Source: Ascoidea asiatica JCM 7603 (lineage: Eukaryota; Fungi; Ascomycota). From it: DNA of 64,000 nucleotides. The notes under the pieces were generated by a model. The model did not search any database. It was not told where the DNA came from and saw only the letters and a program-made list of their open reading frames with translations. The stretch spans positions 198,315 through 262,314 of the forward strand of contig BCKQ01000006.1 in NCBI GenBank assembly GCA_001600695.1, read 5' to 3'. Position 1 is the first letter of the stretch, and every line of letters begins with the position of its first letter. Below are positions 1-64,000 of the stretch, in pieces. A program made the translations under genes and the position numbers.

Positions 1-190
1 ACTGAAATTTCTTTTTTCTTCTTATTGAATATAAATTTTATATTTTCTACGTAAAATTTTTCTCTTCATTAAAAATTAGATGACTTAATATTTATATATC
101 ATAGTGGCCTGGATTTGCTTTTACGCATATAGTCTATTTTTATATTTTGTTTATATACTCGTCGGTTTTAAAAATCAAACATAGAGACAC

Positions 191-2542
191 CTAATCTTCA
201 TCACTCTCACTTTCTTCATCATCTTCTTCACTGGATTCCTCTTCACTTGCATTTACTAACCAATCAACATATTTATCGACAAAGTCATTATCTAGATCTG
301 CTTTAATAACTTCATACCATTCAATTATATCATCCTCATCTAGTACGTCTAAATCATAAAGTGCACTAATTGAGAAAATTAAAATTGCTTTTTCAATTTT
401 TGGAAATATTTTAGATTTCTTCATTAATTGATTAAGTAAATCAATTCGATCTTTTTTCTCAAATACTTGTCTCTTGAATAATTTACCCCATTGTTTGAAA
501 ACTTTTAAAGTTGCAGTTTTAGAATCTAAAGTATTTGTGGTTACAAAAGAGTCAATTCTTTGATATAATGATAATATAGTAGAATCTCTAACTTCATAAT
601 AAGTCACATTTTCACTCATTCTTAAAGTATTAATTTCAAGAGTAGTTGTATCTAAATCATGATTATTTTCTATTGCTCTTTTTAATGTAGCTAATGCTTC
701 ACTTTCAAAACTATCTTCATCCGAATCTGAATCTGAGTATTTATTGCTGTTATTAAAATTTTCATCATTTTCTGTAAAATACTCATTTTCAATATCATCT
801 GAAAATTCATTTGAATATTTATCATTTTTATTTACATTATCATTACGATTTTTTCTTTTTTGTTTCTTTGAACCATTTTCAATATCAGAATCAGAATCAT
901 CATCAGAAATATCAAGTGAACTAAAAGTATCGAAAATTAAAGCTTGAGAATCTTTTTTATCACTTTTCATTGAAGAATTTTCAGATTGAGTTTCGGATTG
1001 AGTTTCTGAATGACTTTCATAGTCAGAATCAGAATCATAATCTTCTGAATTATAAAAAAAGCCAGAACCATCTTGGCCTAAAGCTAAATAAGGATTTGAA
1101 TCTACTTCATTATTAATATTATCTACTTCTTCACTAGAACTTTCATCAGAATCAAAAGAAATTGATTTTTTTATTGGAATAGGTTTAGAAATTAATTTTG
1201 AACCTTTTGGAATAAAAATATTAGTACCTACAATAACATTAAAACCTATAATTGAGCCAGGAGATATGGTTGAATCTTTTTTAATAATAGCATCCGAAGC
1301 AATAATTGAATTTTCAATTTTAACATTATCTTCAATTATAACATTATCCCAAATATAAGAATTTCTAATAATTACATTTTTACCAATTTTACAATTTTTA
1401 CCAATCGTTGATTGATTAATAATTGAATAATCACCAATAAAAGATTTATAACCAATAATTGAATTTGAAATAATTTGACAATATTGAGATAAAATAATTT
1501 TTTTATCAAGATAAATATGATTAAAAGAATAATTATAATTTGTATTTAAATTTAAATTTGAATCTGGAGAAATTGGATAAGACCATCTTTCAATAATATC
1601 TTTTGAAATTGAATTATAAGATTGAAAACTTTCAACTCTTGTAGAATATTGATTTGATAAATATGCATAAATTGATCTATTTAATAAATCAGAAGTTAAA
1701 ATACCTTTAACAAAATCAGTTCTAAGATTATTATAATCGAAATTTTCTTGAAATAATAAAGGTACAATTGGAGAACAAATATCTATATGAGGATCAATTA
1801 AATCATTTCTAATTTGAAATTCATTAATTTTATTTAATAATTCACTATCAATTGAAATATCTGAATTATTATTTGATTTTTTTTTATTATGTTTATTATT
1901 GTTATTACTAGAGTTATTATTTTTATTTGAATTTGTAAGAGTATTTAATGGATTTAATTCATCATAATATAAAATTCTATTATTATTATTATTATCTAAT
2001 AAAAATAAAGGAGGATCTAAATTTGATCTTGATCTATGAAATTGATTTGATTTTGATAAAATCATTGTCATTATATGATTTTTATCAATTGATTTTATAT
2101 TATTATGAAATTTTAAAGCATTATTAATATTTATATTTGAAATTATATCACCATATAATAATAAAAAATCATTAACAATAACATCTTTTGAATCAATTTC
2201 TCTTAAAACATCACCAATATTTTTTGAATCTTTTAATAAAATTATTTTAATTTTAAATGGTATTGAATCATTTGACCATTTTGAAGAATTTATATAATCT
2301 TGAATTTTTTCAGCATGTGATGTACACATTAAAAAAATTTCAGTTATATTTGCATTTAATAAAAATTCTAAAGTATAATCAATTAAAGGTACATTTGCTA
2401 AAGGTAATAAACATCTTGGTAATGAATTTGTTAATGGAGCAAATCTTGATTGAAAAGAATCAGTTAAAACAACAGCTTGAAACCTGTCATCACTGAAAGT
2501 ATTCACAGTATTTGATTTTTTTTTATGTTTGGAAACTGCCAT
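191..2542 (-). CDS. GCD6: Translation initiation factor eIF2B epsilon subunit
   Basis: FQAVVLTDSFQSRFAPLT/PRCLLPLANVPLIDYTLEFL nucleotidyltransferase-like N-terminus, left-handed beta-helix repeats, acidic linker, C-terminal W2 domain (LEINTLRM, WLVNASEE). Confidence 0.96.
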   Translation of the reverse strand: MAVSKHKKKSNTVNTFSDDRFQAVVLTDSFQSRFAPLTNSLPRCLLPLANVPLIDYTLEFLLNANITEIFLMCTSHAEKIQDYINSSKWSNDSIPFKIKIILLKDSKNIGDVLREIDSKDVIVNDFLLLYGDIISNININNALKFHNNIKSIDKNHIMTMILSKSNQFHRSRSNLDPPLFLLDNNNNNRILYYDELNPLNTLTNSNKNNNSSNNNNKHNKKKSNNNSDISIDSELLNKINEFQIRNDLIDPHIDICSPIVPLLFQENFDYNNLRTDFVKGILTSDLLNRSIYAYLSNQYSTRVESFQSYNSISKDIIERWSYPISPDSNLNLNTNYNYSFNHIYLDKKIILSQYCQIISNSIIGYKSFIGDYSIINQSTIGKNCKIGKNVIIRNSYIWDNVIIEDNVKIENSIIASDAIIKKDSTISPGSIIGFNVIVGTNIFIPKGSKLISKPIPIKKSISFDSDESSSEEVDNINNEVDSNPYLALGQDGSGFFYNSEDYDSDSDYESHSETQSETQSENSSMKSDKKDSQALIFDTFSSLDISDDDSDSDIENGSKKQKRKNRNDNVNKNDKYSNEFSDDIENEYFTENDENFNNSNKYSDSDSDEDSFESEALATLKRAIENNHDLDTTTLEINTLRMSENVTYYEVRDSTILSLYQRIDSFVTTNTLDSKTATLKVFKQWGKLFKRQVFEKKDRIDLLNQLMKKSKIFPKIEKAILIFSISALYDLDVLDEDDIIEWYEVIKADLDNDFVDKYVDWLVNASEEESSEEDDEESESDED

Positions 2543-2988
2543 TTCTTCAAAGAATTATTAATTATTATTTTGTTGTTTTGAATTGTGAAATGAGAGTCTA
2601 ATGTAAAATGAACTGAATTGCTAACTTGAAAAAGACCTAAAAACTAAGATAAATGAGAATTGTACTTGATATATGTTTTTTTCTTTCACTTTCTTCTCTA
2701 TTCATAACTAAACCTTTTCATCAGTTCATTAATCTAAATCCCAATGAAAACAAAACAAATCATCATCACAATCAATTTTCCAACTTTGACCTTTCTTTTC
2801 TTTTGTTTCCTTCATTCATCAAAAATATATTAAAAAAAAAATCCCAAAAGAGTAACTTCATTATTGCATTCCGACTCTTAAAATCACGTTGTAAAAATGA
2901 CTAATTTTACTTCCAACCTTTCCAAAGCATGCAGTATATTATTATTGCTATTATTTATTTTCCTGAATTCTGGTAATTATAATAAGAT

Positions 2989-3078
2989 GAAGCTGTGGCT
3001 CAATGGTAGAGCTTTCGACTCCAGTTCAGAGATTGAGTTGCAATCGAAGGGCTGCAGGTTCAATTCCTGTCAGTTTCA
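2989..3078 (+). tRNA. tRNA-Trp (CCA) with 18-nt intron (3025-3042)
   Basis: GAAGCTGTGGCTCAATGGTAGAGCTTTCGACTCCAG-[intron]-ATCGAAGGGCTGCAGGTTCAATTCCTGTCAGTTTCA; near-identical to yeast tRNA-Trp; anticodon at 3021-3023; T-run terminator follows. Confidence 0.96.
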
Positions 3079-3747
3079 ATTCTTTTTTACTTTTTAATTG
3101 CTTTTTAAATTTTTTTTAGATATATTGACTGTATAGAATATCACCCATTTCAGTTATGATTGTGATTTGATTCTGTTTTTTTTAGTTTTATTTGAACAAA
3201 CCATTTTTTAAGAAACACCTGGTTCTAAACTCCTGGGTAAAGGAATAAAGAGCTGATTTCATCTCATGGAATCATGCTTTCATCGACTTCCAGATTACTG
3301 TATTCTGAAGTGCTTTTGCATAGTAGATTAAAAGGCTGAATGAATTGAACAATGCAAACAATTTTTATTTTTGTTTACAATTGACTAAAGTTTGGTCCCC
3401 AGACAAAAAAAAGTATTTGAACAACATCAAGCCTTAATTTTTACTGTTTCTTCTTTTTTTTTAATAGTTTACTTTCGTGGTTAAAAAAAACAATGATATG
3501 TTTTTTCAAAGAATGATCATTTAAAAGAATATAAAATTTTAATATAAAATGGACAAATTGTCCTTGATTGATTATGAAAATAATATAGAATTAAAAATAA
3601 TAGAATTAGAAATATATTATAAGTAATAATAAAATAGCTCATCAAAAATAAATTCTCATACAATTTTTCTTTTACTTCAAATAATTTATAAAAACAAAAT
3701 TTTCAGTAATTCTAATTTTCAAAATCACTTTACTTGAATCTAAAAAC

Positions 3748-3885
3748 ATGCCTAAATATTCATCTAAATCAAATTCAAAAGTTTCAAAATACCCTACAAG
3801 CTGGAAATGCACAAAATGTGGGCATAAAAATGAAATCAAAGATGAAATATGTACAAAATGTAAAGCTTTAGCATCTAATTCATAA
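3748..3885 (+). CDS. 45-aa RanBP2-type zinc-finger microprotein (below ORF-track cutoff)
   Basis: MPKYSSKSNSKVSKYPTSWKCTKCGHKNEIKDEICTKCKALASNS matches W-x-C-x2-C-x3-N-x6-C-x2-C exactly; AAAAAC-ATG start context; AT-ending codons as in neighbouring genes. Confidence 0.75.
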   Translation: MPKYSSKSNSKVSKYPTSWKCTKCGHKNEIKDEICTKCKALASNS

Positions 3886-4602
3886 TCTAACAAAGAAATA
3901 ATATCAATTTCTTAAAATTACTTCATATCAATAAATTATTGGTTTCCTACATATTTGTTTCCTCATAGAAACTTTTCAACTTGCAGCTTTTTACTCTTTA
4001 TATTATACCTTATAAAAAATTTTAATTCTATGCATTTTATACCTATATTAAATTTTCCTTTTACATTCCTTTTTTTCAAATTTCTATAGATTTTCAATAC
4101 AAAATTTTTTTTTTTTTTCTATTTTTTTTTAAATTCTAAAGTTTAAAATATGAATGTCTTGTTTAGTAGACATCAGAATTTAATAATCTTAAATGAATAT
4201 TATCTTGAAAGTTTACAAATGTTGGTTGTATTACAGTAAAAAATTTTTGTTCTTCACAACTTTTTTCTCATCTTGATTTTTTGTTTTCTTAAGTAATTAT
4301 TGATAATATCCATTGAAATATAATAATATTTTTCCAATTAAAGTATAAGTTATACTATGAATCATAAACATAATCAATTGATTGGAATTTTTCTACTATT
4401 AAATGTCCAGTGTCTTACGATTAAAACAATTTTAAAACATTAAAGTATTAAACAATCAAAAAAAAAGCTTTATTTCTTACTATGCAGGGAAGCTAAACCT
4501 TAATGTTTAAGTGTTTAAGAATTTCGGACCGCAAATTGTAGAGCATAAAAGAATCATATTTTATTTTGAGTTACTAGTATTATAACTAAAAGATATAAAT
4601 AT

Positions 4603-4609
<7 letters not shown>

Positions 4610-4636
<27 letters not shown>
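4610..4636. repeat. (TA)n microsatellite
   Basis: Uninterrupted TA dinucleotide run. Confidence 0.9.
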
Positions 4637-4642
<6 letters not shown>

Positions 4643-4821
4643 GATTTCATTTAATTAAAAAACTTATTATATAGAACTAATGGAAATTATGTAGGTATAA
4701 AACAAACAAGAAAAGAGAAAATTAGAAATAAATTTGAAAATAAAAATACAATATAAAAAGTACAATAAGAAAACTTTCACTCAATAAAATCTTTATTAAT
4801 TGAAATAATGACCTTTAGAAT

Positions 4822-6024
4822 TTATGGAGATTTAGAGTTAAGACCGATATTCTCCTTTGAATTTAAATTTTCTGAATTTTTTTGTGTATTTGACTCAGAA
4901 ACTTCATTATTTAATTCAGTTCTTGGAACTGATTTGATTTCATCTTTTGATTTTGGAATTGAAGTTGAAGTTGAAGTAAGATATGATTTTGATTCTGATT
5001 CTGATTCTGATTCTGATTTTGAATTTGATTTAGAATTTGATCCTGATTTTACATCTATATCATTAGAAGATTCTTTTGAATCTTTTTCATTTTCAGAATT
5101 TGATTTTATATCATCTATTTTTTCAGAATTTGTAACTGGAGTATCTTTCGAATCAACTTCGATTTTATCATTCTCCTTTTTCTCATCGAAATCTGATTTT
5201 TTTATAGATGGTTTTTTGTTAGTTGTAGGATTTGGAGATTCAGAAAAATCAAGTTTTCTTTTAAGTTCATTTAATTTTTCAGTTTTTTTTTCTACTTTAT
5301 TTTCATTAATTCCATTATTTTCAACAATTTTATTGCTTTCTTTTGAATCATTTTTAGGTTTTTCAACACTTTCAACTTTGTCAAGTTTTTCATCTTTTTT
5401 ATCTTTTTTATCTTCTGAATTATTTGGATTCTGATTAATTTCTTTAGCATTATTAATTTTCTTAACTTCATTTTCTTCAACTTCAGAAGGAAGTTCTTTA
5501 ACAATAATCTTTTTCACATTAGAATTTTTATTTTCAAATTCTTTAATAGGTTTATTCTTTTCTTCTTCCTCTTTTTCAACATCTACTTCATCATCATCTT
5601 CTTCATCATCATTGTCATTATCAGAATTTTCTTCATCATTGGAGTTTTCTTCATTATCAGAACTTTCTTCATCATCAGGATGAAAATTTTTATATTTATA
5701 AAAATCTTTTAAAGTTTTATATTTACTAGCATCAATAAAAGCATTAAATAAAGCTTTTTTAGATGACCTTTTTGATTTTAAAATTTTAATTTTTGAATTA
5801 ATAATTTCATCATTTAATAATTTTGAATTTTTAAAAGTCGCCCAACCAAAATTTGAATCATGATAAAACCAAACATAAAAACTAACAATATTTTTTGGTT
5901 TATATAAAAAATCTTCTTTAAGTGCTAAACTTTCATCAACTATCATTGCTGGCCATGGCGCATAAGATTCAATTTTAACTAATAATCTTTCACCTTTTTT
6001 GAAAATTTGAGCTTTTTCAGTCAT
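4822..6024 (-). CDS. PWWP-domain chromatin protein (Pdp3/Ioc4-like) with long charged disordered tail
   Basis: FKKGERLLVKIESYAPWPAMIV...YVWFYHDSNFGW...LFNAFIDA is a PWWP fold signature. Confidence 0.8.
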   Translation of the reverse strand: MTEKAQIFKKGERLLVKIESYAPWPAMIVDESLALKEDFLYKPKNIVSFYVWFYHDSNFGWATFKNSKLLNDEIINSKIKILKSKRSSKKALFNAFIDASKYKTLKDFYKYKNFHPDDEESSDNEENSNDEENSDNDNDDEEDDDEVDVEKEEEEKNKPIKEFENKNSNVKKIIVKELPSEVEENEVKKINNAKEINQNPNNSEDKKDKKDEKLDKVESVEKPKNDSKESNKIVENNGINENKVEKKTEKLNELKRKLDFSESPNPTTNKKPSIKKSDFDEKKENDKIEVDSKDTPVTNSEKIDDIKSNSENEKDSKESSNDIDVKSGSNSKSNSKSESESESESKSYLTSTSTSIPKSKDEIKSVPRTELNNEVSESNTQKNSENLNSKENIGLNSKSP

Positions 6025-6964
6025 TGTTGAAATTTTATTATTATGAAATAGTAGTATTGAGTTAGCAAACCTAGCAAAATTAGTAAAAATGTGTAAAAAT
6101 TAAGCAAAATCGAGATAAAATCAATGAAATAAAAGATGTTTAAATCAATTGGAATATAAATATTGGTTATATAAAATAATAAATAAATTCAGAATTTGAA
6201 TAAAATATTCTAATCTTCTTGAGTTTTTTATATGAGCCGATTCCCAGGTATGAATCCGAAAGACATTCAAAAAGCAAGTTAGTAAATGAGGTAGTGAAAG
6301 TAACTATCGTAGTTAAGCAAGTAACTGAAGCTACAGTGTTTTGGAACTTCACTTGATTCTATTTTCGATTTTCGATTTTTTAATTGCTGGTCAAAGTCGG
6401 TCACGTGGCAATCCCCACTCAGCACTAAACGAAAGCGAACACCTTCAAGGTATTCTTGGTGTTCGTTAAGAAAAATCATCGGGAAACTCCGGTCTGAGAA
6501 GTTCCGGTTACCCTTCCTAAAGCAGTATTTGAAAATGAAGCAATGCCGGAAAACATCACAGAAGAATGCATAAACTTATGTGGCGGTGCTGTCCTACATT
6601 GATATATCCTGTTGTCCCAATAAAACGCTGAATGTTTCTTAAATTGCCCTATATTTTTCTGTCCTTTGCCCATTTCTTTGTCTTATCAGTAAATACATTT
6701 CGAAAGGTTATCAACAAAGATTTTCATACGTAAGAGACTGCTTATCTCAAAATAAATTAATATCGTATGAGACTCTGGATTAATGTAACTATTTGAATTA
6801 ACAAATACCTAGTAATTTTATTTGAGACCTTTTGATTTTGATAAAAGGTTTATGTAATTCCTAAATTATTTTCAATAAATGAAGGTTCTTTGACTTTTGA
6901 TGATTCAAATTCTATAATAATAATTAATAAGTGGATTCAATCCAAAAAAATCTACAAAATTTTA

Positions 6965-8599
6965 ATGTCATCATCAATAACAACTTTATCCCATCCAAAA
7001 AATGATATAAGTTTATTAGATAAATTTTTACCAAAAGGAAATAAATATATTTCATTTTGTTTTGCAATATTAACTGCATTAGCAGGAGGTTCATGTTATG
7101 TAACTTCAATATTCATAACTCAATTAGCTTCAAATTGTTCTTTAACTCAACAAGATGTTTCATTTTTAATGACAGGTTTATCTTTAGGTAATGTAATTTT
7201 TGGTGCTTTTGGTGGATTTATTTCTGATTTTATAAATACTGAATTAACGGTATTTTTATCTTCAATTCAATGTCATTTTGCATTTTTAATAATTTTTTTT
7301 TTTTATAAAAATAAAATTAATTCTAAAAATTCTTTAAATATTTATTTTTTATTTTTTTCATTTATTTTAATAGGTTCTGGTACATCATATGCAATTTATT
7401 CTGCTTTAAAAGTAAATACTTTAAATTTTCAAAAAAAAAAAGGTATTGCACAAGCTTTTCCATTAGGTTTTTTAGCTTTAGCTGCTTCTTTATATTCTTT
7501 AATTTCAACAAAATTTTTTGAAAATAATCTTCAAGGTTTTTTAAAATTTTTATCAATTTCAACTTTTTTATTACTTTTTTCAAGTGTTTTTTTTATGAGA
7601 ATTGATAAAAATAATAATAATAATCATATTTTTTCAAAATTACAAGTTATAGATATTGAACAATTAGATTCAACAAATGAAAATCAAACTGAAAATGATC
7701 CATTGCTAGTTAATAATATTAACAATAACAGTAATAATGATATAAGAAAGAATTCAACTTCAGAAATTAATAGTAGACTGTTTAATTTATATAATAATCA
7801 ATCTGAAAATCAAAGTCAAGATATTGAAATTAATAATTCAATTGAAATTCAATTATTTCCAAAAAATGATCAAACTTTATTACAAAAAATCTTATCACCA
7901 TGGTTTTGGTCAATATTTATAATTCTTGGAATTTGTTTAGCAATTGGACAAAATTATATTTATAATTTAGGTTTCATTGTAAAAGCTCAAGTTGATTATC
8001 TCAATAGGTATAATATACTTGAGAATGAGAATAATAATGATGATGATGAAAATAGTAGTATTATTAATCTTCAAAATACTCAAGCTTTAAATGTATCATT
8101 ATTTGCAATTAATAATTTCATTGGTAGAATTTCAACTGGATTTTTATCTGACTTTATTAAAAATAAATATAATTATCAAAGATTATGGGTACTCTTATTT
8201 GGAACTTTTTTACAAAATTTTTCTCAAATTTTATTAATTTTCTCAAAAGAAAATATTAAAATTTTATCAATAATCTCAATATTCAATGGATTTTCATTTG
8301 GATTTTCATTTGGTGTAATTCCAGTAATTTTAGTTGATTTTTTTGGTATTAATGGTTCAACTACTATTTTTGCATTAGCAAATCCTGGAGTCTTGATTTT
8401 TTTATCATTCACTTTAAATATTTTCTCTAAAGTTTTCAATAATAATAGTGAATTTGATTTTGATTCAAATGAAAAGATATGTTTAGTTGGAGTTAACTGT
8501 TATAGAAATGCTTTTAAAGTCAATTCACTCATAGTTTCTACTGTTTCCTTCATGGTCCTTTTACTCATCTATCTCAGAAGAAATATCCAAGATAAATAG
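6965..8599 (+). CDS. MFS transporter, MCH1/nodulin-like family (paralog A)
   Basis: About 12 hydrophobic segments, NFxxxKGxAQAFPL and NFIGRISTGFLSD motifs, C-terminal C-x-G-x-x-CY; first ATG at 6965 (the track's TTG start at 6890 is unlikely). Confidence 0.85.
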   Translation: MSSSITTLSHPKNDISLLDKFLPKGNKYISFCFAILTALAGGSCYVTSIFITQLASNCSLTQQDVSFLMTGLSLGNVIFGAFGGFISDFINTELTVFLSSIQCHFAFLIIFFFYKNKINSKNSLNIYFLFFSFILIGSGTSYAIYSALKVNTLNFQKKKGIAQAFPLGFLALAASLYSLISTKFFENNLQGFLKFLSISTFLLLFSSVFFMRIDKNNNNNHIFSKLQVIDIEQLDSTNENQTENDPLLVNNINNNSNNDIRKNSTSEINSRLFNLYNNQSENQSQDIEINNSIEIQLFPKNDQTLLQKILSPWFWSIFIILGICLAIGQNYIYNLGFIVKAQVDYLNRYNILENENNNDDDENSSIINLQNTQALNVSLFAINNFIGRISTGFLSDFIKNKYNYQRLWVLLFGTFLQNFSQILLIFSKENIKILSIISIFNGFSFGFSFGVIPVILVDFFGINGSTTIFALANPGVLIFLSFTLNIFSKVFNNNSEFDFDSNEKICLVGVNCYRNAFKVNSLIVSTVSFMVLLLIYLRRNIQDK

Positions 8600-9523
8600 T
8601 TTATATATTCTTTCCATGTGAATCAGTTCCTTTTATCTATTTTATTTATTTATTATACATTTATTTCATTATTACTTCGGTAATTTCCCTTTTTGTTTCT
8701 TATCTCGGTTAGCATCGCCGACGTGCATCGAACGTGGTTGCTTTCCCGTGGTTTCTCCCATATTACAAGGGTTTTAAACTATTTCTTATTGTATTTGCAC
8801 ACACTAAATCCCACCTCTGAACGCAAATCACGTTTTATATCCGAGTTTCTCGCTAACCAAAACAAAGCAGAAGCAAAGCAGAAATAAAGCTTCTTTTTTC
8901 CAGTTCATACAAAATCCTTTTTTTTAGGGAGTTTTCTCTGATTTTATAACTTTTTTTGTAAATCAACAACAGAATTGTGAAAAAATATCTCTTTTTTGTC
9001 AGAATTGATTCAATTACAATTCCAAATAAATAGATACTTCAAACAACCAAATGATAGTCTGATATTCAACCGATCTAAGAGCTAGATTATTTTCATAAAT
9101 ATTTGCTTAATTTGCTCAGTAGTACACTACTGTACTATACTACTATAAACTTTATCAATTTTCACTCTTCTCAGTGTGAACTTTTTGACTTTGAATTACA
9201 TGCTATTGGACTTTCTTGTCAAAATCATAAATAGTAAATAATAATAGTTTCCTTTGAAATTCAAATAGCATTACTATCGAAGTTCCACTAAAAAAGTATT
9301 ATCATCATATTAAATAACTATATTCTTTTACAAAAAAAAAAAAAACATAATTATATTCCAATTATTTCATTTCTTTATCCCTTCAAATTTATACTCTTTT
9401 TTATATTATAGAAACTCTCATATACAAAAAATTTATTATTAATATTCTTTCTATCTTTTTTTCTTTTTCTTTCAATCAATAATACAGTATATCTGCAAAT
9501 TAAATCGAAAAATTCATCTTAAA

Positions 9524-11218
9524 ATGTTTGAATATCTAAATAGAGATGTTTTTCCAAAAGCTACTCCATATTTATCTTTATTTGCAGCTATATGTTCTTC
9601 ATTATCTGGTGGTACTCTTTATGTATTTTCACTTTATTCTTCAAAAGTTGCTTTAAATTGTTCTTTATCTGCAGAACAAACTGCTTTATTGAGTAATGGT
9701 TTATCTTTTGGTCAAATAATTATTGGATTTTTAGGTTCTTTAATAGCTGATAATGTGAATAATGGTCCTCAATTTTGTGTATTTATTGGTGCTTTTTTCT
9801 CTTTTTTTGGTTATTTAACATTATATTTCGCAATTAAATTTTATATCACTTATTTCCCATTAATTTTTTTTGCTTGTGTTTTAATAGGTACTGGTGTTGT
9901 ATTTGGTTTTCCTGCAACTTTAAAAGTAACTGTTGCTAATTTTCCAAATAGTAAAGGTTCTGCACAAGCTTTTCCTCTAGGATTTTTAGCAATTGCTTCA
10001 TTGATTTTCTCTGCAATTAAAGATATTTTTTTTGGTGAAGATGTTACTAATTTTGTTTTATTTTTAGCTATTTTTTGTTTATTAATGTTATCTTTAAGTT
10101 CTGTATTTTTAAGAATACTTACTTCAGATGAATTATCTGAAAATTCAATTACTAATATCGATAATAATAATACTAATATTATTAACACTCTTCAAAATAA
10201 TAATTTGAATAAAAATTCAAAATTTATAGATATTGAAGAAAATGAATCTGATTTACAAACTGAAGATAGTACAAGTACTTTTGGAAATGGTTCAACAAGT
10301 ATTTCAAAAAATTCAATAAAAAAAGATGAAAATTCTCCATTAATTTTGAAAACAAGAGTATATTCTGCATCAACTACTCCTTCAAAACTTATTAATAATG
10401 AATCAAGAACTTCAACTGGAAATTATAGAACTTTTAATAATTCTAATACTATTGAAAATGAAAATGAAAGTGATAACTTAACAAATAGTAATATAATAAA
10501 TACTGAAATTCCAAACAAAAATAATTTAACTTTATTTCAAGAAATTTTTACAATTTGGTTTCCTTATCATTTAGTTGTTTTAGGAATTGTTCAATCATTT
10601 GGTCAAAATTATATTTTTAATTCCGGATTTATAATTAAAGCTCAAGTTGATTATCTTAATAATCAAAATTCAGGTACTTTAATTAATTTAGGTGAAACTC
10701 AAGCTTTAAACCTTGCAGTAATTTCTTTAGCTAATTTCACAGGTAGATTTGCAACTGGTTTTTTTTCTGATTTTGTTACAAGAAGATTAAAATATCAAAG
10801 ATTATGGGTTTTATTCTTAGGTACTTTGCTTCAACAATTTGCTCAAGCTTGTTTATTTTTATTTGAAGTTAATCTTAATAAATTACTTTTTATTTCTTTT
10901 ATTAATGGATTTTCATTTGGTTTTGCATTTGGTGTTTATCCTTCAATATTAGCTGAATTCTTTAGTATTAAAAATTTTGGTTCAATTTTTTCTTTAGAAT
11001 CTTTAGCTGTATTACTTTTCTTAGGATTTCTATGTAGTTATTTTGGTAGAGTTTATGATAATCATAGTTTTTGGGATGGTACAGCAAACCGTAATATATG
11101 TTTGGTTGGAACAGAATGTTATAAAGATGTTTTTGTTAGTACTTTCCGTATATTAGTTATCACAAGTGGTTTAGTTTTATTACTAATTTATTTAAGAAGA
11201 AATATTAAAAAAAATTAA
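9524..11218 (+). CDS. MFS transporter, MCH1/nodulin-like family (paralog B)
   Basis: GGTLYVFSLYS, ANFPNSKGSAQAFPL, NFTGRFATGFFSD, CLVGTECY; shares long motifs with the upstream paralog. Confidence 0.88.
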   Translation: MFEYLNRDVFPKATPYLSLFAAICSSLSGGTLYVFSLYSSKVALNCSLSAEQTALLSNGLSFGQIIIGFLGSLIADNVNNGPQFCVFIGAFFSFFGYLTLYFAIKFYITYFPLIFFACVLIGTGVVFGFPATLKVTVANFPNSKGSAQAFPLGFLAIASLIFSAIKDIFFGEDVTNFVLFLAIFCLLMLSLSSVFLRILTSDELSENSITNIDNNNTNIINTLQNNNLNKNSKFIDIEENESDLQTEDSTSTFGNGSTSISKNSIKKDENSPLILKTRVYSASTTPSKLINNESRTSTGNYRTFNNSNTIENENESDNLTNSNIINTEIPNKNNLTLFQEIFTIWFPYHLVVLGIVQSFGQNYIFNSGFIIKAQVDYLNNQNSGTLINLGETQALNLAVISLANFTGRFATGFFSDFVTRRLKYQRLWVLFLGTLLQQFAQACLFLFEVNLNKLLFISFINGFSFGFAFGVYPSILAEFFSIKNFGSIFSLESLAVLLFLGFLCSYFGRVYDNHSFWDGTANRNICLVGTECYKDVFVSTFRILVITSGLVLLLIYLRRNIKKN

Positions 11219-11390
11219 ATATCATTATATAAAGTTCTTCTTTTGTTTTTAGAAGAACAGAATAAAAACATTTTATAAAAACATTTTATAAACACATTTA
11301 AATTTGATAAATTTTATTTATTTCTATGTAAACTCTAAATAAATTAGTAAAAGAAATAAATAGAGACTATGGATTCTAGATTATGAATTA

Positions 11391-13496
11391 TTAATCTTCA
11401 TCATTGAAAAATATGAAACTTGGAAAGCCAAAATCTAAATCATAAGTCAAAAAACGGCAAAGACTATGAACCAATTCTTTATCCTCTTCTTTTAAATTAG
11501 GTTTTATATATTTATGATAATTTGAGCGGTACAATACCAGATTCGGTTTGAATTCTCTCAACCATTTTGTATCAATGAATTCAGTAGATTCTGGAAGTGT
11601 AAGCAGTTTTATTCCACATGGCATATTTTCTATTTTTTTAATATTCAAATTAAATTTCAAATCAAGTGTCTCAATTTTATTAAATCTTTTGAACAGAGGA
11701 GGAATTGTTTCAATTCCATTATTTGAAATAGAAAACTTTTTCAAAGTAGAAGAACAGTTTACTAAATTTTTTAAAATATTAAAATTTGCAAGATTATTTT
11801 CATCAATTAAAAATATTTCTAATTTTTCGAGATTATTCAAACATTTAAAATCACCAAATTTTTCTGTGATTTTAGTTACCATTTTTTTTTCTAATTTAGT
11901 TTTAGTTTTTACTGTAGTTTTTCTTTTTGCTGACTTTTTTTTTGATTTTTTTAAATTCTCTGAAATCTCTAATTTTTCTAAAGAGTCAATATTTTCTGAA
12001 AGTTCTTTTGATCTTGTTGATTTTTTAAAATTTATTGAATTTTTTAATTTTCTTGAGTTTTTATTACTAGATCTTGCTTTTAAATCTTCATCTTCTACCT
12101 CAACTTTGACTTCAACTTCAACTTTAGATACAACTTTTATAGATTCTTCAATGCAATTTTTACTTAAATTCAAAAATTCAAGATTTTTTAAATTACCTAA
12201 GTTTTCAATTAAGGTAATACCATTTCTACTTAAATCTAAATAAGTAAGTTCTTTTAAATCATCTAAATTTTCTATTTTTTTAATTAGATTTTCTTTTAAA
12301 TTTAATTTTTTTAAATTTTTGAAATGACTTAAATTCTCTATTTTAGAAATCTTATTATTTGAAAGGTCTAAATTTGCTAAATTTAATAAATTTTCATTAC
12401 TCAATATTCCTATTAATGTGATTTTATTGTCGTTTAAATTTAATTCTTCCAAAGTATAAGGAAGTGGATATATAGTTTCCATTTTCATACCATCATCATC
12501 TGAGACCAACGATAAACACTTAAGATTTCTGAAATTTCTAAAATTTTTCATTTTATTAATTGAACTTATATCAAATACTGATTTTTTCAAACAATTTTTT
12601 TTTTTAGGATTTTTTAAATTAATTCTCATAACATTTCTAGACCAAATTTCAACATTTTCTAAATGCTCTAAACTACTCAATTCTACCAAATGATCTTTAA
12701 AATGATCAATTGTATAATATGAAAGTTCACCTTCAATTTTAAGATATTCTAAATTATACAATCCTAAAATTGAATTCATTATTTCTCCATCAAAATTCAA
12801 AACTTCTAGAGATAATATTTTTAAATTAGCTAAATTTTGAATATAAGATAAATTTCTTTCATCTCGATTATGTGAAATAATTCTTAAAGATAATTTTTCT
12901 AAATTTAAACAATTTTTTAAAAAGGATAAATCTTGAATTCTTATATTATGTATATAAAGAGTTAAACTTTTTAAATTGAAACAATTGGAAATAATATTTA
13001 AATTTATTTCTGAATTTATCTTAAATTCTAAAATATAAGATTTTATTTTTATTACTCTTAAATTTTTAGAAATATTAGTATTAGATAATAAGTTATTAAA
13101 AATTTTTTCATTTGTCAGTTCAAAATTATCTAAATTTAAACTTCGAAGATTGTTGAAATCATTTTTTAAGATTGAATTGAAAATGTTAGGATTTAAATTA
13201 CTAGTTTTTGAAAAAGTTAATTGCTTAAAATCATTAGAATGATTTTTAAATAAATTATTAACAAAATCATAATTCAAATTCATTGAAAGAGAAAATTTTT
13301 TATTTTTTATTTTTAAATTTCGAATATCAGTATTACTGCAGGTAGTTAAATGAATTTTGGAAATAACTAATTCATGTGATATATCTGAGATTGAATTTGA
13401 TTCAACATTGTTTAATAATAATAATTTGCTTAAATTTACATTTTTTAAAATTTCTTTAGTGATATGATTAGGTAAAGGTTTATCAGCTAAAATCAT
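11391..13496 (-). CDS. Leucine-rich repeat protein (Sds22-like repeats), possible degenerate N-terminal F-box
   Basis: Repeats such as LDLSNNKISKIENL, LNLKENLIKKIENL, LDLSRNGITLIENL; N-terminal LPNHITKEIL; Lys-rich insert. Confidence 0.85.
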   Translation of the reverse strand: MILADKPLPNHITKEILKNVNLSKLLLLNNVESNSISDISHELVISKIHLTTCSNTDIRNLKIKNKKFSLSMNLNYDFVNNLFKNHSNDFKQLTFSKTSNLNPNIFNSILKNDFNNLRSLNLDNFELTNEKIFNNLLSNTNISKNLRVIKIKSYILEFKINSEINLNIISNCFNLKSLTLYIHNIRIQDLSFLKNCLNLEKLSLRIISHNRDERNLSYIQNLANLKILSLEVLNFDGEIMNSILGLYNLEYLKIEGELSYYTIDHFKDHLVELSSLEHLENVEIWSRNVMRINLKNPKKKNCLKKSVFDISSINKMKNFRNFRNLKCLSLVSDDDGMKMETIYPLPYTLEELNLNDNKITLIGILSNENLLNLANLDLSNNKISKIENLSHFKNLKKLNLKENLIKKIENLDDLKELTYLDLSRNGITLIENLGNLKNLEFLNLSKNCIEESIKVVSKVEVEVKVEVEDEDLKARSSNKNSRKLKNSINFKKSTRSKELSENIDSLEKLEISENLKKSKKKSAKRKTTVKTKTKLEKKMVTKITEKFGDFKCLNNLEKLEIFLIDENNLANFNILKNLVNCSSTLKKFSISNNGIETIPPLFKRFNKIETLDLKFNLNIKKIENMPCGIKLLTLPESTEFIDTKWLREFKPNLVLYRSNYHKYIKPNLKEEDKELVHSLCRFLTYDLDFGFPSFIFFNDED

Positions 13497-14145
13497 TTTA
13501 AAATACTTAAAAAGATTTATTATTAAATTGATAAATTATTAAATTAACTACTTTTTATGATGTAGGAAATAAAGAAGTAAAAGAGATGCTGATCTATTCA
13601 CTTGTTATTGTTATTGCTATTGCTATTGCTATTGCTATTGGTACTGGTATTAATATTGTTATTATTTTAGTTATTGATAAAATTAAATGCTCTTTTTTTG
13701 AATTCAAATATAAATTTATTTGAAAAGATAAAAATTTTAATAAGTATTAATTTGATAATAAATAATTATAAAAAAAAAAGGATTTGGAAAGAAATGAAAG
13801 AATGAATCCCATTTATATTATATTTTCTTATCACATTATTATTTTTGCTATTTATTCTATGTTAAAGCAGAGTATTTCTCTGAGCAAAGACCTCACATCC
13901 TCGCATTTCATATTTGAGCTCTGATGTAATATTGAAGCTTCTGAATATACTTCTATTTTATATTTCTGTTTATTTATTGAATTTATTTTATATATTTGCT
14001 TTATTTATTTTTTTATATTTGCTTTGTTTATTTGCTTTATTGCTATTGTCCTGTGTCAAGCTGCTAAGCTACTTTGTTCAACTTAAATCGCACACGTGAT
14101 AAACAAAAAAGTAGCAATAAAAAAGTAGCAATAGAAAGAAAAAAA

Positions 14146-14228
14146 TGAAGGATGCGAGGTTCGAACTCGCGCGGGAATTTCCCAGTAGATCTTAAGTCTA
14201 CCGCCTTAGACCACTCGGCCAACCCTCC
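14146..14228 (-). tRNA. tRNA-Leu (UAA)
   Basis: Reverse complement GGAGGGTTGGCCGAGTGGTCTAAGGCGGTAGACTTAAGATCTACTGGGAAATTCCCGCGCGAGTTCGAACCTCGCATCCTTCA; long variable arm; T-run terminator. Confidence 0.97.
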
Positions 14229-15000
14229 AGTTTGATGTACTTTTTGCTGTTTTGCAATAGTATCCAAATATGATCTAATACATTGACAGTATCCTTAGTA
14301 AATGATAATACAACTTTTTCCGACAGAAGATCCATTTTTCCCCAGTAACTGAAACAAAGCTGTATTCAACTAGCTGTAATAATTAAAAAGACATATTATA
14401 TTTTATTGAAGAATGGTGACTTCCTCGAAAATATGTTATATTTCTAAGCTTATCATATATTTAATAGCGCTATGCGATAATCTGTTTGAAAGCCGAAATG
14501 ATGTAAGTGTTTTTCCGATTTTCATTCTCGGAACAACCGATGTATTAAGTTTGGCGTGCTGCATTTAAAGCATTATAGAACGTCGATATGCAGTATCAAT
14601 GAATTAGCCTAAAACCTGAATAAATATTATAATTGTTAATTTCATCATTACGAAAGGACTAATTTTGTTTTTATGTTGCTATTCAACTTCTCTAAGGGGA
14701 AGTGGAGTTGAATATAACTTGTTTGCTATATTCATTTACATTCATGATCCAAAAAATTAAATATATATATATAGGCTATGAATGTCTTCTTTTTTATTCA
14801 AATTTCAATTACTCTATTACTCAATTACTCAAAAAATATTTTCTTATTGACTAATTTATTCATTAACTTCTTTTTTAATTGAAAAAATTTATTAAAGTAT
14901 AATAAATTATCTGATTTTTTATATAATTTAGATTGCTCAATTAAAATTTTTTTCCTACTCGATTTCAAGAACTTTTAAAATATTATAATTAGTTTTCAAA

Positions 15001-15729
15001 ATGGTTAAAGTTTTGATTGCATTATGTTCAGAAACTCCTGAACCATTTTATCCAAGTGGAGATCCAACTGGTTATTATTATACAGAAGTATCACATCCAT
15101 TTGATGTTTTTAGAGAACATGGATATGATGTTGATCTTGCTTCAGAAACTGGTAAATCAACTTTAGATTTAAATTCTATCAGTGAACAACATATGACAAA
15201 ATCTGAATTAAAAACATATGAAGAATCAACTGGAGAAATTTCAGAAAAATTTAAAAACATTTTTAAAATTTCTGATTTAAATTCAAAAGATTATGATATT
15301 TTTTTTGCTGCAGGTGGTCATGGTGCTGCAGTTACATTTCCTAAAAATAAAAATTTATTAAAATTTGCTGGTGAAATGTATGATGATGGTAAAATTTTAG
15401 CTGCAGTTTGTCATGGTCCTTGTATTTTTCAATCTATTGTTGATAAAAATGGTGTTCCAATTATTAAAGGTAGAAGATTAACAGGTTTTACTGATGTTGG
15501 TGAAGAAGAAGTAGGAATGAGAAAAGTTTTAAAAGCAAAAAATATTAAAACTCCTAGAGAAGCAATTGAATCTGCTGGTGGAATTTATATGATTCCTCCT
15601 ACAAATTGGAATGATTACACTGTTAGGGATGAAAAAATTATCACTGGTGTTAATCCTGCAAGTGCACATTCTACTGGTGTCAAAACAGTTGAAGCATTTC
15701 AAGCTTATAATTGTTCTGATTCGACTTAG
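15001..15729 (+). CDS. HSP31: DJ-1/PfpI family glyoxalase III / chaperone
   Basis: TGYYYTEVSHP, FAAGGHG, AAVCHGP (Glu-Cys-His triad), ITGVNPASA. Confidence 0.93.
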   Translation: MVKVLIALCSETPEPFYPSGDPTGYYYTEVSHPFDVFREHGYDVDLASETGKSTLDLNSISEQHMTKSELKTYEESTGEISEKFKNIFKISDLNSKDYDIFFAAGGHGAAVTFPKNKNLLKFAGEMYDDGKILAAVCHGPCIFQSIVDKNGVPIIKGRRLTGFTDVGEEEVGMRKVLKAKNIKTPREAIESAGGIYMIPPTNWNDYTVRDEKIITGVNPASAHSTGVKTVEAFQAYNCSDST

Positions 15730-18029
15730 AATAAAAATATATTTATTTCTCATTACAAGTTAACTTATTCTTACAAATTTTTTACTTTTTTACTTAATTT
15801 ATATCTATTTTTTACTTAATTTAAATCTATTTTATCTTTATTTTATCTTTATTTTATATTTAATTTATCTTTACTTTTTTTTATTTTATATTTAATATAT
15901 CTTTAATTCTATACTTATTCTATACTTATTCTATAGAAGAATGTTGAGCCTAGTAGAAATTTCTTTTTTTTTGAAAGTAAATGATTTATTTGATTCAATT
16001 AAGCCATTTGGAGATACAAAAAATATTAAAAGTTCTTTTTATTTCCTTACTGCAAAAATAAATATTTATTGTGGTAAATCTACTTAAACGATTGTTTTAA
16101 GAAAACGTTAGAGTTGTTCCAATTAATTTAAAAATATATCTTTTTCTAAACGCTTCTAAAGTAGAAGAAAAAAATTTTATCAAATTTTATTTCAAAAATT
16201 TTTATTTCCCAAATAGTTAGGAAGAATTTCATCTATTGCTTTGACTTTTGATACTGATGTTGTGAGAATTAATAGAGAATGAAGTAACTTATCATAATAG
16301 GAAATAAAAAGGATGAAAGAAAAGGCAGAACATTTACAGGAGGAACATGAAAAGAAACTAGATTATTATTAAAACAAATTAATATTCAATGTTTATTTTC
16401 AAAGATTCAAATAATGCAAAGAATGATAAATATAAAAACAACAAACTCAAACTTAAGGAAATGTCGTCAGACCCATTAATGAATAACTATCTAAAATATG
16501 TTGTTTGATCATATATATTTGCTTGAGATATATTGTATGATAGACTGTTAAATTCACTAAATACAATCTTATCCTTAATATATAGTATATTCTTCTATAA
16601 GCTTTTCTCTTTAGAAGTGTTTACATAAAGCAAAGAGAATAAAACAAAGAAGAAAATAACCATTAAGTTGCAATGATAGATACTATACATAGATTTAGCC
16701 TTTTTGAAACAAAATTTAACTCGAAATATTGCATTTTTATATGCAAAACAATCAAATAACAAAAAAAAAGGAAATTAAATGAAAAATATGGTATCTGTTC
16801 TCTTAAAGGGGACTATAATAAAATAAATACAATTTCCTGAAGGTAAAAGGGTCATAGAAATTATGATAATTAGTACTGCAGTATGGTTATGGGTTGATTA
16901 TAAATCTTTAAAAGATAAATTATTGCAGAGATTTTGAACAAAAATAATTTATTATTCACTCAAAAGATATTTTCTACAGATAATTTCCTTTGCGTACAAT
17001 TCTATTTTATTTTTAAAAAGAAACTACTTTACATTTGTTTTTCCATTTGCATTATAAGATACTAATAACATAGATACTTAAAGAAAACTTTTTGTGGGCT
17101 TCTTACCCAATGTCAAGATCAAAGATCGTATTACTACTATGTTTTATTCTTTGATAATTATCATATATTACATGAACATTATAACTGTATGGTCAAGCAT
17201 TTGGATTCTCCTTTCATTTTTTTCAAGCATTTAAATTATTATTGTTATCATCATTATTCAAATAGGCATCAGAGTAAAATAATATACCCCTCATAAGATT
17301 TTATTTCAAAATTGAAATGCTCTGTAATATATCTATGGAGAGAAATAAAACTCTTCGTTCTTTTGACATACATTTCACATTTTACATTTTACATTTTTCA
17401 TTTGTTTTATGAGTAAGTAAGTAAGTGAGGAAGTGAGTAGGTCAATGAGTGAGTTCTTGTGGCAATATTTTCTCCACGTTACTCCATGCAGGCTTTACGG
17501 TACCGAAACCTTCACTTGCATATGAAGTTCGACAAGTAAAATTTGAGTGTTTCCTTGTCATTAGAGTTTTCCATTGTTCTTGTTTATAAGGTTCTGGGAA
17601 TATAATGAAGAAAGAAACAATGTTTGCTAAAATCAAACAATTATTGACAACTTCAGTTATTTTATTTCAAATCTGAATGATAAAGGATATTTTATATGAT
17701 AGATTGAGATTTCCTTTTTTATATTTAATATCAATTTTAAAATATTATACCATATTTCAAAGATTGCTACTGGAAAATCAATAAAGTAACTGATTTCTAT
17801 TGATTATCATGAATTATTCAATCTTGCAATATTTTTTAAAATAAATACAGTAATAATATAATAATGAGAATCAATAATTAAACAATATAAAAGGAAGAGA
17901 TTTCTTCCTTATTCTCTTCTCTTTAAATTTTATCTAATATTTATTCAAAAAGAAAATTCTATACTCATCATTATTATATTGTCTTTTTTAAGTGTATATT
18001 CAATTATAATCTTTATAGCAATTAACTCA

Positions 18030-18082
18030 TATTAACTAATATCAACTAATATCAACTAATATTAACTAATATTAACTAATAT
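18030..18082. repeat. 10-bp tandem repeat (ATYAACTAAT) x5 upstream of the kinase
   Basis: attaactaat atcaactaat atcaactaat attaactaat attaactaat. Confidence 0.8.
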
Positions 18083-18188
18083 CGACTACTATATTTTCAT
18101 TTAATATAGTTAACCTTTTACTTCAAATTAAACCTTTAAATACTATTATAAGTATTAATAATTATCAATAACTAGTAATAACCTAACT

Positions 18189-19874
18189 ATGTCTTCTGAT
18201 TCTTTAGATCATTTAACAATCAAAATTGGTAAAGCAAAAAACGTTATTTTGAAACATGATTTAGTTTATAATCCAGAAATTTTATCTCAAATGGTTCAAG
18301 ATGGATTAAATTTTGATTCTGAAAGTTTAAATAAATTTATCAATGAAACCGAAGAAGAAATTTTCTTTACTGATAATATTATAGATTTAACTCCAGAAAA
18401 TTTAAAAAATATTATTCCTGCTGTTCGTAAATTCAAAAATAATAAAGATGATAAAGAAACAAATATTCCAATGATTTTCTGTACTTTAGAATATATTGAT
18501 GATGAAAAAGAAGATAATTATTTATGTGATATTATTGAACCTGAAGGAGGAACATTATCTAATCCAAATTTTAATAGTAAAACAAAATGGAAAATATCAA
18601 GTAATGGAAATATTTGTATAAAATTTTACTCTCAAGTTACAAATAAACTTATTCCAGAATTTTTTTTAAAAGAGAAAAAAACAAATCAAGTTCCTTTATT
18701 TAAATTCACTATAGATTTAAAAAAATTTAAAGATTCTGGTCGTCAATCAATATATTTCAATCAAGATTTAGAAAATGAAAATAAACCAAATACAAAATTT
18801 GAAGTAACTTTAAACTATGATGAACCTAGTCCACCAGATACACCTGAAAATATTTCTGATTTACAACCATATTCAGAACAATCAGTTGAATCATATTTAA
18901 TTCCAAATCATATGTCAATTGATGATTATGAATTATTAAAAGTTTTAGGAGTTGGAGCTTTTGGAAAAGTACTTTTAGCTAAAAAAAAAGATGATGGAAA
19001 TTTATATGCTATTAAATCAATAAAAAAATCAAAACTTCAAGAACATGGAAATATTTCAGATAAAATGGTTGAAAGAAATATTTTAACATTAGTGAAATCT
19101 CCATTTATAATTTCAATGAAATATTCTTTTCAATCTTTAGAAAATTTATATCTTGTTTTAGAATATGTTAAAGGTAAAGATTTATTTCAAGCTTTATCAA
19201 CAACTGGAAGTTTAGATACACCAGTAATTAGATTATTTGCCGCTGAAATAATTTGTGCTTTAGAAGAACTTCATAATAAGAGTATTATTTATCGTGATTT
19301 AAAAGTGGAAAATGTACTGATTGATCATGATGGACATATAAAACTTTGTGATTTTGGATTATCTGAAATGAATTGTATTGGTGAAGATAAAAAATATGAA
19401 GTTTGTGGAACTTTTGATTGTTTTTCTCCAGAATTAATTTCAGGATCTGGATATACAAAAACTCTTGATTGGTGGACTTTTGGAATTTTATTATATGAAA
19501 TGTTTGATTGTATTTCACCATTTCAAAATGATGATGTAGATGAAATGTTAAATGAAATTGTTAATAATGAAATAAAATATCCTAAGAATATAAATCCGGT
19601 ATTAAAAGATTTAATTTCAAAACTATTAATTAAAAATCCAAATGAAAGATTAGGTAAAAATGGAGTTCAAGAAATTAAAAATCATCATTTTTTTAAAGAT
19701 TTGGATTGGGAAAAGGTAATGAATAAAGAATATATTTCAGAATTTAAACCATTAGAAAATGATTTTTCGATGGAAGATGAGCTTAGTACAATAAAACCAG
19801 TTGATAGTGTTGCAAGTGATATAGTATCATATGAAGAACAAAATTATTTCAGAAATTGGTCATGTTCAATGTAA
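18189..19874 (+). CDS. AGC Ser/Thr kinase, divergent Ypk1/2-like paralog
   Basis: GVGAFGKV, YAIK, YRDLKVEN, GHIKLCDFGL, GYTKTLDWWTFG, turn motif PVDSV, hydrophobic motif FRNWS. Confidence 0.88.
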   Translation: MSSDSLDHLTIKIGKAKNVILKHDLVYNPEILSQMVQDGLNFDSESLNKFINETEEEIFFTDNIIDLTPENLKNIIPAVRKFKNNKDDKETNIPMIFCTLEYIDDEKEDNYLCDIIEPEGGTLSNPNFNSKTKWKISSNGNICIKFYSQVTNKLIPEFFLKEKKTNQVPLFKFTIDLKKFKDSGRQSIYFNQDLENENKPNTKFEVTLNYDEPSPPDTPENISDLQPYSEQSVESYLIPNHMSIDDYELLKVLGVGAFGKVLLAKKKDDGNLYAIKSIKKSKLQEHGNISDKMVERNILTLVKSPFIISMKYSFQSLENLYLVLEYVKGKDLFQALSTTGSLDTPVIRLFAAEIICALEELHNKSIIYRDLKVENVLIDHDGHIKLCDFGLSEMNCIGEDKKYEVCGTFDCFSPELISGSGYTKTLDWWTFGILLYEMFDCISPFQNDDVDEMLNEIVNNEIKYPKNINPVLKDLISKLLIKNPNERLGKNGVQEIKNHHFFKDLDWEKVMNKEYISEFKPLENDFSMEDELSTIKPVDSVASDIVSYEEQNYFRNWSCSM

Positions 19875-20214
19875 AATATGATATGTTTCTAATTTTTTTT
19901 TTATGTTTTTTTATGTTTTTTTTTTTTTTTTTTTCTTTATCTTCTAGTATATTATTTTTTCAATTTAATACAATTTTAATTTCACTTTAATCTTAAAACA
20001 TCATCACTTCTTTGTAATGTAATCAATAAATAAACAGAAAAAATACAATTTATAAAACAAAGAACAAATAAACAGACAGGAAAATAAACAAAGGAAAACC
20101 AAATAACTATTTCAGATGAGAAAAGTTTGCACCAACGAGATGGATTTAATGTGTAAAGAAGTAGTAAAAGCGTAGTTTTACTGATTTCTACAGCAGATCA
20201 CAATTTAGTAGTAA

Positions 20215-20322
20215 TTACGTAATAGCATATGTGCTTATGTAATTGTTTTCAGTCAGCTGTATTTACGTAAGCGTCCAGCTTTTATTCTGATAAAAAGTGC
20301 TGACTGTTGCTCAGTAACGTCA
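20215..20322. promoter_or_regulatory. Cluster of bZIP (Yap/CRE-like) sites upstream of BXI1
   Basis: TTACGTAA at 20215 and 20263, TTATGTAA at 20235, ACGTCA at 20317. Confidence 0.5.
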
Positions 20323-20650
20323 CTGACAAAGAATATCAATTTATCTTGCTTTATTATGATCAAGCCTCAAAGAGTGTGAGATTCTAAGAATATTCTCAGT
20401 TGGAGTGATGACTTGAAATGCTTTTGGGGAGCTAAGAATGCTACAAGTTCTATATCGAAGTTATCTTTCATAAATTTATTTTATTTTGTCAGAAACAGTA
20501 CCAACTTTCTTATTTATTGATTATTTATCAAATCTCAAATTTTTATCGTTAATTTATTTGATATATATATATTATTCGATTTAACTTTTTAAACTTCTCT
20601 TTTATTCAATAAAAACAAAAAAGATAATAAAATAAAAAACTACAATTACA

Positions 20651-21481
20651 ATGGCAACTGTTAATCCAAATTCAGGATATAATGATAATATAAATAATCC
20701 TCCAAGTTATTCAGATCAAGGATTATTTTCAAATGATAATATAAATGGTAATAATAATAATACTACAGAAGGTGCTAGTAGAACTCCAGGTGATAATATT
20801 CCAGATGATTTTAAATATTCAACAAATGTTGCTGCTTGTGATATATCAATAAGAAATGCATTTATTTCTAAAGTTTATGCATTATTATCAGTTCAATTAT
20901 TTACAACATTAATTATTGGATTAATTATGAGATTAAATTCAAGTATAAGTTCATGGGCATTAAATAATTCATGGGCACTTATAGTCTCAATGGTTGGTAC
21001 TTTTGTTTTTATGATTATAGAATTTATAATTTCAAAAAAATATCCATATAATTTAATTTGTCTTGCTGGTTTTACAATTTGTGAAAGTTATTGTATTGGA
21101 TTTGTTACTGCATTATATGATTCAAATATTGTTATTCAAGCAGTTGTTTTAACATTATTTATATTTATTGGATTAACATTATTTGCAATTCAAGTTAAAT
21201 ACGATTTCACAAGTTGGATAATGTTTGTAAATATTGGATTATTTGTATTAATTGGTTTTGGATTTATATTAATTTTTATACCATTTAATTCAAAATTAGA
21301 ATTAATTTATTCATCAATTGGTGCAGGAATTTTTTCAATTTATATTTTAATTGATACTCAATTAATTATGAGAAAATTTAATCCAGAAGAAGAAATTTTA
21401 GCTGCAATTACATTATATTTAGATATTATTAATCTATTTCTTAATATTTTACGTATTTTAAATGAATTGAACAGAGATTAA
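20651..21481 (+). CDS. BXI1: Bax inhibitor-1 / TMBIM family membrane protein
   Basis: DNIPDDFKYS, IRNAFISKVYALLSVQL, YILIDTQLI, AAITLYLDIINLFL. Confidence 0.93.
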   Translation: MATVNPNSGYNDNINNPPSYSDQGLFSNDNINGNNNNTTEGASRTPGDNIPDDFKYSTNVAACDISIRNAFISKVYALLSVQLFTTLIIGLIMRLNSSISSWALNNSWALIVSMVGTFVFMIIEFIISKKYPYNLICLAGFTICESYCIGFVTALYDSNIVIQAVVLTLFIFIGLTLFAIQVKYDFTSWIMFVNIGLFVLIGFGFILIFIPFNSKLELIYSSIGAGIFSIYILIDTQLIMRKFNPEEEILAAITLYLDIINLFLNILRILNELNRD

Positions 21482-22006
21482 ACTAATTATAATACTATTT
21501 ATTATATACTGTATATACTGTATCTATATCTATTATATAGTAATATATATAGTGATTTAACTTACTATGAATCTCACTCCATATTAAAAAATATTTATCA
21601 ATAGATAAAGCAACATTTACATACAAAGTCTCTAAACAAATCTTTGTGGTTGTGATGAGTTGAGGGTTGTTTATTATCTTGGATCAAAATGATTAAGAGA
21701 AATCTCTTTAATAAAGGTTGTTGAAGAAAAGTGACACAAAAGAAGAATATTCAATATCTTTTTTTTTTCTTTCTTGGTTTTTTTTTAGAAAATGGTCAGA
21801 AGAGAATAAATCGAAGATATTTTTTATGAATATAAAGAAGTGAATATTTAATTTCTATCTTTCTTTTCTTTTTATCTTATTTATCTCATTTATCTTATTT
21901 ATCTTATTTATCTCATTTATTTTATTTTTCATTGAATTTTATTATAATATTCTGTTTTAATATATTGGCGGTAAGATATAAATTGTTGGCGGTTAGATAT
22001 TTTGAA

Positions 22007-23344
22007 ATGAAATCAAATTTTTTAATAAATAGTAGTATTTTAACTATTTCATTAATTGAACTAGTTAAATGTAATCCATCAATTATTACAAGTAATCAAA
22101 AGGAAATTAATATTAATAATGATAATGAAATATTATCAACAATTGATAAAAGATCAATTTATAAAATTTTAAATGAAAATGAAGTTCCAATTAAAAATTC
22201 AAATCAAAAAATTATGAGAATGAATAAAAAAATTAAAAGAGATGAAGGTACAAATGAAGGAACAGAAAGTGGAATAACTTCAGCTTCTTTTGAAGTAAAT
22301 TCAAGTAATGAAGAAACTGAGGAAGATGATGATTGTTTAGATGAATTTGAAGATGTTAAAGTTTTAAGTAAAGAATATGATATTTTTACAAGTAAATTAT
22401 TTCATAATTATAATAATGATATTTGTGATCAATCAAATTCAACAATTAGTTTATTAAGTAAAGATAAATCAGTTTTACCAATTCATTCACATAATGATTA
22501 TTTAAGAGAAATACCATTATTTGATGCATTATCAAAAGGTATTAAATCAGTTGAAGCAGATATTTGGATATTAAATGATACAGAATGTGAAAATGATAGT
22601 AATACTATAATAAATTCATTATTTATTGGACATGATGAAATTTATTCAAGTAAAAAACAAACATTAAAAGAATTATATTTAGAACCTTTAGAAAAATTAT
22701 TAGATGAAAATAATTGTGAAGGTAATGAATTAGTTAGTGAAGTTAAACATTGTGTATTTAATGGATTATTTTATAATAATCCAAATGAAACATTTTATTT
22801 ATTTATTGATTTTAAAGATAAAGAAAATAAAGAAGAAATGTATATTGAATTAATGAAAGAATTAAAAGATTTAATCTATTCACAATATTTAACATATTAT
22901 GATATTAAATTAGATACAATATTTTATGGACCAATAACTATAGTTTTAACAGGATATACACCAATTGATACAATCAATAATGATACTACAGGATATTATC
23001 AAGATGATAAAAGATATGTTTTTATTGATGCACCATTAGAAAAAATGCCAAAACATGAAGAATTGGATTATGATTATAGTGTTTTATCAGTCACAGCTTC
23101 TGCTAGTCTTGAAGCAATCACTGGAACTAAAGAACCATTGGCAGTATTCAATGGATTATCACAAAAACAGGTGGATGCTATCAAGTGTAAAATTGATGCT
23201 GCTCATGAATTGGATTTAAAAACAAGAGTTTGGGGAACACCTTTTTATCCAAAACAAATTAAGGAAAGAATTTGGCAACAATTAATTGAACTTCAAAGTG
23301 ATTTGTTAAATGTTGATGATTTAGAAGCAGCATATGCATTTTAA
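22007..23344 (+). CDS. AIM6: Aim6, PLC-like phosphodiesterase fold
   Basis: PIHSHNDY...PLFDAL...SVEADIW, LYLEPL, AHELDLKTRVWGTP, LLNVDDL; signal peptide from ATG 22007. Confidence 0.88.
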   Translation: MKSNFLINSSILTISLIELVKCNPSIITSNQKEININNDNEILSTIDKRSIYKILNENEVPIKNSNQKIMRMNKKIKRDEGTNEGTESGITSASFEVNSSNEETEEDDDCLDEFEDVKVLSKEYDIFTSKLFHNYNNDICDQSNSTISLLSKDKSVLPIHSHNDYLREIPLFDALSKGIKSVEADIWILNDTECENDSNTIINSLFIGHDEIYSSKKQTLKELYLEPLEKLLDENNCEGNELVSEVKHCVFNGLFYNNPNETFYLFIDFKDKENKEEMYIELMKELKDLIYSQYLTYYDIKLDTIFYGPITIVLTGYTPIDTINNDTTGYYQDDKRYVFIDAPLEKMPKHEELDYDYSVLSVTASASLEAITGTKEPLAVFNGLSQKQVDAIKCKIDAAHELDLKTRVWGTPFYPKQIKERIWQQLIELQSDLLNVDDLEAAYAF

Positions 23345-23902
23345 ATTCTTTTGCAACTATTCTTAAGATATATTGAAATATCTTTTTTATTTTTTGCTAA
23401 TTTTGATCAGTTTATATAATTCATATTATAATATAATAGTTTTAACCTTAATAAAACCAGTAAAACCAATAAAACCATCTTTTTTTTTACAAGGATAGTG
23501 TAATTAGAGAAGACATGGATAAATTTTCGGTTACTGTGCTTACTACAGTACACTTAACCCGGTAACCGGTGTCAACCCACAGTAACCACTTTCCAGCCAG
23601 AGTAACAACAAGCGTAACCAAAGTAGCCAAAATAACCAAAATAACTACTGTAAAGTACTTCCCGATAGCCAAAGAAATGAGTAAACTTACCCGATATCCG
23701 AAAACATAACCGACGGGTGGCAAACTGATCTCCTCACCCCCTGAGCAGCTCCAAAGAAACAAAAAACCCACGCACGAAGCACAAGAAGCAGAACCAGCAC
23801 GAGAATCATCCCTGGAAGCAAATGAAACCGAATAATTCTCCTGCTCCTTGTTCTGAGTCGCAACTCAGACCCAACTCTGGCGTAACTTTGTCGTCGCTCT
23901 GG

Positions 23903-23945
23903 CCATCTCAGACCAGCTCAGACCATCTCAGACCAGCTCAGACCC
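23903..23945. repeat. 10-bp tandem repeat (CCAKCTCAGA) x4 in a GC-rich intergenic island
   Basis: ccatctcaga ccagctcaga ccatctcaga ccagctcaga cc. Confidence 0.8.
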
Positions 23946-24644
23946 TTCGAGACCATCCGATGCCCGGTGCCACGGACAACGACACTTCCCGTGGAATTCT
24001 TGTGGAATTGCTCCAGAAATTCTTTCCAGATTCTTTTCAAATTCTTTTTCATTTTATTTTTCGGTTCACTTTTAAACTTGAGATTTGAGATTTGAGATTT
24101 TGCTCCTTTTTTCAAATACAAGACCAAACTATTTTAACGCTAACATTTCTTCATTTCAACACAACTCACATCTTAAGAGATTAATCTCAGCAATAAATAA
24201 ATAATAAGCATAAATAACAATTACTACTACTAAGTACTAGTAATAAATGACAAATAATATCTAATAACCAGTAAATAATGAAAGATAAACGTATACTTTC
24301 TTCAGAGTTTTTATATATTTGATTCTTTTCTTCTTTTCTTCTCTTATTTTCTTATTTTCTTATTTTCTTATTTTCTACTTTTTTGATCTTCTTTCTTACT
24401 TGTATTTCCATTTCCATTGATTATCAAAAGAACATTTGACAAATATCAAGCTACTTTTGAAAACAGTCTTCTTCAAATCTATTCTATTCATTATAAAGAT
24501 TAATTTCAACTTCAGCGCTTAATTTCAAATCAAATTTAATAAAATCAAAGTAAATCAAAGTAAATCAAATTAATTCTTGAAATTATCTTGTAATTATCAT
24601 TTAAATAAATATCTTTATATCTTAATATATATATTTATATAAAA

Positions 24645-25874
24645 ATGCTGAATAAAATGTCAAATAATCTAACCGCCATTAGTAATAATAACAATAAGAA
24701 TAATAATAATAGTTTATCAAATTCTTCAAATTCTTCAAATTCTCCAGAATCGCCAGTTTCACCAAAATCTCCTTTAGATAATATAAATGATTTAAATAAA
24801 ATGGAAAATAACCAAATTATAAAACTGATACCCAATAATTCTCTAAAAAGATTTCATAATCAAATTGATAGTGATGGTATTGAAAATAACATATCCAATA
24901 ATAATAATAAAAATGACAATAATCACAATAATAATAATAATATAACTAAAAATCCTACATCACCAAGAAAATTACCAAAGTTAAATAATCAGATCAATAC
25001 TTTTAGATTTAGTCCTTTGAATAATATAACAAATAATAATAATCACATTAATCATCATAATAACAATAACAATAACAATAACAATAATAATCATATTAAT
25101 CATAATCTTGAAATTATTGATAATAATCAATTTTCTACATTTACACCTCCTTCTTCTTCAACTGAATTATCTCAGTTATTCAATAATTCAAATCAATCAA
25201 CTAAAAATCATCTACATATAAATATAAATAATAATAATCAAAATAATAATATAATTAATATACATAAAAAATCATTTTCCACTTCATCTTTAAATTCAAT
25301 AGTCAATAATAATAATAATATTAATAATAATAATATTAATACCATTAACAATAATAGTAATTCTAATAATTCATTTTCTTTATATGATAAATTAGAAACA
25401 AATCCAGATTATATAACTTTATGTTCAACTTTAAATTTATTAATAAAAAAAAAATTAAATTATGAATATCAAATTAATAAATTATTAAAAATTAAATCAA
25501 AAAATTATAAAAATTTAAATTTTTTAATAAATGATATTAAAAAAATTAATTCTTTCAATAATAATAATAATATAACTAATAATAATATAACTAATAATAA
25601 TGATTTTAGTTTCAATTTTATTAGTAATTCAAGAATTTTAAAAGCTCCAATTATAAATTGGAATAAATATAATTTCAAATTAATTAATAAAAATATAAAT
25701 AATTCTAGAAATAATAATATAAATAATAATATAATCATTAAAGATGACAATGATGACAAAAATAGTACTAACAGTAATAATTTTCAATCAATTGAAAAAA
25801 AATTCAATGCTTTAAATGATAAAATAACTAAAAAACCTGTTTTTAATAAAGTTATACTTTTCGAAAAACCATAA
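24645..25874 (+). CDS. Asn-rich protein with C-terminal Ahc2/ZZZ3-like helical segment
   Basis: Low-complexity N-rich body; LETNPDYITLCSTLNLL ... PIINWNKY resembles the NxDYxxL ... PxIxWxxY segment of Ahc2/ZZZ3 (ADA/ATAC), recognised by eye. Confidence 0.55.
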   Translation: MLNKMSNNLTAISNNNNKNNNNSLSNSSNSSNSPESPVSPKSPLDNINDLNKMENNQIIKLIPNNSLKRFHNQIDSDGIENNISNNNNKNDNNHNNNNNITKNPTSPRKLPKLNNQINTFRFSPLNNITNNNNHINHHNNNNNNNNNNNHINHNLEIIDNNQFSTFTPPSSSTELSQLFNNSNQSTKNHLHININNNNQNNNIINIHKKSFSTSSLNSIVNNNNNINNNNINTINNNSNSNNSFSLYDKLETNPDYITLCSTLNLLIKKKLNYEYQINKLLKIKSKNYKNLNFLINDIKKINSFNNNNNITNNNITNNNDFSFNFISNSRILKAPIINWNKYNFKLINKNINNSRNNNINNNIIIKDDNDDKNSTNSNNFQSIEKKFNALNDKITKKPVFNKVILFEKP

Positions 25875-26333
25875 CTTAAATAACTTTTCAAATTTCATTT
25901 ATATTTTCCAATCTTATCTTATCTTATCTTATCTTAATATGTTTCAGTTCTAAAAAAAAAAGTTTTCAAAAGATTAAATTTTCTTTGGGTGGGGTTTTAT
26001 TCATTATTTTTTTGCTACTTTTATTCCTTTTTCAAATTTTTTACAAGAAATTTTTTTTTTTAACTTTCAATTCTTATAACTATTTAAATCAATTTAATTC
26101 AATTTATTGTACGTGTGTGTGTCTGTGAGTATTTTCTTCTATTATTATTCTTTTTTATTTTTTTTTATTTTCCATTAATTGCTTAAAATAATTTTCAATC
26201 TTCATTAAAGATCTCATGTCCTATAATCTAGAGTATATAGTATATAGCATATATAGCGATATCCTTTTATTTCTTAATTTTATAGTATATTTATCTTTTA
26301 ATATTATATATGATTTCTTCATTTTTTTTTTTT

Positions 26334-27169
26334 TCAATTTTCAAATTTCCAATCTTCAGTTTCAAAATTTGAATAACATCTAAATTCATTACTTAAACCA
26401 TTTTTATGTTCTGGATAAAAATCAGTTACTTTACAATTTGGATAAATTTTTAAAATTAATTCTTTCATTCTTTCTCCAGTACAAACTATAGTTTTACTTA
26501 AATTATTTTTTTTCATTAATAATCTTGCAGTAATTGCAGCTTTTGTTTGACATTCATTTGATAAAAATGGTGGATCAATTAATAAAATTTCAACATTATT
26601 TTTTAATTTATTTAAATTATTAAATTTCATTGGATTTTTAAAATCATAAAATATAAAATTTTCTTTACCTGATAAAATTTCAAACCTTTTATCAAATTCA
26701 AATAAATAAATTCTTTTAATAATTTTTGAAAAATTTAAAATATTTTTAAATTTTAAAATTGATGAATAAACTGAAGGCGCACTTATTATACATGCAATAG
26801 ATTCATTATTTTTATCTTTTTTTAATTCATTAATTATATTTTTTGCTAATAATTCTGAAGTTTTTTCAGTATACCAAAATTGAGATAAATTCCAATCTTC
26901 TTGAAATAAATCCATTGATAAATTTTTTTGATTTAAGTCATATTTTTCTTCTGATTGATTATATAAATTATTAAATACTTCTTTTCTCTGTTGTTCTTCA
27001 TCTTGAAATTCTTGTAATGCTTTCAATGTATCTGCTGATAATACACTTTTTATTTGATTTCAAATAGTTAGTTATCAATTTATTTTAAAAAAGAAATGAA
27101 TTAAGAACATCGAAAGAAAATGTCAACTTACGGCATATCATCATCTGAATCAGATTCTACTCCACTCAT
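26334..27169 (-). CDS. EFM5: eEF1A lysine methyltransferase Efm5/Aml1; exons 27169-27132 and 27045-26334 (86-nt intron)
   Basis: EDWNLSQFWY, SAPSVY, DPPFL, LSNEFRCYSNFE; GTAAGT donor at 27131, TAACTAAC at 27074-27067, AAG acceptor at 27046; splicing gives MSGVESDSDDDMPVLSADTLKALQEF, 249 aa. Confidence 0.92.
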
Positions 27170-27762
27170 TTTTTTTCTTTTAAACTCTTGTATCTATTTG
27201 TATTTTAAGTTAAAGCTATATGTCTTTATTGAAACTTATTATTATTTTCTTCATTATTTTCATATTCAAAATTTAAACCTTCTTTTTTTTTGAATTCTTG
27301 AAAAGTGAATTTTTATTTTTTTTGGCATTTCAAATCCAGATTTGTGGGTCTCAAGCAATTCTTTGCTACTTGCTTACGATCAAATTTTGTTTTTACTATG
27401 ACATAATTAAAAATACAATTTATTAACTTCTTTCATAAGAACTGATTGAATAATTATATAATTACATAAATTTATATAAATTTATATAGATATAGATAGA
27501 TAAGAATATGAATATAATCATAGATATCTGATGGAGTCTTTAGGGAACAGATTATGTGCTTGATCTATAGAATGTTGAACATTTTCCAAAAAGGTATTTG
27601 AATAGACTCAGTTTACAAACTATTATTCAATCTGAAAAACCATCTTCTTAGTTAATGAATGTAAATAACTGAAGTGACTTATTTCTTGGATTTTATATGA
27701 AAAAAAAAAGAGGAAAGAAAAGTAAAGAGAAGAGAAGAGAAGAGAAGAAAAGGATTATTATT

Positions 27763-28443
27763 TTATATTAAAGATTTATTCATTTCATTTACAAAATGTT
27801 TTGTAGTTATATTTTTATAAATAATTTTACTATTTTGATGAATTTTATTATCTAATTTTTCACTAAAATTTATAATAATCTTTAATAAATCCATTAATTT
27901 ATTTCTTTTAATAATTAAAGAATTATATAAATTAAATTCTAAATCATTTAATTCCATTAATTTTAAATAATTTGATTTATTTTCTTTAATTAAATTAATA
28001 TTATGATTTATAACATTTGATCTAAAATTAAAAAGTATTGAATTTATTGAAATTTCAAAATTATTAATTAATTTTATAATTAATTTATTATAATAAATTT
28101 TTGATGTTAAAATTTTTTTAAATTTTAAATTTTCAAAATTTAATTTATTTAATTTATTTGATAAATTTATTTTATTCATTTCATTATTTTTATTAATTAA
28201 ATTTTGATATTTTTGTGGATTATTTACAGATACATTTTTTTGTAAAGTATTTAAATTATTTAAATAAGATTCATATAACTTAGCATTTGTCTTTAATTGT
28301 AATGATAATGTATCAATTTCATCAGTTATTGAATCTTTAGTTTTTCTATTTTCTACTAATAATTTTTCTAAATCTGATATTAAATCATATAAAGGTGTTA
28401 GATTCTCAGTTTGAGGTAAATTTGGTTGTTGCATTCCAGACAT
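27763..28443 (-). CDS. Coiled-coil protein, possibly Far3/SIKE-like STRIPAK subunit
   Basis: ATG at 28443; LYDLISDLEKLLVENRKTKDSI heptad N-terminus reminiscent of Far3/SIKE-like proteins; the gene is likely but the identity is tentative. Confidence 0.5.
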   Translation of the reverse strand: MSGMQQPNLPQTENLTPLYDLISDLEKLLVENRKTKDSITDEIDTLSLQLKTNAKLYESYLNNLNTLQKNVSVNNPQKYQNLINKNNEMNKINLSNKLNKLNFENLKFKKILTSKIYYNKLIIKLINNFEISINSILFNFRSNVINHNINLIKENKSNYLKLMELNDLEFNLYNSLIIKRNKLMDLLKIIINFSEKLDNKIHQNSKIIYKNITTKHFVNEMNKSLI

Positions 28444-28996
28444 TTTGAAAAAGAGATTGTGTATATTGTATCTATTGTATCTATTATTCTTTATCAATTG
28501 AAGTTATCCTCTCTGTACTCTCTATTATAATCTTTGTTTCTATTCTCTATTTTCTATTCTCCATTCTCTTCATGTTTATTCGTGTTTATTCCTCTTTCTT
28601 TCTTTCTTTCTTTCTTTCTTCTTGTCTTGTTTCAATTGTTTCAAACTCCTGTTTTTTTAATTCATGTCCTTTTTATCAGGTCCCAAAGAAAACATCCACA
28701 AATCTGGTCTCATTTTGAGACTTTTTTTAAAATTTATCCAGGTCACGTGAAATAAACATTTCCGGCCAATTTTGAATTTTAAATTACCCAAAACGGTAGT
28801 TTAAGACCGGTTTAATTTTAGAAATCACTCATGGCTAACATAGAACAGTCCACATTTACGCACTTCAAAAACACTTTAAAATAACCACAAAGATGTTAGC
28901 ATTTCAGTGAAGTTTTTATCTGATTACAAACAGGGTAAATATGTATTTTATGTATGGGTCGTGGATACGAGAAAAAGCTAAATAATATTCCCTGAG

Positions 28997-29002
28997 GAGT
29001 CA
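28997..29002. promoter_or_regulatory. TGACTC (Bas1/Gcn4-type) site upstream of ADE1
   Basis: GAGTCA about 215 bp upstream of the ADE1 ATG; TCACGTGA also at 28743. Confidence 0.45.
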
Positions 29003-29213
29003 TCTCGACTCGAAATTTGGAGGAAATAGTCAATAAAGCACTTAAACAATAAAGAAAAGAATTACTTTATTTCACAACTAATCTTTCTTTTTTCATTTTA
29101 TATGAATAGATTTTTTTTCATTATTCATTATTCATCATTCGCTACTCAATATTCAATATTTAACATTTCAATATTCCAAGATTAGCAATCAAGTTATATA
29201 ATATCTTTTCAAA

Positions 29214-30164
29214 ATGTCTGCTATCACTAAAACTGATTTAAGTTCAGAATTTGAATTAATTAATAGAGGTAAAGTTAGAGATATTTATAAAATTAATGAA
29301 AATCAATTATTATTTATTGCAACTGATAGAATTTCTGCTTATGATGTTATAATGAATAATGGTATACCTGAAAAAGGTATTATTTTAACAAAATTATCAA
29401 AATTTTGGTTTAATTTTTTTAAAAATGATATTTTAAATCATTTATCAATTAATAATGATGAACAATTAAATAATATTTTCAATAATAACAAAAATAATAA
29501 TGAAAATAATTTAAAAGATAGAAGTTTAATTGTTAATAAATTTAAATTAATTCCATTAGAAGTTATTGTTAGAGGTTATTTAACAGGTTCTGCATGGAAT
29601 GAATATTCAAAAAAAGGTACAATTCATGGTATGAATTTTAATAATCTTAAAAATTTTAAAAATTTAAAATTATCTGAAGAGTTTCCTGAACCAATTTTTA
29701 CACCTTCAACAAAAGCAGAATTTGGTAAACATGATGAAAATATTTCAATTAATCAAGCTTTTGAAATTTTAAAAGAATTAAATTTTAAAAATCCAGAAAA
29801 ATTAATTTTAGATATTGAAAAAATTTCAATTAATTTATATAAAAAAGCAAAAAAATATGCTTTTGAAAAAGGTATAATTATTGCTGATACAAAATTTGAA
29901 TTTGGTATAATTGAAAAAGAAAATGATTATGAAATTGTTTTAGTTGATGAAGTTTTAACTCCAGATAGTTCAAGATTTTGGAATTTAAAAAATTATCAAA
30001 TTAATAAAGATCAAGATAGTTATGATAAACAATTTTTAAGAAATTGGTTAACTGAAAATAATTTAAAATATAAAGAAAATGTTACAATGCCAGAAAATAT
30101 TGTAAAAATGACAAAATTTAAATATATTGAAGCTTATGAAGCTTTAACTGGAGAAAATTTTTAA
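29214..30164 (+). CDS. ADE1: SAICAR synthetase
   Basis: RGKVRDIY, ATDRISAYD, FTPSTKAE, IADTKFEFG, DEVLTPDSSRFW. Confidence 0.98.
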   Translation: MSAITKTDLSSEFELINRGKVRDIYKINENQLLFIATDRISAYDVIMNNGIPEKGIILTKLSKFWFNFFKNDILNHLSINNDEQLNNIFNNNKNNNENNLKDRSLIVNKFKLIPLEVIVRGYLTGSAWNEYSKKGTIHGMNFNNLKNFKNLKLSEEFPEPIFTPSTKAEFGKHDENISINQAFEILKELNFKNPEKLILDIEKISINLYKKAKKYAFEKGIIIADTKFEFGIIEKENDYEIVLVDEVLTPDSSRFWNLKNYQINKDQDSYDKQFLRNWLTENNLKYKENVTMPENIVKMTKFKYIEAYEALTGENF

Positions 30165-30281
30165 TATTATTAATCCTAATATTATTATTCTTTCAAATCT
30201 ATATAACTACCTAAAAATATATAAGTATATAAATATAAAAATTTATATAAGCAAATAAGTAAATAATAAGATATTTTTTAA

Positions 30282-31292
30282 TTAGGAAAATTTCCATCTA
30301 TTATTACAATTTTCACAAGTACAAAAAGTAGTTAAAGGTTCATCAGCAGATCTTGTTTGCATTTGATAATAACTTACTCTTTTTTGTTTACATTTACCAC
30401 AAGTAAATCTATCAGTAATTGCTCTTTTTTCTTGAGCACTTTCTGCATTAAATAAATTTTCTTTTTTAAATTGATTAATTTTTTTTGTTAAAGATTCATT
30501 TGTAATCATATCTTCTGGTTTCATTTTAATTAAAATTTCTGGAGTAATTAAATTATTTAAAATATTAAATCTTAATTTTGGATTATTTTTACTTCTTAAA
30601 TTCATTACAAAAATTCTTAATTTATTTCTATAATTTTCATTAATTTCATAATTATTTAATTTAAATGTAAGTAATTCAATTTTTTTAACAATTGAAAAAA
30701 CTTGATTTGGTGGTACTTTTGAAATTGGATTTGTATCAATTACTAAAGCATCATATAAAGCTCTTAAACTACCAACTCTTGTTTTATCATCATAAATATT
30801 TATACTAATATTATCTAATCTTGAATTTCTTTTACCTGTTGTACTTATATGACTAAGTGAACTTGAATTTGATTCCAGTTTTGAAGATAGTGAACTTGGT
30901 AATATATTCTTATTCTCATTATTAATATTATTTATTTTCTGTATATTACTATTTTTATCATTATTATTATTATTATTTGTTATATTTGAATTTGTATTAT
31001 TAGTTGAATGATGATTATGATTATGATGATGATCAGATTTTAATTTAGATTTATTCCTTTCTTTAGATACAGTTTCTTTCCAAGTTTTAATAATTGATTT
31101 AACTAAAGTTGAAATTTTTATATTTTTTGAAGATTTAAATTTATTTACAACCATTCCAATTTTTGTTTCTCTTAATAAAATCTCAGTTGGTTTTACATTT
31201 TCTTTTAAATTATTTAAAATATCTAAAATTTGTTCATCTGTTGAAGATTTTTCAAGATTTGTTATTGCAACTTTAATTTCTCTTGCATTCAT
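30282..31292 (-). CDS. DST1: Transcription elongation factor TFIIS
   Basis: LLRETKIG N-domain; C-terminal Zn ribbon CGKC...QTRSADEPLTTFCTCENCNNRWKFS. Confidence 0.97.
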   Translation of the reverse strand: MNAREIKVAITNLEKSSTDEQILDILNNLKENVKPTEILLRETKIGMVVNKFKSSKNIKISTLVKSIIKTWKETVSKERNKSKLKSDHHHNHNHHSTNNTNSNITNNNNNNDKNSNIQKINNINNENKNILPSSLSSKLESNSSSLSHISTTGKRNSRLDNISINIYDDKTRVGSLRALYDALVIDTNPISKVPPNQVFSIVKKIELLTFKLNNYEINENYRNKLRIFVMNLRSKNNPKLRFNILNNLITPEILIKMKPEDMITNESLTKKINQFKKENLFNAESAQEKRAITDRFTCGKCKQKRVSYYQMQTRSADEPLTTFCTCENCNNRWKFS

Positions 31293-32512
31293 AATTACAG
31301 TTGTTAATAATTATTATGTATGATTAAATGTTATATATATTATACTATTTATATAAATGTATTGATTACAATTATTGAAGTCTATTATAAATTGATAGAT
31401 TGATAGATTGATTTTATATAAAAATATACTTTTAATTGATTAATATTGAATGATTCAAATAATACGGATTTTAATACACGAAATTTAGTTGATTACACCT
31501 TAATTAATTAAATAATTAATAATAACAAACAAACAATGAAAAAAATGTAGACCCAGAAAATTTCTAACGTTACTGGAATAATTTATAAACATTAAATAAC
31601 AAAATCAATGAAAAGATCAAAAAAAAACACACGTCACGTGGAGGAGGTCTGGGAAATAAAAAAAACCAGAAAAGTGGGGCTAATGCAGGTAAAAGTAATA
31701 ATGCATGAGACCAAAAACATGGATGCTTTGTTGGTTCCATTTATTTGGTAGTACCAATGAAAGGGATCTACCAATTGTGTGGATACAATTTTTTCGTCGC
31801 CTTATTTGTGGTACTTGCAATAATGCGTGTAATTTTGCGTCGGAGTAAACTTCGGAAGAGCCCAACAGGCGGTTGGGACAATTAACACTGGAATTAGCAC
31901 TGCATTTAATACGAGCAGCAATTGAATGGTAAGAAATTGAATGGTAAGCAATTGATACCAAGCAACGGCAATTTGTCTACGTTCTGCTTACCGCTCTCTT
32001 TTCTCTGATTTGTACCGAGTGTCACACGTTAACTGATCAGTTACTGTACTGAGTGTACTGACTGTGCTGCACTAAAAGCAGTAGCAGTACTAACAGTGGT
32101 AAGTAATCTAGAGACACTGTCTTTTTCACTTAGATCTATTTCTAGTGCAGTGGTATCGACTATCACAGAGAAAATAGAATACAATTAAATATAGATATGA
32201 ATTAGAACATAGTGATATAATATAATAATATCTAATATAATAATAGTAGTATAATATAGAATAGACTATAAAATATACAATATAATAAATGATAAATACT
32301 ATATTCTAGTTCATCAAATATAATATCAACTGCCTGATCTAAAACAATGCTAATTCATTTCTTGGTTTCTGTAACGTTATAAAACTATCTTATCTATCAA
32401 TATTTATTCACTTGTTTTAATGGAATCCCTTTAACATAAATATAAAACCTCAATTTAATTCCTAAATATTTTCAAGTCTATTTCAATTTAATTATCTTTA
32501 ACTTTTAGAATA

Positions 32513-32834
32513 ATGAATCATTCAAAAACTCCAAGAATTTCAATAAGTAGTAATAGCGACAATATAAATAATAATCAAACTACAAATAATTCAAATTCAA
32601 ATTCAAACTTAAATCCTGAAAATTTAAGCGCTACTACTACAAACAATACTACTTATAATAATCCAAATAATAATCCAAATAATGATAATTTAAATTTATC
32701 ACCATCAAAATCAAAATCCAGATTTAAATCTCAACCAAAAAGAAAATTACTGTTTCATAAATTAATTTCAAAATCTTCTTTTTCAAATCTACAAAAATCT
32801 GCTTCTTTCAATAATATATCAAGTTTATATAAGG

Positions 32835-32868
<34 letters not shown>

Positions 32869-35800
32869 TAATAATGATAATTCATTGAATAATAGTAATA
32901 ATTTACCTCCACTACCGAATTTATCAAATTATTCATTCAATAATAATAATAACTTAAATAATAGTAATAATAGTAATAATAGAATTCAATCTTTAATAAA
33001 TATTAATCCAACAATAACTAATCAATCAAATAATTCAACTTTATCATATCCTTCAAATAAATCAATATTATCAAATGATTCAAATAATTCAATTTTTTCA
33101 AATAATTCAAATAAATCAAATAATTCAAAAAATTCAAAAAATTCAAAAAATTCAAGTCCTTTATTAAAAAATAAATTAAATTCAAAAATTAAAAAAAAAT
33201 TAACTAATCCAAATATAAATAATAGTGTCAATAGTACTCCTAATTTAAGATCAAAACCTAGATCAAATTCTCAATCTCCTTCTTTACAACAATCTCAATC
33301 TTATAATCAATCAAATAATCCATCTTATAATACATCATATAATCCATCTTATAATCCATCTTATAATCCATCTTACAATCAACAAAATTTGAAATATAAA
33401 AATAAATTAAATAAATTTAAAAATAATTTATCAATTTCTTCAAATTCTTTAAATAGTTCAAATTCTTTAAAAAATTTTAATAATTCAAATTTACATCAAA
33501 GAATTAAATTATCTTCTTCAAAACTTAATTTATCAAATTATTTAAATTCTTTTTCAAATAATGATCTAAATGATGATATTAGTATCAATAATAATAATAA
33601 TAATAATATTAACAATGATAATGATTATTTAGGAAGTAGTCCTCCTTCTCCAACTTCAAATTCAAATTATTTTCCAAAATCAACTGAAATGACTCAACAA
33701 CAAAGTTTTAACTCAAATAATTCTCAATATAATAATCAATATCAATCTCAGTCTCAATTTCAAAATCCCAATAATAATAATATTCCAATCAATAATAATA
33801 ATATTCAAAGTAATAACATCTCAAAGAGAAATAATTCTTTTGATTCAAATTTTTCAAATTTAACAAATATAAGTAAATTATCAAATAATTCAATCTCAAA
33901 CTCAATTCAAAATTCTTCTCCAAATTCATTACCAAATTCTTTACAAAATTCTCAAAATAATCTTTCAATAACATTATCAAATTTATTACCAAACAAACAA
34001 AGACCTTCTTTATTTAATTTAGATACAAATATTTCTAGTCTAGATGGTATTGTAAAAGATCATTATTCAAATACATCAGATGACAAAAATATTTCTAATA
34101 GAAATAATAATGGTAATATCAATAATAATAATAACAATAATTTTAAAATTTCATCAAATAATTCAAATATAACTTTAAACAATAATTATGATGATGAAAA
34201 TAGGAAAAAACTGGATTCAGATTGGGTAGCACCAGAAAGTTGGAATATTAGAAAAAATACTAAAATTTCAAATAATAATTTAATTAAAAGTAATAGTACA
34301 AATATAAATATCTCAAATATTCTTTCAAATGATATATCAAATGATATCTCAAATGATATTCCAAATTATAATCAAAATAATATTCCAATGATCATTCCAA
34401 TTGATACTGATAGCAGTATATCAAAAAATTTATCCATTGATCTGAATAGTGATAAAATGATTTCAAGCAATAATAGAATTACAACTTCTACTTCAGCATA
34501 TGATTTAAAAAGAAAAGATTTATTTCTAAGATCAAATTCAATAACTTTATTTAATGATCCTTTTTCAAAAGTTATAAAAAAACATATTTCAAAATCAAAT
34601 TTAAAGAATAATTTAGATAATTCTGATTCAAATTCTTTACCAATTTTAAATCAAGATTTAGATCCAATTACAAATTTACCAAGTAATAAAACTAATTTAA
34701 ATAATTCAAATGATTATTTCGATTCTTTTGATATAAATGAGTTTAGTAAAATTGATGCCGGCTTAAGTTCTCCATTTTCAACAAAAGATCATTTTTTTAA
34801 AACCATTATTGCTCATGATTCCTATACTCATCATATAATTGAACCTCCTGATAATATAGACAATGTACATTATAATTTACAAAATAAAAATAATACAAAT
34901 AATCCAGAGGATTCAAATATTTCAAAAACTTCTACTGTTCAAAAGTCAAATGAAAAAATAATGGATAAAATTACTGAAAATACTTCATTTATGAATAATT
35001 ATTCATTTACAAGAAAAGGACTCAGTCAAAATCATGTATTAAGAATTTTCAAAGAAGATAATACTTTTTTCTCAATATCTTGTAAAATGAATTCAACTGT
35101 TAGAGAAGTTTTAACATTAATTGCAAATAAAAAATCTTTTTTATTATCAATTGATGATTATCATATTGAGCTTAGAGCGGGTATTAATTCAAAAATTTTA
35201 AACAATGAGGATAAACCTATTGAAATTCAATTATCTCTTTTAATTTTAGCAGGTTATAATACTCAAAGAGATCAATTAAAAATTGCAGGCCAGGAAGATA
35301 CATATCTTGTCAAATTCACTCTAAAAAAAGATGATCAAGTAAGTTATTTAACTTGGCAAGAAGAAAAAAAATTACAAGATTCAAATTATAAAATAATTGA
35401 TTTAGAAAATATGAATTTGAATATTGTTCCAATTTCAATTTATAAATATTATTCAAATATTATAGAATTGAATTTTTCTAATAACCCCTCAATTTTCATA
35501 CCTTCTGATTTTTTAAATGATTGTCGAGACTTGAAAGTTTTGAAATATGAAAAAAATTTTGACTGCCAATTTCCTAAAAATTTGCTTGCAATTAGATCAA
35601 GATTGGAAGAATTATATTTATCTCAAAATGGTATAATTCATTTACCCAAAAATTTTGGTTATGCAAATATAGGAAATCATTTAGTTAATCTTTTTTTGGG
35701 TACTAATAAGCTTGAATATTTACCTAAATCTTTTAGTAATTTACAGTATCTCAAAACTTTAGATTTGTCAACAAATAATTTCAGAACTATCCCAGAAGCT

Positions 35801-38800
35801 ATAACAAGTCTAAATAATTTAGTTCAATTAGATATGAGTTTCAATAATATTAAAACAATACCCAAGGAAATTTCAAATTTGGAAAGCCTTGAAGTTTTAA
35901 TCTTAGATTTCAATAATCTTGCTGGAAGTTTATCCAGGAATATCAGCACTCTTCAAAATTTAAGGGTTTTGAAAGCCAGAAGGAATAATTTGAATGATGT
36001 TTCGGCTATTAATGACTTAGATACGATGGAACAGATGTATTTTGATCACAATAAAATTCAAGTTTTGATAATTGACTGTAAGAATTATAGAACTTTACAA
36101 CATTGCAGTTATTCACATAACCCAATGTCTAAAATAAAAATGAAAATATATGAAAAATTTTCTTCACTGATAATGAGTGAAGATGGTGAAACTATTCAAA
36201 TTAAGGATTTTAAATATGTCGAAACAAATGATCCTTTAAATCATGAAGTTTTTACAAATTTGGTTTCGGTTGATCTTTCTCATTGTAAACTTTCAACCTT
36301 ACCTAAAAAGATATTTACAATAATGCCTAATTTATCAAAAATTATACTTGATCGCAATTTATTATCAGAGTTGCCAGATATAGATAGAAATATTACTAAA
36401 TTAGTGGTTCTATCAGCTCATTCCAATAAATTATCTCATATTCCAGAGGAAATCGGTCAATTAGAGTATTTACAAGTTTTAGATTTGCATTCAAATAACA
36501 TTAAAGAAATACCTTCAAGTCTATGGGTGTTACCAAATTTGTTGGATCTCAACTTAAGTTCGAATTTAATTAATCAGTTTCCTGCACCTAACATGCCTAT
36601 TCCTAGAACGATTAAAAGTCGAAACCCTTCAATTCCAATGTCAAGTCAGTCTTTTCCCAATTTTCTATCTTTTGAAGATAAAGCTGGATCTTCTTTGTCA
36701 GGTCCTGCAAGTCATTCTCATGACAAGTTTAGTAATTCTATTCAACTGAGTAGAAGACCTTCGGTAATACCTTCTCTGAAGAGATCCATCGGATCGATTT
36801 CGACTTCTAGTAATGGAAGTAATAGTGATAAAACTTCTTATGACTCGAACTCATTTCATATTCCAAGAAAATTGAGTGATATTTCAGCTTTAAGCTCAAC
36901 GGCAGCTCAACAGCCCTCTATTAATTTACATAAATGTTTATTAGTTTTGAAGCTTGCAAATAATAGATTATCTGATGATTGCTTTGGCCCTATCTCATAT
37001 TTAACAAGACTTGAAACTTTGAATTTATCTTATAACGATTTAATTGAAGTTCCAACTCATGCTTTAAGAAGATTAAATAATTTAGTTTCATTACTTCTTT
37101 CGGGTAATGAATTAACTAGTTTACCTGCGGATGATCTTGAAAGATTGAAATCTCTAAAAATTTTAGCTCTTAACAATAATAAGTTTAGAACCTTACCTGC
37201 TGAATTGGCTAAAGTTGAAAATTTAACAGTTTTAGATGTTGGCTCGAATCAATTGAAATATAACATTTCCAATTGGCCTTTTGACTGGAATTGGCAATGG
37301 AATTTGAAACTACGATATTTGAATTTTTCAGGAAATAGAAGATTCGAAATTAAGCAGCTTAATGGACCACATAATAGTGTTTCTAGTGATAAGAGCAATC
37401 AAAACTCGGCTGATATAAGGTTTGATAGTTTTAATGACTTGAGATATTTGAAGATTTTAGGTTTAATGGGTGTTACTTCTACTACTGCTGCCATGATTCC
37501 TGATAACTCTGTAAATATGAGAGTGCGTACAACAGAATCTGAAGTAAGTTATATGAAATATGGAATTGCAGATACATTGGGACAAAGAGATTATGTCTCC
37601 ATCAGAGACAGTGTGTATGAAAAGTTTAGAGGAAATGAAAATGAGGTTCTAATTTTTCTAATTGATGGCAAGTCCCAATCTATGGATTATCTCAATAATA
37701 TTGGGGGAAATAGAAGTGGTCATAAAATTTCACAAATAGTCCAAGACTCCTTTTCGGACAATTTTAAAGAAGAACTTAATAGGGTTAATTCTGTTCCTGG
37801 AGAAACTGTTGAAGATGCATTAAGAAGAACTTTTCTTCACTTAAATAAGGTCATAAATGATCATGTAATTCCTTATGATATTAATTTAAATGATCTTCCT
37901 AGAAAAAGCAACGGTGGTATTTCTAATTCTAGTAAGCAATCGGATTTCAGTGAATTAACTATAAAAGATGCATTTTCAGGATGTTCTATTTCAATTGTTT
38001 ATGTTGTTGGAAAGGATTTATATTCGGCAAATGTTGGAGATATTTCTACTCTACTTGCTAAAAGTAATGGTACTTATGAACAAATTACTGTCAATCATAA
38101 TGCACTTTCTAAAGAAGAGCTTTATAGATTGAAAATGGCTGGTGGGTTTGTAGACATGGAAGGGTATACTTGTGGAACTACTGATGTTTCAAGAGCTGCT
38201 GGATTTTTCAACTTGATACCTCAAATAAACGCAAATCCATCTATTAAAAAGATTAAGTTGACAGTAGCACATGAAATGATTATAATAGCAACCAAAGAGT
38301 TATGGAAATATGTTTCTTTTCAGAAGGCTGTGGATATAATGTCCCAAGATAAAATTGATCCAATGTTATCGGCTCAAAAGTTGAGAGATTTAGCTTTATC
38401 GTATGGTGCTGATGACAAAATGACAGTCATTGTTCTAACATTGAATGATGATAATTCAACAGTACAAGGCGAAGAATTTTCCCAATCAAATATTAGAGAT
38501 GAGTCTGCATTACTGCAATTTAGACGTAGAAGAGATAGAATGACACTTCCGGAAGATTCTAATCTGGTTCAACTTGGTGTTGAGATTGAGCCTCCTATTG
38601 GGAAAGTGGCAATGGTTTTCACAGATATTAAAAGTTCAACATTCCTTTGGGATAACTTTCCTAGTGAAATGAGAGCTGCTATAAAATCACATAATGCAAT
38701 CATGAGGAGACAATTAAGAATAGTTGGTGGATATGAAGTTAAGACAGAAGGTGATGCATTTATGGTTACCTTTCCAACCGTTTCTTCTGCTTTGATCTGG

Positions 38801-39739
38801 TGTTTTAATGTTCAAATGCAATTATTGAAAGAAGAATGGCCTTCTGAATTGGTTGATTCATATGAGGGAATGCAAGTTTATGATCATAAAGGAGAAGTTA
38901 TATTTCGAGGAATATCCGTTAGAATGGGAATTCATTGGGGATCACCTCTTTGTGAAAAAGATATTATTACTAAAAGAATGGATTATTATGGCCCGGTTGT
39001 TAATAGAGCTTCACGAGTCAGTGCTGTGGCAGATGGAGGGCAAATAACTATCAGTTCAGACTGTCTAAATGAATTAAAAAGGCTAGAAAAAGCTTTCGAT
39101 GATGTTCTAACTAAGAAAAAATCTATAATTGATTCATATGATGATCTGCAGAATGGTCCTTTATTACATGAACAAATGAATAAACTTACTCTGGAAGCAT
39201 ATAAGATATTTCTGTTAGGAGAGGTGAAATTAAAAGGATTGGAAACTCCAGAGGTAGTTTCTGCAATTTACCCATCAAGATTAGTTGCTAGATATCCTAT
39301 TCATATTGGTGAAGATACAAAATATGAACAAGTAAAATTAAAGGACTTGGAAGGAGGTGTAAAAACTCTTGGTGGATTAGTTTGCAAGAAACGCAGTGAA
39401 AGTGTATTGTCCAATAATTTCGTTGACAACTTGGAAGCACTTGCCATAAGACTAGAAACTATATGTTCTGAGATTGCAATAAAAGGAACCAAGGGATATA
39501 TGGCTGGAGCGTATCACAATAGAAATACGGGAGCCTATCATTCCAAGAATGTTAATACAATGTTATATTTGGAAAGCATGGTAACTCGAATTGAAAATTC
39601 TATTTCTGTTTTATCTCTTCGTCAAACAGTTGGAATGAAACAAGGAACTGGATTATTAATGGATTCTAAAGGTAAATCAGCCGATGAGATTTTAAGGGAG
39701 GCAATTCAAGCCTGTATTGCAATGGGTAAACTTCATTGA
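32513..39739 (+). CDS. CYR1: Adenylate cyclase
   Basis: WVAPESW, Ras-association domain (LRIFKEDNTF), LRRs, NWPFDWNWQWN, PP2C-like domain, cyclase core (VFTDIKSST, YEVKTEGDAFM, DYYGPVVNRASR). Confidence 0.98.
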
Positions 39740-40081
39740 TTTTCGATTTTTTTTTTATTTTTTTATTTTAAGAAATTCCTTTTTTGTAACATTTTTGATT
39801 GAGCTTTAGGCCTTTCATGTATTTTATTTTAATTTTTTTTTATTTTATTTCGATTTTTTTCATTTTACTTTTCTTATTTTATTTTGCAATTATCAGAATT
39901 TATTGATAAATGCAGTTTTAATGTTATAATTTTTGAATCTACGGGAGGTGGTAAAATCAATTCATTTTATTTACTTGATTTTTATATATATATGTATTTT
40001 AATGAAATTTATGAATAATAATTTTTAGTAAAAAAAATAAATAATGAAAAGACAAAACAAAAATTTAGAAATAAAGTGAAA

Positions 40082-41581
40082 TCAAAGGAAAAGAACAAAT
40101 AAAGCACCAATTATTGAAGCATAAACTACATTAAGTGTTGATCCAGAATCAACAATTGTAGTTATAAAAGAAGTTGAAGAATATTGAATTTGAGTATCAG
40201 AAGAATATTGATAATTAGTATCAGATTCTAATTTTGAAGAATTATCATACCAAGGTAAGGAAGAAGTTGACAAAGTATTTATAGTTGAAGATTTATTACC
40301 GTGATTTGAAAAAGATTTAATGATTGTATCAGTACAAGAATTTTTTGGAATTGGAATTGAAGTTTTTGAACAATTATATGAAATTGAAGTGAAAGAATTT
40401 GTATTTGTACAATTGTTGATAGCAGTCTTATTATAATAAGAACTAAATTTAGAAGAATTTGGTAATTTTGATGAAAATGAACTGGAAGTATAATTGAAGC
40501 AAGATATAATGCTTGATGAGTTTTTTGATGAATATGGACAAAAAGAAGAATAAGATGATGATGATGATAAAGATAAGGAAGATGAAGATAATGATAATGA
40601 AGAATAATTAGAGTAAGATGAAGATATAGATACTGAAGATGATGAAGATAAGATAGAAGAAGAATATAAGGAGGAAGAAGAAGGATATAAGGAGGAAGAA
40701 GAAGGATATTCACTTTTTGTAATTGTTGAAATACTGATTGTTGAAACACAATCAGTTGTTGAACTTGAAGAGGTTGAAGAAGTTGAAGGTTCTAAACAAT
40801 CTGGAGTAGTAGTTGATATACAATTTTCAGGAGGACCATAAATACAAGGATTACAAGTAATTGATAAATCAAAAATACATGGATCACAAGTATTATTAAA
40901 ATAACATGGAGGATCATAACAAATTTGGGTTGTATAAGTCTCATCAATATAACAACAACCTTTAAAATAATCAGGCATTTCGCTACATAAGTATTTATTA
41001 TCATTATTATTGTTATCATTATCACAGTCTTTATCTTTATGGTTATCTTTGTGATTATTATTAGGATTATCATCATGATGATTGTCATTATTATCATTAT
41101 GGTGGTTATCGTCTTTATAAGGAAGTATATGATAATCATCGGAACTTTCTGAAGCATCAGAAGAATCAAAATTCATTGGAGGTTTAGTTGTTTCAGGTAA
41201 TTGAATGACAGTTAAAGTGGTATATGAAGGATTAATTGATTTTGAATTTGAATAACCACAATAATTATATAAAAATTGAAATTTTTCAAATTTTTTACAA
41301 TAAATTTCATTAGAATTCTTACAAGATTTCAAACAAGTTTTAAAATTTTCTTTGAATGAAATATTATCCAGATCTAAATCCGAATTTAAATCAGATGAGC
41401 ATATACAACTTTTCAGAAATTCATCATCATCTTGCCCAAATTGTAAGCAATTATTGATATGATCTAAAGCTAAATCACAAGCGCCATCATGATTATTATT
41501 ATTAGCGGTACTCTCATTTGCTGAAGCATTTGATAATTTGAAAACCAAAACAAAAGGGAAATATAACTTTGAGAACAGCAT
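40082..41581 (-). CDS. Secreted Cys-rich, Ser/Thr-rich, probably GPI-anchored cell-surface protein
   Basis: Signal peptide, two Cys-rich modules, Ser-rich stalk, C-terminal DSG omega-like site plus hydrophobic tail. Confidence 0.8.
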   Translation of the reverse strand: MLFSKLYFPFVLVFKLSNASANESTANNNNHDGACDLALDHINNCLQFGQDDDEFLKSCICSSDLNSDLDLDNISFKENFKTCLKSCKNSNEIYCKKFEKFQFLYNYCGYSNSKSINPSYTTLTVIQLPETTKPPMNFDSSDASESSDDYHILPYKDDNHHNDNNDNHHDDNPNNNHKDNHKDKDCDNDNNNNDNKYLCSEMPDYFKGCCYIDETYTTQICYDPPCYFNNTCDPCIFDLSITCNPCIYGPPENCISTTTPDCLEPSTSSTSSSSTTDCVSTISISTITKSEYPSSSSLYPSSSSLYSSSILSSSSSVSISSSYSNYSSLSLSSSSLSLSSSSSYSSFCPYSSKNSSSIISCFNYTSSSFSSKLPNSSKFSSYYNKTAINNCTNTNSFTSISYNCSKTSIPIPKNSCTDTIIKSFSNHGNKSSTINTLSTSSLPWYDNSSKLESDTNYQYSSDTQIQYSSTSFITTIVDSGSTLNVVYASIIGALFVLFL

Positions 41582-42892
41582 GATTAGAATTATAAGAAGA
41601 TTGATTTTAAATTTTTATTCAAAAAAAAGAAGAAGGTTAATGAAAATATAAATTAAAATATAGGATTATAAAAGATTAAAAAAAAAAAAAAAAATACATG
41701 GCGATAATTGCCTTATTATATCCACTTTTATATTGCCCTTTTCTTTGATACAAAGAAGTGAATTGGCTTATTCTTCCAAGTCCAAGAGCAGATCATTTTG
41801 GTATTATATCGCACTGAGGTTGATCTAGGTCCAGAACAATCCAGAACAAAACACAGCAAACCAGAAGGAAATATAAAGATAAGAAGAATCCTGGCAAAGA
41901 GATTATGTGAATTGGTGGTCCCTTGTTGCTGTCAATCCCTTAATTGGCTTTATTTGATCTGGTAATGAGTTTAAATTGTATGTGACTGATTTGTTGTGGC
42001 AAAAAAATACAGATTCTTCAATGATTTGAATGAGCAATGAGAATTCATTCCTCTTTGGCCATGCTGATTTCCGAATCGGGTAATCGAGGTCTATTGATTC
42101 TGGATTCAGGAGCAGCTGGAAATGATCTGGCAGCTGTCAAAGAAACTAATCAACAGAGAGTAAATTGCAAGTCAAATGAATCAGAGTTGTAACTATAGTA
42201 AGAAATTGTGTGTAATTGAATCTGATCTCGTCGCCACGTCAATTATCAATCGTCTCTTATCTAATATCCATTTAAATCAATCTCCAATCAATCTATAATT
42301 AATCTATAATTAATCCAAAAGAAATTAATAAGCAATCAATAAATTTTAATTAATCTGTAGTTAGTCAAGACTTTTAAAAAGTCGCGTTTTTGTGTTGATG
42401 TTAACAACCGAATTACATCGCATGAGTCATACTGTATGTTTAATTTAAGTTTCGATTAATAATTAGATTCCAATTTAAGTTTAGATTCGAATTCAAACTT
42501 AAATAGAAATAAAAATCAAAAATTATTCATTAATTACAAAAACATTTTAAATTCTTAATTCAGAAATGCAATTAATTTTAAAATAAATTTTTCAAAAAAG
42601 AGAATAAAATTAAAGGGTTAAAAAAAAAGAGTTATGGGCCACGTAATGCTCAAAAAAAAAAAAAATCAGCAATGAAAAATAGTAAAAATTATAACAAAAA
42701 ATAAAAATAATGAAAGACAGTGATAAAAAAAATGTAAAATTTGAAATAAAAAAAAAATAAGCTAAACAATCACTAAAGTGAAACAACAAAAAAATATCAT
42801 AAAAAAACATAAAATATCCAACCTTTGAGCCCCCATTATAGTCAATAAATTTCAATAATTTTGAAAATTTTTATAAATTTATGAGTATTTAT

Positions 42893-44860
42893 TCAAGTTC
42901 TATTTCTTTTATTTTTTTTACTTTTCTTCTTTCTTTGATTTTTCTTTCTACTTTTAGAAGTTTTTGGAGATTTTGATATAGAATTTATACCTCTTGATTC
43001 TTGAGATTCATCCAGATCATTATCTATTTCTAAATCTTCATTATTTATATTATTATCATCTTCAATTTGATTATTTAAAATAGAATTTTCAATATCATCT
43101 GTATTTCTATTCAAAGAAGTTCGACTTGAGCTATTATTTAATTCCTCATTAGTTAAAGAATTTGATGATGGTAATTCTACTAGGGCTGCTTCATTTTCAA
43201 TATCTCTTGTGAGATTGTTTTTTGTATTATTATTAATATTTCCTTCAAAAGTAAGAATCTGATCATTATATGATTTATTTTTGTTATTATTCATAAGAGT
43301 ATGATTTGAGCTTGTTCCTTCTTCATTAACGATATAATCTGGAATTATTAAAGAATCTAAAATTTGGGAAGGAGAATATTTTTTTGGACTAAATGAAGAA
43401 TTTGAAGAATCTTTGAATTTACTTGATCTTCTTTCATATAATCTTAAATCTAAATTTGTATCAAAACTTTCTTCTTCATCACTACAAGGATTTTTATATG
43501 ATGGTGGTCTTGAAGTTTTATTAATTTTAGTAATTTTATTATTTTTTTTATTAAGTTTATTTTCTTTATTATCTTTATTTTCTTCTTTTCTTTTTAATAA
43601 AGCAGAAGGTCCAAAAAATGTAACTTCATTATATGGATAATCAGGTGGTAATTGTTCACCAGTTTCTATAATTGTAAAATTTAAATTTTTATCACCATAA
43701 GCAGGTGGTGCACCAATTGTACCAATAACAGGAGCTAAACCCCATCTTTTAACATTTGCTTCAATAAATACAAATCCACTTTTACCTAAATTAACATGAA
43801 CTTTATTATTAATACCTTTATAAGAACCAATTGCAGGATATAAAGTGATTTTCATATTATGAACAATTTCAAATAATTTTTTACCATTTCTTGTGAAAAA
43901 AACTGTACCTAATCTTGGTCTAAAACCAATACCAACAACATCACCATTTTGTAAAATTGGTAAAATTTCTGGAGCATTATTAAAAGGTTGATTAATTCTT
44001 GATTTACCATTACTCTCATAAGCAACAGAAAATTTATTATAACCAGGTAATCTAAAATTTGGATATGGTTTTGTAATTAAACCAATTGATAAAATTGAAT
44101 TTGGATCAAATTGAAATAATTTAACTTCAAAATAAATTACACCATGTTCTCTATCTTTAACAGGTAATGGTAAATTTAATTGTACAGAAATTGGTGAAGA
44201 TTTTAAAAAAGTTATTTCAGTTTTATCTTCAACAATAAATGAAGGATCTAAAATTTTTGTAAAATCATTTTCAAATAAAAATGCTTCTAAACCTCTATCA
44301 ATAATTAATCTTTGTTGATTTTCTGTTAAACTTTGATTAAAAGGTAAAATTTTTGGTGGATTAATTGATTGAAATAATTTTGCTCTTTGATAATATTCTC
44401 TTTCTTCAATTGATAAATTTGGTAAATATTGAATTTCATCTTGAATTAAATTTTCTTCATCATCAAATTCTCCTGGAATTATAAAATTTGATCCAAGATA
44501 TTGAGATTGAGATGAATTATTTATATACAAACAAATAAAATATATCATTAATACAATAAAAGCAATTAATATTGCACCAAAGCTTGATGATAAAGCAATT
44601 ATTAAAGGTAAATTTAAATCATTATTTGGATCATTAATTGGATTTGAAGTGCTATTTATAATATTAATATTATTAGTTGTAGATTCAGAATTTTTTAAAA
44701 TATTAGAGGTATTGAATACAATTTGATTTATATTTATTTCTTTATCATTATTTAAATTAATACTATTTTTAATTTGATGTATATTTTCTTTTAATTCGAA
44801 ATAAGATAATTTTGCTTGAGTAAGGAACCGATTATTCAATCCCGATGAAAGACTAACCAT
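42893..44860 (-). CDS. EAR1: SPRY-domain single-pass Rsp5 adaptor (Ear1/Ssh4 family, Ear1-like)
   Basis: TM helix, PGEFDDE, IIDRG, YFEVK, KPYPNFRLPG, GDVVGIGFR, GFVFIEANVK; PY motifs PPAY, PPDY, PPSY. Confidence 0.85.
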   Translation of the reverse strand: MVSLSSGLNNRFLTQAKLSYFELKENIHQIKNSINLNNDKEININQIVFNTSNILKNSESTTNNINIINSTSNPINDPNNDLNLPLIIALSSSFGAILIAFIVLMIYFICLYINNSSQSQYLGSNFIIPGEFDDEENLIQDEIQYLPNLSIEEREYYQRAKLFQSINPPKILPFNQSLTENQQRLIIDRGLEAFLFENDFTKILDPSFIVEDKTEITFLKSSPISVQLNLPLPVKDREHGVIYFEVKLFQFDPNSILSIGLITKPYPNFRLPGYNKFSVAYESNGKSRINQPFNNAPEILPILQNGDVVGIGFRPRLGTVFFTRNGKKLFEIVHNMKITLYPAIGSYKGINNKVHVNLGKSGFVFIEANVKRWGLAPVIGTIGAPPAYGDKNLNFTIIETGEQLPPDYPYNEVTFFGPSALLKRKEENKDNKENKLNKKNNKITKINKTSRPPSYKNPCSDEEESFDTNLDLRLYERRSSKFKDSSNSSFSPKKYSPSQILDSLIIPDYIVNEEGTSSNHTLMNNNKNKSYNDQILTFEGNINNNTKNNLTRDIENEAALVELPSSNSLTNEELNNSSSRTSLNRNTDDIENSILNNQIEDDNNINNEDLEIDNDLDESQESRGINSISKSPKTSKSRKKNQRKKKSKKNKRNRT

Positions 44861-46085
44861 TTTTGGTTACGAGATTCTACCAATAATTATCTATTTGAAA
44901 TAAAAGAATAGTATAATACTATTCAACTATAGCTGATGTTAATTTTATTATTTATATTATATATTATTTTTTATATTATTATATTATTTACTAACTTAAC
45001 TCTCTTTTATTTCTGGTTCTTATTCTTGTTTTAGTTATCCAGAAAGTGACAGAGGTCTGTTAACAATCAAATCACTTCACTTTGACTTAAGCCATGGCGA
45101 AAATGAAGGCCATGCGGATCAGAGCGCGGATGCAGGGATCAAAGCACGGATATGCAGTAACATATCCGACTGTCATCCGTGTAACAATATCCGTTCCGGA
45201 TAGAATTAAGGAAATACCGTTGGAAGAAGCACAAGAAGCACAAGAAGCAAAAGAAGAAGTTTGTGGATTTGAATTCTTTCATCGGTTCAGATGGATCCAA
45301 AAACAATGTAAGAATACAGAGCCATAAACACAACACGAAAAAACAGACGACAAGAAGAATAAAAGCAACTCGAGAACCATTTGATATTCTTCTCTAGTTG
45401 GAAATTTCAATTCTACTCCAATGTCTATATCACTTAAAGAGTTATAAACAAAAGGGAAACAATTTGATAAAAGTATACCCATTTTCATATAAATTGGAAC
45501 AATAAGGATAACTGGAGACAAAGATTGGGAAAAGTCATTTAATTTAATCGATTTCACCGTTTGGCATTTAACTAACTACCAATTTTATTCAATTATTATA
45601 CTAAAATTGAATAACTTGCTTTTGCTATACTATTTTATTTTTATTATTTTTCGCGAAATTATTTGAATTTGCATTCCCAGGTAGGAAACCAAACTTAAAA
45701 ATACAAAATTAAAACATTGGATAAAAATACATACTAACTAAATTTCACAAAATTTCACAAAAAAACAATTTTTTTTTTTCATTTTCAAATCTTTTCACTT
45801 TTTTTTTTTTTATTTTCATTTTATATTATCTTTTATCTTCTTTCAAATAAATAAATTCCTATTAATTTCATTCCTATTAATTTTATAAATCACAATTTTA
45901 AATTTCAGCCGTTAAATCCAATTTAAAATTTAGTAATTTCACCAATTCACACCATTTCTAAGGCCATTTTTAAATTATAAAGAGTATACACGATCAAAGG
46001 GGTAAATTAGGTGACTAGGTAAATAGGGATGTAGGTAACTAGGTAAGTAGGTAAATAAAGAAAGTCAAGAGATTTTTGAAGAGAT

Positions 46086-47306
46086 TTAATAATCCCTTCT
46101 TGGAGAAGAATCTCTTCTTGGTGGATCATCATAACCACGAGATCTATAACTATCAGAATCTTCTCTACCTCTATAACCACCACGATTACCTCTATAACCT
46201 CCAGAATCATGTCTGAAACTATCACGATCTCTAAAATCACCTCTACCACCTCTATAACCACCACGGCCTCTATAACCGCCTCTGTCACCAAAGCCACCTC
46301 TAGAACCTCTGAATCCACCTCTGGAACCTCTAAAGCCTCCTCTACCTCTGAATCCACCTCTATCACTGAAGCCACCTCTTCCTCTGAAGCCGCCTCTAAA
46401 ACCACCTCTACCTCTTCTTTGAGGAAATACAAAAGGTGAAGTATCTTCTTCAGCTTGTAATATAGAACCATCAAGATCATGATTTTGTAACATTTCAATA
46501 GCTTTATTTAAATCATCACTGGAATTAAATTCCATAGTTGAAGAATGTTCATGATAATTAACATTAACAAAATTTGCAATAACATTAGATGTATCTCTAA
46601 CTAAATCTTTAACTTGTTGCCATTGAACACCATCTGGTAAATTTAATATTTTCATTCTAAATGTACCTCTTGGTGGTCTATCAAAATTATTACCATTTGA
46701 AGAATTATTTGAAGAATTTAAATTATTACCAATAGATTTTTCTTTTGCAAATGCAATACCAATTTGTGATCCATTAATTTGTATACCAGAAAGTCCATCA
46801 AAAGCTTGTTTTGCATGTTCTGGATTATTATATTCAACAAATGCATAACCATCCATAACTTTAACATCAGTTAATTCACCAATTGTACTAAAATTATCTT
46901 CCAATTCTTGAATTGAAGTATCTGGATTAATATTTTTAATAAAAAGACGTGTTGAAGAAAGTGGAACTTCTTCATCTCTATCATCACGTCTATAAGAATT
47001 TCTATCATCAAATCTATCACCACGTCTATCATCACGTCTATCGTCACGTCTGTCATCACGTCTGTCATCACGTCTATCATAATATCTTTCTTGAGACCTT
47101 TCTTGAGATCTATTATTATATCTTTCTGGTGACCTTTCTGGAGATCTATTATTATTATATCTTTCTTGATCTCTATCAGGTGAACCTCGTGGAGATCTTT
47201 CTTGATCTCTTTGTGGAGATCTTTCTGGCGACCTTTGAGGTGATCTTTCTGGGGATCTTTCTGGAGACCTTTGATCAGGTCTTTCTTCAACTCTTTCTTC
47301 TGACAT
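46086..47306 (-). CDS. NPL3: SR-like mRNA-binding protein, two RRMs plus RGG tail
   Basis: LSSTRLFI, GYAFVEY, NLPDGVQWQQVKD (SWQDLKD-type pseudo-RRM), RGGFRG repeats, terminal SSPRR. Confidence 0.9.
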   Translation of the reverse strand: MSEERVEERPDQRSPERSPERSPQRSPERSPQRDQERSPRGSPDRDQERYNNNRSPERSPERYNNRSQERSQERYYDRRDDRRDDRRDDRRDDRRGDRFDDRNSYRRDDRDEEVPLSSTRLFIKNINPDTSIQELEDNFSTIGELTDVKVMDGYAFVEYNNPEHAKQAFDGLSGIQINGSQIGIAFAKEKSIGNNLNSSNNSSNGNNFDRPPRGTFRMKILNLPDGVQWQQVKDLVRDTSNVIANFVNVNYHEHSSTMEFNSSDDLNKAIEMLQNHDLDGSILQAEEDTSPFVFPQRRGRGGFRGGFRGRGGFSDRGGFRGRGGFRGSRGGFRGSRGGFGDRGGYRGRGGYRGGRGDFRDRDSFRHDSGGYRGNRGGYRGREDSDSYRSRGYDDPPRRDSSPRRDY

Positions 47307-48302
47307 TATTGAACAGTTATTAATGAAAATTGATATTAATTAATTATTATAATATAAAAGCAATTACTATTATTAAGATTATTAATATGTATATAAAAAA
47401 TGTATTTTTATTAAACTCTTAAAAATGAAATAATTGAAGAAGTGAAGAAATGAAGTTATTGGAATTGAAAGAATTAGTTGCTTGCTTAATTTCTTGCTTG
47501 ATTACTTAACAAACTTTAGCAAGCGATGAAAATTTTGCCATCGTTTTTCCTCTCCTTCTCCTTTTCGCGAAGCAGAAACAGGCAAACAAAAACAAAAAAA
47601 GAGCAAAACAAAAACAAAGCAAATGATTTAAGAGTCACGTGAAATATTAAAGTACCACTGATATGGTTGAAACCACATAAATGGGTGTTATGTAATATTG
47701 TGTATACACTACATAATACCTCGACTTACATAATTATACAACCGCCTTTGGATTACTCCGGTTTTACTTTCCACTTTAATACCCGTTTCCGTGCCAAAGA
47801 TCCACTTTTTCCGCTCTGTTCCATCTTACACCCCACCTCCATACAAAGCGGCGCCTGTGCACTGTTTCTACGTATTTTATGGCTTTTGGTATGCTTTTTG
47901 CTATGCTTTATTTATTTATTCTTTATTTGTTCAATACGTACTTTATTCGTGATTTATTATTCTTTATTTTATTCACAATTTATTATTTATTATTCATTAT
48001 CTATTCAATTGTTTATTCAATTGATATTCATAACTGATTATTCATTCATTGTTTATTATTCATCAATTCATTGATAATTGATCTTTATCCATTATCCAAT
48101 ATTCATATTCATTGATCGATTTAGAAATATATCAACTTCTGCCAAGCTAACAACTTTAAATCACTCTCAATTGGTTATTTATATCTGTTCAGTTACCAAA
48201 GTATTTAAACATCTCAAGAATTATATTACATTATATTCAATTATATCAAATTATATTGCAATTACAAAACAAATACATTGGAACTAAGATCTTTTATATA
48301 AA

Positions 48303-50420
48303 ATGAGTTATTCTCCAATAGTGAATGCTGATAATAATGATAAATCAGAACTAGATAAACCTAATGAATCTACATTACCTTCGAATAATAATCACAATAA
48401 TGAAAATATGAATAATGATATACAAAATAGTAGTTACCTAAATGATAATAATACTACCGATAATTCTCCGAACAATAATAACAATATCAACTATAACAAT
48501 AACAATAACACAAATACTACCTTACATTATAGAAATGCTAGTTATTATAGAGAAATTGAAAATACTTTAGGTAATTTATCCTCAAATTCAAATTCAAATT
48601 ATATCTCAAATTCAATTTCAAATTCTTCAATATTAAATTCAATTTCTAATTTTTATTCAAATTTTATAAATTCTTCAATTTTTAAGAAAATAGTAAACTT
48701 ACAATCAATTAGACAAATATCAAAAATTTTTAAAATTTTTAAAAAATATATAAAATTTATTGGTCCTGGAATTATGGTTTCAGTAGCTTATATGGATCCA
48801 GGTAATTATTCAACTGCTGTTGCTGCAGGTTCGAATTTCAAATATAAACTTTTATTTTCAATTTTTTTATCAAATTTAATGGCTATTTTTTTACAAATTT
48901 TATCTTGTAAATTAGGTATAGTTACTGGTTTAAATTTAGCTCAAAATTGTAAAAAAAATTTACCAAAATATCTAAATTTTTTTATATATATATTAACTGA
49001 AATTGCAATAATATCAACTGATTTAGCTGAAGTTGTTGGTACTGCAATTTCTTTAAATATTTTATTTAATTTACCTTTAATTTTTGGTGTTTTATTAACA
49101 ATCATTGATGTTTTAATTGTACTTTTAGCTTATAAACCAAATGGTCCATTATTTATAATTAGATTATTTGAATTTTTTGTAAGTTTTTTAGTAATTTCAA
49201 CTGTAATTTGTTTTACAATTGAATTATATGATGTTTCTTATAAAATTAAAAGTTTTAATGAAATTTTAAATGGGTTCTTACCTTCAAAAGCTGTCATCAG
49301 TGGTGATGGTTTATATTTATCTTTAGCAATTTTAGGTGCAACTGTCATGCCACATTCTTTATATTTAGGTTCTGGTTTAGTTCAATCAAGATTAAAAGAT
49401 TATGATATAAAAAATAATAATTATACACAACCAATTTCAAATTCTTTAGATAATTCAAATACTTTAGATTCTAATGATCTTGATGAAGATTATAAACCTT
49501 CTTTGGAAGCAATTAATGAGACTATATCTTATTCAATAACTGAATTAATAATATCCTTATTAACTGTTGCATTATTTGTAAATTCAGCAATATTAATTGT
49601 TGCTGGTGCAACTTTATCTAATGATGATGATAATAATGATTCAACAAATAAAAAATTAACAGAATCTGCAGATTTATTTTCGATTTATGATTTATTATGT
49701 GATAATTTATCAAAAACTGCAGGTTTTGTATTTGCTTTAGCTTTATTATTTTCTGGTCAATCTGCTGGAATTGTTTGTACTTTAGCAGGACAAATGGTCT
49801 CTGAAGGATTTTTAAATTGGACTTTTCCACCTGCTATAAGAAGATTAATAACAAGATCAATTGCAATTATACCTTGTTTTTTATTAGTTTTAGTAACTGG
49901 TAGATCCGGTTTATCTAATGCTTTAAATTTTTCTCAAGTTTTATTAAGTTTATTATTGCCTATTGTTTCTGCACCTTTAATTTATTTTACAAATAGTTCA
50001 AAAATTATGAAAGTTCCAATAACTGTTAAAGATAATAGATTGAATAATAATGAACTTGGAAATGATATAATAAATAATACTAACAATGCCAATAATAATA
50101 ATAATTCCACTCATATACAGCAGAATGAAAATAATTCAATAATTTTAGATGATTTAAATAATCTGTATGATTATAATAATCGAAGCTCAATTGATAATGA
50201 TGATATAGATGATTCACAAGATCCTGAAAATAGGCTATTGAATTCAACATCAAATGATATAATAGATTCAAATTTTGATGATGATGAAATAATTGGTTAT
50301 AAAGATATGAGTAATAGTTTAATTTCAAAAATTATTGCGATTACAATATGGATTTTTATAACAGCTTTAAATTGTTATTTATTATATTCTTTTATATTTG
50401 GTGAAGGGATGTCATTTTAA
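48303..50420 (+). CDS. SMF2: NRAMP divalent metal (Mn) transporter
   Basis: FIGPGIMVSVAYMDPGNYST, LGATVMPHSLYLGS, GQSAGIVCTLAGQMVSEG; assignment among SMF1/2/3 is less sure. Confidence 0.88.
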   Translation: MSYSPIVNADNNDKSELDKPNESTLPSNNNHNNENMNNDIQNSSYLNDNNTTDNSPNNNNNINYNNNNNTNTTLHYRNASYYREIENTLGNLSSNSNSNYISNSISNSSILNSISNFYSNFINSSIFKKIVNLQSIRQISKIFKIFKKYIKFIGPGIMVSVAYMDPGNYSTAVAAGSNFKYKLLFSIFLSNLMAIFLQILSCKLGIVTGLNLAQNCKKNLPKYLNFFIYILTEIAIISTDLAEVVGTAISLNILFNLPLIFGVLLTIIDVLIVLLAYKPNGPLFIIRLFEFFVSFLVISTVICFTIELYDVSYKIKSFNEILNGFLPSKAVISGDGLYLSLAILGATVMPHSLYLGSGLVQSRLKDYDIKNNNYTQPISNSLDNSNTLDSNDLDEDYKPSLEAINETISYSITELIISLLTVALFVNSAILIVAGATLSNDDDNNDSTNKKLTESADLFSIYDLLCDNLSKTAGFVFALALLFSGQSAGIVCTLAGQMVSEGFLNWTFPPAIRRLITRSIAIIPCFLLVLVTGRSGLSNALNFSQVLLSLLLPIVSAPLIYFTNSSKIMKVPITVKDNRLNNNELGNDIINNTNNANNNNNSTHIQQNENNSIILDDLNNLYDYNNRSSIDNDDIDDSQDPENRLLNSTSNDIIDSNFDDDEIIGYKDMSNSLISKIIAITIWIFITALNCYLLYSFIFGEGMSF

Positions 50421-50939
50421 TTGAAAAAAGAAAATAAAAAAAAATCGAAAATATATTCATTCAATCCTTTTAAACTAAAACTTTTTAAACTACAATAATT
50501 TTCCTTACATTTTTATTATTTTTTATTTATGTTTATTTTTATTCAATCATTCACATATTCGATCATTCAATTCTCTTATGAAAATAATTTCATTTAATTT
50601 TTATTTGCCTGCATTATTTTTTTCTTAACTTTAACTTATTCATTGAAAATATTTTTATTTGAAAGCAAGTTATAAATTTCCATTCAAATTTTTTAAAGAT
50701 TTTTTTTTGTATTTTCTAAATTTTTTTTGGTTTTTCATTTCACTTAGTTCATAAAAATATATTATATTATGTCATTATTATCATTATTTTATGATTAATA
50801 TTAATAAAAACTTGAATTAATTAGTGACCTTGAAAACCAAATATTTTTCGCATACCCTGTTTGTTTTCTGTTCTTTTTCAATTTTTGTTTTTAAATTAGT
50901 GTCAATAAATATAGATTTTCAAAAGAATTACTTTTAAAA

Positions 50940-52346
50940 TTATTTTGAATATTTTGATTTTTTATCATCAATCATTTTTTGTAATTTACCAAAGATTTTA
51001 TTTCTTTGAATTATCATTGGATCATCTTTATCTTCTTGTGAATAAGTCAAAACATTTGAATTGTTATTATTATAATCATTTTCAGTTTCATTATCACTGT
51101 TAGTAATACTATTATTTTCACTATCAAATACATAATCATCCAAATCAATATCATCATCAGAATAATCAATTGCTATCAATGGCTTTCCATCAATATTATT
51201 ATTTATTGGATTATAATTATTATATAAAGAATCGAATTCTGTATCCTTATTATTATTATCATTTTGTTGAATATCATCCAAATTATACCATTTGTTTTCA
51301 GTACTATTTTCATCATTATCAAATTGATTATCATTGCCATTACTTTTATCTTCATATTCTACATAGTCATCATCACCGATATCATTAGAGAATAGGATTG
51401 ATTTATCATCATCTTCATTTTCAGGATAATCATTTTTATAATAATCTTCATCATTTGAATCTTCATCATCATTTAAATAGTTTTTTTTAATAATTTCATC
51501 AGAATCATTTGAATCATTTTCTTCTTGAATTAATAAAGAATTCATTAATTCTTCATCTTCAAATCTTATATAACCAATTCTAGAAGTATCTAAATCATTG
51601 TTATTTAAATTATCAGATAATAATTGTTTATCATCAATATATTCATAAATATCATAAACATAACCAGATTCATTTGAATTATAATTTATATTATCTATAT
51701 TACTTGAATTTATTGAATCACTTGAATAAATTTTTTCAACATTTTTAAAATTGCTTAGATTTGATTCAGGTATTATTTTTTCACTTTCTTTTGGGTCAAT
51801 TATTGAGATTTTATTATCAGAAATCTTATTTTCTGAAATATTTTTATATTTATGTTTTGAAGGTAAATTTTTTTTTCTTTTAATAGTATTATCTCGTTGA
51901 TTATTTAGAGATAAGTATTCATTAACCATTTCGGATAACACATCAGGTATTTCATCATCACCATTTTTATTACTGTTACTACTTGTATCAAATTTATCAA
52001 TTGGAGGAGTTATAATTACATTTTTGTTCTTTAATTTTTTTGAAATTTTATTTTTATTAATAATTTTTGAATTATTTAATTTTGGTAAGATATATATTTT
52101 ATGATCATTATTGATTGAAATATCATTTAAATTATTATCATTATTGTCATTGTAGTTGTTTTTCTTGCTATTATTATCAATTATTTCATTATTTATATCT
52201 AATTCAGATTTTTTCAATTTGAATAAAAATTGAGAACTTTTTGATTTTTTTAAATATCTTGAATTATCTAATAATAAAGCTTGAAGAGGATCTTCATTTC
52301 TTTTTCTTTTGATTTTAACTATATTTGGAGGTACTAAACTTGACAT
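50940..52346 (-). CDS. IWR1: RNA polymerase II nuclear import factor Iwr1
   Basis: PPNIVKIKRKRNEDPLQALLL, YVYDIY, DEDSNDEDYYKNDYPE. Confidence 0.9.
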   Translation of the reverse strand: MSSLVPPNIVKIKRKRNEDPLQALLLDNSRYLKKSKSSQFLFKLKKSELDINNEIIDNNSKKNNYNDNNDNNLNDISINNDHKIYILPKLNNSKIINKNKISKKLKNKNVIITPPIDKFDTSSNSNKNGDDEIPDVLSEMVNEYLSLNNQRDNTIKRKKNLPSKHKYKNISENKISDNKISIIDPKESEKIIPESNLSNFKNVEKIYSSDSINSSNIDNINYNSNESGYVYDIYEYIDDKQLLSDNLNNNDLDTSRIGYIRFEDEELMNSLLIQEENDSNDSDEIIKKNYLNDDEDSNDEDYYKNDYPENEDDDKSILFSNDIGDDDYVEYEDKSNGNDNQFDNDENSTENKWYNLDDIQQNDNNNKDTEFDSLYNNYNPINNNIDGKPLIAIDYSDDDIDLDDYVFDSENNSITNSDNETENDYNNNNSNVLTYSQEDKDDPMIIQRNKIFGKLQKMIDDKKSKYSK

Positions 52347-52817
52347 TCTTATTGTTTTTGATAGTTTTTTAATGTTATTTTTTGTTTATTTTGTTGTTTA
52401 TTTGATTATTTGGTTATTTGGTTATTTATTTGATTTTATCCTTATTTCATATTTATTCATATTTATTTCATTATTTTTATTATTTCCTTAATAAAATGAA
52501 AAACAGTAAATAAAATACTCCACTTAAGGTAATCGAACTGGGGAGTAATTCAATTTTATCCAAAAACTAAAATTTGAGTAATCTAAAGGTCGGTCGGAAA
52601 TAAATAAGTCGGAAGTTGTAAATTGAGTATCATGTGATAATTCAATGACTTTATTCATTATTTACCGGTAGTATAAATACAGTTTATTATTATTAAAGGT
52701 TGGTAATATTAATAAGAAGGTATATCATTAATGAATAATTAAATTTATAAAAGAATAACATACTGTATAATATTATAATACAATTTAAGTAAATACTAGA
52801 TAATTAGAATAGATAAA

Positions 52818-53240
52818 ATGGGAAAAAGAAAGAGTAGTAGAAAACCAGCAGTTAGAATTAAAAGAAAATTAGAAACAACATTTGATTGTGTATTTTGTAA
52901 TAATGCAAATTGTATAATATGTACAATTGATAAAAAATTATTAATTGGAACATTAAATTGTAAAAAATGTGGGCAGAATTTTTCAACACCAATTACAGGA
53001 TTAAGTAAACCGGTTGATATTTATAGTGATTGGGTTGATGCATGTGAAGCACTTGCAAAAGAAGTTGAAGAAAATGATAATGATAATGAAAATGATGATA
53101 ATGATGATGAAGATCTTGATGAAATTTATGAAGGTGATGAAATAGATGAAGATAGAAATGGACGTGGAAATGGTAAATTAAGAAGGCGAATGAGAGATGA
53201 TGAAGATCCAATAGGTAGTGATGAAGAATCAGATATATAA
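52818..53240 (+). CDS. ELF1: Transcription elongation factor Elf1
   Basis: [17 protein letters not shown]...[19 protein letters not shown], acidic tail. Confidence 0.96.
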
Positions 53241-53474
53241 TGAATATGCAATCGTATTCTCTCATAATGTATATTCTCTCTTAATGAGTGTGTTATTACA
53301 ATTAGTTATTATAATCAAGTAATTATAGATTAAAAAAAGTCATTTATATTAGATTATATAATGATATTTACAAGATTAAATATATATATAAATATAACTA
53401 TATCTACATGTATATGTATATGTATATAATATAGAATATAATATAGTATATGATATAGTATATAAATAGATTAA

Positions 53475-54026
53475 TTATGCAGCTGGAGAAGGTTGAATTT
53501 GTTGATCAAATACTTGATCAGAAGTACCAGGAGCTAAGACTTCATTTGAATCAATTTGTAAATTTTTTTCTTTTTCTAAATCATCAATTTGTTGATCAGA
53601 TAAAATTTGTAAAGATAAAGGTAAAATTAATAATAAACTTGAAGTTGTTAAAATATATAATAATGAACCAATTTTGAAAAAATTTGTATTAAATAAATTA
53701 AAAGAAATTTTAAAAAAATTTTTAATTAAATAACGATTTTTTGGTCTTATTATATCTTTTAAAGCAATAATTCTTTCCATTATTGTTTCTTTATTAATAT
53801 CAAAATCATCATCATCATCGGAATCTGAATCAGTTTCATAATCATCATCTTCTTCTTCTTCTTCTTCATTATTGTTTTCATTGTCATTGTCTTCATCATT
53901 TGTATTATTATTGACTTCACCATTTGTTGATTTTTCAGTTTTTGAATCTGATTTGAAAAATTCATCTTGGTTTAAAGAATCATCAACAGGCTGATTATCT
54001 TCATCTAATTGTGTAAGTTTGACCAT
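53475..54026 (-). CDS. TOM22: Mitochondrial import receptor Tom22
   Basis: MVKLTQL, acidic cytosolic domain, ETIMERIIALKDII, TTSSLLLILPLSL transmembrane segment. Confidence 0.92.
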   Translation of the reverse strand: MVKLTQLDEDNQPVDDSLNQDEFFKSDSKTEKSTNGEVNNNTNDEDNDNENNNEEEEEEDDDYETDSDSDDDDDFDINKETIMERIIALKDIIRPKNRYLIKNFFKISFNLFNTNFFKIGSLLYILTTSSLLLILPLSLQILSDQQIDDLEKEKNLQIDSNEVLAPGTSDQVFDQQIQPSPAA

Positions 54027-54289
54027 TTTGATTTATATTGATGTCCTATATGAAATAATGTTATTAATTTGCTATTAAGTTATTATTATTATGGAATGTA
54101 TTGAAATAGTTATTGAATAGTTATTGAAATATAGATCTCCCTATAATTTATTTACCTCTATCATTCATTGCCAGTATTCCTATTAGTATTAGCCCTCTAT
54201 TACCATTTCCACTGTTATTTCTCACCATTATTATTACTTTCACTTTTCCTGCCTGTTGCAAATTCAAAAAATAAATTTTGAAAAATCAA

Positions 54290-54560
54290 GGTCACATGCT
54301 CTGGTGTCATGTGATTTACTACAATCACGGGACCGGGTTATTCACGTGCGCTTGGATAAAATCAATAAATTTCGGTGGCGTCGCCGTGTCGCCTGGGCCA
54401 GACCAAACCAAACGCGGCCAGCGACGCAGACGACGCCAATCGTCAACACAAATATCCGTGCTAACAGTGCTAACAGTGCTAAGAAAGCTAATGGTAATAG
54501 CAGTGCTAATACCAATACTAACAACAGAAGCAGCTCCATTTCACGCTCGCCGTCAAAACC
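54290..54560. promoter_or_regulatory. CpG-rich divergent promoter island of TOM22/CDH1
   Basis: Local GC far above flanks; TCATGTGA, TCACGTG (54342), ACGCG (54412), repeated CGTCG/CGACG. Confidence 0.55.
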
Positions 54561-55020
54561 TCCTTCAGACTTGGAAAAGCACCAGGGAAACTATCACTCT
54601 AATAATAATACAATAACAATAATAATAATAATTAATATATGTGATATAATAAAATATAGGTAGTAAATCAAGAAATAAATAAATATTAAATCAATCAACA
54701 ATAAATCAATAATAAATCAATAATAAATCAATAAATCAACAAACCATAAACCATTAATACTACTACTAATACTAATAAAAATACTAATATATCCCCAGTT
54801 CACTTTCATTCTCCATCTCAACCTCATTCACATTTACATGTATTATTAATCCATATCAATATATTCATAAATTCATTAATCGTATATATTCAATCATATA
54901 TACAGATATATATACAAATATATATATTTAAATATATAACATATAATATTAGCTAGATATAACAATCACAATCACAAACATAACTATAATATAATAATAA
55001 TTCTATAATCAATATATAAA

Positions 55021-57504
55021 ATGGAAATATCAAATTCAATACCTGAAAGAAGACTAAGGAATAGAAATTCATCTCCAATGAGTTCAATAAAACTAAATAA
55101 TAAATCTTCTATAAGGAATAACAGTAATAGCAATACTAATAACACTAAAAAACAATTTAAATCCTCCAAATCCCTAAATATTCATCATAGTCAATCAACT
55201 CTACAAAATTTAGATAATTATTCAGATTCAAACTTATCTTCAAATAGTATTAATAACAATAATAACTCTATTCCTGATAGTAAATCAACTAATAGTAACA
55301 GTATTAATAACACCAATATCAATTCAAGTAATAAAAGTAATAGCGCCAATTCAAATTCCATCAATAGCAACAACAACAACAATATTAAAATAAAAAATCC
55401 AAATAAAAGAAAATCAATAATTTATAATGATAGATTCATACCTGTAAGAAATGGTATAAATTTACAAGCTGCTTATTCTTTAAACAATAATGATGATACT
55501 TTATTAATATCTTCTTTATCAAATTCAAATTTAAATATAAATAATCTTTTATCTAATTCAAACAGCAATAATACAAATAACCCAAATAATACTAATAATA
55601 TAAACGCCAATATAAATAATAACAATAATAACAATAATAATGATATATTCAATACAAATTTAAATCAAAATCAAAATATAAATATTCCAATAAATAATAT
55701 AGTAAATAATGATAATAATTTCATCTATAATCCAAATAATAATCATAACAACAATGACAATAATAACAATAATAACAACAGTAGTAATTTAAATGATATT
55801 GAATTGAAAAGAGAAGAAGAAGCAAATTTAACCTTTTCAAATATTTTAAAAAATGAATTATTCGGTGACGATGTACCAAATGCAAATTTAAATTCATTCT
55901 CAAGACCTTCAACTTCAAATTCAAATTCAAATATAAATATAAATTCAATTACAAATCCATTATCAAACTCAATATCAAATTCAAATCTAAATTTCAACTC
56001 AAATATAGATAATTTAGATAATATAAATAATCTAAATAATAATATGGATAATAGAAATTTAATTCATTCAAATTCTATACATTCTTTAAATAATCTCAAT
56101 AATTCTCCAATAATACTACAAAGATCTCCAACTTCAATCCATCATCATCATCATCATCCAAGAAATCATTCAAGAAATAATAATGATATAAATAATGATA
56201 TAAATGATATAATTAATAATGATATAATAAATGATGATAATGATAATCGTACTCCAAATCATAACAATTCAAATAATTCTCCAAATTCTTCAATGCTATT
56301 CAATAATACAACCACAACTATTGATTTCTTAAATAGAACTCCAACAAGAAGATCAAATTCAAATTTATTCTCTTTTCAATCTTCTCCAACAAAATCTTTA
56401 AGATTAAACTCTTCAAATATTAATAATTTGAATATCTCAAATCAATATTATTCCTTATCACCAATGAGATCCGATTCTCAAAGATTATTATTATCTCCAA
56501 AAAAAAAACAAAGATTTATTTCAAAAATTCCATATAAAGTACTTGATGCTCCGGATTTAATTGATGATTTTTATTTAAATTTAATAGATTGGAGTTCAAA
56601 AGATATTTTAGCTGTTGGTTTAGGTTCTTCCGTTTATTTATGGAATTCAATCTCAAGCTCAGTAAATGAATTATGTAATTTAAGTAATAATAATGATAAT
56701 AACAGTAGTAATAATGTAACTTCAATAAGTTGGATTGGAGCTGGAACTCATTTAGCTGTTGGTTCAAATAATGGTTCTGTTGCAATTTGGGATGTAAAAA
56801 CTTGTAAATGTACAAGAACAATGACCGGTCATACTTCAAGAACTGCTTCTTTATCTTGGAATGAGCATATTTTGACTTCAGGTTCAAGAGATAGAACTAT
56901 TTTACATAGAGATGTTAGAGTTCCTGAACATTATATTAAAAAAATTAAAGAACATAAACAAGAAGTTTGTGGTTTAAAATGGAATATTGATGAAAATAAA
57001 TTAGCTTCTGGTGGTAATGATAATAAATTATTTATTTGGGATGGTTTAAATTCAAAACCAATTTATAAAATTTCTGATCATAAAGCTGCTGTAAAAGCAA
57101 TTTCTTGGTCTCCACATCAAAGGGGTATTTTAGCTTCTGGTGGTGGTACCGCAGATAGAAAAATTAAAATTTGGAATACTTTAAATGGTAATAAATTAAA
57201 TGATATAGATACTGGTTCTCAAGTTTGTAATTTAATTTGGTCCAAAAATTCAAATGAAATTGTTAGTACTCATGGTTATTCAAAGAATCAAATAATAATT
57301 TGGAAATATCCAAATATGCAACAAGTTGCTTCTTTAACTGGTCATACTTCAAGAGTTTTATATCTAGCAATGAGTCTTGATGGTCAAACTATTGTAACTG
57401 GTGCTGGCGATGAAACTTTAAGATTTTGGAATGTATTTGAAAAAAATAAAAAAAATGATACTCCTTCATCTTTATTACTGGATTCTTTTTTACAATTACG
57501 ATAA
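55021..57504 (+). CDS. CDH1: APC/C activator Cdh1 (WD40)
   Basis: C-box DRFIP, PYKVLDAP-L-DDFYLNLIDWS, HKQEVCGLKW, GAGDETLRFW, terminal LR tail. Confidence 0.96.
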   Translation: MEISNSIPERRLRNRNSSPMSSIKLNNKSSIRNNSNSNTNNTKKQFKSSKSLNIHHSQSTLQNLDNYSDSNLSSNSINNNNNSIPDSKSTNSNSINNTNINSSNKSNSANSNSINSNNNNNIKIKNPNKRKSIIYNDRFIPVRNGINLQAAYSLNNNDDTLLISSLSNSNLNINNLLSNSNSNNTNNPNNTNNINANINNNNNNNNNDIFNTNLNQNQNINIPINNIVNNDNNFIYNPNNNHNNNDNNNNNNNSSNLNDIELKREEEANLTFSNILKNELFGDDVPNANLNSFSRPSTSNSNSNININSITNPLSNSISNSNLNFNSNIDNLDNINNLNNNMDNRNLIHSNSIHSLNNLNNSPIILQRSPTSIHHHHHHPRNHSRNNNDINNDINDIINNDIINDDNDNRTPNHNNSNNSPNSSMLFNNTTTTIDFLNRTPTRRSNSNLFSFQSSPTKSLRLNSSNINNLNISNQYYSLSPMRSDSQRLLLSPKKKQRFISKIPYKVLDAPDLIDDFYLNLIDWSSKDILAVGLGSSVYLWNSISSSVNELCNLSNNNDNNSSNNVTSISWIGAGTHLAVGSNNGSVAIWDVKTCKCTRTMTGHTSRTASLSWNEHILTSGSRDRTILHRDVRVPEHYIKKIKEHKQEVCGLKWNIDENKLASGGNDNKLFIWDGLNSKPIYKISDHKAAVKAISWSPHQRGILASGGGTADRKIKIWNTLNGNKLNDIDTGSQVCNLIWSKNSNEIVSTHGYSKNQIIIWKYPNMQQVASLTGHTSRVLYLAMSLDGQTIVTGAGDETLRFWNVFEKNKKNDTPSSLLLDSFLQLR

Positions 57505-57916
57505 TTTTATCATCATTTGATTATTATTTCAATAATCTTTTTTTCTGTTTTATGTTATATGTATATCATTGCTATTAGGGTTTTCAGTGGGTTATTAATT
57601 TGGTCAAGATTAAATCAAATTAAATTACAAGTTATTTGGATGTTTTAGAAATATAAATTTTAGAGTCATATATTTCTTATTGTGGTTTATTTTATTATTA
57701 AACTTTTTTTTACTTCATTAATTTCTGCTTTTCTTAAATTGCTTTACTTTTTTATCAAATTTTATAGATTTCTTTCTATTGCTTTCGTTTTTTTTTCAAA
57801 TTCTTATTCTTTGTTTATTTTTATTTATTTATCTTTTCAATTGGGTTAGTTAAAGAAAATCAAGCTATCCCTAGTGTACATTATAGCTATTTAAAAACTT
57901 ATTAAACTGATCTAAG

Positions 57917-58188
57917 CTAATAGAAAACTTGTTAGTTAGTTATTGGTATTTTTTTAAAAAGAATTCATATTTAAAATATAAAAAAAAAATATTATAGTAA
58001 AGAATAATCTAGCTTAAACTTAATAAATAATCTAATAATTTAAATTAATTAAATTTATTCAATATATCAGAAATAGTTGACGTTTTTCAATCATTAGTTT
58101 CTGAAAGACTAATCGATTTTTAATCATCATCATTGAATAAATTAAAACTTATTTATTGAGAAATAATTATATTAAAAGAAATACATAC
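57917..58188 (-). other. Spliceosomal intron of a probably non-coding snoRNA host gene
   Basis: GTATGT donor 58188-58183, TAACTAAC branch 57938-57931, TAG acceptor ending 57917; contains the snoRNA. Confidence 0.7.
58052..58143 (-). ncRNA. Box C/D snoRNA guiding LSU rRNA 2'-O-methylation
   Basis: C box ATGATGA (58133-58127), D' CAGA (58103-58100), C' TGATTGA (58093-58087), D CTGA (58070-58067); 12-bp perfect flanking inverted repeat; guide TCGATTAGTCTTT complementary to conserved LSU AAAGACUAAUCGA. Confidence 0.88.
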
Positions 58189-58325
58189 TAATTCATATCA
58201 AAGTTCTCAATGATAATATCCATTTAATGAAAAATCCAAATGGCTTTCCAGATATATTCAAAAAATGAATAAAATATTGATTTGAATGATAATTTGGAAA
58301 TAAAAAGTGAGAAATAAATTATGTT

Positions 58326-58400
58326 TGAAAATTTTTCTTTTATAGTAATTTTAACGTGAGTTAAGTAAGTAAAATGGCGAGGAAATAAATAATAGGGCTA
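58326..58400 (-). promoter_or_regulatory. Putative snoRNA-host promoter (Tbf1-like site, TATA, RRPE)
   Basis: TAGCCCTA 58400-58393, TATAAAA 58344-58338, TGAAAATTTTT 58326-58336. Confidence 0.55.
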
Positions 58401-58666
58401 AAAACTGTCCTAAAAAAGAATATAATCTCAATGAATTGGTTCATTTCAATCGAAATAATCGAATCTAAATTCAAAATTTTCAGATAAGAAAGATAGTCAT
58501 TTAAATGAATAATCCTGAAATTATTTACAGATTGATAAGATAATCATGGCAGAGAAAAGAAAAGATGGTAGTTAAAGCCAATTCATTTATATTTATATTT
58601 ATATTCATATTAAAAGGTATATAATTTGTATAAAAGAAATAGATTAAACGATTTTATTAAAATAAT

Positions 58667-59623
58667 TTAAATGTAACCAATTTTGTTTGCAACATCTAAA
58701 GCATCAAAATCAGCAGTTAATCTAACATAAGCTTTTTTAGTACCATTTGGTCTAATTAAAGTATTAACTTTTAAAGTATCAACTTCATATAAATCTTTAA
58801 TAGCTTTTTTAATTTGATGTTTATTTGATTTAATATCAACTTGAAATACTAAAGTATTTGAATCTTCAATTTTTTTCATTGCAGTTTCAGAAACAATTGG
58901 AGCAATTATAACTTTATAAGAATCAAGTCTATTATAATGTGGTACAGAGATTCTAGCATATTTTGGATTTCTTTGTAATTTTAAAGTTTTTGGTAAATTA
59001 AAAGTTGTTGAAGTTCTAACTTTAGTTGCAATTTTTGAATTTAAACCTTTTGCAACTGCTTTTTTAGCAGATTGAGCTTTAGAAATTTTAGCTATTATTG
59101 AACAAAAAAAAGAAAAAGAAGTTAGTTAAAGTTACATTTTTGAATATATTTTACTATTGGAAAATGAATAATAAAGGTAATAACTAATAAGCCTACAATT
59201 TTAAAGAATATTTCATTTGAATATTATTTTACTTTTAGAAATTCAATAAGTACTAATAAATAAATTATAAGTAAATTATGAATAAATTTCAACTAAAATC
59301 AATATCAAAAGTGATTTACCAAGAAAAGAGATAAAGCACTATATAAGAACTTAATCACAGAGATATCTTAATAAAGGATATAAATCATTTCTAAAGAAGA
59401 AAACCTACAATAAATGACATTTTCATATGCCTAGATAATCTTCTTTTAAATACCCTATTTAAATCTTCTTTTAGGTTAAAATTGATATTGATATTGATAT
59501 TGATAATAAAGTAATAAAATAATAAAATATTCTTAATCATAAGGACTTAATTAGTTATACCATTTTCATTTCATTTTTCATTCAAATTATATTCATGATT
59601 GAACACATACTTGCTGGAGCCAT
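58667..59623 (-). CDS. RPL25: 60S ribosomal protein uL23; exons 59623-59611 and 59091-58667 (519-nt intron)
   Basis: ATGGCTCCAGCAA|GTATGT, TAACTAAC at 59128-59121, TAG at 59092; product [17 protein letters not shown]...[18 protein letters not shown]...KIGYI, 145 aa. Confidence 0.96.
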
Positions 59624-59757
59624 TACTGATTAATTTTGATGAATATTTTACCTTTATTAGATCTTGATTACTCTAGAAATTAAAATATTTTTTTAAATTA
59701 ATAAATCAATTTAATAATTTTAAATTTCTTCAATACAAAAATTGACTTTTGGCAATA

Positions 59758-59948
59758 TGAAAAATTTAAAACTGGAATTTGAGATCCGGAAAATAAAAGT
59801 CCGCATCTGGATATTTTACACGGAAAATAAAACCAATTTTGTTTACAAGTTACCCGGTTTAAAAAGTTTATTGGTCAGGTGAGCAGAAATAAGTGTGGGT
59901 TTATTGATCACGTCTTTATGATAAGGGCTTTTATATTGCTTTAGGGCT
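59758..59948. promoter_or_regulatory. RPL25 promoter elements
   Basis: RRPE TGAAAAATTT at 59758, CGGAAAATAAAA twice (59787, 59821), TTACCCGG (Reb1-like) at 59850, TAAGGGCT 59922 and TTAGGGCT 59941 (Tbf1-like). Confidence 0.55.
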
Positions 59949-60600
59949 CATAATACGGTTATCGGTTAACTGCCGGAATTCATATTTGATTTGAAATTTA
60001 ATCAGAAATTTCAATGAAGGTTATTTTAATAGTAAAAGCATGAAAAGATTGATGATCGGAATAAAAAGATTTTGGGAATCGAATGGACACCAGGACTGAA
60101 AGCAGCATTCTCACTAGTTTCTCAGTAGTTTGATTGCATTTCAATCCAATGAAGTCATCCAGTTTGGCTCTCAATTGTTTCTCGGAGCTACAAACTCACT
60201 TTCAATCATTGACAACTACCTGAAAACAAAGAAGATAAATCCCAATCAAAACTGTGCCCGGGACTTTTTCAATTTCAATTTGCTTCTCTTTACTTTTAAG
60301 TGAAGTCTCTTCAAATTCTGCGTTTTTTCAATGATTTTTGTGTTTTTGCGTAAGTGAAAAGGTACTAAGTGCACGGAAATGTTTTTCCACTGTCAAATTA
60401 TGACCCGCGGATCATATTTATCCGTATATAATGTAAACAAACGCGAAAAGAAACAATGAAATCCATGAAAAACTCCAAAAACGCCAAAATTTAGATCAAA
60501 ACCCTTTTTTTTTGATTTCATGGGAATTGAAAAAGCCTCTTTAATTAATCAATTTGATTTCTAAATAATCAGTTAAAACGAGATAATTTAAAATAGTTTA

Positions 60601-62385
60601 ATGTCTTCAAATATTAATTCAAATAAACATAAATTAAGTAATTTTTTAAGAGGTCATAATGCTTCAATCACATCTCAAGAAATTTTTTATTTTCCATCAA
60701 TAAATTTAAAAAATAATCCATTATTACCATATTTAATTTCTGGTGATGAAATTGGTAAAATTATAATTTGGAATCTTTCAAATTTTAGACCAATTTCAAT
60801 ATTTTATTTAAATGCAAAGAAGAATAATAAGGAAAAAGATGGATCTAATTCAGTAATTTCTTTTAAACAATTAGGTATCTCAATTAATAAAAATATAATT
60901 ATAAATGAAAATTTATTTGGGTTCTTCACTATTCAATCAAGAAATAATAACTTAAATTTTTATAAAATCAATTTCAATCAATTCTTCAATTCAGTTAATT
61001 CTTTAAGTACTTTAAGTCTTTCAAGTAATAGAAATGTAACTTTAAATCCTCCAATTTTAATATATTCATATCCTTTAAATACTTTAAATTTTTGTAATAT
61101 TGATATTTTTAATAATCTTTTATCAACTATAAATTCATTAAATGACTCAAATTTTAATGTTCTAAAGATTTCAAAAAATTATAATGAAAACATTAAAGAT
61201 GATATCAAACTTGATATGATTCATGTTAATATAAATCCATTAATCTTAATTGAAAAAAATAATCTATTAAATAAATTTAAATTAGATCTTAAATCTAAAT
61301 TAACTTCATCAAATGCTTCAACCTCAACTTCAACTACAACTACAACTAATGATAAGAAAGATAAACTATCTTTAGGTATAATGATGAAAATATTATGGAT
61401 ATCAAATGAAATCTTATACATTGGTTATGAAAGTGGTCATATTATATCATATTATATCCCAAATAATAATCCATTATCCAACTTTAATGAAAATGAATCA
61501 ATAGATAATTTCAATCAATTAATTAAAGATTTAAATATTCCAATTGATGATTTAAAAGAAAATTATTTTAATAAGAATACTGAATTTGATCTATTAAAAA
61601 AAATTAATTTTAATAATAAAAATTCAACTTTAATTTCAAATATTCAAATTATTTCAATAAATTCATTACATTATCCAAATCCAATATTAGAATTAAAATT
61701 AGATTCTAAAAATAATTTAATTTATTCATCTTCTGCAAGTTCTAAATTTATCATTCATGATATTCCTTCAATTAAAAATTCTGATAACTTAAATAACTTA
61801 ATTATAAACTCAGATACTAATAATATTTTATCTTTCAAATTAAAAGGTATTTCCTCAATCTTTGTAACAAATGATAATGAGATTGTCATAACTACTTGGG
61901 AAGGTATCATAAGAATATTTAAACTTACTAATACTAATGAAACTGAAACTGAAACTAAAATCAAATATGATTTAATTGAAATTGGTAAAATTTCAAAAGA
62001 TAAACCAAGAATTATTAAAGAATTCACTTCTAATCCACATGATAAAGATATTTTAAAAAATCAAAAATCTTTAAAAAGAGTTAAATCGGATATTGTTAGA
62101 ATGACTTTTATTTTCAATAATATTCTAGAATTTAATAATAATAGTAATTATATCACAACTATAAAGTCGTTCATTGATCAACAGAAAAAGTCCATTGAAT
62201 CTATTAAACCCATTGACTCTAGCGACTCTAATGATTCTAATGAAATCAAGGATATCGAGATAGTTAATAAAAGCAATTTAAATAAATCTTTGATATTAAT
62301 TAATTCAAAGAAAGAAAATCAATTAATAAAAGAAAAATTAATAATCATTGGTTTTGATGATGGTCGTATTGGAATTTATAAATAA
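60601..62385 (+). CDS. ASA1: ASTRA-associated WD40 protein
   Basis: LRGHNASIT, LISGDExGxIIIW, NTLNFC, GIMMKI, IGYESGH, GFDDGRIGIY. Confidence 0.82.
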   Translation: MSSNINSNKHKLSNFLRGHNASITSQEIFYFPSINLKNNPLLPYLISGDEIGKIIIWNLSNFRPISIFYLNAKKNNKEKDGSNSVISFKQLGISINKNIIINENLFGFFTIQSRNNNLNFYKINFNQFFNSVNSLSTLSLSSNRNVTLNPPILIYSYPLNTLNFCNIDIFNNLLSTINSLNDSNFNVLKISKNYNENIKDDIKLDMIHVNINPLILIEKNNLLNKFKLDLKSKLTSSNASTSTSTTTTTNDKKDKLSLGIMMKILWISNEILYIGYESGHIISYYIPNNNPLSNFNENESIDNFNQLIKDLNIPIDDLKENYFNKNTEFDLLKKINFNNKNSTLISNIQIISINSLHYPNPILELKLDSKNNLIYSSSASSKFIIHDIPSIKNSDNLNNLIINSDTNNILSFKLKGISSIFVTNDNEIVITTWEGIIRIFKLTNTNETETETKIKYDLIEIGKISKDKPRIIKEFTSNPHDKDILKNQKSLKRVKSDIVRMTFIFNNILEFNNNSNYITTIKSFIDQQKKSIESIKPIDSSDSNDSNEIKDIEIVNKSNLNKSLILINSKKENQLIKEKLIIIGFDDGRIGIYK

Positions 62386-62515
62386 TTTATAACTACAATC
62401 TAAAGATATTGAACTTTAAAAGTGCAAAGTAAATGAGAAATAAAAAGATTATATAAATGAGAAGAAAAAAGATAAAAATAACTATAATGATTATAATATT
62501 ATAATAAAGAATAAA

Positions 62516-64000
62516 TTAAAATAAAATTCCAACAATTTTATTATACCATTTAGGTGGATGTTCTTTTAAACGTAATTGTTCTTTTTCATAAAATTCTTTT
62601 TCATGTTCTTCAATTTCTTCTAAACCTGAAATTAAATCAACTTCAATAGGTTTTCTCATTTTTGGTCTTTTAATAATTTTATAACCTAAAAATAAAGCAA
62701 TATCAATAAAAACCATAATATATGAAAATAAAAAATCTTTTACAGTCCACCAACCTGGTAAAAATACTGTATAACCACTAATCCAAATCATTACAAAAGC
62801 AGAAATTAAACCAATATATGATAAATATGGTTGAAACCAACCTTTGAAAGTGAATGAATTTCTATCAATACCTTGAGCCTTAACAGCTTTTAAGAAAAAA
62901 ATATATGTTATACAAATAACACAAAAATTAATTAATTGAGAAGCAGTAACTAAATTTACAATCCAATCTAAAACTGTTGAAGAATTTTCACCTAATTGTA
63001 AAAATGAAAGTAAAGCCCAACAAAGTGAAACTAAAACACAAAATATTGGTATACCAGTTTTTGTACATATAGTTAAAAATTTTGGAGCTTTACCATCTAA
63101 AGCCATACCATATAAAGAACGTGAAGAACAATAAGTATATGAATTACCTGCAGAAAATGAAGAAACTATTAAACCAACATTAACAATATGAGGTAAAACA
63201 CCAATATTCATATTTTTCATTGCAATAACATAAGGAGAAGAACCTGCACCAGCTGCAGAACCATTAATTGCAAGAATTAAATTTGCATCTCTTGAAGAAA
63301 CTACAGTTGCAGAACAAAAAGCACTTGCAATAAAAATAAAAGTTAATCTATAAAAGACTTTTTTATAAACTTTTGGTAAAACAATTCTTGGATTTTTTGT
63401 TTCACCAGCAGCCATTGAAACATATTCTGGACCTGCAACTGTAAAACAAGCTTTTGTCATACAAGCAATAAAACCCATAAATCTACCTAAATCACCAGTT
63501 TTATAATATTCATTCATTACACTTGGTTTATTCCAATAACTAAAACCATAAGCATGATGTTGTGGATTACCACCACACATTGTAATAAATGTGAAAAAAA
63601 CTAAAATAGCCATTAATAAAACTTTACCAATTGCAAACCAAAATTCAGCTTCACCATAAGCTTTAATTGCAAATACATTAATTATAAAATATAAAACAAC
63701 TTGTAAAACTAAAGGAATTGCAGCAGAATAATCATCTCTCCAATAATGTATAATACTATTAACAGCAGTAATTTCAAAAGGTATTAAAGAACCTTCAAGA
63801 AACCAAAAATTCCAACCTGCCATAAATTCAAAAGCTTCATCAACACATCTACCAGATAATCTAATAAATGGAGAAGAAATTGGTAAATAACAAACCATTT
63901 CTGCAGCAGACATTGTGATAAATAATATTGGCACACACCAAATTACAAAAGCTAATAATAAATTTAAACTTCCAGCATTATAAAGTGGTTTTTGAAATAA
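62516..64000 (-). CDS. AGP2: Amino-acid/polyamine permease (YAT family), Agp2-like; 5' end lies beyond the window
   Basis: Frame open to the window edge; LLLAFVIWCVPIL, AEMVCYLPISSPFIRL, GPEYVSMAAGE, FSAGNSYTYCSSRSLYG. Confidence 0.85.
   Translation of the reverse strand, partial: LFQKPLYNAGSLNLLLAFVIWCVPILFITMSAAEMVCYLPISSPFIRLSGRCVDEAFEFMAGWNFWFLEGSLIPFEITAVNSIIHYWRDDYSAAIPLVLQVVLYFIINVFAIKAYGEAEFWFAIGKVLLMAILVFFTFITMCGGNPQHHAYGFSYWNKPSVMNEYYKTGDLGRFMGFIACMTKACFTVAGPEYVSMAAGETKNPRIVLPKVYKKVFYRLTFIFIASAFCSATVVSSRDANLILAINGSAAGAGSSPYVIAMKNMNIGVLPHIVNVGLIVSSFSAGNSYTYCSSRSLYGMALDGKAPKFLTICTKTGIPIFCVLVSLCWALLSFLQLGENSSTVLDWIVNLVTASQLINFCVICITYIFFLKAVKAQGIDRNSFTFKGWFQPYLSYIGLISAFVMIWISGYTVFLPGWWTVKDFLFSYIMVFIDIALFLGYKIIKRPKMRKPIEVDLISGLEEIEEHEKEFYEKEQLRLKEHPPKWYNKIVGILF

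What the first reader, a model, noticed from the sequence alone, without database searches (positions are those of the whole stretch)
57917..58400. Hidden non-coding gene: intron-hosted box C/D snoRNA with its own promoter and a possibly unrecorded rRNA target
Seen: on the minus strand between CDH1 and RPL25 there is a Tbf1-like/TATA/RRPE promoter, then a short exon and a GTATGT donor (58188). A complete C/D'/C'/D snoRNA follows, closed by a perfect 12-bp stem (AATTTATTCAAT/ATTGAATAAATT), then a TAACTAAC branch point and a TAG acceptor (57917). The D' guide pairs 13-14 nt with LSU GAAAGACUAAUCGA. By the established +5 rule the target is the last A of AAAGA, about A917 in S. cerevisiae numbering (my count). 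That lies next to the snR60 site Gm908 and is not among the S. cerevisiae 25S methylation sites I recall. The spliced exons give at most a 26-aa ORF (MDIIIENFDMNYLDQFNKFLNSYNVH). Inference: a dedicated non-coding host whose only product is a snoRNA that is lineage-restricted or lost in S. cerevisiae.
Basis: partly seen in the sequence, partly recalled or inferred. Interest (0 to 1): 0.8.

Follow-up and report, generated by a model that had tools for sequence, protein, structure and literature searches.

The report
Intron-hosted CD39-family box C/D snoRNA
Downstream of RPL25 in a very AT-rich budding yeast lies a well-formed rRNA-methylation guide RNA inside the apparent intron of a short non-coding transcript; it belongs to the known fungal CD39/snR83 family, which S. 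cerevisiae lacks, so the reading is correct but ordinary.

Summary
The anatomy is confirmed at the stated coordinates. On the minus strand a 92-nt box C/D snoRNA (58143-58052) has C AUGAUGA, D' CAGA, C' UGAUUGA, D CUGA and a perfect 12-bp terminal stem. It lies between GTATGT (58188) and TAACTAAC/TAG (57938-57917). The D' guide pairs 13 nt with the universally conserved LSU segment AAAGACUAAUCGA, and the +5 rule selects the S. cerevisiae A917 equivalent.

The target is not unrecorded. N. crassa CD39 carries the same antisense core in the same register against a non-canonical NAGA D' box and is assigned 26S-Am897. A constant +20 offset makes that Sc-A917. Its S. pombe counterpart snR83 guides 25S Am949, a site mapped by primer extension. 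CD39 occurs in Candida species but not in S. cerevisiae.

Ascomycete contigs from metagenomes share an invariant 5' half, including CAGA. The D guide differs and remains orphan. Non-coding intronic hosts are the norm in this genome: its snR60 orthologue is built the same way.

Verdict: a new member of a known family, of low novelty. This scan had already found the same host arrangement elsewhere in this genome (s1-608938).

The parts
58052..58143 (-). Box C/D snoRNA precursor unit of 92 nt including the 12-bp terminal stem. The mature RNA is probably about 75-90 nt.
   Evidence: Read directly. Unique C/D plus stem architecture in the window. Stem of at least 13 bp in 1 of 200 shuffles. Inverted repeat I1.
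58124..58130 (-). C box AUGAUGA. An overlapping alternative register lies at 58133-58127.
   Evidence: invariant in alignment A1
58104..58116 (-). D' antisense element UCGAUUAGUCUUU. It is 13 nt long and complementary to LSU AAAGACUAAUCGA. Position +5 selects the A equivalent to S. cerevisiae 25S A917.
   Evidence: Same core and register as N. crassa CD39, which targets 26S-Am897. Offset +20 to S. cerevisiae. Invariant in A1. Part of the target segment (LSU 912-922; 10 of the 13 paired nt) is confirmed indirectly in this species by the overlapping snR60 guide.
58100..58103 (-). Non-canonical D' box CAGA
   Evidence: Identical CAGA in five ascomycete relatives. AAGA in N. crassa CD39.
58087..58093 (-). 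Degenerate C' box UGAUUGA, 6 nt after D'
   Evidence: aligned with UGGUGA of the relatives
58071..58086 (-). D-box guide AAAACGUCAACUAUUU. Its target is unknown (orphan here). It is not shared with N. crassa CD39 or the metagenomic relatives.
   Evidence: The species' own rRNA is not available.
58067..58070 (-). D box CUGA
57917..58188 (-). Predicted 272-nt intron: GTATGT donor, TAACTAAC(TAAC) branch point at 57938-57931, TAG acceptor at 57919-57917
   Evidence: One of only two such signal sets in the window; the other is the RPL25 intron, which has the same AACTAAC branch motif. Splicing itself was not shown.
58189..58300 (-). Exon 1 of the host. The 5' end is unknown and the start given is approximate. 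It contains an ATG at 58223-58221. Unspliced, the ORF stops at a TAG that spans the donor.
57650..57916 (-). Exon 2 of the host. The 3' end is unknown and approximate. The micro-ORF stops at 57873-57871. There is no minus-strand ORF of 40 aa or more between CDH1 and RPL25.
58327..58399 (-). Candidate promoter: Tbf1-like AGCCCTA (58399-58393), TATAAAAG (58344-58337), RRPE-like AAAAATTTTC (58336-58327)
   Evidence: The same order of motifs lies upstream of this genome's snR60 host and of RPL25. The literature on Tbf1/Stb3 snoRNA promoters agrees. The core motif is not enriched, so this is inference only.

Best explanation
This is the orthologue, in an extremely AT-rich budding yeast whose closest RPL25 is that of Ascoidea rubescens, of the fungal box C/D snoRNA family CD39. 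That family includes N. crassa CD39, S. pombe snR83 and Candida CD39.

Shown from sequence: the host unit lies just downstream of RPL25. It has exon 1, a 272-nt intron with GTATGT, a TAACTAAC branch point and a TAG acceptor, and exon 2 with no meaningful ORF.

Inferred mechanism, following the established pathway for intronic yeast snoRNAs:
1. RNA polymerase II transcribes the short non-coding host.
2. The 12-bp terminal stem brings the C and D boxes together, so that Snu13, Nop56, Nop58 and Nop1 (fibrillarin) assemble on the intron.
3. After splicing and debranching, exonucleases trim the lariat down to the snoRNP.
4. The 13-nt D' antisense element pairs with LSU rRNA AAAGACUAAUCGA. Fibrillarin then 2'-O-methylates the A opposite the fifth nucleotide upstream of the CAGA D' box. 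That A is the equivalent of S. cerevisiae A917, N. crassa A897 and S. pombe A949.

The D guide has no identified target and is probably lineage-specific or non-functional.
For: 1. Complete C/D'/C'/D architecture with a unique 12-bp (plus one G.U) terminal stem.
2. The antisense core CGAUUAGUCUU (11 nt) sits in the same register against an NAGA-type D' box as in N. crassa CD39 (EU780962). That snoRNA is assigned 26S-Am897 with 13/0 pairing via D' and is intronic.
3. The N. crassa to S. cerevisiae offset is +20 at A797/A817, A856/A876 and G888/G908, so Am897 = A917.
4. The S. pombe homologue snR83 guides 25S Am949, listed among the sites identified by dNTP-dependent primer extension.
5. CD39 is present in all Candida species examined, is intronic and syntenic there, and is absent from S. 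cerevisiae.
6. Five ascomycete metagenome relatives share an invariant C box, spacer, guide and CAGA with the window RNA.
7. The target string is a universal 28S primer site across eukaryotes. This genome's own snR60 guide (Rfam, 58.4 bits) overlaps it, which shows indirectly that the species' LSU contains GAAAGACUAAU.
8. The intron signals match the RPL25 intron of the same window. The snR60 host in this genome has the same intronic, non-coding layout and promoter motif order.
Against: The species' rDNA is not in the assembly, so pairing with its own rRNA is only inferred.

No CD39 copy lies next to RPL25 in A. rubescens, W. ciferrii or S. crataegensis, so orthology is not backed by synteny. 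In Candida the host is a different gene, orf19.3559.

The 3' half (D'-C' spacer and D guide) is not conserved with the relatives.

The Tbf1-like motif is at chance frequency in the window.
Confidence: 0.85

Rival explanations
1. The snoRNA does the same job but is not a true CD39 orthologue. The A917-type antisense element was acquired convergently, or transferred onto an unrelated C/D backbone, as happens in snoRNA target switches.
For: The same guide in the same register occurs on clearly different backbones in metagenomic eukaryotes, including an Rfam SNORD36-type snoRNA. The 3' half and the D guide of the window RNA differ from N. crassa CD39 and the ascomycete relatives. There is no synteny with relatives or with Candida. 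Target switches are documented in fungi.
Against: The whole 5' half, including the unpaired spacer upstream of the guide and the unusual CAGA/AAGA D' box, is shared with fungal CD39 sequences. The guide is on D' in all of them. The taxonomic pattern fits: present in Saccharomycotina outside Saccharomycetaceae, in Pezizomycotina and in Taphrinomycotina.
Confidence: 0.15
2. The snoRNA is real but the host has no promoter of its own. Instead it is made from RPL25 read-through transcripts, or from an unspliced precursor processed by endonuclease and exonucleases rather than by splicing.
For: The host lies on the same strand about 480 nt downstream of the RPL25 stop. The Tbf1-like core is not enriched. 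No transcript data are available.
Against: AT-rich yeast-type 3'-end signals follow the RPL25 stop. The order Tbf1-like motif, then TATA and RRPE-like motif, then about 150 nt to GTATGT recurs upstream of this genome's snR60 host. The donor, a doubled ACTAAC branch site and the acceptor bracket the snoRNA. The only other such set in the window is a true intron. CD39 is intronic in N. crassa and Candida.
Confidence: 0.15
3. It is a chance look-alike or a decaying, unexpressed snoRNA relic.
For: The genome is 24% GC, so AT-rich stems and short motifs arise easily. One of 200 shuffles reached a 13-bp stem. The fold z-score is only -1.67. D' and C' are non-consensus.
Against: All four boxes, the spacing, a perfect 12-bp stem and a perfect 13-nt match to a known CD39 target coincide. 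The 5' half is identical to that of expressed fungal family members (N. crassa CD39 was cloned from cDNA). It is a single copy with no paralogue that could act as the functional one.
Confidence: 0.04
4. The host is a protein-coding gene for a 26-aa micropeptide, and the snoRNA is incidental.
For: A spliced ORF of 26 codons exists.
Against: The ORF is short, low-complexity and AT-biased. No conservation could be examined. Non-coding snoRNA hosts are the rule in Candida, S. pombe and this genome.
Confidence: 0.03

Closest known systems
Neurospora crassa Nc CD39 (GenBank EU780962; Liu et al. 2009, PMC2780460)
   Same: The D' antisense core CGAUUAGUCUU lies in the same register next to a non-canonical NAGA D' box. 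The predicted target is the same LSU adenosine (Nc Am897 = Sc A917). It is intron-encoded. It has no S. cerevisiae, plant or human counterpart.
   Different: Nc CD39 is 73 nt with a short terminal stem, D' AAGA, a UGGUUA-type C' and a D guide assigned to 26S-Am375. The window RNA is 92 nt with a 12-bp stem, D' CAGA, a shorter D'-C' spacer and an unrelated, orphan D guide.
Schizosaccharomyces pombe box C/D snR83 (Diao et al. 2014, PMC4138321)
   Same: It is listed as the fission-yeast homologue of Nc CD39's D' function. It guides 25S Am949, a site identified by primer extension and stated to be absent from humans, plants and budding yeast.
   Different: The species is distant. Its name clashes with the unrelated S. 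cerevisiae H/ACA snR83.
Candida CD39 (Mitrovich et al. 2010; Donovan et al. 2016, PMC5033589)
   Same: It is a Saccharomycotina member of the family. It is intronic, present in four Candida-clade species and absent from S. cerevisiae.
   Different: In Candida it lies in an intron 'within orf19.3559' and is syntenic among those species. Here it lies in a separate non-coding host next to RPL25.
snR60 / Z15 (Rfam RF00309)
   Same: It is a C/D snoRNA whose D guide (Gm908) pairs with the overlapping LSU stretch. In this genome it is likewise in an intron of a non-coding host.
   Different: It has a different register and target (G908 and A817). The genuine snR60 of this genome is on another contig (L070:1422-1527, 58.4 bits). 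The window RNA gives no Rfam hit.
UHG-like non-coding snoRNA host genes of fungi
   Same: These are short spliced transcripts without coding potential whose introns carry one C/D snoRNA. The promoter has Tbf1/RRPE-type elements shared with ribosomal-protein genes.
   Different: Nothing distinctive. This host is monocistronic and lies immediately downstream of RPL25.

Membership tests
Box C/D snoRNA | C box RUGAUGA near the 5' end and D box CUGA near the 3' end, brought together by a terminal stem | tested here: met
   AUGAUGA 58130-58124 and CUGA 58070-58067, with a 12-bp perfect stem plus one G.U. Stem of at least 13 bp in 1 of 200 shuffles.
Box C/D snoRNA | Internal D' and C' boxes with suitable spacing | tested here: met
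   D' CAGA lies 20 nt after C. C' UGAUUGA lies 6 nt after D'. The C'-D distance is 16 nt. Both boxes are degenerate, as is common.
Box C/D snoRNA | Antisense element of at least 10 nt immediately upstream of D or D', complementary to rRNA or snRNA | tested here: met
   13 nt against the conserved LSU AAAGACUAAUCGA. Pairing to this species' own rRNA is only indirect, through the overlapping snR60 guide, because the rDNA is not in the assembly.
Box C/D snoRNA | Stable expressed RNA bound by snoRNP proteins | not testable with these tools
CD39 (Nc CD39 / Sp snR83 / Candida CD39) | D' guide directing methylation of the LSU A equivalent to Nc A897 / Sc A917 | tested here: met
   Same core and register as the published Nc CD39 sequence. 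Target assignment and numbering offset.
CD39 (Nc CD39 / Sp snR83 / Candida CD39) | Non-canonical NAGA D' box | tested here: met
   CAGA here and in five ascomycete relatives; AAGA in N. crassa.
CD39 (Nc CD39 / Sp snR83 / Candida CD39) | Sequence similarity beyond boxes and guide | tested here: inconclusive
   The spacer between the C box and the guide is similar (alignment A1). The 3' half is not alignable with confidence. No Candida or S. pombe sequence was at hand.
CD39 (Nc CD39 / Sp snR83 / Candida CD39) | Intron-encoded | tested here: inconclusive
   Canonical donor, branch point and acceptor bracket it. Splicing was not observed.
CD39 (Nc CD39 / Sp snR83 / Candida CD39) | Second (D) guide as in N. 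crassa (26S-Am375) | tested here: not met
   The D guides are unrelated. The D guide also varies among the metagenomic relatives, so it does not define the family.
CD39 (Nc CD39 / Sp snR83 / Candida CD39) | Target adenosine actually 2'-O-methylated | not testable with these tools
   Reported only for S. pombe Am949, by primer extension.
snR60/Z15 (RF00309) | Guides for Sc A817 (D') and G908 (D); match to the Rfam model | tested here: not met
   No Rfam hit at E up to 1 over 55000-61000. The genuine snR60 is at L070:1422-1527.

The most novel reading that the evidence does not exclude
[quoted passage not shown] In metagenomic eukaryote contigs it sits in the same register on at least four other C/D backbones, one of them a SNORD36/snR47-type RNA. 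This would point to an ancient or repeatedly re-invented LSU methylation that animals, land plants and Saccharomycetaceae lost. In addition, the orphan D guide of the window snoRNA might direct a modification specific to this lineage.
Probability: 0.3. Interest if true: 0.35.

Novelty: new member of a known kind. Interest (0 to 1): 0.15.

Why it matters
The finding adds one correctly delimited snoRNA gene and its non-coding host to the annotation of an unannotated, extremely AT-rich yeast. It extends the known range of the CD39 family within Saccharomycotina. It supports the picture that Saccharomycetaceae lost this guide, and presumably the Am917-equivalent methylation, while most other ascomycetes kept it. 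It opens no new question. The modest open points are the orphan D guide, the relocation of the gene next to RPL25, and how widely this LSU methylation occurs outside fungi.

Tried and rejected
- **Rfam.** A permissive scan of 55000-61000 gave no hit. This reflects the lack of a CD39 model, not the lack of a snoRNA, because Rfam finds this genome's snR60.
- **Own rDNA.** I searched the whole assembly for the target string, the sarcin-ricin loop motif and 5.8S and found nothing. An LSU family search failed technically. So no snoscan-type check against the species' own rRNA was possible, and the D guide stays orphan.
- **Paralogues.** None in the genome.
- **Synteny.** The RPL25 neighbourhoods (±10 kb) of A. 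rubescens, W. ciferrii and S. crataegensis contain neither the guide nor any convincing C/D snoRNA.
- **snR60 derivative.** I considered whether this was a derived snR60, since the guides overlap. I rejected that because the true snR60 lies elsewhere.
- **Tbf1 motif.** Enrichment is at the chance level.
- **Literature string search.** Searching for the guide or target string returned only 28S PCR primers.
- **Papers not held.** The Mitrovich 2010 paper and the supplements of the fungal snoRNAome paper are not held.
- **Taxonomy of non-fungal carriers.** Unresolved.
- **Spliced ORF.** The joined 26-aa sequence was not sent to any tool. The exons were translated separately by reference.

Full report
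**Observation.**

- a GTATGT donor at 58188-58183;
- a 92-nt unit at 58143-58052 closed by a perfect 12-bp stem (58143-58132 with 58063-58052, plus one G.U pair);
- C box AUGAUGA (58130-58124);
- a 20-nt spacer ending in AUCGAUUAGUCUUU;
- D' box CAGA (58103-58100);
- a 6-nt linker;
- C' box UGAUUGA (58093-58087);
- a 16-nt D guide;
- D box CUGA (58070-58067);
- a doubled ACTAAC branch site (TAACTAAC at 57938-57931);
- a TAG acceptor ending at 57917.

A simple C/D scanner found this to be the only C...D pair on either strand of the 64-kb window with a terminal stem longer than 8 bp. Only 1 of 200 first-order shuffles reached 13 bp, and 3 reached 10 bp. The repeat finder reports the stem independently, and also a second, outer 12-nt imperfect helix. 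The only two GTATGT..WACTAAC..AG signal sets in the window are the bona fide RPL25 intron (59610 to about 59092, branch TTTAACTAAC) and the one that encloses this snoRNA.

Translated exon by exon by reference, the micro-ORF is as stated: MDIIIENFDMN, then a stop across the donor if unspliced, and LDQFNKFLNSYNVH* in exon 2. I did not send the joined sequence to any tool. No minus-strand ORF of 40 aa or more exists in the interval.

**What it is.**
Rfam gives no hit even at E = 1, but that reflects a gap in the library. The same library recognises this genome's snR60 orthologue on another contig at 58.4 bits (L070:1422-1527).

The decisive evidence is in the literature. Table 1 of Liu et al. 2009 (PMC2780460) lists N. 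crassa CD39. It is 73 nt and intronic. It guides 26S-Am897 through D' with 13/0 pairing and 26S-Am375 through D. Its S. pombe homologue is 'snR83', and it has no homologue in S. cerevisiae, Arabidopsis or human. Additional file 1 of that paper gives the sequence: C box UGAUGA, a guide ending UUCGAUUAGUCUUG, D' box AAGA, and D box CUGA. The window RNA has the same CGAUUAGUCUU core in the same register against CAGA.

The N. crassa numbering is offset by exactly 20 from S. cerevisiae at three flanking sites: A797/A817, A856/A876 and G888/G908 (S. cerevisiae positions of snR60 and snR72).

Diao et al. 2014 (PMC4138321) report S. pombe 25S Am949, guided by snR83. [quoted passage not shown] Donovan et al. 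[quoted passage not shown] Their table places it in an intron 'within orf19.3559', syntenic in four species. Canzler et al. 2018 note that one of the four 'novel' C. albicans snoRNAs of Mitrovich et al. shares its target region with Nc_CD_39.

**Independent sequence support.**
I scanned metagenome contigs for a C box, a 6-16-nt gap, and the guide plus D' box in fixed register. This returned 52 stretches, and many of them are complete C/D snoRNAs. One group (L021, L030, L031, L040, L050 and duplicates) comes from GC-rich contigs. One of these contigs carries an NAD-kinase gene whose nearest Atlas clusters are Ascomycota. Aligned with the window RNA, these share an invariant C box, the spacer, ATCGATTAGTCTTT and the unusual CAGA. 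The D'-C' spacer and the D guide differ (alignment A1).

Other carriers have a canonical CUGA D' box on unrelated backbones. One (L052) reaches the Rfam SNORD36/snR47 gathering score. The antisense element is therefore widespread and sits on several scaffolds.

**Target in this species.**
The rDNA is not in the 20.3-Mb, 71-contig assembly, so pairing with the organism's own 25S cannot be shown directly. Two observations make it very likely. First, the complementary string is a universal eukaryotic 28S primer site. Second, this genome's snR60 D guide (AAAUUAGUCUUUCACCCCUAU before CUGA) overlaps the same rRNA stretch, which implies that the LSU here contains GAAAGACUAAU. The duplex is 13 bp (Sc 913-925). 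A fourteenth pair would need the first nucleotide of the D' box.

**Host gene and promoter.**
The order of motifs is a Tbf1-like AGCCCTA (58399-58393), then TATAAAAG (58344-58337) with AAAAATTTTC (58336-58327), then about 150 nt to the donor. The same order lies upstream of this genome's snR60 host: GCCCTAA, then GAAAATTTTC, then TATAAATA, then about 170 nt to GTATGT. RPL25 has AGCCCTAA followed by TATAAAAG. Published work finds single Tbf1 elements, with Stb3 motifs in D. hansenii, upstream of snoRNA genes in the Candida clade. However, the ARCCCTA core is at chance frequency in the window (5 found, 5.0 expected). The own-promoter reading therefore remains an inference, and RPL25 read-through is not excluded.

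The snR60 host is also an intron of a transcript with no evident ORF. Earlier notes of this scan list many similar cases in this genome, including a followed-up snR47 host judged ordinary. Non-coding intronic hosts are the rule in Candida and S. pombe.

**Synteny.**
The closest RPL25 protein is that of Ascoidea rubescens (81% identity). In A. rubescens a CDH1-like WD40 gene also neighbours RPL25. However, neither A. rubescens, W. ciferrii nor S. crataegensis has the guide or any convincing C/D snoRNA within 10 kb of RPL25. The position beside RPL25 is therefore specific to this lineage. That is in keeping with the known mobility of snoRNA-bearing introns.

**What could not be done.**
Methylation cannot be tested in silico. 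The D guide (58086-58071) has no identifiable target without the species' rRNA. It is not shared with N. crassa CD39 or with the metagenomic relatives.

**Verdict.**
It is wrong that the target might be unrecorded. This is a new member of the known CD39/snR83 family, and its interest is low.

Noticed in passing
L070:1422-1527 (G000 contig C16, about 292388-292493): This is the genome's snR60 orthologue (Rfam RF00309, 58.4 bits). It lies in a GTATGT...TACTAAC...CAG intron of a transcript with no evident ORF. Its D guide reads UUUCACCCC where the S. cerevisiae rRNA complement would be UUUCGCCCC. That implies either a C-to-U change at the 25S C911 equivalent in this species or a tolerated A.C mismatch.
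   Followed up: partly
L052:710-791; L028:210-289; L058:4864-4945; L038:4241-4351; L049:607-716; L022, L025, L023, L048, L056: Metagenomic eukaryote contigs carry the same A917-type D' guide with a canonical CUGA D' box on several unrelated C/D backbones. One of them is an Rfam SNORD36/snR47-type snoRNA. This suggests the modification is not confined to fungi, contrary to published statements. The taxa are unresolved; L058 neighbours a PEX1-like gene.
   Followed up: partly
window 58019-58030 and 58149-58160: A second, outer 12-nt inverted repeat (92% complementary) flanks the terminal stem of the snoRNA, giving a long interrupted helix within the intron. It might aid box C/D juxtaposition or processing, or it might be an AT-rich chance match.
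   Followed up: no
window 58326-58342 and 58466-58482: The two RRPE-like elements upstream of the host (TGAAAATTTTG and GAAAAATTTTC) form a 17-nt, 82% inverted repeat 123 nt apart.
   Followed up: no
window 55021-57504 (+): The CDH1 orthologue is 827 aa long, with very long Asn/Ser-rich low-complexity insertions and a His run ahead of the WD40 domain. This is typical of the genome's extreme AT bias (window GC 24%).
   Followed up: no
L012 (Ascoidea rubescens KV454478.1, 840269-861466): The CDH1-like gene and RPL25 are adjacent and in tandem in A. rubescens, but convergent in the window. This implies a local inversion that included RPL25 since the lineages split.
   Followed up: no
whole assembly G000: No rDNA is present in the 71-contig assembly: no LSU target string, no sarcin-ricin loop motif and no 5.8S. 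Every snoRNA target prediction for this genome therefore rests on other species' rRNA.
   Followed up: partly
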